Source: Sedimentisphaerales bacterium
GTDB lineage: Bacteria > Planctomycetota > Phycisphaerae > Sedimentisphaerales > Anaerobacaceae
NCBI GenBank assembly: GCA_963708075.1
Contig: OY970194.1
Location: 672,001 to 736,000 of the forward strand
DNA length: 64,000 nucleotides
Reading direction: 5' to 3'
Shown: one piece after another, positions 1 to 64,000 of the stretch
Numbering within the stretch: the stretch's first letter is position 1
How the letters are laid out: each line of letters begins with the position of its first letter
The notes under the pieces: generated by a model
Told to the model about the DNA's origin: nothing
Databases searched by the model: none
Seen by the model: only the letters and a program-made list of their open reading frames with translations
Position numbers and translations under genes: made by a program

Positions 1-1069
1 TGGATGGCAAGCTGTACGAGAAGATGCGGCCGCCGTACCAGATGCACCCGGCGATCGTCTCCCGCGTCAAGATCATGGCGGAACTCGATATCGCCCAGCG
101 ACGGCTCCCGCAGGACGGCGGCATCCACGTGCTCGTCGAAGGCCGCCCCATCGATCTGCGAGTCTCGGTCATGCCGGGCAATTTCGGCGAGAAGGTCGTC
201 ATCCGCGTGATCGATCCGCACAAGATCCTCTACAATCTCGAAGCGCTCGGCTTCACGTACGACAATCTGCTGCGCTTCCGCCAGGTGATTCAGATCCCGA
301 ACGGCATCGTCCTGGTTACCGGGCCCACCGGCTCCGGCAAGAATACGACCCTCTACGCGGCACTGTCCGAGTTGAACGGCGAGGAAGTGAACATCTGCAC
401 GGTCGAGGACCCGGTGGAGTGCAACATCTCCGGCATCAACCAGTTCCAGGTCAATGCCGCGGCGGGATTCGAGTTCTCGACGGCCCTGCGGCATCTGTTG
501 AGACAGGACCCGGACATCGTCATGGTCGGCGAAATCCGTGACATGGACACGGCCAGCATTGCCGTGCAGGCGGCGCTGACAGGGCACCTGGTGCTGTCCA
601 CCCTGCACACGAATGATGCTCCGGGCGCTGTGACCCGCCTGCTGGACTTGGGCGTCGCGCCTATCTGGTCAGTGCCTCGCTGCGAGGCGTGCTTGCCCAG
701 CGGCTGGTCCGCAAAATCTGCACGAACTGCAAAACGGAGTATGAGCCGCCTTCCAGCATTCGCAAGATGGTGGAGGGCGACGCGGGTTGGGTCGGCAAAT
801 TCTACCGGGGCGTCGGGTGCAAGAAATGCCGCAACACGGGATATACCGGCAGAATTGCCATCCAGGAGCTGTTTGTGCCCGACGATGAGGTCATGGAGAT
901 GATCAACGATCACGTGAGCACGAAGAAGCTGCGGAGCAAGGCGCTCGAGAAAGGGATGGTGCCGTTGTATGCGGACGGCATCGAAAAAGTGAAAGCCGGC
1001 ATCGTGTCGATCGAGGAGATCCTGCGAACCGCCGCTGTGGATAACCAGGGCGTAATCAGAGAGTTATGA
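1..1069 (+). CDS. pilB: PilB/GspE-family pilus/secretion assembly ATPase; 5'-partial, frameshift at ~660
   Basis: RRLPQDG, Walker A GPTGSGKNTT, EDPVE, LRQDPDIVMVGEIRD, TGHLVLSTLHTND in ORF 24..902; continues as LAQRLVRKIC..C...GCKKC.TGYTGR in ORF 689..1069; one missing base at 660-661 restores GVAPYLVSASLRG. Confidence 0.9.
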
Positions 1070-2253
1070 GCCAGTTGCTGACAGAGACACAGGACAGGCA
1101 GGTGGAGACGCTCACAGAGCCGGTCGGATCCGGTCCGCGCCGACGCGCCCATGCCTGCGCCGTCCGACCCGTCCGGTGGTCCCCACGCCTCTACAAGGCC
1201 AGGATCAAAAGCGGAGACCTCATTCTTTTCACGACACAGTTGGCCGTCATGCTCGACAGCGGAGTAGTGCTCAGCGATGCGCTGGACGCCATTTCCGAGC
1301 AGGCGGGCGACGCGAGGTTCAAGGCCATCACTCTCAGTATCTCCGAGCGGGTCAAAGGCGGCGAGAACTTCTCGAAAGCCCTCTCGGTTTATCCTCACAT
1401 TTTCAACCCGATGTTCATCAGTATGGTCAAGGCGTCGGAGGCCTCCGGCACGATGGTCGATATGCTCAACGTGCTCACGGGGTATCTGAACTTCGAGGCC
1501 CAGACCCGAAAACAGATCAGGGGCGCCATGACGTATCCAATCATCATGGTTCTCATGGCCATCGCCGCCACGGGCACCCTGATGTTCTTCGTCCTGCCCC
1601 GGTTCATGAGGATTTACGAGGCCAGGGGAGCGGAGCTGCCGAAGCTCACCCAAGTGCTGGTCGCCGGCAGCAAGATTCTGGGCAATCTGGAGATCATGAC
1701 CGGCATCATCACGAGCGTCGTTGTGCTTGGCGTATTCTTCCACTATTGGTCCGCCACGGTCACCGGCCGGCGGGTGATCGACCGTGTCAAGGTTCGCATC
1801 CCCATCATCGGCACCATGTTCGTGGACATGGTGATCACTCGCAGCATGCGAATCATGGCCACGATGGTCAACACGGGGGTCAAACTGCTGGATGCCATTC
1901 AGGTGATTGAAGGGTCGGTGGACAATTACTACTTCCAGCGGCTCTGGGCCCAGGTGCGTCAGAGAATCCAGGACGGCTACCAATTGTCCGAATCTATCCT
2001 GATTGCGGAAGGGTCGGAGTTGATCGCTCCGGGCATCATCCAGATGCTCCGGGCCGGCGAGAAAAGCGGGCGGCTCGGCGAGGTCTGTGACAAGGTCTCG
2101 GTCTTCTACGAAAAGAAGCTGGAGGCGTCGATCCGGAACGTCATGACGATGATCGAGCCGCTCATGATTACCATCCTTGGCTCCATCATCGGTACCGTCG
2201 CCATCGCGCTGCTGATGCCGGTCTTCCGCATCTCCAGCGTCATCGCGCATTGA
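1066..2253 (+). CDS. pilC: PilC/GspF-family inner-membrane platform protein
   Basis: FTTQLAVMLDSG, AMTYP, FVLPRF, AGEKSGRL, MIEPLM motifs; ATGA overlap with the ATPase gene. Confidence 0.92.
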   Translation: MSQLLTETQDRQVETLTEPVGSGPRRRAHACAVRPVRWSPRLYKARIKSGDLILFTTQLAVMLDSGVVLSDALDAISEQAGDARFKAITLSISERVKGGENFSKALSVYPHIFNPMFISMVKASEASGTMVDMLNVLTGYLNFEAQTRKQIRGAMTYPIIMVLMAIAATGTLMFFVLPRFMRIYEARGAELPKLTQVLVAGSKILGNLEIMTGIITSVVVLGVFFHYWSATVTGRRVIDRVKVRIPIIGTMFVDMVITRSMRIMATMVNTGVKLLDAIQVIEGSVDNYYFQRLWAQVRQRIQDGYQLSESILIAEGSELIAPGIIQMLRAGEKSGRLGEVCDKVSVFYEKKLEASIRNVMTMIEPLMITILGSIIGTVAIALLMPVFRISSVIAH

Positions 2254-2269
2254 GATGATCCGAGGACCA

Positions 2270-2884
2270 TCACAGGTTCACGGAGACCAGGACCTTGCGG
2301 CAGGTGCCGTGATTCCCCACGTGGCACAGTGCAAGCTGCGAGGCCGTGAATGGAATTGGGAAAGCGGTATCCGTCTTTGCCTTGCCGTGCCCGAGCGTAA
2401 TATGGGGTGAGAATCGCTCGAATGCAGCCTTCTGCGGGTAATCCCGAATCCACTCCAGTGTCGAGCCTGCAACGGTGTCGTCGGCAATCATCGCCTCAGT
2501 CACATCGTGGCTGAAGAGCGGCTCAAACTCCCGCATCACGGCCTCGTGCAAAGCCTGGAGCTTGTCCGTCCTCTCGATTTCGAGCCATGATGTATGCTCG
2601 CCACGCGAGTCAGTGGAGACAAGGATCCCGGTGGCGCTGAGTTGTCTCACAGGCATTTCCTCCGCGAGTCTTTGCAGCACCTCGCGGATGGAATCGATAT
2701 CGCGTCCATCAATGCATCCCATCGCCAGCGAAATATGCGGTAGACAGGCCTGCTCACTCAGTACGATCTCTGAGCCGTGTTGTCCGACCAACTCCCTGTT
2801 GATCTCTACGACCAGTCGGATCATGTCTCGATCCGGCAAAAGCGCCACATCTGTGGCAATCCGGCCCATGTCATTTTGCCTCAC
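2270..2884 (-). CDS. 2H phosphoesterase (2'-5' RNA ligase family)
   Basis: Two HxS/T motifs: PHISL and PHITL. Confidence 0.75.
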   Translation of the reverse strand: MRQNDMGRIATDVALLPDRDMIRLVVEINRELVGQHGSEIVLSEQACLPHISLAMGCIDGRDIDSIREVLQRLAEEMPVRQLSATGILVSTDSRGEHTSWLEIERTDKLQALHEAVMREFEPLFSHDVTEAMIADDTVAGSTLEWIRDYPQKAAFERFSPHITLGHGKAKTDTAFPIPFTASQLALCHVGNHGTCRKVLVSVNL

Positions 2885-3029
2885 TGGCGGAAGTCCTCTC
2901 GTTTGGTGTACCGGGCACAGGCCCTGCAGCGCTTATCCTTGTAACCTGGAACTCTCCTGCGACGAAATATACTATGAATGTGATGATCGTTGCTGTCGTC
3001 ATGGGAGCCGTCCGCAAGGCAGTGTCAGG

Positions 3030-3401
3030 CTAGTGGTTTTCGAGGACCTCCTCGTCCGCCTCCCGCCACGCAGGGTCCACGATGCACAGAAAAACCAAGT
3101 CATCCTTGCCCGTATTCAGGATATGTTGGACGGAGCCGGGAGGAATGTAGATCGCACAGTCCGGCTCGACGTCGGCTGCTTCCGCGTCGATGTGCATCCT
3201 GCCGCGGCCGCTGAGAATGTAGTATACTTCCGCCGTCTTGAGCTGATGGGCTTTCGTTTTCTCACCGGCTGCGACTCTCGCATGGGCGAGACTGTACCGA
3301 ATCGCGAGGTCTGCCTTGTCCGGGTGAAGGAACTCTCGCAGAATGGAGCCATCGCCCGCCACGAATTGCTCACAGTCTCTCAGCCGGCGTACCCGCATCA
3401 T
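3030..3401 (-). CDS. Cupin domain protein
   Basis: AHQLKTAEVYYILSGRG and YIPPGSVQHILN cupin motifs; ATG at 3401 overlaps the nupC stop and follows GGGAGG. Confidence 0.8.
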   Translation of the reverse strand: MMRVRRLRDCEQFVAGDGSILREFLHPDKADLAIRYSLAHARVAAGEKTKAHQLKTAEVYYILSGRGRMHIDAEAADVEPDCAIYIPPGSVQHILNTGKDDLVFLCIVDPAWREADEEVLENH

Positions 3402-4712
3402 GAGCCTCCCAGCAGGATCGAGCCCTCGGTGAAGAACGTCCCCGCCACGGCGGCGGTCATCAGGCAGGCGAGGGTGGCGGCGATCAGCGCTCGCACGGCG
3501 ATTGGCCCGACGTTCTTTGTGAGCGACGGGGCCAGGGCGCAGGCGCTTCCGACGAAAATGGCCATGGACGCGATGTGGGCAAATCCGCACAGTGCGTACG
3601 TTGTGATGACGACTGACCGGGGATCGTGCAGCAAGCCCTGCTTCATCGCCTCCGCGAGGTCACTGTAGGAGACTACTTCCGTGACGATCAACCGCTCGCC
3701 GATGATGCGGGAAACCTCGCCGGCGTCACTGGGCGGCACACCCAGCGCCAGCGTCAGCGGGTAGAAGAGATAGGCGAACAGGCCTCGCAGTGACCACTGG
3801 CCTTCGAGAACCGAGCAATGGGTTGATGAGATTGCCGAGACTTGACAATCCCAAGTCCACAAGGGCGACCAGGCCCAACACCGCGATCAGCAGGGCGACG
3901 ATACCGGCAATCATCCGCACGCCGGCATTGGCACCGTTGATGATGGCCTCAAACAGGCTGCTGTCCTTCTCATAATAAGGCTCTACGTGCACGCCGAGCG
4001 TTTCCGGCTTCTGTCCCTCGGGTAGCATGACCTTGGACATGACCAGGGCGGCGGGGGCCGACAGTAACGATGCTGAGATCAGGTGTCCCGCGATCGTGGG
4101 GAACTGGTCCTGCAGGGTCAGCACGTAGAGCGCCAGCACGTTTGATGCAACGGTCGCCATCCCCGCCGTGAGAACGGTGCAGACCTCCGAGCGTGTCATA
4201 CGCGGCAGATAGGGCTTGATAGTCAGCATCGATTCGACGCCCACGAAGATGTTGCTGGCTGTCACGAGCGACTCCGCTCCGGACACCCGCATCAGGCGAG
4301 TGAAGACCCACGCAAAGCCCTTGATCAGCAGCGGCATGATTCGCACATAGTACAGAATCGCAATCAGAGCCGAAAAGAAGATGATCGTCGGGAATGCCTG
4401 GAAGGCCAGCATGAAGCCGAGTGATTCCGCTCCATCCGTGCCGACCTGTCCCGGCCCGAGCGCCAGCCGGCCGAAGACGAACCGGGCCCCTTCCCCCGCG
4501 GAGTCGAGAATCTTGACGACCACGTCGTTGACGACGAGGAAGACCTTTGTCCCAGCCGGAACTCTGAAGATGAAGCCTGCCAGCAGCAACTGCAGGCCGA
4601 TCGCCCAGCCGATCAGCCGCCAGTTCATGTTCCGCCGATCCGACGACAGAACCCATGCCACCCCCAGCAAGATGAAGATCCCGATGAAGCTGACGAAGTT
4701 ATAGATACCCAT
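3398..4712 (-). CDS. nupC: NupC/CNT-family Na+/nucleoside transporter; frameshift at ~3810
   Basis: FQAFPTIIFFSAL, SGAESL, GMATVAS in 3726..4712; TYALCGFAH in 3398..3862; removing one base at 3809-3810 joins the frames as LGLEGQWSLRG. Confidence 0.88.
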
Positions 4713-4769
4713 ACGCCCGCATTCTACCCGCCACCAGATGCTCTGGCTATCGTCTTGCCCGCCGCCGGC

Positions 4770-7310
4770 CTACTGCGCCCACTTGACCATCTCAGGATAG
4801 AGGTCCTGCAGGATCGGCGAGGCGGGCTTGATGCGGGCATTCATGCTGAACAGTCCGCGGCCTGCCATCTCTAACTCACACTCGAAGACGATGGCGACCG
4901 TTCCCACGTTCCTGGGTCGCATCGGGATGATCTTGTGCTCGTTCTGATCATGCAGCAGGCAGAACAGCTCGACCGTGAACAAGTCCGGCGGGGCCCCATG
5001 CAGACGCAGCTCGCATGTGATCTTGACTCGCTCGCCCTCTGTGACGACTTCCTTCTTGTCCACGCTCGTGGCAAGTCCCCCGATGGCGATTCGATCCCAA
5101 TATGTCTGCACCTCCTGCATGCTGCGCAGGGCATGCCGCAGCGAAGCGTAGTTCTCACGAGTAAGGGCATCGAGGGCGGTCGTGGCCGGCATGTACAGTT
5201 TGTCGGTGTACTCTGCAAAGACCCGACCCATGTTGAATCGGCAGCCGACGGAGGAGATGGATTCCTTCATCATCTCGGTCCACCGGACGGGGACGCCGGC
5301 CTCGTTGCGGTCGTAAAACGACTCCGTGATGCTCTCCTCGATCAGGTCGTAAATCTGCGCGGCCTCCGCTGCTTCCTGCATCTCCAACTGGCTGTGGTAT
5401 CCGGCCCCTGTGATGGCCCAGCCGTTCTTGCCGTTGTACGCCTCGGGCCACCAGCCATCCAGGACGCTCATGTTCAGCACCCCGTTCAATGCCGCCTTCA
5501 TGCCCGAGGTCCCGCTTGCCTCATTCTCACGGATGGGATTGTTGAGCCACACATCCGCGCCCCAGACCAGGTGCCTGGCGACGTTGATGTCGTAATTCTC
5601 GACAAAGACGACGCGATCCTCCAGTTGGTACGTCTTCGCAAAGTCGACAATCTCCTTGATCATGCTCTTGCCCAATTCGTCCGCCGGATGCGCCTTGCCG
5701 GCAAAAATGAGCTGCACGGGCTTCGTGGAGTTGCTCAGGATCTTCGCCAGGCGGTCCTTGTCTTTCAGGATGAGCGTCGGTCTCTTGTATCGGGCGAACC
5801 GTCTCGCAAAGACGATCGTCAGGTACTCCGGGTTGAGCGCCCGCGTCAGCTTCAGAATCTTGGGCTCGACGTACCCTCTGGCCGCAAGGTCGTCCGCGAG
5901 TTTCTTGCGGATGAAGGTGATCAGGCTCTGCTTATTGCGGTGGTGGGCCTGCCACATCTCCTCATCGTCCACCCCGAGCACGTCCGCCCATCGTTCAGGC
6001 CTGTCGGGGCAGCGGATGTAATCCGGGCCGATATGCCGTTCGAGCAACTGGTTGATCGGTTCGCTCACCCACGAGTAATGGACGCCATTGGTGACATATC
6101 CCACCGGGATTTCCGTCTCCGGGCGCTCGGGGAACAGGCTCGACCACATCCGCCGGGACACGTCCCGATGCAGTTTCGATACGGCATTGACATGGCTGGA
6201 GAATCGCATCGCAAACGCCGGCAGCCAGAAGACTCTCTTCTCGGCATTGATGAATCCGTGAGCCACCAGATCATCCCAGGAAACATCCAGCGACTCCACC
6301 TCCCGTTCGAGGTACTGGCGGACCAGATCGACATCGAAGCTTTCGTTGCCGGCGACCACAGGCGTGTGGGTGGTGAACACGGTGGAAGCGCGGATGACGG
6401 CCTTGGCCTCCTGGAAGCTGAGGTGGTCCCGGTTCATCAATCTCTGCAGCCGCGCGACGATCAGAAAGGTGGAGTGGCCTTCATTGATGTGATAGATCCT
6501 CGGCTTGATGCCCAGGCGTTCGAGCGCGGTGATGCCGCCGATTCCGAGGACGAGTTCCTGCTGCAGCCGCTTGGCCCGGTCCCCAACATACAGCTCGTGG
6601 GTAATGTCCCTCAGGTGCGGGGGGTTCTCCTCAATGTCCGTGTCAAGCAGGACCAGCCGGGTCTTGCCGACGTCCATCTCCCACAACTTGATCTTCAGAG
6701 GCTGATCGAGGATCCGCATCTCGAGATAGGCCGTCTCACCTTCCGGCGACCGCAGCTCCCGCATCGGGATGAAATGATTGTCGAACTCGAGGAACAACTC
6801 CTCCTGCTCGCCGTTGATGCCGATCCGCTGAGTGAAGTACCCGTATTTGTAGATCAAGCCGATGCCGACCAGGGGTACGTTCAGGTCCGAGGCGGCCTTG
6901 AGAAAATCGCCGGACAGAACGCCCAGACCCCCGCCGTAGATCGGAATGCACTCGTGCAGCCCGAATTCCATGGCAAAGTAGGCGACGACGTCATCAGGCT
7001 CCAATGTCCCGCCACGGGCGGTGTGGAACTGCTCGCTGTACCGCATATACTCTTCGTATCGCTGACACACCTTGTCCAATTCGAATAAGAAGCCTCGATC
7101 CTTGGACAGTTGTGCAATGCGTTCGGTAGGCAGGCTGAGCAGGAACTGGACAGGATTATGGTTGACCGCCCGGAAGAGTTGCCCGTCGATCCGGTAGAAC
7201 AGGCGGATCGCGTCATAATTCCAGGTGCACCAGAGGTTGTAGGCGAGTGCGTGGAGCTTCTTCAGATTGTCCGGAAGCTTGGGATAGACAAAGATATTCT
7301 TCTGGATCAT
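4770..7310 (-). CDS. glgP: Alpha-glucan (glycogen/maltodextrin) phosphorylase, GT35
   Basis: AYFAMEFGL, GGGLGVLSGD, HINEGH, FTTHTP, ARRFARYKR, PLP-site EASGTSGMK. Confidence 0.95.
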   Translation of the reverse strand: MIQKNIFVYPKLPDNLKKLHALAYNLWCTWNYDAIRLFYRIDGQLFRAVNHNPVQFLLSLPTERIAQLSKDRGFLFELDKVCQRYEEYMRYSEQFHTARGGTLEPDDVVAYFAMEFGLHECIPIYGGGLGVLSGDFLKAASDLNVPLVGIGLIYKYGYFTQRIGINGEQEELFLEFDNHFIPMRELRSPEGETAYLEMRILDQPLKIKLWEMDVGKTRLVLLDTDIEENPPHLRDITHELYVGDRAKRLQQELVLGIGGITALERLGIKPRIYHINEGHSTFLIVARLQRLMNRDHLSFQEAKAVIRASTVFTTHTPVVAGNESFDVDLVRQYLEREVESLDVSWDDLVAHGFINAEKRVFWLPAFAMRFSSHVNAVSKLHRDVSRRMWSSLFPERPETEIPVGYVTNGVHYSWVSEPINQLLERHIGPDYIRCPDRPERWADVLGVDDEEMWQAHHRNKQSLITFIRKKLADDLAARGYVEPKILKLTRALNPEYLTIVFARRFARYKRPTLILKDKDRLAKILSNSTKPVQLIFAGKAHPADELGKSMIKEIVDFAKTYQLEDRVVFVENYDINVARHLVWGADVWLNNPIRENEASGTSGMKAALNGVLNMSVLDGWWPEAYNGKNGWAITGAGYHSQLEMQEAAEAAQIYDLIEESITESFYDRNEAGVPVRWTEMMKESISSVGCRFNMGRVFAEYTDKLYMPATTALDALTRENYASLRHALRSMQEVQTYWDRIAIGGLATSVDKKEVVTEGERVKITCELRLHGAPPDLFTVELFCLLHDQNEHKIIPMRPRNVGTVAIVFECELEMAGRGLFSMNARIKPASPILQDLYPEMVKWAQ

Positions 7311-7586
7311 TTCCTTATGTCTCCAATTTGAGCTCGTGCGTCGTTCGGTTGCGGCAGCATCCTGTTCTGCCCTCAGACTATCGCTTCAGTCTGTGTTCAA
7401 CGAGGTCCGGCGGAGCGGACACGTTTCACTCACAGGTTCTCCTGTTTTGGATGCATTTTACCTGTTGGTCCTGCACCGAGTCCACAAGGAAACATCGGAA
7501 CCGTAAGATTGCAGGATTCCACATCGCAGGGGCCGGTAAAATGGCGTGTGAAGTCGTGGGACAGGTGAATCCCGCCGGCCGGTGGC

Positions 7587-7615
7587 TTGACCGACCAGCG
7601 CAGGGGGAGTATTCT
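7587..7615 (+). promoter_or_regulatory. Putative sigma70-type promoter
   Basis: TTGACC-17 nt-TATTCT upstream of ORF 7704. Confidence 0.4.
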
Positions 7616-7703
7616 GTGAATCTCGCCGTTCGGGAGTAACCAGACCGACGGCACTGGGCGGCTCTTGTTAGGATCAGCGTGAGATCTTGCAGAAAGGTGG
7701 GAC

Positions 7704-9719
7704 GTGCAGCGTGGCCTGACGAAGAACTCCGGAGGCGGTGTTGGCGTGCAGGCGGTTTTGGCCGTGCTGAGTGCCGCCGGTGTTGTCCTCGTGCTCGTGT
7801 GTACGTCGCGATACGGCGTGGGCTTGTCCCCGGACTCCGCCAACTATCTGTCCGCCGCGAGGAGCTTGCTGGCGGGAACAGGATTCCACTATTGTGATGG
7901 TGGAATCTATACCCATTGGCCACCGCTGTTTCCGAGTCTGCTGGCCATGTTCGGCCTGGTGGGGGTGGAACCTCAGACGGGTGCTCGGTTTCTCAACGCG
8001 TTTGCGTTCGGGGCGATCGTATTCGTTTCGGGGAGATTGTTCCTGACGTGCACGACGTCCAACGCCTTTGCGGTGCTGGGCACATTGTCCATCGTACTGT
8101 CGGCGCCGCTGCTGACGATCTCGACCATGGCCTTGTCGGAACCGGTGTTCATCCTGCTGGCGGCTCTGTTCGTTCTGTGTATCGCGAGCTTTCTGGGCAC
8201 GGGGCGGTGGTCGTTGCTCCTGGTGACCTCCATCCTGGCGGCGCTTGCCTGCTTGCAGAGGTACGCGGGCGTCACATTGATCATGACAGGCGGTCTTCTT
8301 CTGACATTGTGTCCGGTCGGGACATCCCTCTGGAGAAGAATGGGATACCTGGCGGTGTTCGGTGCGATCTCAAGCTCGCCGCTGGCCGCTTGGATAATCC
8401 GCAACCGGATTGTGACGGGGGAAACGGCAGGCGCGCATCACTTTCACCTTGGTTCCGGCCGCGAGCTTGGCCGGTCCATGATGTCGGCGGTGGATGTCGT
8501 GGCGCCGTGGCTCTTTCCCAAATTGTCTTCCGTGACAATGGAGCTGGTGGGTCTGGGGCTGATTCTGCTCGCCGCCGGGATTGTGGTGGTCGTTGCCCGC
8601 CGCACTTTCAGAGATCCCGATGTTGCCGTGGCATCGATGCAGATCGGGTCGGTGGCTGTTTTCGGATTGGTCTACTGTACCTTTCTAGTCGTCTCCGGTG
8701 CCGGGCTCTCGTGGAACCCCAACGAGCGGGTCATGCTGCCGGCATACGTGTTCATCATGGTGCTGGTATTTACCGGCGTCAGGGACGCGTCCATGCTGCT
8801 CGCTGCGCTGCCGACAGGCGGGCGATGCGGGGAATGGGCCGGCCTTCTCCTCTGTATTCTCTGGCTTCTGTATCCTCTTTCCCAGGCGGACAAATGCGTC
8901 GAATCCTGCATCCGGGAAGGCGCCGGCGATTACCGCTGGCCCTTGTGGCAAGGGTCGCCTCTGATCCGGTGGCTGCGGGAGAACCCCTTGCAGGGCGACG
9001 CCTACAGCAACGTTCCCGGTGAGGTGTACCTTCTTGCAGGAGTGCCCGCGAAGACCACGCCGCACTACTACTGGGACACGACGCAATTTGCCGCCAACAT
9101 GTCCTCATCACAGGTGAACTACATCATCTGGTCGGAGAACCTGCACCTGGATTTCCTGTACGACCTGCGGGAGCTTGCTTCGCGGTGGCGGATGACTGAG
9201 ATTGCGACGTTTTCCGATGGTGCGATCTACCGGTTTGTGAGTGATGGTGGTCCCGGCGTATTCGGGGTGCACCGCTTTTGGAACCCGCAGAAAGACAGAC
9301 ATTACTATACGTTGAACAAACGGGAAATCGAGATGATCAATCTCCATCAGGGGCGTCAGTGGAAAGACGAAGGGGCCGTCTTCTACGTGTATTCCTGCGA
9401 TCAACGTCCCGCGGATACACTGCCGGTCTACCAGTTCTCGTCGCAAGCCCTGGAGAGTCGGTTCTACACGATGCAGGAGGCGGAGAAGGACAAGTTGATC
9501 CGCGAGTACCCACAGGTCTGGACGTATGAAGGCGCTGCCTGGTATGCCTACCCGGAGGGGCGGCAGCCGGCGGAGGCGCGGCCGGTCTTTCGGCTCTGGT
9601 CCGATACTCTCCAGACCCATTTCTACACGATCGATGAACGCGAGAAGGACTGGCTCATTCGGGAGTACCCCCAGGTATGGAGGTGTGAGGGTATTGTGTG
9701 GTATGCCTATGGTAAGTAA
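7704..9719 (+). CDS. Polytopic membrane protein, GT-C (ArnT/PMT-like) glycosyltransferase candidate, with C-terminal DUF5648-like repeats
   Basis: SPDSANYLSAA, HWPPLFP, LSEPVF, RYAG motifs with many TM segments; three C-terminal H/R-(Y/F)YT...E...W..EG repeats. Confidence 0.6.
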   Translation: MQRGLTKNSGGGVGVQAVLAVLSAAGVVLVLVCTSRYGVGLSPDSANYLSAARSLLAGTGFHYCDGGIYTHWPPLFPSLLAMFGLVGVEPQTGARFLNAFAFGAIVFVSGRLFLTCTTSNAFAVLGTLSIVLSAPLLTISTMALSEPVFILLAALFVLCIASFLGTGRWSLLLVTSILAALACLQRYAGVTLIMTGGLLLTLCPVGTSLWRRMGYLAVFGAISSSPLAAWIIRNRIVTGETAGAHHFHLGSGRELGRSMMSAVDVVAPWLFPKLSSVTMELVGLGLILLAAGIVVVVARRTFRDPDVAVASMQIGSVAVFGLVYCTFLVVSGAGLSWNPNERVMLPAYVFIMVLVFTGVRDASMLLAALPTGGRCGEWAGLLLCILWLLYPLSQADKCVESCIREGAGDYRWPLWQGSPLIRWLRENPLQGDAYSNVPGEVYLLAGVPAKTTPHYYWDTTQFAANMSSSQVNYIIWSENLHLDFLYDLRELASRWRMTEIATFSDGAIYRFVSDGGPGVFGVHRFWNPQKDRHYYTLNKREIEMINLHQGRQWKDEGAVFYVYSCDQRPADTLPVYQFSSQALESRFYTMQEAEKDKLIREYPQVWTYEGAAWYAYPEGRQPAEARPVFRLWSDTLQTHFYTIDEREKDWLIREYPQVWRCEGIVWYAYGK

Positions 9720-9764
9720 TGGTGATCTTCGGCCACGGTGGACCGTCTTCGGCGGGGGGCTGTG

Positions 9765-11349
9765 ATGTCGCACAAAACGGCGATCATCGTCGGAGCGGGA
9801 CCCGGTGGACTTACCGCTGCCTACGAGCTGCAGACACGAACGGATATACGCCCCGTGGTCTATGAAATGGCGGACATGGTGGGCGGCATCTCGAAGACCT
9901 TCAACTACAAGGGCAACCGGATCGATATCGGGGGGCACCGTTTCTACTCCAAATCGAGCAGGGTGGTGGACTGGTGGTCGCATATCCTGCCCGTGCAGGG
10001 GCCATCATCAAGAGATGGGCAGGCGGCGGACGGCGCCGTGTCGAATCTGATCGACCCCAACGGACCGGATCCGGAGCAGACCGACCGCGTCATGCTCGTC
10101 CGCGAACGCCGGTCGCGAATCCTGTTCGCCGGGAAGCTCTTCAATTATCCCTTGTCCGCGAGTCTTGAGAACCCTCCTGAAACTCGGCTGCCGGCGCACG
10201 ACCCGGATCCTGGCCAGTTACCTCCGGGCCCGGGCCTTCCCCATCCGGAGCGAGAAATCCCTGGAGGACTTCTTTGTCAATCGTTTCGGCCGGGCCCTCT
10301 ACGGGACGTTTTTCAAGGACTACACGGAGAAACTCTGGGGCGTTCCCTGCAGCCAGATCAGCCCGGAGTGGGGCGCCCAGCGGGTGAAGGGACTGTCGAT
10401 CTCCAAGGCGTTGCTGGACGCGTGGAGACGTGCCTTCCCGAAGGATATTCAGGATGCAGTCACGGAGACCAGTCTGATCCGGCACTTTCTGTATCCGAAG
10501 CTTGGGCCGGGCCAAATGTGGTCGGAGGTGGCTCGCATCATCGAAGAGAGAGGCGGGGCTGTTCACCTGGGCCGGAAGATCGTGGGCCTCAGGCACGACG
10601 GGTTCAGGATTACGGGGGTGACCGTGAGGGATGAAAAGAGCGGCCGGACCACCGACGTGGAAGCAGATTACTTCTTCTCCACCATGCCGGTCAAAGAGCT
10701 GATCGCGGGGCTTGGCTCATCGGTGCCCCGTGAGGTCGGAGAAGTCGCCCAGGGCCTTGTGTATCGCGATTTCATTACCGTCGGTCTCCTGCTGAAGAAA
10801 TGGGGCGCAGGAACCGATCCAAACGGTAAGGGGCCTCCCGGGCTGATTCCGGATTGCTGGTTGTACATCCACGATCCGTCTGTGAAAATGGGACGCGTCC
10901 AGGTGTTCAACAACTGGAGTCCTTATCTGCTGAACGATGAAGCGACGATCTGGGTAGGCGTGGAATACTTCTGCAATGAGAGCGATCAGCTATGGAGCAT
11001 GCAAGACCGCGATCTTGCGGCGATGGCGATAGAAGAGATGGCGAGAATCCATTTTCTTTCCAAGGCGGATGTGCTGGACAGCACCATCATTCGAATGCCC
11101 AAGGCATATCCGGCCTACACCGGCACATACGGTGGTTTTGACCGGGTCCGCGACTATACCGACCGCTTTGAGAATCTGTTCCTTATCGGCCGAAACGGGA
11201 TGCACAAGTACAACAACATGGATCACTCCATGTTGTCGGCTATGGTCGCTGTGGACAACATCGTTCACAACGTGAAGTCGAAGGAGAGTATCTGGCTGGT
11301 CAACACGGAACGGGATTACCAGGAGAGCGCCTGCCGGAAGCCGTGCTGA
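9765..11349 (+). CDS. NAD(P)/FAD-dependent oxidoreductase (protoporphyrinogen oxidase / UDP-galactopyranose mutase-like); frameshift at ~10165
   Basis: [23 protein letters not shown] in first frame; [25 protein letters not shown] in second; an extra T at ~10165 splits them. Confidence 0.82.
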
Positions 11350-11412
11350 GCGGGCGGCGGCAGGTCCCCTCGCGTTGCCCATCACACCCCGTCCGCATGG
11401 AAACAAAGAGTC

Positions 11413-11441
11413 TTGACGGGACATTGACGCGGGCCTATGAT
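11413..11441 (+). promoter_or_regulatory. Putative sigma70-type promoter
   Basis: TTGACG-17 nt-TATGAT about 50 nt upstream of the FHA gene start. Confidence 0.5.
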
Positions 11442-11492
11442 GAACCCGCTTGCGAAAACTCGGATATCAGGACAACTATCGAGGCTTGGGCT

Positions 11493-11927
11493 ATGGCGTC
11501 TCTCATCGTGACAAGCGGAAAGCAGGAAGGCGACTACTATCCGTTGGGCCGGCGAACCAACGTAATCGGGCGTGATGAAGCGCTGTTCATACAGATCCTG
11601 GACCACATGGTTTCCAGGAAGCACTTGCAGATCCGATTCGATCCGAACGCGAACGTGTACTTCGCCTACGACATGAAGAGCCGCAACGGGGTCTATCTCA
11701 ACAATCGCAAGATCGAGGACGAGGCACCCTTGAAGGATGGCGACGTCATCCTGGTTGGTCTGACCAGTTTGTTGTTCACCGACAAGGACTTCAAGGACAA
11801 GGAAAGCGCCCTGCAGCACTACAAGAAGGTCGGCGAGCGGATGCGGGTGACCAGCTATGGCCCACATGAGATCGAGCCGGTCCCCTTCGGTCCGGGCGAA
11901 ACCGGCCAGCCCATCCCACGGGAGTAA
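11493..11927 (+). CDS. FHA domain protein
   Basis: IGR...VSRKH...DMKSRNGVYLN...LKDGDVI FHA signature. Confidence 0.88.
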   Translation: MASLIVTSGKQEGDYYPLGRRTNVIGRDEALFIQILDHMVSRKHLQIRFDPNANVYFAYDMKSRNGVYLNNRKIEDEAPLKDGDVILVGLTSLLFTDKDFKDKESALQHYKKVGERMRVTSYGPHEIEPVPFGPGETGQPIPRE

Positions 11928-11968
11928 GGCTGTCCGGAGGCCGTGCGCCGCCAGGCCGGAGTGCTTTG

Positions 11969-12880
11969 TCAGCGATGCCGCAGCGCGACAGACACCTGTG
12001 CTTCGAGGAAGCCCCAGCCGATCCCAAGGCCGAAACCGACGGCGTGCACCGTGTTGGCGACAGGGCCGGCCATACCGGTCAGGCACACGAAGAACCAGAC
12101 GATCATCATCGTGACGGTCTGCGGCTGTAGCGACAGACCGGAGGCAGGATTGAATCTGCCCTGCATCCAGACGTAGCCGAGCAGCCCATACACCACGCCG
12201 GACATGCCCCCGAACGCCGGGTCCTTGTACACGTATTGGGCGACATTCGACGTGCTCGCCAGAATGAGAACCAGGAGCAGAAGCATCCAGGAGCCTTTGC
12301 GGGCCTCAATCATGCTGCCCAGGTCCCGCAGCCAGAGCATGTTGAATAGCAGGTGGAGGATGCTAAAGTGCAGAAACATGGGAGTGAAGAGCCGCCAGAC
12401 TTGGCCGTGGCGAACCTCGGGCAGGCTCTTGTCCCAGTAGATATACTTGCCATCCTCCCGATATTGGCTGATGGACAGGGGCTGAACAAACTGCTTGCTG
12501 TCGCCGAGCTTCGTGAGGATTGCCGCCATCACGCTGATAGAGATCAGGGCGATCGACAAGATGCCGACGGGGACGGGGGGGGAATAGAAGAGGGTCCTCG
12601 CGTCCACGACGCTCGCCCGTTTTGGAGCCTGTGCTTTCTCGGCCCGCTCCCTCATCTGTTCGGCGACCTTGGCGGCCTCTTCGAACACAGGGTCGGCCGG
12701 CGACTGGCGGAACTGGGCGAGCAGAGACGTGGCGGCTTCAAGATTCGTGTCGTCGATTACCCAGACTTGCCAGCGTCCGTCCTTGACCGGGTCCGTGTGG
12801 CTTTCAATGCCCCGGCTATAGAGCACGCTGCCGAAACGCCTGGTCAATGCTTCATCCTCAAAGTGGCCGATGAGCCGCAT
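11969..12880 (-). CDS. glpG: Rhomboid intramembrane serine protease with GlpG-type N-terminal domain
   Basis: WRLFTPMFLH, HLLFNM, catalytic GMSG and VHAVG. Confidence 0.88.
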   Translation of the reverse strand: MRLIGHFEDEALTRRFGSVLYSRGIESHTDPVKDGRWQVWVIDDTNLEAATSLLAQFRQSPADPVFEEAAKVAEQMRERAEKAQAPKRASVVDARTLFYSPPVPVGILSIALISISVMAAILTKLGDSKQFVQPLSISQYREDGKYIYWDKSLPEVRHGQVWRLFTPMFLHFSILHLLFNMLWLRDLGSMIEARKGSWMLLLLVLILASTSNVAQYVYKDPAFGGMSGVVYGLLGYVWMQGRFNPASGLSLQPQTVTMMIVWFFVCLTGMAGPVANTVHAVGFGLGIGWGFLEAQVSVALRHR

Positions 12881-12913
12881 GTCGTCTCTCCATATGCTGA
12901 CGCCCGCAGGCGA

Positions 12914-13768
12914 TCAGCCGGTAATTTCCTTGCCGCAATGCGGGCATCGCGGGGCCTTCTTCCGCTGCTCCAGGTCTTCCAGGAACCCCGCGCCGAGGAT
13001 GGCAGTCGGCAGGGCGAACATGGCGATCCCCAGCATCGCGGCCATGGCGCCCATGACTTTGCCGAGGACAGTTACAGGATAGATATCGCCGTATCCGACC
13101 GTCGTGAGCGTTACGGCGGCCCACCACATGGCAGCGGGAATGCTCGAAAAGGCCTTGGGCTGAGTGCCATTTTCTGCATAGTACACCAAAGTCGCCGCCA
13201 CCACAAGCATGATCAGGAGGAGGAACACGGCACTGATGAGTTGTTCTCTTTTGGCCCGGAGCACGCGCATCAGCATCTGGAGCGATTCGGAGTAGCGCGC
13301 CAGCTTGGCGACGCGCATGAGCCGCATGATCCGCAGCAGACGGAACATCCTCAGGACCCGCAGGTCCACGCTGAGGAACGGCAGGTAGAATGGCAGCACG
13401 GCCAGCACGTCCACGATGGCCAGCGGCGTCAATGCAAATCGAATGCGCCCGAGCACGGGATGCTTGTACTGAGGGTCCTCGACGCAGGACCAGATGCGCG
13501 CGGCATACTCCGCCGTGAAGATCGCCACCGAAAAGTATTCGAAGGCGAGAAACCATCCCGGGATGGTTTCGTGGACACGCTTGACCGACTCGACGATCAT
13601 AGCGGCAACGTTGAGCAGGATGAGCGCGACGATGAACGCATCAAATATCCTGCTCGTCCTGTCGCCGGCCTTGGGATGCGCCACGATCTCGCGGACGCGC
13701 CTGCGCATGCCCAGGTACGACCATCGCGGCATGTCATTCACTTCTTGCGCCTGATTCACAGAAAGCAC
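12914..13768 (-). CDS. 6-TM voltage-gated K+ channel family protein
   Basis: S4-like RVLRMFRLLRIMRLMR; filter TTVGYGD; C-terminal CPHCG; start uncertain. Confidence 0.88.
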   Translation of the reverse strand: MLSVNQAQEVNDMPRWSYLGMRRRVREIVAHPKAGDRTSRIFDAFIVALILLNVAAMIVESVKRVHETIPGWFLAFEYFSVAIFTAEYAARIWSCVEDPQYKHPVLGRIRFALTPLAIVDVLAVLPFYLPFLSVDLRVLRMFRLLRIMRLMRVAKLARYSESLQMLMRVLRAKREQLISAVFLLLIMLVVAATLVYYAENGTQPKAFSSIPAAMWWAAVTLTTVGYGDIYPVTVLGKVMGAMAAMLGIAMFALPTAILGAGFLEDLEQRKKAPRCPHCGKEITG

Positions 13769-13854
13769 ACTTAGCCCTTTCGAATTCCAATGGGGGATTC
13801 TACCGCATTCGTGCGATGGATTCCAGCCTTACACAGATGTTGACTGCTTATGAG

Positions 13855-14973
13855 CTATTTGCCCCGGGGCGATGGCTCGATAAGGCCTTTGTATTTCGTT
13901 GTGCCGCCACTGCCCTTCCCGGTCAGCTCCTTGTGCGCGCTCTGGAGGATGTTCTGCTCGAGCGGGCACGACAGGTCCGCACCTTTGACAATCCTCAGGA
14001 AACGATTCTTCCTGGGCTCGGTGAAGTCCTTGCCGGTGGATAGCGTCGCGTACACTTCGTAAAGCGCTGCGATATATATGGCGGACAGTTTCACGGCTTG
14101 TTCGTAATACGTGACGTAGCCCGGCTCCGCAATGTATTCGCGGTACATCGGGGAGTCCTCGTGGTACTGCTCGTATTCATCGGCGGCATCCCGGTAGGGG
14201 CCGCGCATCCGGGCGATCAGCAGCACGGCCAGGAGATTGTCCACGGAATTCTCGATATCGCCCTCGGATGGACAGCTTCCGTAGGTCTCCACGAAGCCGC
14301 GTTGCAGGAAGTACCGGAACCAATCCTCCGTGTTGCGGGTCGTCAGGCCGGGGATGCAATCCACCCAGTCGCGAAAATCCTGGCGGAAGAAATCGTAGGC
14401 AACCTTGTCCGGGCCGCTTGCCGCTTCCCGCCTGGCGCGATAGACCTCCTCGTACAGGAAGTAGTCCTGGAACACCTCGCACTCGCGGTGCTTCTTGCGG
14501 TTTTGACCGCTGCGATAGTAGGGCTTGGCAATCCTGTTGACCAGCGGATGGATGATCTGGTCGGCTGCGATGTGGCTCAGATGCCCCGCAATATAGGCGA
14601 GCTTGCGCTTGTCATCCGCGTCCATTTCGATCCCGTCGTCCGTTCGTACCACATCGCTGAACAGCACCCTGCACAAAGTGAGAGGAAACTCGTTGGGGAT
14701 GGAGGAGTGCAGATGGTAGGACCACGGCATGACGCCCGCGGCCTTGACGAAGCCCTCCATGAGCATATCCCAGCCGGACTGGGCCATACTCACGTAGTAG
14801 TACAGATCCGGGCCGATGCTGCCGAGGTTCATGTATTTCCAGTAGTCGTTTTCCCGCCTCTGGCCGGGGTCATCGATCATGCGTGCGAATTCCTGCAGTT
14901 CCTCGGGCCCTCTGGTTCTCAGCAGTTCGAATGCTTTATGGACGATCACCATATGAGCAATATTCGCCGGCAT
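13855..14973 (-). CDS. Zinc-dependent phospholipase C family protein
   Basis: MPANIAH, GSIGPDLYYY, GHLSHIAAD..IHP, HRECE motifs; AAGGAG RBS before ATG 14973. Confidence 0.7.
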   Translation of the reverse strand: MPANIAHMVIVHKAFELLRTRGPEELQEFARMIDDPGQRRENDYWKYMNLGSIGPDLYYYVSMAQSGWDMLMEGFVKAAGVMPWSYHLHSSIPNEFPLTLCRVLFSDVVRTDDGIEMDADDKRKLAYIAGHLSHIAADQIIHPLVNRIAKPYYRSGQNRKKHRECEVFQDYFLYEEVYRARREAASGPDKVAYDFFRQDFRDWVDCIPGLTTRNTEDWFRYFLQRGFVETYGSCPSEGDIENSVDNLLAVLLIARMRGPYRDAADEYEQYHEDSPMYREYIAEPGYVTYYEQAVKLSAIYIAALYEVYATLSTGKDFTEPRKNRFLRIVKGADLSCPLEQNILQSAHKELTGKGSGGTTKYKGLIEPSPRGK

Positions 14974-15309
14974 CTTATCTCTCCTTATGAATTCGCACTG
15001 ATCGTGCATGTCCGGATTCCACGGCAGTTTCGGACCATACTATGGTTATCGGATTTTCGCGTCCGTTTCTGCAACGCCCCCGGGCCCGGGTTAGGCTGAT
15101 GTCGGACTCCTGCTCACCGGCTATCCATCCGCGAATGGCATTATGCCCATGTACAATGGGCTTTTTGCTGACGAGCACGGACACGGCTATCTCCATATAG
15201 GACTTAGAATGGATTTGAAGGTGATTCCATGTTACATGGCTTGAGTCTGAATCGACGACCATTTGGCTGTCGGCTCGGTCATGGTAGTTTCTCGTTGGGA
15301 GGTAAGAAC

Positions 15310-16746
15310 ATGTCCACGGTACGACAATCATCAAGAGCAATTCTGGTGCTCAGCCTCATAGGCGTATTATCAGGTTACGCCTGGGCAGGCGGGCAATCAA
15401 ACACTCCACGAAGTCATGATGAATTCAGTGCAAATCAAAGCCGGATGAGCAGCCCGCGGGACCTCAGCACAGAGGGATCTGATGTGACGCTGCATAGAGC
15501 CAGCAAACTGATTGGCAGCACCGTCAAGAGCTCCGATGGCGAGAACCTCGGTACGATCTATGATATCGTGCTGACGCCGGACCTCGATTCCGTCTCGTAC
15601 ATCGCCTTGTCGAGGGGCGGAGCCTTCGGGCTCGGCCGCAGTCTGTACGCAGTGCCCTGGTCTGCCCTCAAGACAGGTGTCGGCAACAACTATTATCTGC
15701 CGATCACGGTGAGTCATCTTGAGGCGACAGAGGGATTCAAAGAGGCGTATTGGCCAAGCAGCCCCACCAGAGGCTGGCTGACAGCAGCCTCGACAACAGA
15801 AGGAATGGGGCCGGTCTATCGGGGTCCGACACGCGAAGAGAGTCGCGAAGTCCAGAACCGACGTGTCAGTAAGATCATTGGCACGAATGTGACCTATACG
15901 GATGGCAACAAGGGCGGTAACGTCAAGGATATGGTCATCTCTCGGGACAGCGGCCAGGTCGTCTATACGATCGTCTCGGATGGCGGCACTTTTGGCTTTG
16001 GCGCCAAGTTTGCTGCTGTGCCGTCGTCCGCAATCGATCTGCAGATGGAGCGAGGAGTCGCCATCGTGAGCGCGAGTCGCAATACGGTGATTGCCAACTC
16101 GTTTTCTCCGAGGCAGTGGCCGGACCTGTCAGACCCCGCTTTTGAGCAGCGTGTAGCCGTTCTGTATGGCACCCAGCCGAGCGGAACGATCCTCGGATTC
16201 GTGCCTCCGGAAAGCGACGTGAAGACGGAGCCGAAGGCGAAGATCCATGAATCTACGAAGGCGTGTCCGTCCGCGAAGCAGCATGAAGGGTCCGCGCTGG
16301 GATATCAGCCGCCCATGGAAAGCTCTGATGCGTCCGGGGCAGCCGCGCACTTTGATCCTGCGAAAGTACGCACCATTGAAGGAACAGTCATAGACATCGG
16401 CAAGTCCGCTACCCGAGCCGCGGGTGCTGACATGCTGGCTCTGCGGCTGAAGACTGCCGACGATAAGATCGTCATCGTCAATCTCGGCCCACGCGACTAC
16501 ATCAGCAAGCAGAATTTCTATGTAGTCAACGGCGATCGTATCACGGTCACTGGCTCTGAGGTGACTGTTGGCGAGCGGCCTGCATTCCTTGCGACCGAGA
16601 TCCGAAGCGATGGTCAAATCCTGCGGCTGCGGAACCCGAGCGGTCATCCGCTGTGGCTGCAACCCGCCCCCACGCATGTCGATGAAAATGAGGGGGTAGG
16701 CGAGGCGACCCACATGCCTGAAGAGCCGGGCTACGGAACATATTGA
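15310..16746 (+). CDS. Secreted protein with two PRC-barrel domains and a C-terminal OB-fold-like domain
   Basis: Signal peptide; RASKLIGSTV...GENLGTIYDIV and RVSKIIGTNV...GNVKDMV PRC repeats; C-terminal IEGTV...VNLGP...GDRITVTGS...LRNPSGHPLW. Confidence 0.75.
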   Translation: MSTVRQSSRAILVLSLIGVLSGYAWAGGQSNTPRSHDEFSANQSRMSSPRDLSTEGSDVTLHRASKLIGSTVKSSDGENLGTIYDIVLTPDLDSVSYIALSRGGAFGLGRSLYAVPWSALKTGVGNNYYLPITVSHLEATEGFKEAYWPSSPTRGWLTAASTTEGMGPVYRGPTREESREVQNRRVSKIIGTNVTYTDGNKGGNVKDMVISRDSGQVVYTIVSDGGTFGFGAKFAAVPSSAIDLQMERGVAIVSASRNTVIANSFSPRQWPDLSDPAFEQRVAVLYGTQPSGTILGFVPPESDVKTEPKAKIHESTKACPSAKQHEGSALGYQPPMESSDASGAAAHFDPAKVRTIEGTVIDIGKSATRAAGADMLALRLKTADDKIVIVNLGPRDYISKQNFYVVNGDRITVTGSEVTVGERPAFLATEIRSDGQILRLRNPSGHPLWLQPAPTHVDENEGVGEATHMPEEPGYGTY

Positions 16747-17139
16747 GAGGTGTCCATCATGGACTCTGGAGGAGTAGATACCGGGCAGTAAGGTCCGCCA
16801 GTACGAAACTGGCTTTACCATCTGCCGGGTGATATCGTCTGCAGCCCCGGAAAGCAGGTCCGGGGCTGCAGGCATGCTCATTTCAGGAGGGAGAAATCAA
16901 AAAGCCAGTCTTCCCTGTTGAAGCGAGCCTGACCTTCATCCCGCAGAACTCCACCTCATGGATTCCGGATGGCAGAAGCCCGGTGGAGATCCCTGTCAAA
17001 ACAGTCGAACTCCAGCCTGTATCAGTCTGGCCCTGGCGGGTAGAATTGGTTTGAGGCCCGAGGTTGGACTGCTAAGCCGGTATCGGCGGGCCGGGTAGTC
17101 AATCGCTGATGAATGGGTATTCTTGCTGAGGAACTGACG

Positions 17140-17904
17140 ATGATCGTGGATGCCGATTGTCACATCTCGCCCTTTCGGGAGGGCGTGCATATCAGCGCTG
17201 ATGAATTGCTGCGGCGGATGGACCGTTCGGGTGTGGACAAGGCGATTGTCTGGTTGACCCCGCCGTACAAGCGGGAGATCGACGAGTCCAACGCTTACGT
17301 GTGCCAGGCGGTCAGGGCGCACGCGGACCGCCTCCTGGGATTCGGTTGGGCCGACCCGCGGCTGGGCGTGCAGAAGGCCAGGGAGATGGCACGCAAATGC
17401 ATGCACCAGTACGGCTTCCATGGCGTCAAGATCAACGGGGCACAGAACGATTTCTACATCGACGATCCCGAGGTGTCTATGCCCCTTGTAGAAGAAATCG
17501 CCAAGGCGGGCAAGCTTCTCGCCTTTCATTGTGGCGTGGACGCCTTTGAGCGGACGCACCCGCAGCGGATCGCCAGAATCGCCCGGCGGTTTCCCGAGAC
17601 ACAGATTCTCTGCGTGCACATGGGCGGTGTGGGTTTTCCCGACATGAGCAGGGCGATGATCGAGGCGGCGCAGGAGTGTCCCAACCTGCACCTGATCGGC
17701 AGCATGGTCCAGCATACCTCCGTGCTGAATGCCGTCAAAACGCTCGGGGCCGATCGGGTCTCGTTCGGCAGCGACACGCCGTTTTCCTTGATGCACGTCT
17801 GTGTCGCCATGTACAATGCACTGCTCGACGGCGAAGTCACGCCGGAACAGAAAGCCCAGATCATGGGTGGCAATATCCTGCGCCTTCTCGGCCGTCGCGC
17901 GTGA
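17140..17904 (+). CDS. Amidohydrolase_2 family metal-dependent hydrolase
   Basis: IVDADCH, GVKI, FHCG, VHMGG, FGSDTPF. Confidence 0.85.
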   Translation: MIVDADCHISPFREGVHISADELLRRMDRSGVDKAIVWLTPPYKREIDESNAYVCQAVRAHADRLLGFGWADPRLGVQKAREMARKCMHQYGFHGVKINGAQNDFYIDDPEVSMPLVEEIAKAGKLLAFHCGVDAFERTHPQRIARIARRFPETQILCVHMGGVGFPDMSRAMIEAAQECPNLHLIGSMVQHTSVLNAVKTLGADRVSFGSDTPFSLMHVCVAMYNALLDGEVTPEQKAQIMGGNILRLLGRRA

Positions 17905-17936
17905 ACCGACAAGGACCTGCAAGGAAAGGACCAGAG

Positions 17937-18761
17937 ATGAGAGATTTGGCTCGTAAGCACAGCCGTTGTATGGCGGTTCTAATCGCGGCGCTCTGTCTGC
18001 CGTGCCTGATATGTGGCTGCAATACAGCCGGGCAGGCCGCTGCACAGAAGTGGAATCTGGTCTGGTCGGATGAGTTCAAGACGCCGGGACTGCCCGATTC
18101 GAGCAAGTGGAGCTACGAGGAAGGGTACAGGCGCAATAAGGAATTGCAGTATTACACGAAGGCCCGGCCGGAAAACGCCCGCGTCGAGGCCGGCTGCCTC
18201 GTCATTGAGACGCGAAAGGACGACTTCGAAGGCCATCCGATCACCTCGGCGAGCCTGCACACGCGCGACAAGGCCTCGTGGTGCTGCGGCCGGGTCGAGG
18301 TTCGGGCGAAGCTGCCAACCGGACGGGGCATGTGGCCCGCGATCTGGATGCTCGGAATCAACCCTGGCCATCGCTGGCCCGCCTGCGGCGAGATCGACAT
18401 CATGGAGAACGTCGGCTTCGACCCGCTCACGATCCACGCCAACATTCACACCAAGGCGTACAATCACGTAATCGGCACGAACAAAGGCAACAAGATCGAG
18501 GTCTCCGACCCTTCGAAGGATTTCCACGTGTACGCCATCGAGTGGTTCGAAGACCATATGGATTTCTTCGTGGACGAGACCAGGTACTTCACCTTCAAGA
18601 ACGAAGGCACAGGCAATGACACGTGGCCGTTCGACAAGCCGCACTACCTGATCCTCAACGCGGCCTACGGCGGCTCTTGGGGCGGCCAGAAGGGCGTCGA
18701 TGATTCCATTCTGCCCCAGAAATATTTCATCGACTATGTTCGCGTGTACAAGAGCAAGTGA
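17937..18761 (+). CDS. GH16 (laminarinase-like) glycoside hydrolase, probable lipoprotein
   Basis: LVWSDEF, GMWPAIWML, catalytic GEIDIME, IDYVRVY; lipobox-like ICGC. Confidence 0.9.
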   Translation: MRDLARKHSRCMAVLIAALCLPCLICGCNTAGQAAAQKWNLVWSDEFKTPGLPDSSKWSYEEGYRRNKELQYYTKARPENARVEAGCLVIETRKDDFEGHPITSASLHTRDKASWCCGRVEVRAKLPTGRGMWPAIWMLGINPGHRWPACGEIDIMENVGFDPLTIHANIHTKAYNHVIGTNKGNKIEVSDPSKDFHVYAIEWFEDHMDFFVDETRYFTFKNEGTGNDTWPFDKPHYLILNAAYGGSWGGQKGVDDSILPQKYFIDYVRVYKSK

Positions 18762-18860
18762 AACCTGCGCAGATGGTTGTCGACTCCCGGGTATCCAAGA
18801 AACACAGCTCTCCGGATTCCGGGTGGCAGGAGCGCACGACACTGTTCTGGCTCGCTCAGC

Positions 18861-19988
18861 TCATCTATCGGGGATCTGATTCACACGGGAGCTGCTGAAT
18901 ACGCCATGGAGCACATCGAGCTTCATGGTTTCTTCGCCTTGCGTTGGGGCGACGATGCCCCCCTCGCCAAACTCATTCCATGCGTAGATGGTGAAAGCTT
19001 TCTGTCCGGGGAAGCCTAATGGGCCTGTAGTCTGCAGGTCTTCACGCATCCTTTTGAGCACTTGGCCCCACTCCTGCCGCGTCGGGAAGGCGAAGTAGGC
19101 TCGCCGATCCGGCCATGGCCGTGGATTCCAGCCCGCGGCGACGTGAGGCAGGTAGGGGATCGCATCTTGCGCGTGCTTCTTTCGTCCCTCTTCCGTGAAC
19201 GCCGCCAACGTCGCGTAGGGGTAGTCATCCTGTCGCTGGTCCAGAGGCGGCACATCCATGTAGGTGGACGTGAAATCGAACAACTTCATAGCCCAGTGGC
19301 CTGTCGGGATTGGCTCGTGTCCCCCTACGCCACATCCGATCATCATCTCGCCTACGCCGGCTTGCCTGGCGGCTTCTCTGAGTCTGTCCAAACGCTGTCG
19401 GCACACGTCGAGGTTCTTTCCGCTCTGCACCAGGAAGTTGTGTCCGCCATGCACCTTGAACACGGCTTTGCCGCCGATTCGCAGATAGCTTGGGTGGGCC
19501 ATGCACTTGAGCCACACGGAGATGCATCTCTCCCAATCCTCGTCGCGCGTGACCTCATACCGCGGGGAGTTGCAGAAATCGATCATGAAGCGAAGCCGAT
19601 GCGCTTGTGGCGAATTCATGAAATCTGTGATGCCACGCTCAAGGTAGCGTGAATTCGGCTCCTTCTCCACACCGGGCGGATTGTAGTACCAGAGAATCAC
19701 GAAGAAATCGACGCCATGTTCTGCCGCGGCGACGATCTCGCGATTCATGGTTTCCTCGCAGTTGTATTGCCCCAACAGCGGAATCCGCTCGGGAAACTCC
19801 GGTCGCCAGTCCTCGCCCGAGCGGCTGTGCCATTTGTTCGGCATCGCCTCCCACCACCCGGGAAAATACGCGACGCCGACCAACACGTCGTCAGTTGGCG
19901 CACTCCTTACCGGTTCCGCGTCGCCGTATCCTCGCTCACACAGGCACAGCGAAAGCGCGGCAAGTGTCATTACCACCCGGTGCCACAT
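18861..19988 (-). CDS. GH99-like/WbsX-type glycoside hydrolase domain protein, secreted
   Basis: Signal peptide; VAYFPGW, PLLGQY, HGVDFF..LWY, YAWNEFGEGG. Confidence 0.7.
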   Translation of the reverse strand: MWHRVVMTLAALSLCLCERGYGDAEPVRSAPTDDVLVGVAYFPGWWEAMPNKWHSRSGEDWRPEFPERIPLLGQYNCEETMNREIVAAAEHGVDFFVILWYYNPPGVEKEPNSRYLERGITDFMNSPQAHRLRFMIDFCNSPRYEVTRDEDWERCISVWLKCMAHPSYLRIGGKAVFKVHGGHNFLVQSGKNLDVCRQRLDRLREAARQAGVGEMMIGCGVGGHEPIPTGHWAMKLFDFTSTYMDVPPLDQRQDDYPYATLAAFTEEGRKKHAQDAIPYLPHVAAGWNPRPWPDRRAYFAFPTRQEWGQVLKRMREDLQTTGPLGFPGQKAFTIYAWNEFGEGGIVAPTQGEETMKLDVLHGVFSSSRVNQIPDR

Positions 19989-20010
19989 GCCTATTGCCCT
20001 TGCTTGCGTC

Positions 20011-21531
20011 TTATCCGCCGATCAACTTCTTTACGGCCTCTTCCAGGCTCTGGTCTGCTGCTTTGAGAGCCTCGCATCGTTTGGCGTGACGATCCTGCGC
20101 CTTCTGGAGGTTCTGTCTTCGCCGTGTGACCATTCTGTGGACTTCCTTCGGCGCCACGGCGCCCTGGGACTTGTGCGCCTCTACGAAATGCATGGCGTCG
20201 AGAGCCTGCGCCAGGCCTTTGGGGTCCAGGTTCAGAGGCTTTCCGATGATTTTCACCGCCGCCCGGTCCACCACGTCCGTGTTGATGTCGGTGGCTGTGC
20301 CGCCTTTTTCCCACACCTCGTGGACGGACTCTCCGACAATGGCATGGGCAACGCGCAGGGGCAGATGAGTTTCACGGAACAGGAATGCGGCAAGCTCCGT
20401 CGCCGTGGAGAAGCCTCGCTGGGCGTGGCGGAGCATGATGTCCTTCTTGACAATCAGGTTGTTCAGCACCTTGTTGAAGGTGTTGATGGCCTTGATGACG
20501 TCAGCGACGGTGTTGGGGACGTACTCGCTGGCTTCGTAGACCTCGATCGTGTCTCCGTAGAGGGTGTTCTGAGCGCGGCAGACGATATCGCTGTAGCAGC
20601 CAAGCACCTTGCCGAGCGTGCAGCGGATCTCCTCGAAAACGCAGGGACTTTTCTTCTGAGGCATCATGCTCGACGCTTCACAAATGGCGTCGGTCAGCTC
20701 GATCATGTTGAATTCGAACGTTGCCCACCAGTGCATTTCGTTCGCAACCCGGCTCATGGGGATGGCCAGGTTGATCATCGCCGCGACCACATTCGTGGCC
20801 TGGTCCGTCGAGGCCACGCAATCATTCGTATGCTCCATCACGCGATCGAAACCGAGGAACCGGGCGGGCTTTTCCCGATCGACGTTGAAACTGGTCCCGG
20901 CAAGGGCCCCGCAGCCCAGATCGCATATGTTGATGACATCGTAGGCTTGCTCAAGCTGGACAGCGGCCCGGTCAACGGCCTCATACAGGCCCAGCAGATA
21001 ATGGCCGAACGTCATCGGCTGAGCATGCTGGTTATGGGTATATCCGGGCATCACGGCGTCACGGTATTCGTCCGCCCGGTCGAGCAGGTTCTGGCGGAAT
21101 TCCAGGGTGGCCTGGACCAGGGGCACGACCGCCTCCCGCAGTTTCATCCGGTACAGTGGCGGCGGGAGCGTGCGGCCGATATTGATATTGCCGGCGATGG
21201 ATCCAACCTTATCCATCAGATAGCGTTCAAACTGGACCCTCCACTTATAGAAATGCGGGTCGTAGCTTTGGATCATTTCCTCGATCGCCTTGTCGTCGAT
21301 GCGGCTCAGGGTCTTGAGGATCTCGTGCCCCTCGCCTTTGTCGATGATGCCCCGCTCGATGAGCATCACTGTCCAGGCTTTGTGGACCTTGGTGGCCCGG
21401 GGGATCTCGTCGTATGCCAGGGCGGCGAACGCCTTGCGACCCTCCTCCAAAGACGGTATTTCTTTCCCCCGCAGCCGGGAGTGTGTGTCGGGCTTGATGT
21501 CTCTGTAGTTTTGCACGTGCATCTTCTCCAA
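20011..21531 (-). CDS. Argininosuccinate-lyase-like enzyme (fumarase/aspartase superfamily), divergent
   Basis: MPGYTHNQHAQP, LGCGALAGT, SSMMPQKKSP, PLRVAHAIVG; lacks canonical GRSRND. Confidence 0.8.
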   Translation of the reverse strand: MEKMHVQNYRDIKPDTHSRLRGKEIPSLEEGRKAFAALAYDEIPRATKVHKAWTVMLIERGIIDKGEGHEILKTLSRIDDKAIEEMIQSYDPHFYKWRVQFERYLMDKVGSIAGNINIGRTLPPPLYRMKLREAVVPLVQATLEFRQNLLDRADEYRDAVMPGYTHNQHAQPMTFGHYLLGLYEAVDRAAVQLEQAYDVINICDLGCGALAGTSFNVDREKPARFLGFDRVMEHTNDCVASTDQATNVVAAMINLAIPMSRVANEMHWWATFEFNMIELTDAICEASSMMPQKKSPCVFEEIRCTLGKVLGCYSDIVCRAQNTLYGDTIEVYEASEYVPNTVADVIKAINTFNKVLNNLIVKKDIMLRHAQRGFSTATELAAFLFRETHLPLRVAHAIVGESVHEVWEKGGTATDINTDVVDRAAVKIIGKPLNLDPKGLAQALDAMHFVEAHKSQGAVAPKEVHRMVTRRRQNLQKAQDRHAKRCEALKAADQSLEEAVKKLIGG

Positions 21532-21582
21532 AATAAAAAATGGCTGTTTCAGCCATCGTAGTGAAACCAGAAATCCAGGAGC

Positions 21583-21646
21583 AGTCTATGGGTTATGTAA
21601 ACATGTCGAAACGCCATTTTGCGCCTTTCGACCCCCATTTTGCGCA
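21583..21646 (-). promoter_or_regulatory. AraC/XylR-type operator plus -10, copy 1
   Basis: Minus strand TGCGCAAAATGGGGGTCGAAAGGCGCAAAATGGCGTT-N21-TAGACT, upstream of the lyase gene. Confidence 0.75.
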
Positions 21647-21809
21647 CGGCATCCCCTTCAGGGGGCCAGAAAGCCATTCCGCATGGACGGACGGCGCGCC
21701 CTCGCCATTTGTCGGCTAATCTCACTTATACTCTACGGATGAGATTGCAGGCAAAAGTCCTGTTGGATGCAGCAGGGTCCAAAAGTGTGGTAGATGAGAG
21801 GTCGTGCGG

Positions 21810-22907
21810 ATGAACTCCAAGGAGCGAACGAGGATTGCCCTGACTCGCAGCGGCATCCCCGATCGCATCCCTGTGCAATTCGATTTGTGCAAATCCCTCA
21901 TCGAGTACTTTGCAGAAGAACTCGGAGTGCGGCCGGAGTACGCCTACTCCTATTATGAGGACCTCACCTATCGCATCTCGGCCAATGCCATTCGCACGCG
22001 GCTCGGCAGTGACGTGGTTGTCGTAGGCGGAACAGTGGCGGCCGGTTTTCACGCTGTGGAGCTGGAGGACGGGACTTCGCTCAACGAGTTCGGGATGAAG
22101 ATGCGGCCCACGCAGCTCTATGTGGAGGTGGTGGAGCCTCCGCTGAGGGACGTGTCCTCCATCGAGGACATCGAACGATATGCCTTTCCAGACCCGTATG
22201 CGCCCGGCCGATTCGACATCGCCAAGAAGGAGATTGCCAGATTCGGGAAAAAGTTCTTTGTCATCGGGGATTGCGAGCTCAGCCTCTTCGAGCTGGCCTG
22301 GCAACTGGTGGGGCTGGAGAGGTACATGATGGCTCTGGCCACAGAGGAAAAATGGCTGGAGGCATTGTCCGATAGAGTGGAGTACTGGACGACTCACATT
22401 GCGCTGCAGTTGGTGAAACTCGGTGTCGACGCCCTCTGGTTTGGGGAGGATTTAGGGACACAGACCTCGGTCCTGATGTCGCCGGCGATGTGGAGAGCCC
22501 GATTCAAGCCCCGCTACGTGCGCATGTTCCGCATGCTCAAACAGGTGAATCCCGATGTGATCCTCATCATGCATTCGGATGGGGCGGTGGCTCCGCTGTT
22601 GACGGATTTCATCGAGATGGGGGTACAGGTGTACAACCCTGTTCAACCGAACGTTCCCGGCTCCGGTCCGCTGGAGCTGAAACAGAAATACGGCGATTCC
22701 ATCGCGTTCTTCGGCGGGGTCGATCAGCAGCAGTTGCTGCCCAGCGGGGATGCCATCAAAACGTCGTTGGAGATCAGACGACTGTGCAGAATTATGGGCC
22801 AGAACGGCGGCTACCTGCTGGCGCCGGCCCACATCATCCAGGCCGATGTCAAGCCGGACATGGTCCGGCTGATGATCGATGCCGCAAAGGGGTTTGGGCA
22901 GTATTAG
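21810..22907 (+). CDS. Uroporphyrinogen decarboxylase / MtaA-CmuA-like family protein
   Basis: MNSKER...PDRIPV, GEDLGTQ, HSDG, NPVQP, GGVDQQ, GGYLLAPAH. Confidence 0.82.
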   Translation: MNSKERTRIALTRSGIPDRIPVQFDLCKSLIEYFAEELGVRPEYAYSYYEDLTYRISANAIRTRLGSDVVVVGGTVAAGFHAVELEDGTSLNEFGMKMRPTQLYVEVVEPPLRDVSSIEDIERYAFPDPYAPGRFDIAKKEIARFGKKFFVIGDCELSLFELAWQLVGLERYMMALATEEKWLEALSDRVEYWTTHIALQLVKLGVDALWFGEDLGTQTSVLMSPAMWRARFKPRYVRMFRMLKQVNPDVILIMHSDGAVAPLLTDFIEMGVQVYNPVQPNVPGSGPLELKQKYGDSIAFFGGVDQQQLLPSGDAIKTSLEIRRLCRIMGQNGGYLLAPAHIIQADVKPDMVRLMIDAAKGFGQY

Positions 22908-22947
22908 ACATCTCCGATTCTCTGGAGTCTTTAAGGGTGACACGAAG

Positions 22948-23262
22948 ATGAAACGAAGAGCATTCAAGATGAAGTTGAAGCCGGGTTGTGCGGCGGAGTA
23001 CAAGAAACGACACGACGAGATCTGGCCGGAGGTGAAGGCTTCCATAGCTAAATCCGGCATCTCCGACTATTCGATCTTCCTTGACGAAGAAACGATGACG
23101 CTATTCGCCGTTCAGAAGCTTAGCGAGAACAACACAGTCGAGGGGTTGCCGCGGAGCGCGGTCACCCGCAAGTGGTGGGACTATATGAAGGACATCATGG
23201 AGTGCAATCCCGACAACTCGCCCGTTCGCACCCCCCTGAAAGAGATGTTTCACATTGACTGA
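22948..23262 (+). CDS. rhaM: L-rhamnose mutarotase
   Basis: AFKMKLKPG..EYKKRHDEIWPE, DYSIFL, KWWDYMKDIM, NPDNSP. Confidence 0.93.
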   Translation: MKRRAFKMKLKPGCAAEYKKRHDEIWPEVKASIAKSGISDYSIFLDEETMTLFAVQKLSENNTVEGLPRSAVTRKWWDYMKDIMECNPDNSPVRTPLKEMFHID

Positions 23263-23275
23263 TCGCGCTCTCGTC

Positions 23276-23878
23276 TCACAGTTCTGCCTGGCGTATGCCG
23301 AGTTGCCTGTAGATCGTCGGCAGCTTTTGCCTGACGGCTTGTCGCACGTCCTCGTACAGACTCACGCCATGTGAATCCATCGCCACGATCAGCGGGCCGA
23401 AGTTTTTCACTCTGAACTTGTAGATCGCCTCGGGATGAAGCTGCGGCCAATAAACGTCTTCCACGGCTTCGATCTGCTTCGTCTCGATCGCAGCGGCGCC
23501 TCCGACGATGGCGAAGTAACACGCCCCGAATCGCATCATGGCATCGAGACTGCCCTGGTAGAGCCCGGATTTGCCGATGATGGCCCGCACGCCGTATTCC
23601 TCCAGCAGCGGGGCCGTGAACCTGTCCATGCGGGTGCTGGTCGTTGTGCCGACAATGATCGTTTCCCAGCCTTTGTCCGTCTTCTTGAGACTCGGGGCGG
23701 TATGCAGGACGGGATAACCGGCCAAATCGACAGGAGGGGCATTGTGCCCGTCGAACATGTGGATCAGAGTTTTGTCCCTCATGCCGAATATGTGGCCGCT
23801 GATTGTGACCACATCTCCGGCACGAAGAGAACGCATGAGTGCTTCGTCAAAGGGCGTGTTAAGAACGTACGACGCCAT
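23276..23878 (-). CDS. Fe-S hydro-lyase (class I fumarase / tartrate dehydratase) beta subunit
   Basis: LRAGDVVTISG, RD, GTTTSTRMD, IGKSG, FGPLIVAMDSHG. Confidence 0.88.
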   Translation of the reverse strand: MASYVLNTPFDEALMRSLRAGDVVTISGHIFGMRDKTLIHMFDGHNAPPVDLAGYPVLHTAPSLKKTDKGWETIIVGTTTSTRMDRFTAPLLEEYGVRAIIGKSGLYQGSLDAMMRFGACYFAIVGGAAAIETKQIEAVEDVYWPQLHPEAIYKFRVKNFGPLIVAMDSHGVSLYEDVRQAVRQKLPTIYRQLGIRQAEL

Positions 23879-23889
23879 AGCCGCGGCCC

Positions 23890-24769
23890 CTAAAAACCGT
23901 ATTCCACTCTGCCGTCAGCCCAAATTCTGCGCGGCGCGTCGTGCCGCCCAGCATTGCGTGTTGACGGCCACCGGATTCTGCGTGATGTGCGTGTATGCCC
24001 ACTCGATGTGAACGGCCAGCGTCGAAACATCGCCCCCAAGACCCATGGGACCACTGCCCGTGGCGTTAATAGCTTGCTCCAACTGTTCTTCCAGCTCTGC
24101 AAACAGGGGGTCCGGGTTCCTCGTGCCGACCGGACGGGCAATCGCCTTCTTGGCCAGTACGCCCACCAGGTCGAATGTTCCGCCGATACCGACGCCGATG
24201 ATTCCCGGCGGACACGGATTGCCCCCAGCGCCTGTGACGGTGTCAATGATGAACTTCTTGACGGCACCCAGCCCCTCGGCGGGGGTGAACATCCTTACAG
24301 CACTCACGTTCTCGGAGCCCGAGCCCTTGGGGATCATGAGGATGTCGAGGCAGTCGGCCTGCGGGTCGAAATCCCAGTGGATCACGGGCAACCCGGCACC
24401 GACGCTCGTCTGCGGATTCTCCCGGGTCACAGGATGCAGCGAACTGCCCCGGAAGGGATATTCGAGAGTGGCCCGCTGTGCCCCCTCGGCGAGAGCGGCC
24501 CTGAGTTTCGACCCATCGACGGCGATCCGTCCCCCGATTTTCACCATGTAGACAGGCAACCCCGTATCCTGGCAGATCAGCATGTCCTGCGTGTCGGAGA
24601 CTTCGATGCTCTTGAGAATGGTCTCCAGAATGGTCTTTGCGGTGGGTTTTGTCTCCCGCGCATGGGCCTTGCGAATGGCCTCCTTGACGTCGGGCGGCAG
24701 AACCTTGAGCGCCCTGATATAGAGTTCCTTCGCAACCTCCTGCACAAGCTGGTAATTCAGTCCGGTCAT
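23890..24769 (-). CDS. Fe-S hydro-lyase (class I fumarase / tartrate dehydratase) alpha subunit; frameshift near 3' end (~23930)
   Basis: ICQDTG, PKGSGSEN, CPPGIIGVGIGG, GPMGLGG, QCWAAR; plausible C-terminus RIWADGRVEYGF lies in the adjacent frame ending at 23890. Confidence 0.88.
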
Positions 24770-24781
24770 CCCCAGGATGCT

Positions 24782-25915
24782 CTAAAACTTCAAGTAAGAT
24801 CCTAAACTTGTTACCAATAGCCAGGACACCACGCCGACGGAAACAGCCGCGATCAGCCCGCAGACGAAAGGTTTATAACCCAGCTTCGTCAGCTTGCGAA
24901 TGTTCGTATTCAGGCCGATGCAACTGACGGCGATGGCTATCAGATACGTCGCTGATGTTTTAACAAAATCGCAGGTGCCCGTCCAGCTGGCGTTTGCACT
25001 GCCGAAAGCGTAGTCGCCTAATGATCGCAGCAGGACGACAACGATATAGCCAAGCACGAACAGAGGAATGTACTTGGCGATCTGCCAACCTTTTGCAGAG
25101 GCGTTGCGGGCGTTCTTTCTGGCGAACAAGTATCCCAGGACCGGAATGACGAACACCATGAAGGTGTTTCGCACGAGTTTCGTCGTGATCGCAATATCCG
25201 CCCCGGTCAGCCCCGTTGCTGTCTTGTGCGCCCAGAGTTGGTCGTAGATCAGCGACGACGCGGTGACTTGAGATGTATCATGGACGGCGGTGCCCAGAAA
25301 GAACCCTGCCGCCGCCGGGCTCAGGTGCAGGAAGGATTCGGCCATGTAAGGATATACCATTGTGGCCAGAATTCCGAAGATGGTGATGGTCCCCACGGCG
25401 TAGGCGATCTCCTCTTCTTCGGCCTCGATGGTTGGCGCACTGGCCAGGATGGCGCTGACGCCGCAGATGCTTGTGCCGGCCGCCACCAGCGTCGCCAGCT
25501 TCTCGCTGATCCCCAGCCTCTTGGCCACGAACGCCGTGATGGCAAGACCTGCCACGATGCAGACAAAAACCATGCCTACCGCTACGGCTCCGATCTTGAG
25601 CACGGAAAGGATGCTCAGACGGATACCCATCAGGATGATTCCCAGCCGCAGGAGTTTGCTGAGCCCGAACTTGATCCCCGGCTCCAGCTTCGCCGGCAGA
25701 GGAATCGTGTTCCTGACGAGCAGGCCGAGAATGATCGCAACAAGGATGGGGCTCAGGAGACTCTCCTTCCAACCCATGGCCTTGCCAATCGCGTTGGCGG
25801 CGACGGTGCCTGCGAGCATCACCAGGACCGCTACAACCACTCCGGGCAGCAAAACGAGAACATTCTGATTGCCGAACAACACATCCTTCAGTACGGCGGA
25901 CACTCCACGCTTCAT
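24782..25915 (-). CDS. YeiH/PSE-family putative sulfate/sulfonate exporter
   Basis: AIILGLL, LLRLGIILMG, GTSICGVSA, GTAVHDTSQV, KLVRN. Confidence 0.85.
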   Translation of the reverse strand: MKRGVSAVLKDVLFGNQNVLVLLPGVVVAVLVMLAGTVAANAIGKAMGWKESLLSPILVAIILGLLVRNTIPLPAKLEPGIKFGLSKLLRLGIILMGIRLSILSVLKIGAVAVGMVFVCIVAGLAITAFVAKRLGISEKLATLVAAGTSICGVSAILASAPTIEAEEEEIAYAVGTITIFGILATMVYPYMAESFLHLSPAAAGFFLGTAVHDTSQVTASSLIYDQLWAHKTATGLTGADIAITTKLVRNTFMVFVIPVLGYLFARKNARNASAKGWQIAKYIPLFVLGYIVVVLLRSLGDYAFGSANASWTGTCDFVKTSATYLIAIAVSCIGLNTNIRKLTKLGYKPFVCGLIAAVSVGVVSWLLVTSLGSYLKF

Positions 25916-25936
25916 GATATCCTCAAATTGACTTGG

Positions 25937-26800
25937 CTATATCGTGTAATCCTGCGGCGCCCCAACGGCATCGTGGTACTTCTTCCAGTGTTCTTTCCTC
26001 AGGACGCCTATCGTGTCGCCCCGAAGGCCGGCTCGCAGCGCGGCCGCCGCCAGGATATCCTTCGGCTGGACGTTGCCAATGCTGGCGCCAGGTCCATATT
26101 TCATGTAGATCGACTGCTGCTGGTCCTTGTTCGGGGCTTCGATCATCGTGTTCTCCAGCCCCACAGCCTGGATGATCGTGCCCAGTTCCTCGAAGTTGAC
26201 TTCGCCGCTCTTGCTCATGACACCGATGCCCTTGCCGGATTCCCTGGCCTCGATGATCACCATGGCCGCGCCGCTTCGGAGGTCCTTGGTCATGAGCTCG
26301 ATCCGCCTGTCCAGCGTAATGGCCGCGTCTTTTGCCGCGTCTTTTTTGCCCACTTCCGAAATGACCGTGAATCCCGCCTGAATGCACATCTGGATAATGT
26401 CGGCCCGGCGTTCGTCGGGGATGTAGATCGTGCCGTCGGAGAACTCCAGGTGCGTGAATCCCAGTGACTTGGCGTACTTGAGGTATGGCCCAAGACACTT
26501 CTTTGTGTAGCCGCCGGCACAGAGGATCGCTACCTCCGTCAGGGTCCCCCCGATCATGGGGCTGATCCCGGATTTCTGGTAGATCTCGACTTTCTCCTGC
26601 AGAATTTCTTCGTTGTACAGGCTCGCCGTTCCAAACGTGCACTTGACGATATCCGCCAGCCCGGCGGCGATGTTGACCCAGTCGTCTGCGCCGACCGGCC
26701 CGAATTCCTTCTCGATCACCATGATCGCACCGTTCTTCTGCGGAACGGGGATGAACTTCTCGAATGCTCTGGCCATGTGTTTCTCCTGCTCCTTTATCAT
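25937..26800 (-). CDS. comA: Phosphosulfolactate synthase (ComA) family protein
   Basis: DIVK..FGT, GGTL.E, EFSDG, SEVGKK, IEARESG, EAP, GNV, LR.GLRGDT; start may be 26776. Confidence 0.88.
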   Translation of the reverse strand: MIKEQEKHMARAFEKFIPVPQKNGAIMVIEKEFGPVGADDWVNIAAGLADIVKCTFGTASLYNEEILQEKVEIYQKSGISPMIGGTLTEVAILCAGGYTKKCLGPYLKYAKSLGFTHLEFSDGTIYIPDERRADIIQMCIQAGFTVISEVGKKDAAKDAAITLDRRIELMTKDLRSGAAMVIIEARESGKGIGVMSKSGEVNFEELGTIIQAVGLENTMIEAPNKDQQQSIYMKYGPGASIGNVQPKDILAAAALRAGLRGDTIGVLRKEHWKKYHDAVGAPQDYTI

Positions 26801-26848
26801 TTGAATCGAGCGATGTAGAAGGCGCTTGCGCCCATGAGGTGGTTCTCT

Positions 26849-27892
26849 TTAACCTGTCAGTCCTTCCCAGCAGTTGTCCGAGCCCGCAACGACTTTGACT
26901 GCACGATCGACGTAGTTGAGCAAGCCATCGACGGCCTGGTATCTGCCTCGCATGAGGGCGGGATTATCCAGCCCTGCGGTGGGGATGTTGTCATACAGCA
27001 AGATGTTGGACGCGATCTTCTCGCTGATGTTGTCGAAAAGGGCCTTTTGTGTAACTCGTTTGTCCTTCAGATGGCTGATGAAGTTCTTATGCCGTCCTTC
27101 CTCCACGCGGGGCAGAATCAGGGTGATCCTGGGAGAATGGATCGTGTCCGACGCGGTCTGCATCTCCCCCAGATCGACGGCCACTTTCCTGCCCCACTCG
27201 TCGTCCGTCTCGGGCAGTTGCTCTTTCAGTTTCTCCAGGAGAAACGGGTAGCTGTACTTCAGGTTGCCGATCCGGATGTTGTCGACGACGGCGCCTTTGT
27301 AGAAGATGGGGCCGTGATCGAGGTAGAAGTGCGTCATCTCGGCGGAAAACAGCTTCAGGCCCAGTTCCAGTCCTCTGGCCAGCAGGCAGCTCTTGCCGCT
27401 GCCGGTGGTGCCGGCGGCGATATAGAGATGGTTCGCCTGCTCATTGTAGAGCGAACAGGCGTGAAGGCTGTAGATGCTGTGCTTTTTCTCCAGCATCATG
27501 AGGATATACCGGAAGACGAGGCCTTCGTTGCCGAAGAGGGTATATCGCAGATCCGAGGCCTGCTCGGTGGCCTGGAGAATCGACCCGGTCAGTTGAATCT
27601 GCCCGTCGGATACCTTGACTTCAATGGGCTGATCCGCCACATCGGTCATGGTGATGTAGAAGTCCAGCCCTTTGTCGCGGTACTCGATGGGCTCGATCTC
27701 GTGAAAGTCGGTCAGCAGGGATTCGAAACTGGCGGAGAAAAAGAGCTTGGGAAGCAACTGTTCGTTGTTGGCCGTAATCCCAAACGTGACCTTGAGCACC
27801 CGGAAGGCTTTCTTCACGGCGGAGTGAGTGCTCGTGATCGAACTCAGATCTTTATGGCTCGCACTTGCACTGTGCGATGAAATCCGACGCAT
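26849..27892 (-). CDS. P-loop protein resembling HPr kinase / PEPCK-fold kinases
   Basis: SLHAC...AGTTGSGKS...LFSAE arrangement of HprK-related proteins; start uncertain. Confidence 0.5.
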   Translation of the reverse strand: MRRISSHSASASHKDLSSITSTHSAVKKAFRVLKVTFGITANNEQLLPKLFFSASFESLLTDFHEIEPIEYRDKGLDFYITMTDVADQPIEVKVSDGQIQLTGSILQATEQASDLRYTLFGNEGLVFRYILMMLEKKHSIYSLHACSLYNEQANHLYIAAGTTGSGKSCLLARGLELGLKLFSAEMTHFYLDHGPIFYKGAVVDNIRIGNLKYSYPFLLEKLKEQLPETDDEWGRKVAVDLGEMQTASDTIHSPRITLILPRVEEGRHKNFISHLKDKRVTQKALFDNISEKIASNILLYDNIPTAGLDNPALMRGRYQAVDGLLNYVDRAVKVVAGSDNCWEGLTG

Positions 27893-29276
27893 GATCCAAT
27901 GTCTCCAATTCCTGTATGGATGTGATGATTGCCTCTGCCTTATCAGCGGGGCAGATTCCGGAGAATTCCGCGCACCCTCGAAATTTGGCGATCGTATCGG
28001 CCATCGTCATGGCCTTGGGACTGAGGATTTCACGGATTGTATAGGTCTTACTCAACTCTCTGCCGTCCCTGGTCGTCACTGTCACTGTGTGAGGCTTGTC
28101 CACGTGGGGAGGGAAATCATCCTCGATCCGGACGTATCCTCCGGGCACTTCGCGGTTGGCCACAATGCGGATTCTCGTCGCCAGCTCCGCGACCTCCGTA
28201 TCCTTGCTCACCTGTCGATCCGTGAACTCCGCCAGGCCTGCTCGTCGGCGCAGCAATGCCACCGCCACTCCGTAGGCGGCGGAGAACTGGGCATTCACCT
28301 GGGGGGTGTCTCCCATCTCGAAAGGCTGGCCGACCAGGTTCTCGCCGTCGGGACCTCCATGAATGTAGATGGTGACATCTTTCAGGTCGTCCTTTCGAAG
28401 ATCGTACTGCTGAGCCAGATCCAGCGCCGCCTGGGTCACAGGGTGGGCCAGGCCGCAACTGGTGAAGCGTTTGATCGTGTTGCGCTCAATCTCAAAGAAG
28501 CCGCGGCTGCGACGTATCTCCTCCTCGGAGGGAGGGGCCACGTTGATGTAGACCCTGAACAGCCCGGCGTCCCCTTCTGCCGCGTGCTCCGGTCCCGTGA
28601 GTCCTCGTCCCGCCAGAGCTGCCGACCAGACCGCATTTCTGGCGGCAAACGCCGGCTGCAGCCGCTTCGTCAGCGTTTTCTCGAACAGGGCTTGTCGGTT
28701 GCCGCTGGCCTGTGCGTAGTTGATTCCCATGGCATTGACTGTCTGGTCCACGCTGTAGCCCAGCAGCCGACAGGCCGCCGCGGTCGCGCCGAAACCACCC
28801 ACGACACTGCTGGGCAGAAAACCTCTTCCCTGCGGCCCTTTGCGTAACCTGTTGTATGGCATTCCCAGCCTGCAAGCGGTCTCCACGCCTAAGATGATGC
28901 CGTCGAGGAGTTCCCCGCCGGTGGCATCCGTCATCTCTGCTGCGGCCAGGACGGTCGGCATGACAATGCTCGTGATGTGAAGAGCAGAAGGGTCGTGCAG
29001 GTCGTCGTAGTCGAGGGCGTGGGCCATCACGCTGTTCACGAATGCGGCATTGGGCGCCGGCACCTTGGACCCATACACCAGAATCGTCGATTCCTCTTTC
29101 CCGCTCCATTCGCGTATCTGCTCGAACAGCTCACGAATCCCAGGAGCATTCCAAGCGGCGACGCTTACACCGACCGTATCGAGAATCAACTTCCTGCACG
29201 CATCACGCGCGCTGGTGGTGATTGCATCTGAGCTCGTCTTAACGGCCATCTCGGCCAGTATTCTTGTCAGCGACAT
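27852..29276 (-). CDS. MmgE/PrpD family protein (2-methylcitrate dehydratase / IDS epimerase fold)
   Basis: LDTVGV, AAFVNS.MAHALDYDDLH, IKRFTSCGLAHP, AQFS. Confidence 0.9.
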   Translation of the reverse strand: MSLTRILAEMAVKTSSDAITTSARDACRKLILDTVGVSVAAWNAPGIRELFEQIREWSGKEESTILVYGSKVPAPNAAFVNSVMAHALDYDDLHDPSALHITSIVMPTVLAAAEMTDATGGELLDGIILGVETACRLGMPYNRLRKGPQGRGFLPSSVVGGFGATAAACRLLGYSVDQTVNAMGINYAQASGNRQALFEKTLTKRLQPAFAARNAVWSAALAGRGLTGPEHAAEGDAGLFRVYINVAPPSEEEIRRSRGFFEIERNTIKRFTSCGLAHPVTQAALDLAQQYDLRKDDLKDVTIYIHGGPDGENLVGQPFEMGDTPQVNAQFSAAYGVAVALLRRRAGLAEFTDRQVSKDTEVAELATRIRIVANREVPGGYVRIEDDFPPHVDKPHTVTVTTRDGRELSKTYTIREILSPKAMTMADTIAKFRGCAEFSGICPADKAEAIITSIQELETLDHASDFIAQCKCEP

Positions 29277-29413
29277 AGCAACGTCAACTCGGTTGAAGGA
29301 TGCAGCAACGCAGAGATCCCGCAGCGTCGCGGCGTCGGTCCAGATTGACAGACACCGGCTTCGGCATAACTGATTGTCATCCGGGATAAATCTTCGATCA
29401 GGCACATATCTCC

Positions 29414-29477
29414 CTTGTACGGCATCCCGGGACCGGAACCAACACCAATTCGCGCTATTCTCCCCCCGTTTTGCGCA
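29414..29477 (-). promoter_or_regulatory. AraC/XylR-type operator plus -10, copy 2
   Basis: Minus strand TGCGCAAAACGGGGGGAGAATAGCGCGAATTGGTGTT-N21-TACAAG, upstream of the PrpD-ComA operon. Confidence 0.7.
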
Positions 29478-29657
29478 TCAGCCCTGGAACGATTGCAGGC
29501 TCTCCGTTGAAACCGGAGCATGGGAACAGGAGCGCTGGCGGACCGCACATACTGCCTGCGCCGTGCACTCTGTGACGGGCCAGAGGACCCATTCCGTTCT
29601 CCCGGCGAATTCGATACGGCCCGTATATCCGGCACAGACGGCACACCGAAGCCTTGA

Positions 29658-29722
29658 TGCGCAAAATGGGGGCGGAAAAGGCGCAAAGTGGCGTTGGGGT
29701 ATCCGGGCGGGACAGCTACAAT
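29658..29722 (+). promoter_or_regulatory. AraC/XylR-type operator plus -10, copy 3
   Basis: TGCGCAAAATGGGGGCGGAAAAGGCGCAAAGTGGCGTT-N21-TACAAT, upstream of the UroD-like/SSS genes. Confidence 0.78.
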
Positions 29723-29810
29723 CCCTTCCGAAGGATGATTCCGGGTTTCGCAGGCGATGCCCGGGGATCGCCCGTGTTCGTCTCAGGTCGGCTGATCGTC
29801 AAAAGCAGGT

Positions 29811-30791
29811 GTGAATGGGATGGCAGGCACCGACATGACAGGACCCTCCGAGAATCGGTTCGTGAAGACGCTGCGGCGCACGCCTACGGACCGAGTTCCA
29901 ATCTTTGAGCACGTAATCGATGCGCGTTTTGTCAATCACGCGATTGGCCTGGACCAGCGGAGCCTGGATCTGGCCGCTGAGCCGTTTGCGCGGCTGGCCC
30001 GATATATGCACATGGATATCGTGACGATGGGCTATCGTTCCCGGGTGCCCGGCACGCGCACACGGGAGGATCTGGCCGCGATGCGATTGGCGGACCACGC
30101 GGAATTCCTCCGCCGCGTGGACGATTTCCTGCGGATACAAAAGGAAACGGGGCTCGGTGTAAATGTGTACGTGCACGGCCCCTTTGACTCTACCTACTTG
30201 TCAATGGGGTACGAGACGTTCTTTCTCAACCTTGCCGACGATATGGGCTTCATCGAAGCCATGATGGAGGTTTTCACGGAGGACGCTGTCGCCATGGTCA
30301 AAGCGCTGATCGCCAAAGGGGTGACCACGATCGAGCTCGTTGACGACATTGCCTATGCCAAGGGACTCTTCATCAGGCCGGACATCTTTCGCAGGCTGTG
30401 GATGACGCGTATGGAGAAGATCCTCGAACCCATCCACAGTTCCAACACTCCGGTTTTCTTTCATAGCGATGGTGACGCCCGTCAGTTCATCGACATGGTG
30501 CTCGACCTTGGCTTTCTCGGGCTCAATCCGGTCGAGCCACAGTGCAACGATATCGTCGCATTGAAGAAGGAGTACGGCGAGCGCATCACGCTGATGGGCA
30601 ATCTGGAAATCGGCGGAGTGCTCGCGTCGGGGACGTGCGACGAGGTCCGAAGGGAAATGAAACGATTGTTGGAGCAGATGATGCCGGGGTATGGCTACGT
30701 CGCCATGTCGTCGAACTCCCTGGCCAATTGCGTCGTGCCGGAGAACTATGTGGCTATGGTGGAGACGGTGCTGGAATTCGGCAATTATTGA
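29811..30791 (+). CDS. Uroporphyrinogen decarboxylase / MtaA-CmuA-like family protein
   Basis: TDRVPIFE, DDIAY, FHSDG, NPVEP, LMGNL, GYGYVAMSSNSL, PENY; start could be 29835. Confidence 0.8.
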   Translation: MNGMAGTDMTGPSENRFVKTLRRTPTDRVPIFEHVIDARFVNHAIGLDQRSLDLAAEPFARLARYMHMDIVTMGYRSRVPGTRTREDLAAMRLADHAEFLRRVDDFLRIQKETGLGVNVYVHGPFDSTYLSMGYETFFLNLADDMGFIEAMMEVFTEDAVAMVKALIAKGVTTIELVDDIAYAKGLFIRPDIFRRLWMTRMEKILEPIHSSNTPVFFHSDGDARQFIDMVLDLGFLGLNPVEPQCNDIVALKKEYGERITLMGNLEIGGVLASGTCDEVRREMKRLLEQMMPGYGYVAMSSNSLANCVVPENYVAMVETVLEFGNY

Positions 30792-30832
30792 CCATTAGAA
30801 GTTCGATGCCCGCAGGGTCTGGAGCGTATTAG

Positions 30833-33022
30833 ATGCAGTCAGGGTTGAGCCTTCTGGACATCATCGTCCTCGTCGCGTACTTTGCAGTCATCATTGGAAT
30901 CGGCGTATGGTCGTCCCGCCACGTCAGGAACCAGGAGGACTATTTCCTCGCGGGACGGCGATTCGGCAAGCTCGTCCAAACGTTCACCTCTTTTGGAACA
31001 GGAACCAACGTTGAGAGTATCGTAGGGGTCGCCGCCACGACGTTCACGAATGGGGCCGCGGGGATTTGGAGCTCGCTCGTCTATCTCTTCGTCACTCCGG
31101 TTTACTGGCTGGTTGCCCCGTGGATGCGGCGTCTTCGCGTCCTGACCATGGCGGATTACTTAGAGGAACGGTATGGCTCTAAAGCTATCGCGGGCCTTTA
31201 CACGTTGGTGGCGACCCTGGTCACAATCGCGCACTTGTCCGTAGGCTTCAACGCAGGTTCCAAGACGGTGATGGCGCTGTATCCTAAGGGCATCGAACAA
31301 CTGACGGTTGCCGAGACGGAGGAGCTATCACGGGCGCAGGAATTGGAGCGGCTCCAAAAATCGGACTATGGGATCCTGTCCGACCAGGAAAAGGACCGCC
31401 TTGACCAACTGCAGCGCGAAGCGCCCCGAAAGGCGTTCTCTCATATCGACAAGAACATATTCATCTGGATCATCTGTATCATCACGCTGATCTATGGCAT
31501 CTCCGGCGGCATGGAGGCGGCTGCACTGGCGGATGTTCTGCAGGGCATGTGCATCATCTTCATTACCCTCATCGTCTTTCCCTTCTGCTGGGCTCAGATC
31601 AACGAGGTCTATGGCGGCAGCGGCGTGATGGACGCCCTGCAGACAATGCACACGCGGCTGCCTGAGTCGTTTTTCGATATCCTTGGCTCGCCCGCTCTGA
31701 TGGATTTCACATGGTTCTACATTGCCGCTCTTTCGATGATGACGATCAGCAACACGCCGGCCCAGGGCCACTTTTTGACGGGCAATGCATCGGCAAAGAA
31801 CGAGTTCGCCTGCCGATTCGGATCGATATGTGGAGGCTACATCAAGCGATTCTGTGCCGTCTTGTGGGGATTCTTCGCGCTCTGCGCCCTGGCCATCTTT
31901 CACGATAAGATCAATGACCCTGACCTGATGTGGGGATATGCCTCCCGCGAGCTGCTCGGTTCCGCCGGCTTCGGCCTGCTTGGACTCATGGTCGCGGGCT
32001 TGCTGGCGGCTCTCATGTCCACCGTGAGTACGCTCATGATCACGGGCTCCAGTCTGCTGGCCCGGAACATCTACCGGCCGCTTGTCCCAAACCGTCCCGA
32101 GAAGCACTATGTCCTCGTCGGACGGATGCTGAGCGTTTTTGTTGTCGTGTCCGGCGCCCTGATCGCAGCACAGTTCGACTCCATTCTCCAGTTGCTCAAG
32201 TTCATGTGGGAGATCAACATCATGATCGCGGCCACCTGGTGGCTCGGCATGAAGTGGCGGCGGGCCAACCGTATCGGCGCCTGGTCCTCCATGGGCTTCG
32301 CGTCGGTTTTCTTCTTCGTCCTGCCCCTTCTGCTGCCGGCGTTCGCACCTTGTCTGCGCTCCAATGAATACCTGCTCAAGACGACGCACGTGAAACCCGT
32401 GTCCCACACTTATCACGCGCACGAAATGGACGTCGAGATGCGTCAGAAGGAAATCGCCGGGTGGGAGGCAATGCCCGAGGAGCAAAGGAGCAGGGTGGCC
32501 AGGCCCTCTCCTCTGGCCGTGGGCGACGAATTCACGAAGACTGTCGCGCTTCCGGCCCAATCGATATTCTGGACCAAGGGCTTCAAGCAGAACATCGATG
32601 GGATGCCCGTGGGTGCCGGCATGTTGAATCTCGAGCTTGTCGCCCTGGATCGACTCGGATTCGATCTCACGAACAACACCTATGCCCTGAACGAAACGAC
32701 GCGTGTGCTGATCCGCACTATTCTGCCGTTCCTCATTCTCATGGTGGTGGCGCGGTTCACCCGACCGATGGAGAAGGAGCGTCTGGATCGCTTCTTTGTC
32801 AAGATGAAGACGGTGGTTCACGAGAATCGCGAGGTGGACGCTCGGGAAATGGAGCTGTCATACGCCAATCCGGATCGTTTCAACCACAAGAAGCTGTTTC
32901 CCAATTCCCATTGGGAGTTCGAGAAGTGGGACCGTGTGGACACAATCGGTTTCCTTCTGGCCCTGCTCACGGCCTTCGCGGTGTTGGGGTTCTTCAAGCT
33001 CCTGCTCAGCATCGGGGTCTGA
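30833..33022 (+). CDS. Sodium:solute symporter (SSS) family protein
   Basis: DYFLAGRRFGK, TMADYLEERYG, LADVLQG, GLLAALMST. Confidence 0.9.
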   Translation: MQSGLSLLDIIVLVAYFAVIIGIGVWSSRHVRNQEDYFLAGRRFGKLVQTFTSFGTGTNVESIVGVAATTFTNGAAGIWSSLVYLFVTPVYWLVAPWMRRLRVLTMADYLEERYGSKAIAGLYTLVATLVTIAHLSVGFNAGSKTVMALYPKGIEQLTVAETEELSRAQELERLQKSDYGILSDQEKDRLDQLQREAPRKAFSHIDKNIFIWIICIITLIYGISGGMEAAALADVLQGMCIIFITLIVFPFCWAQINEVYGGSGVMDALQTMHTRLPESFFDILGSPALMDFTWFYIAALSMMTISNTPAQGHFLTGNASAKNEFACRFGSICGGYIKRFCAVLWGFFALCALAIFHDKINDPDLMWGYASRELLGSAGFGLLGLMVAGLLAALMSTVSTLMITGSSLLARNIYRPLVPNRPEKHYVLVGRMLSVFVVVSGALIAAQFDSILQLLKFMWEINIMIAATWWLGMKWRRANRIGAWSSMGFASVFFFVLPLLLPAFAPCLRSNEYLLKTTHVKPVSHTYHAHEMDVEMRQKEIAGWEAMPEEQRSRVARPSPLAVGDEFTKTVALPAQSIFWTKGFKQNIDGMPVGAGMLNLELVALDRLGFDLTNNTYALNETTRVLIRTILPFLILMVVARFTRPMEKERLDRFFVKMKTVVHENREVDAREMELSYANPDRFNHKKLFPNSHWEFEKWDRVDTIGFLLALLTAFAVLGFFKLLLSIGV

Positions 33023-33096
33023 GAGCGTCAAAGCATTGCGCCCAGTCGTCGAGGATTCACGCTAGACTCCACATCGAAGCGTGAGGACAGGAGAGT

Positions 33097-34270
33097 CTAC
33101 TGACTTCGCACGCTGCCTATGCTGTGCACTCTGCGATAGGCCAGGGGGCTCATTCCCTTCTCCTGGCGGAAGGGCCGGGAGATGTGTTTCTCATTGCTGA
33201 AACGCAGGACCGACGCGATTTGTGCCACCGACAGGTTTGTTTCCGTCAGGAGCAGGCAGACCTGTTCGATGCGGACCCGCGTGATCTCGTTCAGGATGGA
33301 CTGGCCGAGGACCTTGCGGAATCGTTGCTCGAGCGTGCGGCGGGACAAACCGGACGCCTCCACCACATCCGCCACTTGCATCGGCTCGCGGGCATGCTCG
33401 TGGATGTATCGCATGGCCTGGGCTACCTCGCGGTCCTCGGTGGCGAGAATATCCGTGGACTGGCGAGTCACCACATGGGTTGGCCGGATGATCACGCTGT
33501 GGTCGCCCGGCCGCATCTTTCTCCCCGCCATCATCTTGTCCAACAACGCCGCCGCCTCATACCCGCCTTTCTCCACGTCGAGGGCCACACTGGACAGCGG
33601 GGGATCGCATAATTCGCAGATCACGTCATCGTTCAGAACCCCCACGACGGCCACATCCTCGGGCACATGAATGCCCGTCAGCTTGCAGCCTTCGAGAACG
33701 TGCTGGCCCCGATAGTCGGTGCAGGCCATGATCCCGATCGGTTTGGGCAGGGATTTGAGCCATGCGGCAATGCTATTCTGCTCCTTGAACCAGCGCCCCG
33801 TGGACAGCGACTCGGGCTTCTCATAGAGGCAGGTTCTCAAAACCGGCCTGCTTGACTCTCTGGGCAAAACCCTCGGCGCGCGTCTTCGACCATGGCGTAT
33901 CGGAAAAGCCGCAGAAGCCGAAGTTCTTGAACCCTCGTTCCAGTAGATGCTCCGCCCCCATTTTGCCCACCTGCAAGGAATCGACAAGGATGCAGGGAAA
34001 GCCGGGGATGGCGCCGGTGGCGCGTGGGGCGAAAATGGCGGCCAAACCTGCCGCCCGGACCTCCTCGGGTTTGATGGCATCCCCGCGAATAATGATTCCA
34101 TCCGCGTCCCATTTGTGGAGCTTGGGCGACTTGCCGCGCAATCCCCGGGGCTCGCGGGAGAACATCCAGGGACCGTAGATGCGGGAGTATCGTGTGATCC
34201 CACGGATGAGGTCCCGTCCAAACTCGTGGGATGTTTCAATCAGCAAGATGACTCTCGGGATTCTATGCAT
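33097..34270 (-). CDS. xylR: XylR-type regulator (LacI-like ligand domain plus AraC HTH); frameshift at ~33835
   Basis: VILLIETSHEFGRDLIRGI in 33821..34270; LPKPIGIMACTD, VPEDVAVVG, PPLSSV, RQSTD, SRRTLEQRF, GMSPLAYR in 33097 frame; one extra A at 33834-33835. Confidence 0.88.
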
Positions 34271-34406
34271 GTGTGCGCTGCCTGTGTGATGCCGGTTGAC
34301 TGTATTTCAGAACTGCTGCATATCCTTCAGATCGACATTACCGCTCGTAAACGTCACGTTCAATATGGGCAGTATACCCGCTACACATGGGGCGGGGAAG
34401 GCCCTG

Positions 34407-34471
34407 TGCGCAAAATGGGGGTGAAAAAGGCGCAAAGTGGCGTTCGGATACTCATGCGGGTCAGCTAAGAT
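34407..34471 (+). promoter_or_regulatory. AraC/XylR-type operator plus -10, copy 4
   Basis: TGCGCAAAATGGGGGTGAAAAAGGCGCAAAGTGGCGTT-N21-TAAGAT, upstream of the pilin-LamG-GH106 unit. Confidence 0.78.
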
Positions 34472-34568
34472 ACTATGACAAAGGATGATTCCGGGTAGCA
34501 CAGGTGATCCTCGGAATGAACATCATAAATACATTCGATCTGCACGGGAGGGAGGAAGGAGTAACGCT

Positions 34569-35309
34569 GTGAGAAGGGGTCAGGGTTTCACGCTGATCGA
34601 GCTACTGGTCGTCATCGCCATCATCGCCCTGTTGATGGGGATTCTCATGCCTACCCTGCAACGAGCCAGGAAGAGCGCCAGGAGCGTAGCCTGCCAGGCA
34701 TCTTTGCGTCAATGGGGCCTCGTGCTGAAGTTGTATGCGGATGACAACGATGGCTACTTCTTCAAAGGCGGCGGCGGGGTCGACTGGTTCTCTACCCTGA
34801 AGCCCTGGTACGGCCAGCAGGAGATGACCTTCTGCATGGAAGCCAGACGTGCGCCCAGCGAATCGACCGGGACAGCACACTTGTTTGGAAACACCTACCA
34901 ATCCTGGTTGTATTCAGGACATCAGGGCAGTTATGGGGTCAACATGTGGATCTTCAATGAGTTCGGAGAGGGAAATGACGCGTGGGGTAAGCCGAAGAGA
35001 TGGTGTTGGCGGACCCCGTACGTGAAAGAGGCCCAGAATATCCCGATATTCCTCGACGCCACATGGGGTGGTACCCATCCGGATGAGTTCGACGAGCCGC
35101 CAGTCTTCGAGGGAGATCCGGAATCCAAATTTATGGGCCGCTTCTGCATCAATCGCCACAACGGCGGCGTGAACACTGTCTTCTGCGATTTCTCCACAAG
35201 GAAGGTTGGACTCAAGGAACTCTGGCGGTTGAAATGGCATCGTCATTATGACGTCCATACGGCGGCGCCGATATGGCCGGAATGGATGAGGAGTTTCAAA
35301 GACTACTGA
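34569..35309 (+). CDS. Prepilin-type N-terminal cleavage/methylation protein (DUF1559 / H-X9-DG-like)
   Basis: GTG start after [54 protein letters not shown]-terminal RHNGGVNTVFCD. Confidence 0.88.
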   Translation: MRRGQGFTLIELLVVIAIIALLMGILMPTLQRARKSARSVACQASLRQWGLVLKLYADDNDGYFFKGGGGVDWFSTLKPWYGQQEMTFCMEARRAPSESTGTAHLFGNTYQSWLYSGHQGSYGVNMWIFNEFGEGNDAWGKPKRWCWRTPYVKEAQNIPIFLDATWGGTHPDEFDEPPVFEGDPESKFMGRFCINRHNGGVNTVFCDFSTRKVGLKELWRLKWHRHYDVHTAAPIWPEWMRSFKDY

Positions 35310-35367
35310 TCTGTGGTAGACATAATCGATTATGTTGAGGCCCATTTTCTCGAAAACGAGGTGTGTG

Positions 35368-38289
35368 ATGCATAAGAAATCATTTCTCCTGGCATGCTCT
35401 CTGCTGTCACTGATGTGGATAGGTACGGCATCCGCGAGACTGGTTGCGCAGTATGAGTTTGAGAACAATACGAATGACACCTCGGGGTACGGGCAAAATG
35501 CCGTCGCCCACGGCGGTCCCACCTACGGGGCCGGCAAGTTCGGCAAAGCGATGCATTTCGATGGCATCGATGACTACGTGGACATCGACCCCTTCAAGTA
35601 CACCAATGACGACGGGGAGTTCACCCTGACGTTCTGGTTCAAGGTGAAAACGATTCCCGACACGGCCACCAACCAGAGCTTTCCGTATTTGTTCAGCCAC
35701 GGCATGACGAACAGAAACAACAACATATCCGTCTATTTCCGCGCCAAGGAAGTCGATCAAAGAACGCACACGCGGCTGATGGATCTCAAGAATCCGGAGG
35801 ATATCAGAGGAAGCGGAGGGCCGGTGTGGATCACCGATCTTCCCGCGGCAGAGATGGCGAACGGACAGTGGCACATGTACACGATCTCGTCATCGGCTGT
35901 GGATGGAGGCACCATCTACATCGATGGCAAGGTCATAAGCTCCAATCCGAACTACAAGAGCGACATGGTCAACCTCAGGGATAAGATCAATCTCGGACGC
36001 AGAGGTTTCGAGGGCGAGGCCTCAAGGTACTTCGGCAGCTCGGATCCTGAGGACGGCCTGCTCGACGACGTCCGCATCTACGCTCGCGCCTTGACGGCGG
36101 AGGAGGTAGGCATCGTCATGACCGGCGCGCGTCTGGCGTTTCCGCGAGCCTGGAACCCGTCGCCGAACGGCAAGGAATTCGTGAGTGAAGACGTGGTCCT
36201 CTCCTGGTCGCCCGGCGAGGAAAACGGCAACGTCAAGCCGGTTCCGCACGACGTTTACTTTGGCACAAGCTTTGAGGAGGTAAGGACGGCGACAGGCGGC
36301 GACGATCCGGATGTCCGGTATTTTCCCATGAGCGCCAACAGCATCGATCTTCCGGACCCGCTGGTGCCGGGCACGACCTATTATTGGCGTGTTGACGCGA
36401 TCTACGACGTGAACACCTACAAGGGCGACATCTGGAGCTTCACGGTACATCCTTCCGCGGTGTTCGAGCCTAGTCCATCCGACGGCACGACAGATGTGCC
36501 CGTCGATGTGACGCTGACTTGGGCGGCAGGGCAGCTCCAGGCGGCGCCTCCCGTGCAGCATGAGCTCTACGTTGGGACTCTGTTCAACGAGGTCGATCAG
36601 GCGAGCAGCGACAGCCACCCCGGCGTGGAGTTCAAGAGCCTTGACGTGGATCAGTTCCAGCCCGGCAATCTGGGCCTGGGTACGACGTACTTCTGGCGGG
36701 TGGATGAGCGTTACGCCGGGGCCACCGTGAAAGGCGATATGTGGGCGTTCACGACGATCCCGTTCGTGGTGGTTGATGGTTTCGAGGATTACAACGACTA
36801 TCCGCCGTACCGGGTGTTCGACACTTGGATCGACGGATGGGAGATCGCCGACAATGGCGCCACGGTCGGTTATCCCGACCCTGACTTCGAGCGGGACGAG
36901 CACTTCGTGGAGGTCAAGGTCATCCATGGGGGTAAGCAGGCCATGCCGCTGGCTTACGACAATTCAGACACAGCCCGATATTCGAAAGCCTCAGCGGATC
37001 TCAGTGCGCTGGGTGTCACCTCTGATTGGACGAAGACCAGCGCCAAGGCTTTGGTGCTGTACTTCTATGGGGATGCGGACAATCAGATACGCGCCACGGA
37101 GCGCATGGAGATCTCCCTGGAAGATACTGCCGGCCATGTCGCCGCCGTCCCCTATGACGGCAGCATGTCCGATATACAGCAAGCGGCGTGGCATGAGTGG
37201 AACATTGATCTGCAGAAGTTCAGCGATGCCGGGGTGAATCTGAGCAGCGTGGCGAAAATAGCCATTGGGATTGGCGATCCGAAGGGGACGGTACGCGGCG
37301 GCACAGGGACGATATATGTGGATGACATACGCCTTTACGTCAGCAGGTGCCTTGCCCAGTACCGACCGGCCGCCGACCTGAACGGAGACTGCCGCGTCGA
37401 TTACAGAGACCTCCAGATCATGGCGGAGGACTGGCTGATGGCTGACCGCACCTCGGCCGGCGTGAAGGCGGAGTACCTGTTCGAAGGCAATACGGAGGAC
37501 ACCTCCGGCAACGGGCATCACGCTACCGCATTCGGCGGTCCCAAGTACGTCGCCTTTGATTTCGGCCAGGCAATGAGTTTCGACGGCGTCGATGACTACG
37601 TGGAAATCCAGCCGTTCAAGTACACCAACGACCTCGGGGAATTCAGCGTCAGCTTCTGGTTCAAAGTGCACGACGTGAACGCGACCCCCACGAACAACGG
37701 ATTCCCGTACCTGTTCAACCACGGAATGACCAACAGGTGCAACAACATATCCATTTACTTCCTCAGTTCGGATGGAGCCCTCAGGACGCATACGAGGCTC
37801 ATGAATCCCGCCAACCCGGAGGACGTCCGGGGGGGCGGGGGCGGTCCGCTGTTCACGTACGACGTCCCCGGCCTGGCCAACGGGCAATGGTACTTCTACA
37901 CGCTGACGTCCTCAGCCGGGACAGGAGGCGCCATCTACATCGACGGTCAGGTCAAGGCCGCCAACCCGAACTACAAGAGCAACATGGTGAATCTGACTGA
38001 CACGATCAATTTAGGGCGCAGGGGGTACGTCGGCGAGAACACAAGGTTCTTCGGCAGTTCCGATGAGGACAACGGCCTGATCGACGATGTTCACTTCTAC
38101 GATCGAGCGCTTTCTCCCGAGGAAATCGCCACAGTCATGGACGGCAAAGGGCTGGAGAGCGCAGCGTACTACCCGATTGTCTCGCCGGCCAACCTCTACG
38201 ACAAGGAGCCGACTCTGTCCAAACGCATCAATTTCAAGGATTTTGCCGCCTTGGCCCAGCAGTGGCTTCAGGTGCGGCTGTGGCCGTGA
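35368..38289 (+). CDS. Secreted protein with two LamG-like jellyroll domains, Ig/FN3-like repeats and a split dockerin-like motif
   Basis: Signal peptide; FDGIDDYV...WHMYT...LDDVRIYARAL twice; TYYWRVD repeats; ADLNGDCRVDYRDL. Confidence 0.82.
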   Translation: MHKKSFLLACSLLSLMWIGTASARLVAQYEFENNTNDTSGYGQNAVAHGGPTYGAGKFGKAMHFDGIDDYVDIDPFKYTNDDGEFTLTFWFKVKTIPDTATNQSFPYLFSHGMTNRNNNISVYFRAKEVDQRTHTRLMDLKNPEDIRGSGGPVWITDLPAAEMANGQWHMYTISSSAVDGGTIYIDGKVISSNPNYKSDMVNLRDKINLGRRGFEGEASRYFGSSDPEDGLLDDVRIYARALTAEEVGIVMTGARLAFPRAWNPSPNGKEFVSEDVVLSWSPGEENGNVKPVPHDVYFGTSFEEVRTATGGDDPDVRYFPMSANSIDLPDPLVPGTTYYWRVDAIYDVNTYKGDIWSFTVHPSAVFEPSPSDGTTDVPVDVTLTWAAGQLQAAPPVQHELYVGTLFNEVDQASSDSHPGVEFKSLDVDQFQPGNLGLGTTYFWRVDERYAGATVKGDMWAFTTIPFVVVDGFEDYNDYPPYRVFDTWIDGWEIADNGATVGYPDPDFERDEHFVEVKVIHGGKQAMPLAYDNSDTARYSKASADLSALGVTSDWTKTSAKALVLYFYGDADNQIRATERMEISLEDTAGHVAAVPYDGSMSDIQQAAWHEWNIDLQKFSDAGVNLSSVAKIAIGIGDPKGTVRGGTGTIYVDDIRLYVSRCLAQYRPAADLNGDCRVDYRDLQIMAEDWLMADRTSAGVKAEYLFEGNTEDTSGNGHHATAFGGPKYVAFDFGQAMSFDGVDDYVEIQPFKYTNDLGEFSVSFWFKVHDVNATPTNNGFPYLFNHGMTNRCNNISIYFLSSDGALRTHTRLMNPANPEDVRGGGGGPLFTYDVPGLANGQWYFYTLTSSAGTGGAIYIDGQVKAANPNYKSNMVNLTDTINLGRRGYVGENTRFFGSSDEDNGLIDDVHFYDRALSPEEIATVMDGKGLESAAYYPIVSPANLYDKEPTLSKRINFKDFAALAQQWLQVRLWP

Positions 38290-38379
38290 CAGAAAGACCC
38301 GTTGCATACGTGTGTGAGGTGCAGGATCATGGAAACCCACCCCAAAGAACCGGTTCTGAATGAACCAGGAGGAAAGAGT

Positions 38380-39927
38380 ATGGTGACGAGAAGATTGTTG
38401 TGCGCAGTCGGTGTCATGCTGTTGCTCGCCTTGGTCAATGGCGCCATGGGCGACCTGGTGGCCAGGTACGGATTCGAGGGCGATGTGAACGATAGCTCGG
38501 GGAATGGGCATGTCGGAACCGCCTACGGCGGCCCCGGATACGCGCCGGGCAGGTTCGGCCTTGCGATGGATTTCGATGGGGCCGACGATTACATAGAGAT
38601 CGCTCCCTTCAAATACACAGGTGACTCGGGCGAGTTCAGTCTGACGTTCTGGTTCAACGTCAAGAGTATCGCTGCGACAGCCGCCAATAATGGGTTCCCG
38701 TATTTGTTCAATCACGGCATGACGAACAGGAGCAACAACATCTCCGTGTATTTCCGCAGCGCTGAGGGCGACCAGAGGACGCACACGAGATTGCAGAATC
38801 CCGCTAAGCCCGATGATGTCCGAGGCTCGACCGGCCCGCTATTTATCGTAGATACGAAGGGCCCGGCGGGGGCAGGGATGGTGGATGGGCAGTGGCACAT
38901 GTACACGCTCACTTCCTCCGCGGCCAAGGGCGGCACAGTCTACATTGACGGTGTGGCCATGGGCACAAATCCGGACTACAAGGGCAACCTGGTGAATTTG
39001 ACCGACATGATCGTCCTGGGACGCAGGGGCTATCAGGGCGAGGCCACAAGATATTTCGGCGGTCCCGAACCCAATGACGGCATGCTCGATGATGTATGCC
39101 TGTGGAATGAGGCCCTGACCCCGGCGGCTGTCGGCCGGCTGTATGCGTATGGCGTCCTCGGGCCCGCCAATGTCATCGTGGTTTCGGATGCCTTCGATAA
39201 GGACGTCGATGGAGTCCAGGATGACCAGGGCCTGGTGGATTGGCTGACGGCCCAGGGCCATACCGTCGATTTCCGGCTCGACTACTGGAACGTGCTCGAT
39301 CCCAACAAGATCGCGGAGCTTAACGCCGCCGACTTGGTCATCGTGAGCCGCTCGGCGAGTACCGGCGATTACGATGATGGCACGGATGAGATCGCCGCAT
39401 GGAACGCCCTCAAACCGCCGGTCATCTGCCTCCAGGCCTACATGGTCAGAAACAATCGGTGGAAGTGGATCAACTCCGACACGGCGACCAATAACACGAC
39501 CTTGTCCCTGATGCAGGTGCTGGACCCCAATCACCCGATCTTTGCCGGCGTGACGCTGAATTCGCTCGATCCGAACGATCCGAATAGCCCGCGCGACCTG
39601 GCGTTGGTTGTGGACCCGAACGTCGGCACGGGCATTACCTCGTTCGTCGCCGGCCTCGACATGGGCAACGGCCGGTTGCTTGCCAAGACCGCCACGGGCG
39701 ACTACGCTTGGATCGCGGAATGGCAGCCCGGCATCGAGTTCTATGCCGAGGCAGGCCAGATCGCCGGCGGCAGGCGCCTGCTGTTCTGCGCAGGCACACA
39801 GGAAGTCGGGGCGACCCTCCAGGGCGCGTTCAACCTCACCGCCGAAGGCCAGGAGATGCTCCGCAACGCAATCGCTTATCTGCGTGCTGAGCCGGTCGAG
39901 CCTCCACAGCAAGTCAGCGAGCAGTAG
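38380..39927 (+). CDS. Secreted LamG-like jellyroll domain protein with uncharacterised C-terminal domain
   Basis: Signal peptide; FDGADDYI, WHMYT, LDDVCLWNEAL; GGAGG RBS. Confidence 0.8.
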   Translation: MVTRRLLCAVGVMLLLALVNGAMGDLVARYGFEGDVNDSSGNGHVGTAYGGPGYAPGRFGLAMDFDGADDYIEIAPFKYTGDSGEFSLTFWFNVKSIAATAANNGFPYLFNHGMTNRSNNISVYFRSAEGDQRTHTRLQNPAKPDDVRGSTGPLFIVDTKGPAGAGMVDGQWHMYTLTSSAAKGGTVYIDGVAMGTNPDYKGNLVNLTDMIVLGRRGYQGEATRYFGGPEPNDGMLDDVCLWNEALTPAAVGRLYAYGVLGPANVIVVSDAFDKDVDGVQDDQGLVDWLTAQGHTVDFRLDYWNVLDPNKIAELNAADLVIVSRSASTGDYDDGTDEIAAWNALKPPVICLQAYMVRNNRWKWINSDTATNNTTLSLMQVLDPNHPIFAGVTLNSLDPNDPNSPRDLALVVDPNVGTGITSFVAGLDMGNGRLLAKTATGDYAWIAEWQPGIEFYAEAGQIAGGRRLLFCAGTQEVGATLQGAFNLTAEGQEMLRNAIAYLRAEPVEPPQQVSEQ

Positions 39928-40034
39928 TCTTGTAGTTGATAGCGCAAACGGTGATTCCAGAAACAGGATCATGTTACACAGCGGGGCCTGTACCAGGTAC
40001 GGGCCCCGCCCTTATAGCAGCAAAGGACCCAAGA

Positions 40035-43015
40035 ATGATGTTCACCCCAAGGATGCTCGTGTGCAGCGTGCTCTCTCTCTTCTGTCTTGAGACTACCATC
40101 TTCGCCGGCAGTGCGGCCACACGCACAGCGGACCCTGCTGAGAGCGGCGGTCCCACGCGTGCCTTGGGTTTCTACAAACCCGGCCAGCCGGTCCCGCTTG
40201 AGGAAGGTTTTCGCGATCCCCCGGCGATCTCTCGCGTCCAGTGCTGGTGGCAGCCGCCCGGCAGCCCATTTACCAAGGACGAGATTACCCGTGAACTCGA
40301 GGAGTTCAAGGCGAAGGGCATGGGAGGAGTGACTATCAAGGACACGGGCGAGATGCCTCGCGATGAGCGTACGGTCCACATCAAGGACATTCCGTTCATG
40401 AGCGAACAGTGGCTGGACATGTTCGCGCATATTGTGGCCGAGTGCGGGCGTCTTGAGTTGATCTGCCGCAGCCGGTCGAGCAGCGGATGGAACGAGGGGG
40501 GGCCGTGGATTCCACCCGAAATGTCCATCAAGACACTGGTCTTCGCCAAGTCGCAGCCGCTTCAGGGGCCGACAACGTACTCAGGACCGATTCCCCGCGA
40601 AGTCCCGGAAGCACGAAAAGCCGTCGCCCGGGCTGAGACGCCACAGGTGCCCAGTCCGACGACCGAGCAGTTCAAAAGCGGGCAGGCCTTTGTGCTCGCC
40701 GTGTGCGAGGACGACCAGCGCGTGGTCGATCTGACCGCGAAAGTGTCGGAGACCGGCACGCTCGTGTGGAGTGTCCCGAGCGGCCGATGGAGTCTGCTGT
40801 CGTGCTATGGAAAGCCCACCGGCAAAAAGCTTGTGTCAACCAGTGTGAGCGGTGGCGGCCTGCATGCCGATAACCTCAGTGCCGCCGCGGCCGACCTTCA
40901 CATCCGGGAATTCATGGAGCGGATGCGGACGAGGGTCGGCGGATTTGAGAACACGGCCTTCGATGGCTTCAACAGCGACGGCTTCGAGCTGGGCCTTCCC
41001 ACCTGGACGCCGGGACTACGGCAGTTCTTCATGCAGCGGTGCGGCTACGACCCGGTTCCGTTCTTTCCTCTGCTGGCCGGCTACGATCTTGGCCAGGCCG
41101 GCCAGCGGTTCCTCTACGATTTCAGGACCACTGTCGGGGACCTCATTGTCGCGAACCACTACAGTCACTATAGTGCCTGGTGCCGGGAGCACGGCGTCGC
41201 TTTCGATGCGCAGTGTGTCGGCGGACCAAGCCATCGGCATACGCACGATTTCCTCACCGCCTGCGGCGCCGTGGATATCCCGATGGGCGAGACCTGGATT
41301 CACGGCGCGCATATGTCAAGATGGCCTCTTCCGCAGCTCATACGTATGGCAAGCGGCTGGTCGGCCTTGAATACGGGACGCAGAAAGCCTGGTTTTACGC
41401 TCCCACGCCAGCCCTGCTGAGAATGCGGGCTGATGAATCGTTCTTGCTCGGCGCCAACTACTTGTGCCTTCCTTGTGTAGATTATACGCCTCCCGAGGCC
41501 GGGTATCCCGGATGGGTCCATTCTCAGCCCGACCGCTTGGGCCTGGGCCAGACGTGGTGGCCGCTCTCTCGCCCACTGTTCGATTACCTCGCCCGTTGTT
41601 GTTTCCTGCTGCAGTCGGGAAAGCCTGTGGCCAGTGTCGCTGTATACAACAGTTTTCATAGCCGGGCGAACATGGTCTGGCTGTCTCCCGACGACGACAA
41701 GCTCTCCAGCCTTCCGAGGCAATATGATTTCGACTACGTCAGCGATGACCTCCTTGTGAACCACATGCGCGTCGAGGACGGTCGGATCATGCTGCCCTCG
41801 GGCGCAACGTACGAAATCCTGTACATTCCTCCTGCCGCCGTCTACTCGGGCGGCATGGGGCCCCGGCCCACGGCTTTCACAGAGCCGCGCGTCGATATGC
41901 CGCTGGAGAGTCTGCTGAAGATCCGCGACATGGTTCGCCAAGGCGCGACGGTGGTCTGGGCGGGTGAGTTGCCGAAGCGATCTCCGAGCCTGAAGGGACA
42001 ACCTGATGCCGATATGAATTATGAAGCTGCGATCAGGGAGTTGCAGGCGGACCGGCGGCTGACGAGGCTGCCGGAGCACAACTGGAATGCACTTGTTCCG
42101 ATGCTCGCCAAGAGCGCCCAACCGCCCGCGTGGCAACTCTCCGGGGATGTGCCGCTGCGGTTCGTTCATCGGCGTCTGCCGAACGCGGACCTCTTCTTCA
42201 TCACTCATCGGGGAGTGCAGGATAGCTACAAGGATATGACCGACCTGCTATGGGCGAGGAAGATGGACAGCGGGGCCATCGTGCATCAGCTCTTCGCGGA
42301 GACACGTCCAGTCGAGACTTCCGTCACGTTCCGTATCAAGGGGCGCCGGCCGGAGTTCTGGTGGGCTGAATCCGGGCGGATCGAGCCGGCTCCCTGGCAG
42401 GAGACCCCCGAAGGAGTATCGGTAACGGTCAAACTGGAGCCCTATGCGTCGGTCTTCGTCGTCTTTCGCGATGCTGCGAGCAATGAGCGGCAGGCGAAGA
42501 GTGACAAGCGACAAGCGGCGGGTAACGGACAGACCATCGAAGGGCCGTGGGAGTTGAGATTCCCGGCGGGCTGGAAGACGCCTGAAAAGGTCACTCTTTC
42601 GAGCCTGAAGTCCTGGACGGAAATGGAGGACATCGAGGTCCGGCACTTCAACGGCATCGCTGCATACAGCACGACGTTCACTGTCGCTCAGGACGCCCGC
42701 GAAGGAAAGAAGGCGGAGCTGGATTTGGGCCGGGTGGCGGATATCTGTGAGGTGTGGCTCAATGGGCAGCGTGTGGGGATCGCCTGGCAGGCCCCGTACC
42801 GCGTGGACATCACTGACGTGTTGCGCTCCGGTGAGAACCGCCTGGAAGTGCGGGTGACGGCTACATGGCACAATCGTCTCGTTCGTGATGCAGCCCTGCC
42901 GAAAGCCGAACGGGTGAGCCGCATGTACCCTGAGGCTCACTACGCCAGATTCAAGGGCCGTAGTCTCATCGAATCCGGCCTCCTGGGCCCTGTGCGGCTC
43001 GTTTTGGGCCCGTGA
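40035..43015 (+). CDS. GH106 (alpha-L-rhamnosidase-like) glycoside hydrolase; frameshift at ~41301
   Basis: GFRDPP...WWQ, KAKGMGGV, SGWNEGGPWI, SDGFE, DIPMGETW, then KMASSAAHTYGK, YLARCCFLLQSG, LDLGRV, ESGLLGPV; one missing base after ETWI joins the frames. Confidence 0.85.
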
Positions 43016-43280
43016 GTTGCAGGCTCACCCCTTGAGAAGTGCGTACGCTGTGAATCCGTCCGACAATCTGCCGCCCCGCGGCGGATTGGCCGTACCCGGC
43101 AGACCACGCTTGCAGGTTTGATCCGCTCTGACGTCCGCACCACAATTCGCTCTCCAATGCTACGCGCGAGGCGGGCTTTCTCTTGGCCTACTGTGGAAAC
43201 AGCCTGCCGCCGCCCGAATGAACTCGTGAAACTCGCGAGGCTCAGGGGGAGTTGTCCCGCAGTCATCAGGATTGACAGTC

Positions 43281-43310
43281 TTGACTCACGCGAGAAGAGG
43301 TCGATAGAAT
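43281..43310 (+). promoter_or_regulatory. Putative sigma70-type promoter of the Mo/W operon
   Basis: TTGACT-18 nt-TAGAAT. Confidence 0.55.
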
Positions 43311-43417
43311 GAAGGTCTTGTTGGGCATTCCGGAGATGACGCCCGACAAGACGCAACAGGTCGTGAAGTCCTACAAGATGTAGCTCAGAATGTAAAAGGC
43401 ATGTTGCCTGTAAAGAC

Positions 43418-43441
43418 CGTTATGTCGGACCCGACATAACG
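43418..43441. promoter_or_regulatory. ModE-type operator palindrome
   Basis: CGTTATGTCG-GACC-CGACATAACG, perfect 10-bp arms matching the CGTTAT-N12-ATAACG ModE box geometry. Confidence 0.8.
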
Positions 43442-43466
43442 CTGGTGAAATAGTGAAGGAGTATCG

Positions 43467-43658
43467 ATGAAGTCGCAAGAGGAGTTGACCAAGGCGGTTC
43501 TCGAACGGTCCGGAGAGGTGAACGGTCGCCGGACCTTGACGTGCGCCCAGGCCCTGAGCCTTGCGGCCGAGCTCGGTGTGAAGCCGGTCGAGATTGGCCG
43601 CATCTGTAATCAGGAGAATGTCCGCTTGGGCAGTTGCCAATTAGGTTGTTTCTCGTAG
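43467..43658 (+). CDS. Small Cys-containing protein (LTC...ICN...CQLGCF)
   Basis: 63-aa ORF with AAGGAG RBS and four cysteines, directly upstream of the ModE-like gene. Confidence 0.75.
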
Positions 43659-43674
43659 GAGGCACACGAGGGCG

Positions 43675-44826
43675 GTGGAGAAGCTCAAACCAAGGTTCAA
43701 GCTGTGGCTGGATAGCGAAGACGTCCACGGCGTGTTCGGGGGCGGCAAATGCCGGCTGCTCGAAAGCATTGAGAAGACCGGCTCGCTACGTGCCACTAGC
43801 GATGCGCTGCACATCAGCTATCGCAAGGCGTGGGGTGATCTGAAGAAAGCTCAAGCTGCCCTGGGCATCGTTCTGATCGAGCAGCACCGCGGCGGTCGCC
43901 AGGGCGGCCGGACCGTGCTCACCGAGCAAGGGAAGCAGTGGGTCCAGGCCTACAGCCGGTTTCACCGAGACGTCGAGGCCGCGGTGCAGACGTCCTTCGA
44001 AAGATTCTCCCGGGAAGTTGCATCCCGGCGAGGCTTCAGTCTGATCGAGCTGCTTGTTGTCATCTCAATCGTGGCCCTGCTCATGGCTCTCACTTTGCCG
44101 GCAATGGGGCGTGCACGGGCACTGGCAAGGCAGGCCGTCTGTCAGAACCGGCTGCACCAGTGGGGTTTGGCCTTCGCCGCGTACGCCGCAGAGAACTCCG
44201 GATACTACCCGCACGCCGATGGCAGGGACCGTTCCGGGGATGAAGAGCCTTTCACCCGCGAGGGGATCGCGGACTACTGGTTCGGATGGGTGGATGTCCT
44301 GGCGCCTCTGGTGGACGAGAAGCCCTGGCGCGAGCATACCCGAGGTGCCTATCCGGGCGTCAAGACCGTATTTCAATGTCCCTCTGCGGCGCTGGCGCCC
44401 GAGTCGCTGTACTCGTACAAACCGTTGCGGAACGGGTTCTTCTCGTATGCCATGAATTCCTGTCTGGAATTGGATGCCAACTGCTGGGCCCCTTATGGTC
44501 AGACGGGCGGCAACAACATGCCCAGCTTCCTGGATACGGCACGGATCAGGACGCCCGGGCGCGTGATCCTGCTCTTCGATCAGTTGCTGGACTCCTCGAA
44601 GGGATACGGCGGCAATGAAATCAACCGTTCGGCGGGCCGCCACTGTGGAAGTTACCCCAAGGCCTTCAGCGCCCACCACGCCAAGCCGGGGGGAACGCTC
44701 GGCGGCTTCATTCTCTATTGCGACTACCACGTTGGGTGGAAACAAACAGTCTGGAAAGCCGAGTGGCCGGCGACCCCCGATTTCGAGGCGCCGCCCCGGG
44801 ACGATCCGGACTGGTATCCCTACTAA
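43675..44826 (+). CDS. Fusion of ModE-like winged-HTH domain to a DUF1559-type prepilin
   Basis: Residues 1-112: KLWL...[20 protein letters not shown]...ISYRKAW...[12 protein letters not shown]; residue 120 on: [51 protein letters not shown]; no stop codon between. Confidence 0.85.
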
Positions 44827-44831
44827 GAATG

Positions 44832-44859
44832 TACGATTTATGATTTACGATTTACGATT
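44832..44859 (+). repeat. Tandem heptamer TA(C/T)GATT x4
   Basis: TACGATT TATGATT TACGATT TACGATT immediately before the RBS of ORF 44875. Confidence 0.8.
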
Positions 44860-44874
44860 TGGAGGATCAGAGAG

Positions 44875-45906
44875 ATGGTGCACAAGAACAAGACTTGTAT
44901 GAAGGTCGTCGTTTCGGCTGTTTGCATCGCGTGTGTACTTCCGTGCCTCGCGCAAGGTGGCGTTCTGACCATTCCTGAGATTCAGTACACCGAGTCGCCT
45001 GACGGGGCCAGCCTTTACAGCGGAAAGACCGTCGATTGCCTCGGGGGCATCGTAATCGCCAAGGTGGCCGGCGGACGCCCCCGGCTGTTCCTGCAGGATC
45101 CCAACGCCCTCGACGGCTGGGGCGCCATCCAGATCAAGGGTTGGGTCAGTGACGCCTTCGCCAGTGTGAGCGTCGGGGACTGGGTCGAGATCCGGCAGAC
45201 CTTCGTCGAGGAGTTTCGCGGGACGACGTTCCTGCAGTACTGGGACAAGAATCCCGACGGTTCCCAGCCGGTGCTGACGGTCGTGAGTCATGGCCATAAC
45301 CTCCCCCAGCCGCTCGTTGTAGACGTGAATGAAATCAAAGCGCCCGAGTACCTGCTCACGGAAGATGCCTGGTCCGTGGCCAATCACCGGGCGGAGAGAC
45401 TCGAGTCCATGCTCGTGCAGATTCGAAACGTGGTCGTGGTCGAGCAGGGCATGGGCAAGGCGCAGGACAACTACGAGCTCCAGTTGTTTCGCGAGCCGAA
45501 CGATATGGGCGCCCTTTGCTGGGCGAGCGACTATGCGAACAAGGATCGAAAGAAACCCGATCTGTACCTGCCTGGGGTTGAGACGGGCCGGCGCTTTCGA
45601 GCAGTGACCGGCGTGCTCGAGCAATACACGAACCTGGGCGAGGGCTTCGATTACTATCAGCTCCTGACGTTGAGCGAAACGAGCCTGGTGGGGCTTTGCC
45701 CGGCAGACCTGGATGAGGACGGCGACGTCGATCTTTGGGATTCCAAGCTGTTCATCGAGCAATTGCTCTCGCCGTCTTTGCCCTTGGCAGGCGATCTGAA
45801 CCATGATGGAAAGGTGGATTCAATTGATCTCGATCTGTTCAATGCGGCGTGGCAGCAGGCCGATGTGAACGGCGATGGTATCGTAGATGGCGATGACCTC
45901 GATTGA
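44875..45906 (+). CDS. Secreted protein with OB-fold-like domains and C-terminal dockerin/EF-hand motifs
   Basis: Signal peptide; TIPEIQ, VGDWVEI...EEFRGTTFL, ERLESMLV; ADLDEDGDVD, GDLNHDGKVD, ADVNGDGIVD. Confidence 0.7.
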   Translation: MVHKNKTCMKVVVSAVCIACVLPCLAQGGVLTIPEIQYTESPDGASLYSGKTVDCLGGIVIAKVAGGRPRLFLQDPNALDGWGAIQIKGWVSDAFASVSVGDWVEIRQTFVEEFRGTTFLQYWDKNPDGSQPVLTVVSHGHNLPQPLVVDVNEIKAPEYLLTEDAWSVANHRAERLESMLVQIRNVVVVEQGMGKAQDNYELQLFREPNDMGALCWASDYANKDRKKPDLYLPGVETGRRFRAVTGVLEQYTNLGEGFDYYQLLTLSETSLVGLCPADLDEDGDVDLWDSKLFIEQLLSPSLPLAGDLNHDGKVDSIDLDLFNAAWQQADVNGDGIVDGDDLD

Positions 45907-45989
45907 TGACGGATGATGGATTATTGATGATTGGCAGACACGCTGGGACACGCCTTTTCAATCATCCATCATCAATAATCAATCATCAA
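45902..45989. repeat. Inverted array of GAT(G/T)AT(T/G) heptamers, hairpin-forming
   Basis: GATGATG GATTATT GATGATT ... AATCATC CATCATC AATAATC AATCATC. Confidence 0.7.
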
Positions 45990-46009
45990 GGATCTTAAGG
46001 AGACCGAAC

Positions 46010-46645
46010 GTGAAAAGAGAGTACATTCTGGGAGTGTTGTTCTTCGGCGGCGTGTGGGGTATATCGGAAGCGGTGTTGGGGGGTGCTCTCTATGCCTCGC
46101 ATGTGCCCTACGCATCCGTGCCGCTGACGGTCGTAGGCCTGGCGGTCCTGACCGTTGCGAGATCGTATTTCCCGCGGAGAGGCACACCCACGCTTGTCGC
46201 GGCCTGTGCCATGCTCTACAAATTCCTGAACTCACCATTCTTCGGGTGTCATTTGGTGGGAATCCTCATTACCGGGGCCTGCTACGACCTCGTGTTCGAC
46301 GTGCTGAAGATCAGACTGAAGTCCCTTGCGGCGGCGGCGACAGTGTACCTCAGCTATGCGGCATTCGCTCTGATGATCACCTACGTGTTCCGGTACGACC
46401 ACTGGGTACAAGGTGGGATCGCCAACGTGCTCCGGCACACCTTCATCGGAGGCAGCATGGCTGCGTTGGCTTGTGCCTGCATCGTCCCCCTGAGTGCAGC
46501 GGCCGGCGAGAGACTCAAGGCGTATTCCACCACGCCCTTCGGGCTGCTCCGACCCTCGATCCCCGGCGGAATCTCTGCCGTGACCCTCGGGTTATGGGCG
46601 TTTGCCGTGGCCACGTGCCTGCTGAGCAACCCCTCCATCCGATAG
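46010..46645 (+). CDS. Small polytopic membrane protein, possibly ECF S-component-like
   Basis: 211 aa, about 6 TM segments, FGGVWGISEAVLGG start; AAGGAG RBS before GTG. Confidence 0.55.
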   Translation: MKREYILGVLFFGGVWGISEAVLGGALYASHVPYASVPLTVVGLAVLTVARSYFPRRGTPTLVAACAMLYKFLNSPFFGCHLVGILITGACYDLVFDVLKIRLKSLAAAATVYLSYAAFALMITYVFRYDHWVQGGIANVLRHTFIGGSMAALACACIVPLSAAAGERLKAYSTTPFGLLRPSIPGGISAVTLGLWAFAVATCLLSNPSIR

Positions 46646-46654
46646 GTGTTCCAC

Positions 46655-47194
46655 ATGATGCTTTTCCTGTGGACGGGGCCGAGGCACTGCGGCAAGACAA
46701 CCGGGGCTGCGAGGCTTGCCCGTATGGCGGGGCAGTGTGGCTTCCGTGTGGCCGGACTTCTTGCACCTTCAGTCTACCGGGACGGACATCTTGTCGGATT
46801 CGATGCACTGGACTTGGCTAGTGAAGCCCGAGCCCCACTGGCCGTGCGCCGGGATGATCCGGGCGACGTCGGGTCGTTCCACTTCGTTGAAGAGGGACTG
46901 ATACTCGGCAGTCATGCACTTGATGTGGCCGCGACCGAAGGGGTGGACCTTGTCGTCGTCGATGAGTTCGGTCCGCTGGAGCTTGCATCCCGGGGCTGGC
47001 GCCGAGCTGTGGATTCGCTCGTCTACGCCGGCAGGACGCCGCTTCTCATCGTTGTTCGCCGGGAGCTGGCCGGCGCAGTCCAGGAGGTATACGCAGATGT
47101 CCCCAGCAGAGTCCTTGATGCCACTGCCCCTGAATCTGCTCATGAGGTAATTTGTATGCTGAGAGATAATCGAGCCGCAGGAGAGACAGGGTGA
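46655..47194 (+). CDS. THEP1/DUF2478-like P-loop NTPase
   Basis: TGPRHCGKTT, GFDALDL, DLVVVDEFGPLE. Confidence 0.8.
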   Translation: MMLFLWTGPRHCGKTTGAARLARMAGQCGFRVAGLLAPSVYRDGHLVGFDALDLASEARAPLAVRRDDPGDVGSFHFVEEGLILGSHALDVAATEGVDLVVVDEFGPLELASRGWRRAVDSLVYAGRTPLLIVVRRELAGAVQEVYADVPSRVLDATAPESAHEVICMLRDNRAAGETG

Positions 47195-48330
47195 TTCGGC
47201 TTGAGAACATGCTGATGATCGGCTCCTCCGGATCCAATGTCGGCAAGACCGAGCTGGCGTGTACGCTGCTCCGACGACTTGGTGGCAATCACCGGATCGT
47301 TGGTGTCAAAGTGACTGCCATCGAGGCCACAGATGGGTCGTGTCCCCGAGGAGGGCAGGGCTGCGGCGTCTGCTCCTCGATGGATGCGGAGTATCGGATA
47401 ACAGAAGAAACGGATCGCCATGTTGGCAAAGACACCGCGAGGCTTCTGGCGACGGGCGCCGACAAGGTATACTGGCTCCGCGTCATGCGGACACATCTGT
47501 GCCAAGGCTTGAGCGCCCTGCTCGAAGCCGTGGGTCGTGACACGGTTCTGATCTGTGAATCGAACTCATTGCGGCAGGTAGTGGAACCGGGGCTCTTTCT
47601 CATTGTCGATCGCACGGATCGCAGGTCCTGGAAGCCCTCTGCACAACAGGTAAGACAGCACGCCGATAAGATCGTGCTCTCTGACGGCAGTCGTTTCCAT
47701 CTCGACCTCGGACGCATTCAGCTCGCGGGGCCCCGATGGCTGCTGACGGAGGACGCGACCGCCATCGTGCTGGCCGGAGGACACAGCCGACGAATGGGCG
47801 CAGACAAGAGCATGCTCCCGATCAATGGCCGACCGATGATCGAGCATATCTGCCGGCAACTCCGCGGCACATTTGCCAGGGTGCTCATCAGCGCCAATGA
47901 CACGGAGAAGTTCTCCTTCCTCGGCCTGGAGGTCATTCCTGACAGGATACCCGACCAGGGGCCGCTGATGGCGGTCGCCTCGGCCCTGGAAGCCTCCAGC
48001 ACCGAGTTCAACCTAGTCGTAGGCTGTGACATTCCGCGGATCCGATTGCCCGTCGTCAGACGAATGCTCGCCGAAGCCGCCGAAGCCGACGCAGTCATTC
48101 CGGTAACCGAGGATGGGAAGGAGCAACCTTTGTTTGCCGTCTACCGCAGGAGCATTCGCCGGGCCATGAATGAGGTCCTCGAATTGGGCGGCCGGCGACT
48201 CAGTCAGATCTACGATTCCTGCAAGGTGCGTTTCATGGCTCTCGATGATCAGAACTGGTTCGCAAACCTGAACACGATGGCCGACTATGAGCGATTCCGG
48301 AGCGGATACAATGCTCGCAAGCCCTTATAG
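47191..48330 (+). CDS. mobA: Molybdenum cofactor guanylyltransferase fused to an N-terminal P-loop (MobB-like) domain
   Basis: N-terminal GSSGSNVGKT, CPRGGQGCGVC, ESNS; C-terminal VLAGGHSRRMGADK, QGPL, GCDIP, QPLFAVY, NLNT. Confidence 0.85.
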   Translation: MIRLENMLMIGSSGSNVGKTELACTLLRRLGGNHRIVGVKVTAIEATDGSCPRGGQGCGVCSSMDAEYRITEETDRHVGKDTARLLATGADKVYWLRVMRTHLCQGLSALLEAVGRDTVLICESNSLRQVVEPGLFLIVDRTDRRSWKPSAQQVRQHADKIVLSDGSRFHLDLGRIQLAGPRWLLTEDATAIVLAGGHSRRMGADKSMLPINGRPMIEHICRQLRGTFARVLISANDTEKFSFLGLEVIPDRIPDQGPLMAVASALEASSTEFNLVVGCDIPRIRLPVVRRMLAEAAEADAVIPVTEDGKEQPLFAVYRRSIRRAMNEVLELGGRRLSQIYDSCKVRFMALDDQNWFANLNTMADYERFRSGYNARKPL

Positions 48331-48340
48331 GGCAATGACT

Positions 48341-48411
48341 TGGAGACGAAGGGAATCGAACCCTCATTCCGGCATTGCGAACGCCGTGTGCTCCCGTTAC
48401 ACCACGTCCCC
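48341..48411 (-). tRNA. tRNA-Ala(CGC)
   Basis: GGGGACG...CGTCTCC-A acceptor with G3:U70; anticodon arm CGGCG-TTCGCAA-TGCCG; T-loop GGTTCGATTCC; CCA not encoded. Confidence 0.93.
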
Positions 48412-48430
48412 AGGAACCACTTTCACCCGT

Positions 48431-48458
48431 ATTTTAAGGCTTGCCGACGCAAAGTCAA
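48431..48458 (-). promoter_or_regulatory. Putative tRNA-Ala promoter
   Basis: TTGACT-16 nt-TAAAAT on the minus strand. Confidence 0.5.
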
Positions 48459-48498
48459 CGGTCATTCAAATTCTTCTGCGGAAATCACTCAGGGTCTC

Positions 48499-49011
48499 TC
48501 AGAACTGCCAGGTCTCGAAACTGGCGATCTGCTCAATGGGTTCGCGCCTGGGCTGCCTGGGCGTGTCCGCGGGGTAACCTAGCGCCAGCAATTCAACGAT
48601 CATCACATCCTCGGGGATGCCGACGATCTGCTTGATCTTGTCCGGGTAAAATGAGCCGATCCAGCAGGTCGCCAGCCCTAACTCCGTGGCCTGCAAGCAC
48701 ATATGTTCGAGCGCGATGGCCACGTCGATAGGCCCGACGGCTTGGCCGCAGCGCATCACGTGGTCGCTGACTGTGCACGCCACGACAATCGCGCCGGCAG
48801 TCTCCAGGAATGTCTGATTGTTTGCAGCCGCGGCCAGCTTCTTCTTCGTCTGCCCATCCGTGACGACCACGAAACGCCAATCCTGCAGATTCTTGGCGGA
48901 CGGGGCGAGCCTTGCCGCTTCGAGGACTGCACGCAACTTGTCCTGTTCCAACGGCTTGCTGCTGTAGTTTCGGCACGAGTATCGGCTGCGAATGGCCTGT
49001 GCAACGTCCAT
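48499..49011 (-). CDS. Nitroreductase family protein
   Basis: AIRSRYSCRNY, ARLAPSAKNLQDWRFVVV, GLATCWIG, LALGYP. Confidence 0.9.
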   Translation of the reverse strand: MDVAQAIRSRYSCRNYSSKPLEQDKLRAVLEAARLAPSAKNLQDWRFVVVTDGQTKKKLAAAANNQTFLETAGAIVVACTVSDHVMRCGQAVGPIDVAIALEHMCLQATELGLATCWIGSFYPDKIKQIVGIPEDVMIVELLALGYPADTPRQPRREPIEQIASFETWQF

Positions 49012-49112
49012 GGTCTCACCCCTCAAAATACATCGCCGCAGCATCTCATCTGGTTGCGGCCGCTACAAATATAAGGACTACAACATATCGACGCAAGAGG
49101 CCTTTGCAGTTA

Positions 49113-50174
49113 TCACGGTTGAATCCAGATGCCTTGGAAATGCTTCTCTTGGGGTACGGCACCGCCATCATCGGGATGGCCGGTCAGAAGCAGCAGCCTG
49201 CGTGAATTCTCGAAGGGAACAAGCGTTATGTCAATCGGCCCGTTGTCCATGAAGCTGGGTCGGCAGACCTGCTCCGGGGGATTGGCTTTCATGCCGGACC
49301 AACGATATAGAATGCAGGGACCGGCATTATCGTGTGGCTGTGCCGTAATGAAATACATCCCGTGAATAGGCGAGTACTCGAGGCCGGTGATTCCCAATCC
49401 GTCGAAATCCCAGAGCATCGCCTCGCCGAAGATTGGCTCAGCGCCCTTGTCCACCACGTCGGCGGCATTGTTCAGCGGCATCATGAGGGCGTGGGGCCTG
49501 CCCGTCATGACCCGCACCGGACGAGGATTGCGGAAACCGATGAAGAGAATATCCGTGTGCGGATCGGCACAGAGGGCCCCGATGTTGAGACCCTCTTTCG
49601 TCGGGGCCAGTCTCTGCCGCTGCTTCTCGGACAGTTCCTCCCGAAGTCGCATGGCTTTGTCCAGTCTCAGGGTGCTGACAGTGTTGAGGCCCGGCAGTTT
49701 ATCCAACAACGTCGTGCAGGGCTTGCCGACGGGCTCTATAACGAACTTGCCATTCTCTTCCTTTATTGCCGTAGCGAAGAAACGATACTTGCCGTGTCTG
49801 ATCTGCCCATGTTCGTCCCGGCTGTGGGAGGCAATCCAATAAACGCGGTCTGCGAACCTGGCAGCCCCCTGGACGTCTGCTGGCTCGCCGTTGAGGCCGA
49901 GGAATGCGGAGATATCGAAGCGTGCGATAGGGGCGGGGGAATCCGTGAGCCGGTAGACTCTCAGTATGTTATCCTGGCTGCTGGCGGCGATGAACGCATC
50001 TTCCGTCAGGGCTACCGCCGCTGAGACACGGTTCATTCCTTCATAGTTGTGCTTTTGCGGAACGGCATCCGCAGCAAAGCAGGCGACAGACCACAGGGTG
50101 GTGAGACACACTGCGATCATAACTATTGGCTTCATTCCTGTCTCCGTGGGCCCTGCGATGCTTGCGATCGTCAC
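49113..50174 (-). CDS. Secreted DUF3616-like beta-propeller protein
   Basis: Signal peptide; SAAVAL, DNILRVY, YWIASHSR, GLNIGAL, IGFRNP; start overlaps the upstream stop. Confidence 0.6.
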   Translation of the reverse strand: MTIASIAGPTETGMKPIVMIAVCLTTLWSVACFAADAVPQKHNYEGMNRVSAAVALTEDAFIAASSQDNILRVYRLTDSPAPIARFDISAFLGLNGEPADVQGAARFADRVYWIASHSRDEHGQIRHGKYRFFATAIKEENGKFVIEPVGKPCTTLLDKLPGLNTVSTLRLDKAMRLREELSEKQRQRLAPTKEGLNIGALCADPHTDILFIGFRNPRPVRVMTGRPHALMMPLNNAADVVDKGAEPIFGEAMLWDFDGLGITGLEYSPIHGMYFITAQPHDNAGPCILYRWSGMKANPPEQVCRPSFMDNGPIDITLVPFENSRRLLLLTGHPDDGGAVPQEKHFQGIWIQP

Positions 50175-52030
50175 CTGGTGAGCACGAATTCTGTAAGGTC
50201 GGCGATTTGCTCCTCGGTCAGTCCCGAGGTCTTGCCGTGCTTATTATCCGGGTTGCACACTGCCAACACGTCCCGGATTGTGGCCGCCCGTCCGTCGTGC
50301 AGGTATGGCGCTGTTCGCCAAACCTCGATAAGCGTCGGGGTATCAAACGCCTCGGTGGTCTCGGAGCCTGATCCGGTGCCCACGCTATATAGCTTCCCGT
50401 TCGTGTAGAGCGGCCCATTGTGGCAGGAGGCGCAGCCGGCCTCTTGAAAGACCTGCTGGCCTCGCAAGGCCGCCGGTCCCGGCTTTCCATCGACCCAATG
50501 CGGGCTTGGAATCGGTTGGAGCGATTCGAGGTACCGATCGATGGCGACGGCGTCACTTTCCGGCCGCACGGCAAACTGGATGTATCGGATGCCGGCGCGT
50601 ACGGCAACTTCGGCATTCTCGCGGACGCCCAGACTCATCGAGGGGGGCGTGCGATGCGCCAGGAGAAGGCTCTTGGTATTCTTGGGATTGCCGATGCCGT
50701 CATTGAGCAGGTCCCAGTTCAGAACATCCGCCCGCCCGGAGCCCGGATGGCAGCTTGCGCAGCTCTGCCACTGCTGGAAGCACAAATCGGCATCGTGGAA
50801 GAGCATCTCGCCTCGACGCACCTCGCTGAGGGGCACTGTCGGCTGCAAAGGCACCGACCTTGCCTTTGCCGGGACTGCCGCCGCCAGATCGACCACCCCC
50901 AGGCTATCCGTGAAGTACTCCGCGGCGAACGCCTTCGTTCCAACCACGGCCAGTCCACGCGGCCCCTTTCCCAATAGCGGCACCCGCTGTTTCAGGCCGA
51001 CCAGAAAGGAAAGGTCGTTGGGCACATCATCGGGTGTCCTCGCCACCGGCGTGATCTGCTCGCCCGCGGCCACTTTCGATAATCTGGTGTGGAGTCCCTC
51101 CCGGTCGATCAGGCATAGCTCATGTGTGCCGGATAGTGTAATAACCAGATGTTTGCCGTTTACGGTGCACGTAACACCCCAGGGATTGGCGGCGCCAAGG
51201 TCCACGTCATCGAGAAGGACTGTGTTGAGCCATTTCCTATTCTTCACGTCGATCACACTCAGGGCGTTTGTGTTGATCCAGCCCCGTTCGACCTGCGTTG
51301 TAGGAAGATGGTGGCGCCCGAGGACATGTGTTGTGTACGCGTACGCTCCGTCAGGAGACAGGCACAGGCCCTGCAAGCCGGTCGAGCCATTGGGCAACTC
51401 GATGGTGGCTATGGCCTTTCTCGTCTGCATGTCGAGCAGGGAAATTGTCGCAGCGATGCGCTCCCCGTCCGATCTGCCCGCGGGCAGATGATTGGCGACC
51501 ACGAGCGTGGAGCCATCCGGCGTGAGTGCCGCCGCGACCGGCTCCCGTTGTACCGGGATTCGCTCCAGCATCTTGCCGGAGAGAGCATCGACAACGGAGA
51601 CATCGTTGGTGAAGCGATTACAGACGTAGAGCGTCTTCCCATCAGGGCTCAGCACGGGGGAATTGGGCGTGTGCCCGGCTTTGGCGAGCAGCTTCGCTTG
51701 CCGCGTGGCCATATCCAGGGCGTACACTTCACCGGCGGGTGAGGCCGCTGTGACGTAAAGCTGCGAGGCATCCGGCGACAGTGCCATTCCACTCGGCAGG
51801 CAGGGCAGTGTGATTTCACCGAGGGGCTTCTCCGCGTTAGGATCGAAAATGATCAGCTTCTTGGACGTGGCGGTTGCCACGTACAGAGTGTTCCCTTTCC
51901 CGCCCACGAGGACGTGCGGCGAAAGATATTCTCCTGCCGGCTCCTCACCCGCCCACAGCAAGCAGGAGAGAAAGCACAGTCCCACAATACCCGCAATCGC
52001 GAACTTCATACAACAATCCTTATGCTTCAT
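50171..52030 (-). CDS. YVTN beta-propeller fused to a diheme cytochrome c peroxidase/MauG-like domain
   Basis: SPDGKTLYVCN-type repeats; two CASCH heme motifs; RGEMLF, TPTL...TAPYLHDG. Confidence 0.85.
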   Translation of the reverse strand: MKHKDCCMKFAIAGIVGLCFLSCLLWAGEEPAGEYLSPHVLVGGKGNTLYVATATSKKLIIFDPNAEKPLGEITLPCLPSGMALSPDASQLYVTAASPAGEVYALDMATRQAKLLAKAGHTPNSPVLSPDGKTLYVCNRFTNDVSVVDALSGKMLERIPVQREPVAAALTPDGSTLVVANHLPAGRSDGERIAATISLLDMQTRKAIATIELPNGSTGLQGLCLSPDGAYAYTTHVLGRHHLPTTQVERGWINTNALSVIDVKNRKWLNTVLLDDVDLGAANPWGVTCTVNGKHLVITLSGTHELCLIDREGLHTRLSKVAAGEQITPVARTPDDVPNDLSFLVGLKQRVPLLGKGPRGLAVVGTKAFAAEYFTDSLGVVDLAAAVPAKARSVPLQPTVPLSEVRRGEMLFHDADLCFQQWQSCASCHPGSGRADVLNWDLLNDGIGNPKNTKSLLLAHRTPPSMSLGVRENAEVAVRAGIRYIQFAVRPESDAVAIDRYLESLQPIPSPHWVDGKPGPAALRGQQVFQEAGCASCHNGPLYTNGKLYSVGTGSGSETTEAFDTPTLIEVWRTAPYLHDGRAATIRDVLAVCNPDNKHGKTSGLTEEQIADLTEFVLTR

Positions 52031-55000
52031 GGTTCCGAGCCCGGTTGATTCTGCGTATTTGCGTTCAGGATTCGCTCCTGCGGTCTTTCCGCGGCGAATC
52101 GTGGAGAATCATCCGCCTCGATGATAATGCGGAAACCCACATTGTACACCTTCTGCCAAGCCGGGTAGCTCAGTCGAAATGCCGACCGGCATCGCTTGGG
52201 ACGGTCATACCAGGAGCCGCCGCGGACGATTTTGTGGCTGCTCTCATCCATCTCATTTCTCCCATCGTTGGCCCGGTACGGATAGGCGGCATACGCGGAT
52301 CGCGTCCATTCCCAGGCGTTGCCGTGCATGTCATGCAGGCCCCATGCATTCGGGCGGTAGCTGCCCACCTGGGTCGTCACCAGCTCGCCGTCGTCGAATC
52401 GATCATCACGCGGGACAATATCCGGTGGAAGCTGGTCGCGGGCGTCATACGCCATGTCTCGCATCGTCACGTCAGCCATGTTCGCATATTCAGAGAAGTC
52501 CGTATTCAGGTCTCCATAGGACAGGTCGCTGTCCGCGCCGGCACGGCAGGCCCATTCCCACTGGGCCTCCGTCGGCAGGGTGACTTGCTCACCTGTTTGC
52601 CTGGACAGCCAGCGGCAGAACGTCACGGCCTCCTTCCAGGACACGCGCACGACAGGCTGCCTGGGCTGATTCAGCGGCCAGCCGAGGTCCCACTCATTGA
52701 ACATCCAGCTTCCCTTGTCCTGGAACCGGCTGTCGTGGCTCCGATCGAACTGCGAGAACTGCTCGTTGGTGATCTCAAACTGGCTCATCCAGAAGGGTTT
52801 GTCGATCCTGACGCGCGCCGCCGGTCTCTCGTCGCGCTCGCCGCGAGGATCGCCCATCACGAACTCGCCCGCGGGAACGTAGACAAGCTTCAGTTCCATG
52901 CCTTCGCCCAGCTTGATCGCGCGATGAATCTCCCCAAGCTTGGCCTGGCGGCTCTTGGCTTCATCTGCCCCAAAGGGCCAGCCGGGGACTTCGATGCGTT
53001 CGCCGGACGCTTTGGGCTCAGGTTCCGGGCGAACGGGCTCTATCGGCTGCTGGTGCATGGCCGGGTAGACTTCCGGGTCCTCCGCATCACCGCCGTAGAT
53101 GCGCCGCAGCTCGATGCGCCGCCTGTGATCGCTCTGCATTTTCTCCTGGCCGACGACTTCTCGCCACGTGCCGTGACACGGCGCGTTGAGATCGATCCAG
53201 ATGCAGATTCGTTCCCAGGCCTCTCTGTCGAGCCGGACGCCGTAATGGCCCTTCTTGAGCATTTGGACGAGCTCGCTCGTGTCGGCGTGGAACTCGCCCG
53301 GCGCCAGCAGGCGAAGATCGCTCTCCAGACCTCCGACCCTCACCAGACGGCGAAGGGCGATATAGGAGGGAGAAAAAACCCCGCCGTACTGCTTGACCAA
53401 CTGCTCGCGGGGGACATCGGAGATGATCCTGGCCCGAGGGTCACCATTCTTGTAGGCGATGAATCGACCCTGATCGCGGCGCAGGTCGGGCTCTGCTTCG
53501 CCGTCTCCTCTCGTCCCGTTGTGACAAGAGACACAGTATTTGTCGAGGACGGGCTGCACCTCGCGCTCGAAGCTGAACCCGCGGACCGGCCCGCGCCAGA
53601 GCTCGATTTCCACCGGTTTCTGCCGGCTGGCGATGGTCCTGCGGTTCGGAGGACCGGAATTCTGCTGCTCGTGGCAACCGACGCACGAGACAACCTCACC
53701 GGGCATAGCCGTAGTCCAGCTTCGCATAAGCTGCAGCGCGCGTCCCTGCTCGTCGAGCGGTTGAATGGAGATGGGTGTATTCGCCGGCACGCGAAAGAAC
53801 GCCGACCCATCCGCCTCGACTGGAACGGTCCCGAGGACGCGCTTGGGCTCCCACGGGCCGTCTGTTCCGACGCGATGGTTGATCCCTGCGACTCCATGGT
53901 ATGAGAATTGATACGTAAACAGGCGGAGTTGTTTGACCGCTCCTTGCGGGACTCCTTCCAGTCCAGGGCCGGCATAGATGTTCTCCATGTAGATCAATGC
54001 GTCTTTGCGGTCCAGGTCGACGCGGTCTGCAATCACCGGCGGTCTTGCGGTCCTGCGCAGTGGAATCGGTTCGAGCAGGGCATATCCTTCGATCTCCTTG
54101 ATGAGCGTGATGTTGTCGAAGATGTCCGCCAGGTAGATGCCCCACAGGTCGTCCGGCCGGGGTTTGCAGGAGACGAGGAAGTACTTGTCGCTCAGCGGCC
54201 AGGGATGGAGGAACTTGGGCCAGCTATCGAGGGTCAGCTTATCCTCGATGATCGGCTCGACTTTACGGCCGCGACCGGGGATGCGCTGCACGACTCCATC
54301 GGTGGACACCCGACCCAGTGCGGGGTCGAAGAGGGTCAACTCGCCGACCCGCCCGACGTGATGGCCGGTGACGATCCCGACGACCTCCGTCGGATGGTTC
54401 GGTATCGGCCGGGTGTAGAAGATCGAGTTCGGCCAGTAGCCGCCGCTGCCGTAGAACTCCCGCTGGCCTGTGCCGTCCGGGTTCATGGTGAACAGGAATC
54501 TCGCCCACACGTGCGGGATATCGGTGTACTCCCAACGCAGGTAGAGGATGCGTCCATCGTTCATGACGGTGGGGCAGAAGTTGTGGTCCTGCTCGAAACA
54601 GATCTGCCGAACGTTCTTACCGTCCGCGTCCATGATATAGCTCATGCCCACGTTCACACCGGTATTGCATGGGACGCCCTGGAAGGGCGCCGTGGAGATG
54701 AAGGCGATCCTTCCGTTGGGCAGATAGCACGAGTCGAAGTTGTGGACGTCGGGCTGGTCGGTGGGCGAAATCTGACGCAGCTTCCCCGTGGCGACATCGA
54801 TCTCGAAGATCTGCCAGAGGTTGCGGCCATCCGGCATGGAGAACATCAGTTTGCCGGCGTCGAAATGCAGGTCCATCTCGCTGACCAGCCGTCCCTGTGG
54901 CGGCCTGTAGAGCGTTGGCAACTCGCCCTCTGGCCGGACCGGCGAAAGGACCGCGATCTCATTGTCCCAACCATCCGTGTTCGTCATCGTGTGAAGCTGC

Positions 55001-55473
55001 CACGAGCTTTGCTGAGGCAGCCCGAGGAATTGGCCCAGGCTCTTGTCGTTCTCTTCATCCCCCTTGGCCCGCCGGGGATCGGAGAGCGGCTTCCGCTTGA
55101 GCAGCAGCAGGCGGTCGAAATCGAGCAGGGGATTCGACAGCAGGGCCTTTCGCTCCAAGGCAACGATCTGCCGGACCTGCTCGATGGCGGCTGCGTCACG
55201 GCGGCGAAGACCCTCACGGAGCTCAGGCAGCCGCCGCTCGAAATCCTGGGCCGCACGCAGGTATTCACCGCCTTGTGAGTAGTGATTCGGGAAGCTCTGC
55301 GTGAGATCCTGAATGGCCATCTTCAATGCGGGGAAGTTGACCCGTTCCAAGTCGCCTTGCGCCTTGATGAATGGGTCCGTCCCCGTGTCGCCGCGCACGG
55401 ACGCGCCCAGGCACAATGCAGCCAGCATGACGCCCACTGGCACTGCGTCTCTCAGCGTTAAGGATCGCGACAT
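52027..55473 (-). CDS. Hydrazine synthase alpha-like heme protein fused to an FGE/SUMF1 domain
   Basis: Signal peptide; GRILYLRWEYTD, MNPDGT, LGTVPVEADGSAFFRVPA, QLMRSW, CVGCHE, VQPVLDKYCVSCH; C-terminal LPTEAQWEWACRAG, GLHDMHGNAWEW, RGGSW, NVGFR. Confidence 0.85.
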   Translation of the reverse strand: MSRSLTLRDAVPVGVMLAALCLGASVRGDTGTDPFIKAQGDLERVNFPALKMAIQDLTQSFPNHYSQGGEYLRAAQDFERRLPELREGLRRRDAAAIEQVRQIVALERKALLSNPLLDFDRLLLLKRKPLSDPRRAKGDEENDKSLGQFLGLPQQSSWQLHTMTNTDGWDNEIAVLSPVRPEGELPTLYRPPQGRLVSEMDLHFDAGKLMFSMPDGRNLWQIFEIDVATGKLRQISPTDQPDVHNFDSCYLPNGRIAFISTAPFQGVPCNTGVNVGMSYIMDADGKNVRQICFEQDHNFCPTVMNDGRILYLRWEYTDIPHVWARFLFTMNPDGTGQREFYGSGGYWPNSIFYTRPIPNHPTEVVGIVTGHHVGRVGELTLFDPALGRVSTDGVVQRIPGRGRKVEPIIEDKLTLDSWPKFLHPWPLSDKYFLVSCKPRPDDLWGIYLADIFDNITLIKEIEGYALLEPIPLRRTARPPVIADRVDLDRKDALIYMENIYAGPGLEGVPQGAVKQLRLFTYQFSYHGVAGINHRVGTDGPWEPKRVLGTVPVEADGSAFFRVPANTPISIQPLDEQGRALQLMRSWTTAMPGEVVSCVGCHEQQNSGPPNRRTIASRQKPVEIELWRGPVRGFSFEREVQPVLDKYCVSCHNGTRGDGEAEPDLRRDQGRFIAYKNGDPRARIISDVPREQLVKQYGGVFSPSYIALRRLVRVGGLESDLRLLAPGEFHADTSELVQMLKKGHYGVRLDREAWERICIWIDLNAPCHGTWREVVGQEKMQSDHRRRIELRRIYGGDAEDPEVYPAMHQQPIEPVRPEPEPKASGERIEVPGWPFGADEAKSRQAKLGEIHRAIKLGEGMELKLVYVPAGEFVMGDPRGERDERPAARVRIDKPFWMSQFEITNEQFSQFDRSHDSRFQDKGSWMFNEWDLGWPLNQPRQPVVRVSWKEAVTFCRWLSRQTGEQVTLPTEAQWEWACRAGADSDLSYGDLNTDFSEYANMADVTMRDMAYDARDQLPPDIVPRDDRFDDGELVTTQVGSYRPNAWGLHDMHGNAWEWTRSAYAAYPYRANDGRNEMDESSHKIVRGGSWYDRPKRCRSAFRLSYPAWQKVYNVGFRIIIEADDSPRFAAERPQERILNANTQNQPGSEP

Positions 55474-55746
55474 GTCAGCTATCACCTCCCGAAAGGATCT
55501 GGTTGATACCTGTCGAAGCTTGCGTCCGAACGCAAGGAAGTCCGCAGCCCATTGTGAGAATGCGGCAATATACGCAGACAGTCTACACGTATCCGGATTA
55601 TAGCTGATTGCGGGAAGTATGCAAAGGGGCCTGCTTAGTAGCCATGTCAATAGCCGGTTTTCTGACGGGAAATTGAAGCGGTGTGTGGTAAGATACTGTG
55701 ATTCCAGATGACAGGATTGTGAAGGTTTCGTTGATGGAGGTCGAGA

Positions 55747-56595
55747 ATGTCGGACCGAAGCATGCCCACAGGCAGGATCGGCAATGTCACGATCAGCCGG
55801 CTGATCATCGGAGGAAATCAATTCAGCGGCTGGTCACACAGCCGAGACCTGAAGTATCTGCGGGAGCTGTTCAAAGCCTACGCCACGGAAGCGAAGATCA
55901 TGGATACCCTCCAGTTGGCGGAGGAGAACGGGATAAACACGATCATCACATCCTCCTCAGGCTACCTGAGCAAGTACTGGAAAGAGCGGGGCGGGCGGAT
56001 TCAGTGGATTGCCCAGGTTCATCCAAAGACGGACGACGTGACGAGCGATATCAAGAGGGCCATCGATGGCGGAGCCGTAGGCGCCTACGTGCAGGGTGGC
56101 GTGGGGGACAGCTTCGTCAAGGGCGGCCGCGTGGACCTTCTTGGCAAGGCGGTCGAGTTCATCAAAGAAAATCACCTGATCGCCGGGATCGGTGGGCACT
56201 CCATCGAAGTCCCGATAGCCGTTGAGAAGGCCTCGATCCGGCCTGATTTCTACATGAAGACCTTACACCACGACAACTACTGGTCCGCGACACCCAAAGA
56301 GGAAAGGGTCGAATTCAACGTGGATAGCAACGGGCCCAACGATCATGACAATATCTGGTCCGTCACACCGGAGAAGACCATTGAGTTCATGAAGGGTGTG
56401 CCCAAGTCGTGGATTGCCTTTAAGGTTTTGGCGGCGGGGGCGATTCATCCCAGGGACGGATTCAAATATGCCTTCGCCAATGGAGCAGATTTCATCTGCG
56501 TAGGCATGTTCGATTTCCAGGTCCGCGAGAATACCATCATTGTCAGGGACGCAATTGCCGGCGCCCAGAGCAGGCCGCGTCCTTGGCGAGCATAG
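55747..56595 (+). CDS. Conserved hypothetical protein, aldo/keto-reductase-like TIM barrel
   Basis: ISRLIIGGNQFSG.SH, WIAFKVLAAG, GADFICVGMFDFQ; GGAGG RBS. Confidence 0.6.
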   Translation: MSDRSMPTGRIGNVTISRLIIGGNQFSGWSHSRDLKYLRELFKAYATEAKIMDTLQLAEENGINTIITSSSGYLSKYWKERGGRIQWIAQVHPKTDDVTSDIKRAIDGGAVGAYVQGGVGDSFVKGGRVDLLGKAVEFIKENHLIAGIGGHSIEVPIAVEKASIRPDFYMKTLHHDNYWSATPKEERVEFNVDSNGPNDHDNIWSVTPEKTIEFMKGVPKSWIAFKVLAAGAIHPRDGFKYAFANGADFICVGMFDFQVRENTIIVRDAIAGAQSRPRPWRA

Positions 56596-56611
56596 TGACG
56601 GAGCAACTAAA

Positions 56612-56650
56612 GACGGGCCCACATTCCGGATCGTCCGGTGTGGGCCCGTC
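56612..56650 (-). terminator. Intrinsic terminator hairpin between convergent genes
   Basis: GACGGGCCCACA...TGTGGGCCCGTC 12-bp stem followed by TTTAGTT on the minus strand, after the HU gene. Confidence 0.65.
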
Positions 56651-56674
56651 CAGATGATCTATGCTCCGGGTGGC

Positions 56675-56998
56675 TTAGACCATGTCTTTCAGGCTCTTCA
56701 TGGCGCGAATCTTCACGACATTCCGCGCCGGCTTGGCCTTGAACATGGTTTTTTCGCCGGTGAAGGGATTGATGCCCTCGCGGGCTTTGGTCGCAGGTTT
56801 GCGAATCACCAGCAGCTTCATCAAGCCCGGGACCGTGTACGAGCCGGGACCGTTGCGGCCGAGGCCCTTTTTGATCTGGCCCGCCATCGCCTCAAACACA
56901 GAGGCCACTTGTTTCTTCGTCAATCCGGTCGCATCGGCGATACCGGAAACGATCTCGCTCTTGGTCATTGGTTTTGTGCCTGGCTTCTCTTTTGCCAT
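56675..56998 (-). CDS. hup: HU family DNA-binding protein
   Basis: MTKSEIV..IA..TGLTKKQV, PGL, AREGINPFTGE, KAKPA. Confidence 0.92.
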   Translation of the reverse strand: MAKEKPGTKPMTKSEIVSGIADATGLTKKQVASVFEAMAGQIKKGLGRNGPGSYTVPGLMKLLVIRKPATKAREGINPFTGEKTMFKAKPARNVVKIRAMKSLKDMV

Positions 56999-57184
56999 AA
57001 CTCATGGCCTCCTTACACTAAGTAGAACACGAAAACTATCCCGATACACGTCACGGACTCCACTGACTCACTGCGGGAATCCTCATCATGCATATGCGCT
57101 TTTGCCGCGTCTGTCAAGCAAGAATATGCTGCGAAATATACGATTTTCTCGGGAATTTTAACTAATGTGACCTCAGGGGGCGGC

Positions 57185-59938
57185 TCATTGGTCCCTCAGC
57201 CAGACGCTGGAGCTGACAGAACGGCGGCCGCGACGGTCGGGACTGGCGGTTGGACCGCCGCCCTCTGAACTGCCGGACGCTGCGGAGTCACGGTTGGTCC
57301 GCGCATAGTTGGGGATCGCCGTCAATGGAGATCCGTCGGCCCAGGCGCCCTTGATGACGAGCACTCCGCCGAGCAAATCTCCCTTCCACTCAGTAGTCAG
57401 GGCAGATTTGGGATCAAGGACCTTGGTAATATCCTGGTCAACCTGCTCGGCGCTGTAAATCAACGGGCCGTACCGCAGGGCCACACGGCCGCTCGTGGCG
57501 GCGATCTTGTCGCTGGCCTTGATTCTCTGAACTTTCATCGGCAGCACCAGATCGATCTTGTCGCCGGCTTTCCAGTTCCGGGTGATTACGGCGTAGCCTT
57601 TTTCAACGGTTGGTGTGATCGAGGAGCCGTTGACGGAGATCGAACTGATTCCGTTGGATTCGGGCGTGCCGGTGTAGAGCTCGCTGACACTGCGGTCCGG
57701 GACGCGGATCCTGATGCTGAAGCTCTTCTGGGCGGCAGGATTGACGGTGATGGACACGTTGCTGCTCCAGGGATAATCCGTCTTCTGAGTTATCTGCACG
57801 TCCGTGCCGGCGACTTTCTCTACGGTCATCGTGCTGCCGATGAAGAGATTGACGTAGATCCCGTCATCGCTCTTGACATACGTCCAGGTGGGCAGCATCA
57901 GCAATGTCCGGGGAATATTGCCGACGCAGCAGGGGCACGCGTGCCACGGGTATCGAGGGCTGCGCGAATCAAGCGGGTTCTGGTAATAGAAATTCTCGCC
58001 TTCCAGATCGACCGAGCCCAGCAGTGCATTGTACAGCGACTCCTCGTAAAGATCCGCGTACTTGGCGTCATGGTAGGCTATGTTCATCTTGTACTGGAAG
58101 AAGATCAGGCCGCACGTCGAACACGATTCGCAGTAGGCATCGTGTCGCAGCGAGTAGTCGGGGCCGAAACCTTCGGAGGTTTCGCCGCTGCCGATACCCC
58201 CGGTGACGTAGTATTTCCTGTTCACCATACTGTCCCACAGGCTCATCACGGCGCTCTGATAATCCGCATCGTGCGTCTCTGCGGCCACATCCGCCATGGC
58301 CGAGTAACTGTAAGCAGCGCGTACGGCGTGGCCCACTGCCTCGTATTGCTGCTGTGGTGGCACGTGGCTCTGATCGTATTCGCTGCCGTCGCGGCGGCAA
58401 TCGAGCAGGAACTTGGCCAGCTTGATGTAGCTGTCGCCATGGCTGCCCGAGCCTTCCATGTCGTTCACAAATCGCCCGAATCGCACGAGGGCCTGCTCCA
58501 TCTCCTGGTGTCCATCGTACCAGTCTTTCTTCCCGGGGCCGAGATTGGCGACCCAGCAGTCGGCCAGCTTCTTGGCCGCGTCGTACAGCCGCTTGTCCGT
58601 GCCGTTGGTCAGCGTGTAGTGGTTGATCGCCGACTCGATGAAGTAGCCGGCGACATACCCTTCGTGGTCGCCTCGATTACGCGGAGACCATCGCTCGGGC
58701 CAGTGGTTGCGGTCAGCCAACGTGTAGGCTGTCTGCAGATAGCCATCGGGCTCCTGGGCGGCCAGGATCTTGGGAATCCAGTCCTCCAGTGTTGCCTTCA
58801 TCCGTTCCTGGGCCTTGATGATGTCACGATCGCCTTTGGGATCGACCATCAGCGCGATACTCATCGACTCGATCGTCTGGTGGACCCAGGCATTAGAGAA
58901 CACGTAGCCTTTGTGCGGGCCATGCGCTTCGCCGCGAAGTGCCTTGGCCGCCTCGGTGAAATTGTCAATACCACCGGCGCCGCCGTCACGCGGTATATCC
59001 GTTCTGTTGATCTGATCGATGCAGTGGGGGATCCAGTTCACGATCAGTGCCTTGGCTCTCGCGTTCCACAGCGGGTTGTCAATCGTGTATTTCTTCGTAT
59101 AGACCACGTCCAGACGATCCTTTGGCGGCGGCAGAACCACCTTGACAGCCAGCGTGGAAGAATCGCTCAGCGAGGCCTTGCCCGCCGTCAGCTTGAGGAC
59201 GTATTCGCCCACGGCGGAGAAGGTCGCTGTCGTCGTCGGCTCGCCGGCATTTGCGAACGCGACCTCGCCGGGGCCGGATTCCTTGCTCCAGACCACGGTC
59301 GGGGATGTCCCGCCTTTGCCGGCCAGTGTCTTCATCGTTCCGTTCAGGTAAGTCTTTCCCCCGAGCACAACGCAGCGGTCGATGCCCGCCGTAACCATCG
59401 GGGGAAACTCGGGCGACTTGCCCGAATCATAGACCTTCCATTCCAGAACACCGGTCGAGAAGGTGTCGTTGGAGTCGATCTCCAGCCGGAGCTTGGACGT
59501 GGCGGTTTCATCGAACGTCGTGGTGTTGTACTGGTTTCTCGCCACCCCCAAGCCGGATGGATTGGCCACGGGAACGAACGCGCTGCCGTCCCACCGCAGC
59601 AGTCGGCATGCCTTCGGCACGTTGACGCCCTGGCCATCCGCCCACCAGTACACATCGATCTTGCTAGTGCTGATGGGCTGGCTCCAATCGTACTGCACCC
59701 ACTGGGTGCCTCTTCTGGGCCAGTTGCCGTACGAGCCCCGGCGGGCGTCACGCGAACTCCGCGGATCGTAGCCATCGTTGAGGGCCGTGGTCCGCGTGTC
59801 GCCGGACACATACGAGCTGGACGGCTGCGCCACGGCGGCCAGGTTCACACCCGCGGATTCAGCCGCGGGCTTCTCCCGTGCAGAAGCCGTGCAGAAGAAG
59901 ACCACGCCCACGAACACCGACACTGACGTTACTCTCAT
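57185..59938 (-). CDS. GH127 beta-L-arabinofuranosidase-like enzyme with N-terminal discoidin-like and PKD-like domains
   Basis: HEGY.AGYFIE, GHQE, GHAVRA, YVTGGIG, EGFG, YCESC, CPCC. Confidence 0.88.
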   Translation of the reverse strand: MRVTSVSVFVGVVFFCTASAREKPAAESAGVNLAAVAQPSSSYVSGDTRTTALNDGYDPRSSRDARRGSYGNWPRRGTQWVQYDWSQPISTSKIDVYWWADGQGVNVPKACRLLRWDGSAFVPVANPSGLGVARNQYNTTTFDETATSKLRLEIDSNDTFSTGVLEWKVYDSGKSPEFPPMVTAGIDRCVVLGGKTYLNGTMKTLAGKGGTSPTVVWSKESGPGEVAFANAGEPTTTATFSAVGEYVLKLTAGKASLSDSSTLAVKVVLPPPKDRLDVVYTKKYTIDNPLWNARAKALIVNWIPHCIDQINRTDIPRDGGAGGIDNFTEAAKALRGEAHGPHKGYVFSNAWVHQTIESMSIALMVDPKGDRDIIKAQERMKATLEDWIPKILAAQEPDGYLQTAYTLADRNHWPERWSPRNRGDHEGYVAGYFIESAINHYTLTNGTDKRLYDAAKKLADCWVANLGPGKKDWYDGHQEMEQALVRFGRFVNDMEGSGSHGDSYIKLAKFLLDCRRDGSEYDQSHVPPQQQYEAVGHAVRAAYSYSAMADVAAETHDADYQSAVMSLWDSMVNRKYYVTGGIGSGETSEGFGPDYSLRHDAYCESCSTCGLIFFQYKMNIAYHDAKYADLYEESLYNALLGSVDLEGENFYYQNPLDSRSPRYPWHACPCCVGNIPRTLLMLPTWTYVKSDDGIYVNLFIGSTMTVEKVAGTDVQITQKTDYPWSSNVSITVNPAAQKSFSIRIRVPDRSVSELYTGTPESNGISSISVNGSSITPTVEKGYAVITRNWKAGDKIDLVLPMKVQRIKASDKIAATSGRVALRYGPLIYSAEQVDQDITKVLDPKSALTTEWKGDLLGGVLVIKGAWADGSPLTAIPNYARTNRDSAASGSSEGGGPTASPDRRGRRSVSSSVWLRDQ

Positions 59939-59979
59939 TTGGAAATCTCCTCTGTCTGTCATGCTAATCGGGGAAGACT

Positions 59980-62444
59980 CTATCGTTCCGCGTCGGCGCG
60001 GATCATGCGGATGCCAAACACGGCGGCGATCTCATTTCCGTTGGTGGCCTGGAACCGTACGGTCACCTTCTGCTTGTCCTTGACCAGTTCCGCCGGTACG
60101 GGGTATTCGACGTCGAAGAACCGCACCGGCCCGCCTCTCTCAATCGTCTGCTCGCCCACGCGCTGCCCGTCGACGAGAATGTCAAAGGTGCGCCTGCGCC
60201 ACTCGTCGCTGTAGTAGGTCACGACAAGAGCCATGGGCTGGCCGGGCTCCACGGGAAGATCGAAGGAGAACCATTTTGTGCCGCGACGCGCAGGCCGGCC
60301 CATCACGCGGTCGGGCGAACTGTCCTCGCCCTGGTAGTTGAAGTCCCGCTCGGGCTGCATCTCGCCCGGCTGCACGAAGGCCACCGTGGCTGCTTCGAGC
60401 TTGCGCTGCCGCTCCCGTTCGGCGGCAATTTCGGCGGCTCTCTTCTCCCATTCGGCGGGCGTGAGCAAATCCCAGTACACGCCGTAGGTGCGCCGATGCA
60501 GACGGTAAAAGGGTACGAAATCCACGTCGTTTTCACGCCCGACGCCGTCGGTGCGGAACTGGCCCGGCTTGTCGGCTACCGGTTTGAGCCACTCGGTCAC
60601 TGGTCGCTCCGCCGCGACGAAGACCGGCACTCTCGGCTGCTCTGCGCGGCGCCTCGGCCTCGTCTCTGAACCTCGGGACCCAGGTCGCCGGCCAATACCA
60701 GCGGGCCCCACAGGATCGCGACGCGACGCGGGTTGTCGGGCAACGGCTCCAGTCGCAGTGTCTTGGGCAGGGTCAGCTCCACGACATCACCACTCTTCCA
60801 GGTTCGTTTCAGCTCGACGTACGAGCTGATCGGGGCAAATGACTGCTCCACTCTGCGGCGGCTGTCTCGCTCACGGCCTGGATCGCCGGCAGGGGGGGCC
60901 CGTCCGGCCGGATCTTCCACTGTTTCGCCATTGACTTTGACCGCATACCCTTCCCCGGCCCACCAGGGCCGACGCAGGGCCAGTGTGAATTCCCTGGGCG
61001 ATTCAAGCGTCAGCGTGAGCTTCGCCGACTCGCCTTCCGGAAAATCGGTGTCCATCGCCAGTTTTACACCCGCGGCGGTCCAGTCCGCCGTGGAGGGCGC
61101 ATACAGATTCACCCAGAGTCTGTCGCCGGATTCATAGTAGATCCCATCTCCGTGCAGTGCGTGGCTCTCCATGCCCGAGCCGACGCAGCAGGTGAAGGAG
61201 CGGAACATGTCCTGGTACTCGTGCTGCACGCCCCGGCCGACGGGCACCATGTAGCAGGTCCGGCCGTCGTTGGGGTCGATGGAGGCCAGAATGTGGTTGA
61301 ACAGGGCTCGCTCGTGGAAATCGGCGTAGTGGGCATCTGGCCGTAGCGAGAACATCCGGCGGGTCAGCTTGAGCATGTTGTAGACGTTGCAGGTCTCGGC
61401 CGTGCGGCCGTCCACACGATCGCTCATCATATCGGCTTTGCCGAAGTATTCATCCTTGCCGTGGCCGCCTGTGGCGAAGCTGTGATGCTGCACGACACGA
61501 TCCCAGAAGAATCCTGCCGCCATGATGTCCGCAGCTTCGCCCGTATAGGCAAAACGATCCGCTGAGCCGATGAGCTTGGGCACCTGTGTGTTGCCGTGCT
61601 TGCCTTCGAGGTTGTCCTGGTGACGCTGCAGCGGGTCGATAAAGGAGCGATGCTCAAATTCATACGAAAGGTCCAGCCAGCGTTTGTCGCCCGTATCGGC
61701 GTACAGGTCGGCGAAGATCTCGTTCATGCCGCCGAACTCGGTGCTGAGCATCCGTTGAACCTGAGCGTCACTGAGCTTGGAGACGATCCCTTCGGCCCAC
61801 GCCGCGAACTTGATCTCGACGTCCAACGCGGTCTTGTTGCCCGTGTAACGCCAGGCGTCGCGCAGGCCCGCGTAGGTCTTGTGCAGGGTGTACCACGGGG
61901 ACCACATGCCGTTGAGGTCGAAGCCGCCGGAGCGGATGTTGCCCTGCGATACCTGCTGAAAGAGCGTCTCACCGTCGGTGCCCTGGCTGTCCGTCAGGGC
62001 GCCGCAGTAACCATTGCCTCGCTTATCCTGAGCCTCTTTCATTTCTTTGACGAGGTAATCCGCGCGTTCCTTGAATCGGGCGTCGCCCGTGGCGGCATAC
62101 ATCAGACTGATGGCGGAGAGATAGTGTCCCGCGATGTGGCCCGTCAGTTGCTTGCCGTTGACCGAGTCCCACCCGCCGTAGCCCTCGGCCTTCGGTTGCA
62201 GCCCGGCACGGATGCGATAACCCGCCATCATCCGGTCGGGTTCGAGCTTGAGTAGATACTCGGCAGTCACATCCTGAGCCCGCTTGAGAGGTCCGCCGAG
62301 CAGCCGCACATGACTTATATCCACGGGGCGGGCCTGAAGCAGCGTCTTCTCAAAGCCGGCAACGCCCGGATCCGTCGCCTCCGCATGGACCTGACTGCAA
62401 ACCATCAAAGCAAGAAGGATGGAACTCAGAGTAGCTTTCTTCAT
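59980..62444 (-). CDS. GH146/GH127-family glycoside hydrolase; frameshift at ~60625-60680
   Basis: YGGWD, GHIAGHYLSA, PWYTLHK, EFGGMNE, HGNTQVPK, ETCNVYNMLKL, CCVGSGMESH, GPLVLAG; C-terminal PFYRLHRRTYGVYW and QPGEMQPERD in the adjacent frame. Confidence 0.85.
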
Positions 62445-62507
62445 GTGATTTCCCTTACTGCCACGCCGCCGCGTCTTGAGTCGCAACAAGCTGAACAACT
62501 GCGCTGC

Positions 62508-62571
62508 ATTATGGATAGCTCGCCATCATGAGACAATGCACAATTGCGTCTTTCTTTCGCCACTTTGCGAC
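62508..62571 (-). promoter_or_regulatory. Divergent XylR-type operator plus -10 upstream of the GH146/GH127 pair
   Basis: Minus strand TCGCAAAGTGGCGAAAGAAAGACGCAATTGTGCATT-N21-CATAAT, same geometry as the four copies at 21.6-34.5 kb. Confidence 0.5.
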
Positions 62572-62718
62572 AGGGCTCTCATATGTGGACCGATGTCCGG
62601 GATGCGCCGTGCTGAAACGGCAACAGTCTTCCACGATCTTCTTGCAAAGCTGCCACACTTTATGTAAGGTAAGTGCGAGTGTTGTCGCTATGAGTTCTTT
62701 TTCGGATCATAGGACCAC

Positions 62719-62792
62719 GGGCGGTTAGCTCAGTTGGCCAGAGCGCCTGCCTTACACGCAGGATGTCGCAGGTTCAAATCCTGCACCGCCCA
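62719..62792 (+). tRNA. tRNA-Val(TAC)
   Basis: GGGCGGT...ACCGCCC-A acceptor; anticodon arm CCTGC-CTTACAC-GCAGG; GGTTCAAATCC T-loop; CCA not encoded. Confidence 0.95.
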
Positions 62793-62829
62793 TTCACCAG
62801 GCCGTGGAGACCGAGGATTCACGGCGAAA

Positions 62830-64000
62830 TCACCGGCCCCGCCATTCGCCGACCATGCGCTTGAGACGATGCAGGATGCCGTCACGCGCCAGCTCGACCG
62901 GGGCGGTCGCGGAGGCGCGCAGCTTCTCCAGCGACGCGGCATTTTCCCGGGCGCGGGCCGCCGCCAATTCCGAGAGCGCCTGCGGAATCTCCTCCCGCAG
63001 CGACAGCAGGTGGGCGAAGGTGCCGCGGTCGAATTCGAGCAATTCGCAGTGCGTGGCGGCCGTCATGGTCGCGCTCCTCGGCAAGCCGGTCAGAAGGCTC
63101 ATCTCGCCGAACAGCGCCCCGGGCTTAAGTTCGAATTCGATGGGGCGGGCGGTGTCATTCGCAATGGTGCCTTGGACTTTTCCCTGCACCAGGATATAGA
63201 ACGACTCCCCGTCGTCGCCTTGGCGCATCAGGACCTCGCCATGGGTGAACCGGATACGTTTCACGCCTCTGGCCACGGTCTTCAACTCGTCGCGGCTGAG
63301 CATGCAGACGCCGTCGGGGCCGGCCATGAGCTTGCGCCCGAAATCGCTGCGGATCAGGTCATCCGCACTTCGCTCGATCTCCGAGGCCAGCGGCTTCTCA
63401 AATCGCTGGGCATGGACCGCCTGCATGAAGTTGTCGAGCAGGCGGCCGCTCATGGGAAACGGGATCTCGATCCCGCGGCGCGTGAATTTGTACCAGATCA
63501 TCCGCATCACGTGGCCTTCGATCATCGTGCGACGCTCGTACTGCATCGACCAGAAACGCAGCACGTACTCGATGCAGAAATCCTTGAAACCGGTCACGTA
63601 AGCGTCCGGCGCCGGCTCTTTCTCGACCATGGGCACACTTTGCGCGGCCTCGACCAATGCGGCGATGACATCGCCCGGCGCATCGCCGTAACTGGCCGAC
63701 ACCGGCACATCGTGCCGGCGCAGGCTCGTGGGGGAGGAAAGATTGCGGAGGGTCGCGTCCGCCATTTTGCCGTTGGGGACGATGACGATATGACCGCCGA
63801 GGGTGCGCAGTCGTGTCTCACGCCAGTTGACCAGAGTCACCTGCCCAATCGTTCCGTCCACCTCGATCCAGTCACCCACGGCCATGGAGCGGCAGGCGTG
63901 CAGGGACATGCCCGCCAGCAGATTGCCCAGCACTCCCTGCATGGCGAAGCCGATGACGCCGGTGACGATCGCCGTCGAGGTAAGCAGCACGCCGATCTTG
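62830..64000 (-). CDS. MscS-family mechanosensitive channel with C-terminal cyclic-nucleotide-binding domain; 5'-partial
   Basis: IGFAMQGVLGNLLAG, GDWI, IVPN, GIEIPFP; QGDDGESFYI, FGEMSLLTGLPRSAT. Confidence 0.88.
   Translation of the reverse strand, partial: KIGVLLTSTAIVTGVIGFAMQGVLGNLLAGMSLHACRSMAVGDWIEVDGTIGQVTLVNWRETRLRTLGGHIVIVPNGKMADATLRNLSSPTSLRRHDVPVSASYGDAPGDVIAALVEAAQSVPMVEKEPAPDAYVTGFKDFCIEYVLRFWSMQYERRTMIEGHVMRMIWYKFTRRGIEIPFPMSGRLLDNFMQAVHAQRFEKPLASEIERSADDLIRSDFGRKLMAGPDGVCMLSRDELKTVARGVKRIRFTHGEVLMRQGDDGESFYILVQGKVQGTIANDTARPIEFELKPGALFGEMSLLTGLPRSATMTAATHCELLEFDRGTFAHLLSLREEIPQALSELAAARARENAASLEKLRASATAPVELARDGILHRLKRMVGEWRGR

Follow-up and report, generated by a model that had tools for sequence, protein, structure and literature searches.

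Can a complete transcription-factor domain take the place of the leader peptide of a pilin, and what would become of it once the pilin is processed? This question is raised by an open reading frame (ORF) in a 64,000-nucleotide stretch of DNA (the window) from a Sedimentisphaerales bacterium of the phylum Planctomycetota, the genome of which is referred to as G000. An earlier note, made from the letters of the window alone, had described a ModE-like winged helix-turn-helix (wHTH) domain ahead of a prepilin-peptidase site and had interpreted the arrangement as a form of regulated proteolysis. Our analysis reveals a recurrent and conserved prepilin with a regulator as its leader, encoded in a cassette that alternates with WtpABC; judged from its sequence, the fusion is most likely cut constitutively. 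In the literature searched at title and abstract level, neither a prepilin with a regulator for a leader, nor a fusion of ModE with a prepilin, nor the present cassette was described; supplementary domain-architecture tables could list such fusions.

The fused reading frame and its operon

Translation of positions 43675..44826 (forward strand) gives a single ORF of 383 codons without internal stop, and the earlier statement that no stop codon ends the ModE part separately is thus correct. The ModE-type wHTH model TIGR00637 matches residues 22-110 (E 3e-19, 68.7 bits, under the cut-off of 98.5), while the prepilin-motif models PF07963 and TIGR02532 match residues 117-141, both above cut-off, which confirms the prepilin-peptidase motif that had been placed at Gly120 (GGC at 44032-44034). 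The DUF1559 model PF07596 matches residues 146-227 with 27.8 bits against a cut-off of 23.3. The earlier assignment to a DUF1559-type pilin is supported by this match, but the pilin body had been called a full one: the match extends over profile positions 2-74 of 268 only, and the H-X9-DG model gave no match to the fused protein in the profile search. A C-terminal H-X9-DG motif is typical of DUF1559/SBP_bac_10 proteins; the C-terminal region of the fused protein reads H335-X14-D350-Y-H instead.

The AlphaFold model contains a confident wHTH (pLDDT 70-91 by block over residues 1-110), the last ModE helix of which ends at residue 116, before the cut site, followed by a loop (117-122), the pilin helix (123-173) and a head of low confidence. 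Top Foldseek matches of the model were E. coli ModE (1b9m) and the HTH-only ModE of Agrobacterium (2ijl). No Pfam match to a TOBE domain was obtained for the fused ModE, and split ModE orthologs occupy open frames of about 115-165 amino acids. Since ModE of the split relatives ends with the counterpart of A116, SRRG directly adjoins ModE, and the distance of about seven residues given in the earlier note has to be corrected.

The ModE domain and the pilin form part of an operon with the order box, small Cys protein, modE, slot and mobA. Its features are as follows (+, forward strand):

43418..43441: ModE-type operator, palindrome CGTTATGT-N8-ACATAACG, 25 nt upstream of the first gene
43467..43658 (+): 63-aa protein without Pfam family, with four conserved Cys (C26, C47, C57, C61)
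43675..44022 (+): HTH-only ModE, residues 1-116, without Mop/TOBE, as prepilin leader (TIGR00637 below cut-off; ModE fold matches)
43984..43986 (+): in-frame GTG (Val104), possible internal start of a pilin with a 17-residue leader; unsupported
44023..44034 (+): SRRG, which the junction comparison identifies as the end of the leader of the ancestral pilin (four residues), with the predicted PilD cut after Gly120
44035..44826 (+): mature DUF1559-like pilin of 263 aa and about 29.3 kDa with Phe+1, Glu+5, hydrophobic helix and Cys/His-rich head (PF07963, PF07596, TIGR02532)
44875..45906 (+): secreted protein with C-terminal dockerin-like repeats (PF00404), found after the pilin in 37 loci
46010..46645 (+): conserved membrane protein with several helices; likeness to an ECF S-component is a lead only
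46646..47194 (+): NTPase_1/DUF2478 P-loop NTPase (PF03266 and PF10649 above cut-off)
47191..48330 (+): MobA-type Mo/W-cofactor guanylyltransferase with N-terminal P-loop domain (PF12804; TIGR02665 E 2e-39, below cut-off)

The upstream ModE box of the earlier note was recovered as well. It fits the motif RTTATGT-N8-RCATAAY, which is bound by ModE of M. acetivorans (PMC12327845), is kept before fused and split operons alike (116 distinct flanked sites) and is the only strong site of the genome (score 30.9, next best 15.2, shuffle maxima 14.0-18.8). A wider ModE regulon was rejected, as no second site in the genome rises above shuffle level. The 63-aa protein directly precedes modE in 67 of 81 mapped loci from several phyla; it has no Pfam family and its Atlas clusters are unnamed, and we regard it as a candidate metal-sensing partner of the sensor-less ModE. 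For the membrane protein, the Atlas provides PF09605 as a lead (score 0.82, in 23% of cluster members); searches of PDB and Pfam with its alignment yielded nothing consistent and no match to the membrane protein of locus L074, and its single-sequence fold reached a pLDDT of 44.5. The N-terminal region of the dockerin-type protein is possibly an OB-fold, for which a weak RPA match (E 0.15) was the only hit. The N-terminal part of the MobA-type protein, in which no model matched, is called MobB-like by resemblance. A tRNA-Ala(CGC) gene lies directly past mobA on the opposite strand (48340-48412). Homologs of formate dehydrogenase alpha and fdhD, a likely W/Mo client, are found about 16 kb past the window (G000:C1:751983-754813), and such genes also flank the operon in loci L047 and L053.

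The fusion is genuine and not an assembly error. The assembly does contain apparent indels: PilD is found in two frames, and so is a GH106 alpha-L-rhamnosidase at 39936-43015, probably by indel error. Nevertheless, we consider the chance that a sequencing or assembly artefact produced the fusion to be negligible. Across 43980-44045, where verification of the reads had been advised, contigs of two studies cross the junction without gaps. Two of them (X1 record 1, 43710-44183; X2 record 11, 43910-44302) show 0 differences and 0 gaps and stem from two runs of one study (P1), possibly the window's own source; the third (X5 record 29), from a separate study, spans the junction with 22 substitutions and 0 gaps. 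A metagenome locus with 98% identity (L150) has an identical junction, and the difference from split sisters amounts to an in-frame 36 nt. The architecture was also encountered in other genomes, where the earlier note had suggested looking for it: among the best 120 of 739 matches, at least 12 full-length and at least one C-terminally truncated fused homolog (13 in all) share 57-96% identity. In one further contig (X3 record 19, depth 4.45), position 43672 is connected with 44026 by 29 other letters, as if it came from a relative without modE, and locus L153 similarly has a pilin seemingly without full modE.

Fused and split junctions among relatives

In relatives, by record titles mostly Sedimentisphaerales/Phycisphaerae with many co-assembly records labelled Pirellulales, we compared 80 distinct modE-pilin junctions of genomic and metagenomic loci, of which 70 consist of two genes and 10 are fused; the count skips loci without the anchor patterns, and the pattern permitted only G, A or S at position -1. 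As the query that retrieved these loci was the fusion or the ModE part of it, the fused share is inflated, if anything. Almost all split pairs overlap or abut (66/70), by ATGA/GTGA overlaps (52), in-frame stop+ATG (12) or TAATG (2), and four are arranged otherwise. In an order-wide sample, ModE was found in a frame of 379-393 aa in two of 47 ModE-positive genomes (G000 and G121); in the others it mostly lies in frames below 170 aa, with seven weak matches in frames of 268-281 aa.

A tree of 53 rows, from which duplicates, four short matches (L021, L057, L058, L089) and L056 had been left out, distributes 18 fused rows over five groups and requires at least four changes of state. Monophyly of the fused forms, and thereby a single origin of all fusions, was rejected (p-AU 9e-91). 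Fusion is a derived minority state that has arisen several times. The window's group nests among split relatives of the stop+ATG type with a bootstrap of 100, and compared with its in-frame stop+ATG sisters L141, L143 and L145 exactly 36 nt are missing, beginning at the stop codon. This deletion took the stop, the ATG of the pilin and 10 leader codons, but spared all of ModE and the xRRG motif with the following F. The spacing between Trp89 and Phe+1 takes four values among fused forms (28, 32, 44 and 45 codons), and that of 32 codons is shared by two close groups and the distant L045/P0038 (up to three lineages), a recurrence that might reflect selection on linker length. For the two nearest groups with short linkers, the test did not reject joint monophyly (p-AU 0.056); the trees of both gene halves separate them while differing in detail. 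One fused group (L003, P0008) retains the ancestral ATG, which in L003 goes along with a Shine-Dalgarno-like GAGGTG. At dS values of 0.4-1.3, fused pairs have a dN/dS of 0.15-0.21 in the ModE half and of 0.07-0.20 in the pilin half; some dS values of this comparison were saturated. Both halves are under purifying selection.

Other proteins are found N-terminally of DUF1559 prepilins as well. Eight long matches included RIC (DUF542 plus hemerythrin) twice and GntR-LacI, a Ser/Thr kinase and PepSY once each, although singletons among such partners may be errors. The partner proteins are P0124, P0127, P0126, P0125, P0129 and P0123, one of which carries what we take to be a PEP-CTERM-like tail. 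At G000:C1:6281746-6283710 (+), an enzyme-like ORF, SGNH/GDSL-like by its motif, continues without frame change into a prepilin that has retained an ATG of its own, either as a real fusion or due to a lost stop. HTH-only ModE, in turn, is fused to MobA, MobB, HD and FmdE domains elsewhere. When fusions of ModE with other pilins were sought by profile, none of the best 150 rows had both halves in one stretch; as the fused protein itself is absent from the representatives, this search says little. A single messy sequence, P0246, has ModE and then a DUF1559 prepilin and looks frameshifted.

Predicted processing of the fusion product

The cleavage motif is strictly kept. In 20 of 20 fused rows, of which 13 were selected by homology (including that of the window) and seven by a pattern containing the motif, with some near-duplicates, position -1 is occupied by Gly in 14 and by Ala in six, position +5 is always Glu, and positions -3 to -6 vary. 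Gly or Ala at -1 also holds for 13/13 of the proteins selected by homology, and no fused form examined is without the motif. Its retention could be a matter of inheritance or could serve an internally initiated pilin. For S. sanguinis, it is reported that Gly or Ala at -1 is cleaved and Ser is not, that Glu+5 is needed for assembly rather than for cleavage, and that leaders comprise 8-18 aa (PMC6497953). PilD is described as acting from the cytoplasmic side without other proteins on leaders of variable length (PMC10191384); another GxGD protease cuts MBP fusions (PMC2947513), which we did not count as support. In the literature searched, we encountered neither a case of PilD cleaving downstream of a folded domain this large (about 116 residues) nor a demonstration that DUF1559 prepilins are processed.

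The fused genomes G007, G018 and G121 each encode PilD in an uninterrupted frame (382-420 aa) that includes the two catalytic Asp motifs. The PilD of the window's assembly lies in two frames, probably by an indel error, and that of G228 is split at a different place. The genome of the window contains one PilD-type gene and two peptidase-only A24 genes in Tad-like loci, together with about 83 prepilin-like genes; beside this one PilD-type peptidase gene, it has over ten platform loci of the GspF/PilC type and 14 matches to secretins above cut-off.

Taken together, we regard it as probable that the fusion is a self-resolving polyprotein, from which PilD would restore the ancestral free ModE and the mature pilin. 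An HTH-only modE and the adjacent prepilin gene of the DUF1559 type, coupled in translation, would have merged several times, and the product would enter the membrane like any other N-in signal-anchor protein, leaving ModE on the cytoplasmic side. Housekeeping PilD would then cut after Gly120, behind the folded domain of 116 residues, and release a mature pilin of 29.3 kDa and a ModE of 120 aa (13.6 kDa), i.e. the ancestral free ModE plus four residues, which may bind the single box of the operon and repress it. The fusion would fix a 1:1 synthesis of ModE and pilin; it was presumably tolerated rather than specially selected, with a cut that is most likely constitutive. Release of ModE by prepilin peptidase appears the likeliest outcome because the fusion is conserved, the motif is kept, the box is of the ModE type and PilD is intact in genomes of fused lineages. 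Of the earlier proposal, release by PilD is therefore retained as the likeliest outcome, while regulated proteolysis as a dedicated feedback device is not borne out: split operons keep the box, and NTPase and mobB share a frame just as often.

That release is nonetheless regulated, with tethered ModE being inactive and PilD processing gated or rate-limiting, so that repression would report pilin processing or W/Mo status, seems unlikely to us. The topology would permit it, this ModE comes without a Mop sensor domain, and the fusions recur and persist to the dS values given above; moreover, the unique box precedes its own operon, and a TTGACA...TTTAAT pair just upstream of it in several relatives (seen by eye in L020, L025, L061 and L063) has the geometry expected for a repressor. 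On the other hand, split relatives have the same box and operon (70/80 junctions are split), nothing specific to the fusion was seen in the operator or the pilin, and the predicted fragment differs from the ancestral free ModE by four residues only. That a single PilD-type enzyme serves about 83 prepilin-like genes, besides over ten GspF/PilC loci, also speaks against regulated release, as does the ability of PilD to complete processing without other proteins (PMC10191384), and the propensity of HTH-only ModE to fuse extends to MobA, MobB, HD and FmdE. Frame sharing between NTPase and mobB, another overlapping pair of the operon, is as common (5/25 versus 5/40 for modE/pilin, P = 0.49; four of the five NTPase/mobB pairs were inspected, each with its own Met), and this control lends no support to the idea that fusion is specially favoured at the modE/pilin junction.

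Two further readings dispense with release or assign the pilin to a start of its own. The protein might stay uncleaved as a transmembrane one-component regulator, comparable to ToxR/CadC, in which a single membrane helix links the wHTH in the cytoplasm to a head in the periplasm that could sense W/Mo. Its architecture and the missing sensor of ModE would fit, the context ties the pilin head to W/Mo uptake, and PilD may be hindered by a folded domain at a distance of four residues from the bond to be cut; yet Gly/Ala-1 and Glu+5 are invariant and the site was lost in no fused form, a linker that varies between 28 and 45 codons is more in keeping with a cut site than with a signalling helix, and the pilin body is interchangeable in the tree with stand-alone pilins, which makes this reading rather improbable. 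We give little credence to two products from one frame, in which the pilin is mostly initiated internally (at GTG 43984, or at the retained ATG elsewhere) and the long form supplies ModE only. The GTG, which the earlier note had pointed out, is indeed preceded by GAGG 5 nt upstream, L003 keeps ATG and GAGGTG, and P0002 and P0038 have Met at position 104. However, the GTG pre-dates the fusion, and selection as a start finds no support: the position is start-capable in 5/5 short-linker fused loci and in 9/12 split sisters (P = 0.51). In addition, L140 is without GAGG, L050 and L164 have GTT at this position and no ATG, and ModE would still be made only as a fusion that needs to be cut or acts tethered. 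Release from a self-resolving polyprotein remains our preferred reading.

The pilin cassette, the WtpABC slot and known systems

The context of the fusion may matter more than the fusion itself. In 76 loci, the slot between modE and mobA contains the pilin in 37 cases, WtpA in 22 and a TiaS-like protein in five; in eight loci mobA follows within 2 kb, three were too short and one contains something else. When the pilin is present, it is followed in the slot by the secreted dockerin protein, the membrane protein and the NTPase (window 44035-47194, versus L075:1347-4217 for a wtpABC locus). In a set of 39 genomes, most of them selected because they encode this ModE, 26 possess the pilin ortholog, nine WtpA, none both and four neither, and pilin and WtpA alternate within genera g25 and g42. 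The Fisher test for this exclusion (P 3e-6) overstates the case, because kin are not independent, genomes are incomplete and a shared slot favours exclusion. ModA gave no match at E 1e-10 in 20/26 pilin genomes and TupB none in all 26, such that 20/26 have no match to WtpA, ModA or TupB. Elsewhere in G000, there is a weak ModA-like ABC locus without ModE box. The third filling of the slot is a TiaS-like 'DDTDN' protein plus a membrane protein (L074:7008-8271; L118:1315-6726), accompanied in the slot region of L118 (Bacteroidota) by a TonB-dependent receptor and a T9SS protein, and in L074 and L106 by a different prepilin nearby.

The alternation with WtpABC in a ModE-controlled slot, together with the 20/26 genomes without WtpA, ModA and TupB, suggests tungstate, molybdate or a pterin cofactor as candidate ligand. 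From this genomic context we tentatively propose that the pilin cassette serves uptake of one of these compounds. With similar reservation, the DUF1559-type pilin might be the capture subunit of a pilus- or T2SS-linked uptake system for tungstate, molybdate or pterin cofactor that replaces WtpABC. That PilD processing in fused lineages also frees the repressor of the operon, which would turn prepilin peptidase into a regulatory protease, appears doubtful, and the combination of both proposals, a capture pilin in place of WtpABC and a regulatory PilD, is more doubtful still. DUF1559 prepilins occur in dozens to about 100 copies per Planctomycetota genome and have no known job. If the fusion is cleaved, prepilin peptidase can process natural polyproteins, and a functional protein can serve as the leader of a pilin; since close relatives have both fused and split alleles, the tolerance of PilD towards its leaders is open to a direct test.

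The individual parts have known counterparts. With type 4 prepilins (IPR012902, PF07963, TIGR02532), the protein shares Gly-1, Phe+1, Glu+5, basic residues before the site and a hydrophobic helix of 20-25 residues, but their leader is short and disposable, whereas here it is a complete folded transcription-factor domain of 116 aa with the motif at residue 121. The match to N_methyl and SBP_bac_10 is the same as for DUF1559/SBP_bac_10 (PF07596) proteins of Planctomycetota, a family described as heavily expanded in this phylum (PMC8567305); this ortholog group differs by its place in a ModE/Moco operon, where it takes the WtpABC slot, and, here, by the N-terminal ModE. HTH-only ModE proteins, such as the single-domain ModE of Desulfovibrio and PDB 2ijl, have the same wHTH and long helix and no molybdate-binding domain, and how they sense Mo has been called unclear (PMC545781); the present one is fused to a membrane pilin and scores 68.7 versus 98.5 bits against TIGR00637. 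Full-length ModE shares the wHTH and the box before genes for Mo/W uptake or cofactor synthesis, but its Mop/TOBE domains are absent here. WtpABC occupies the same slot between modE and mobA (22/76 loci), a likeness by position and not by sequence, as the pilin cassette is without ABC permease or ABC-type ATPase. ToxR, CadC and regulators of the RseA/RsiV type are established examples of membrane-tethered regulators and of regulated intramembrane proteolysis. They have the same succession of cytoplasmic DNA-binding domain, one membrane helix and outside domain, but for the ModE-pilin fusion the protease is predicted to be the prepilin peptidase of general housekeeping, a gating step is not apparent, and most relatives have kept the two genes split as in the ancestor.
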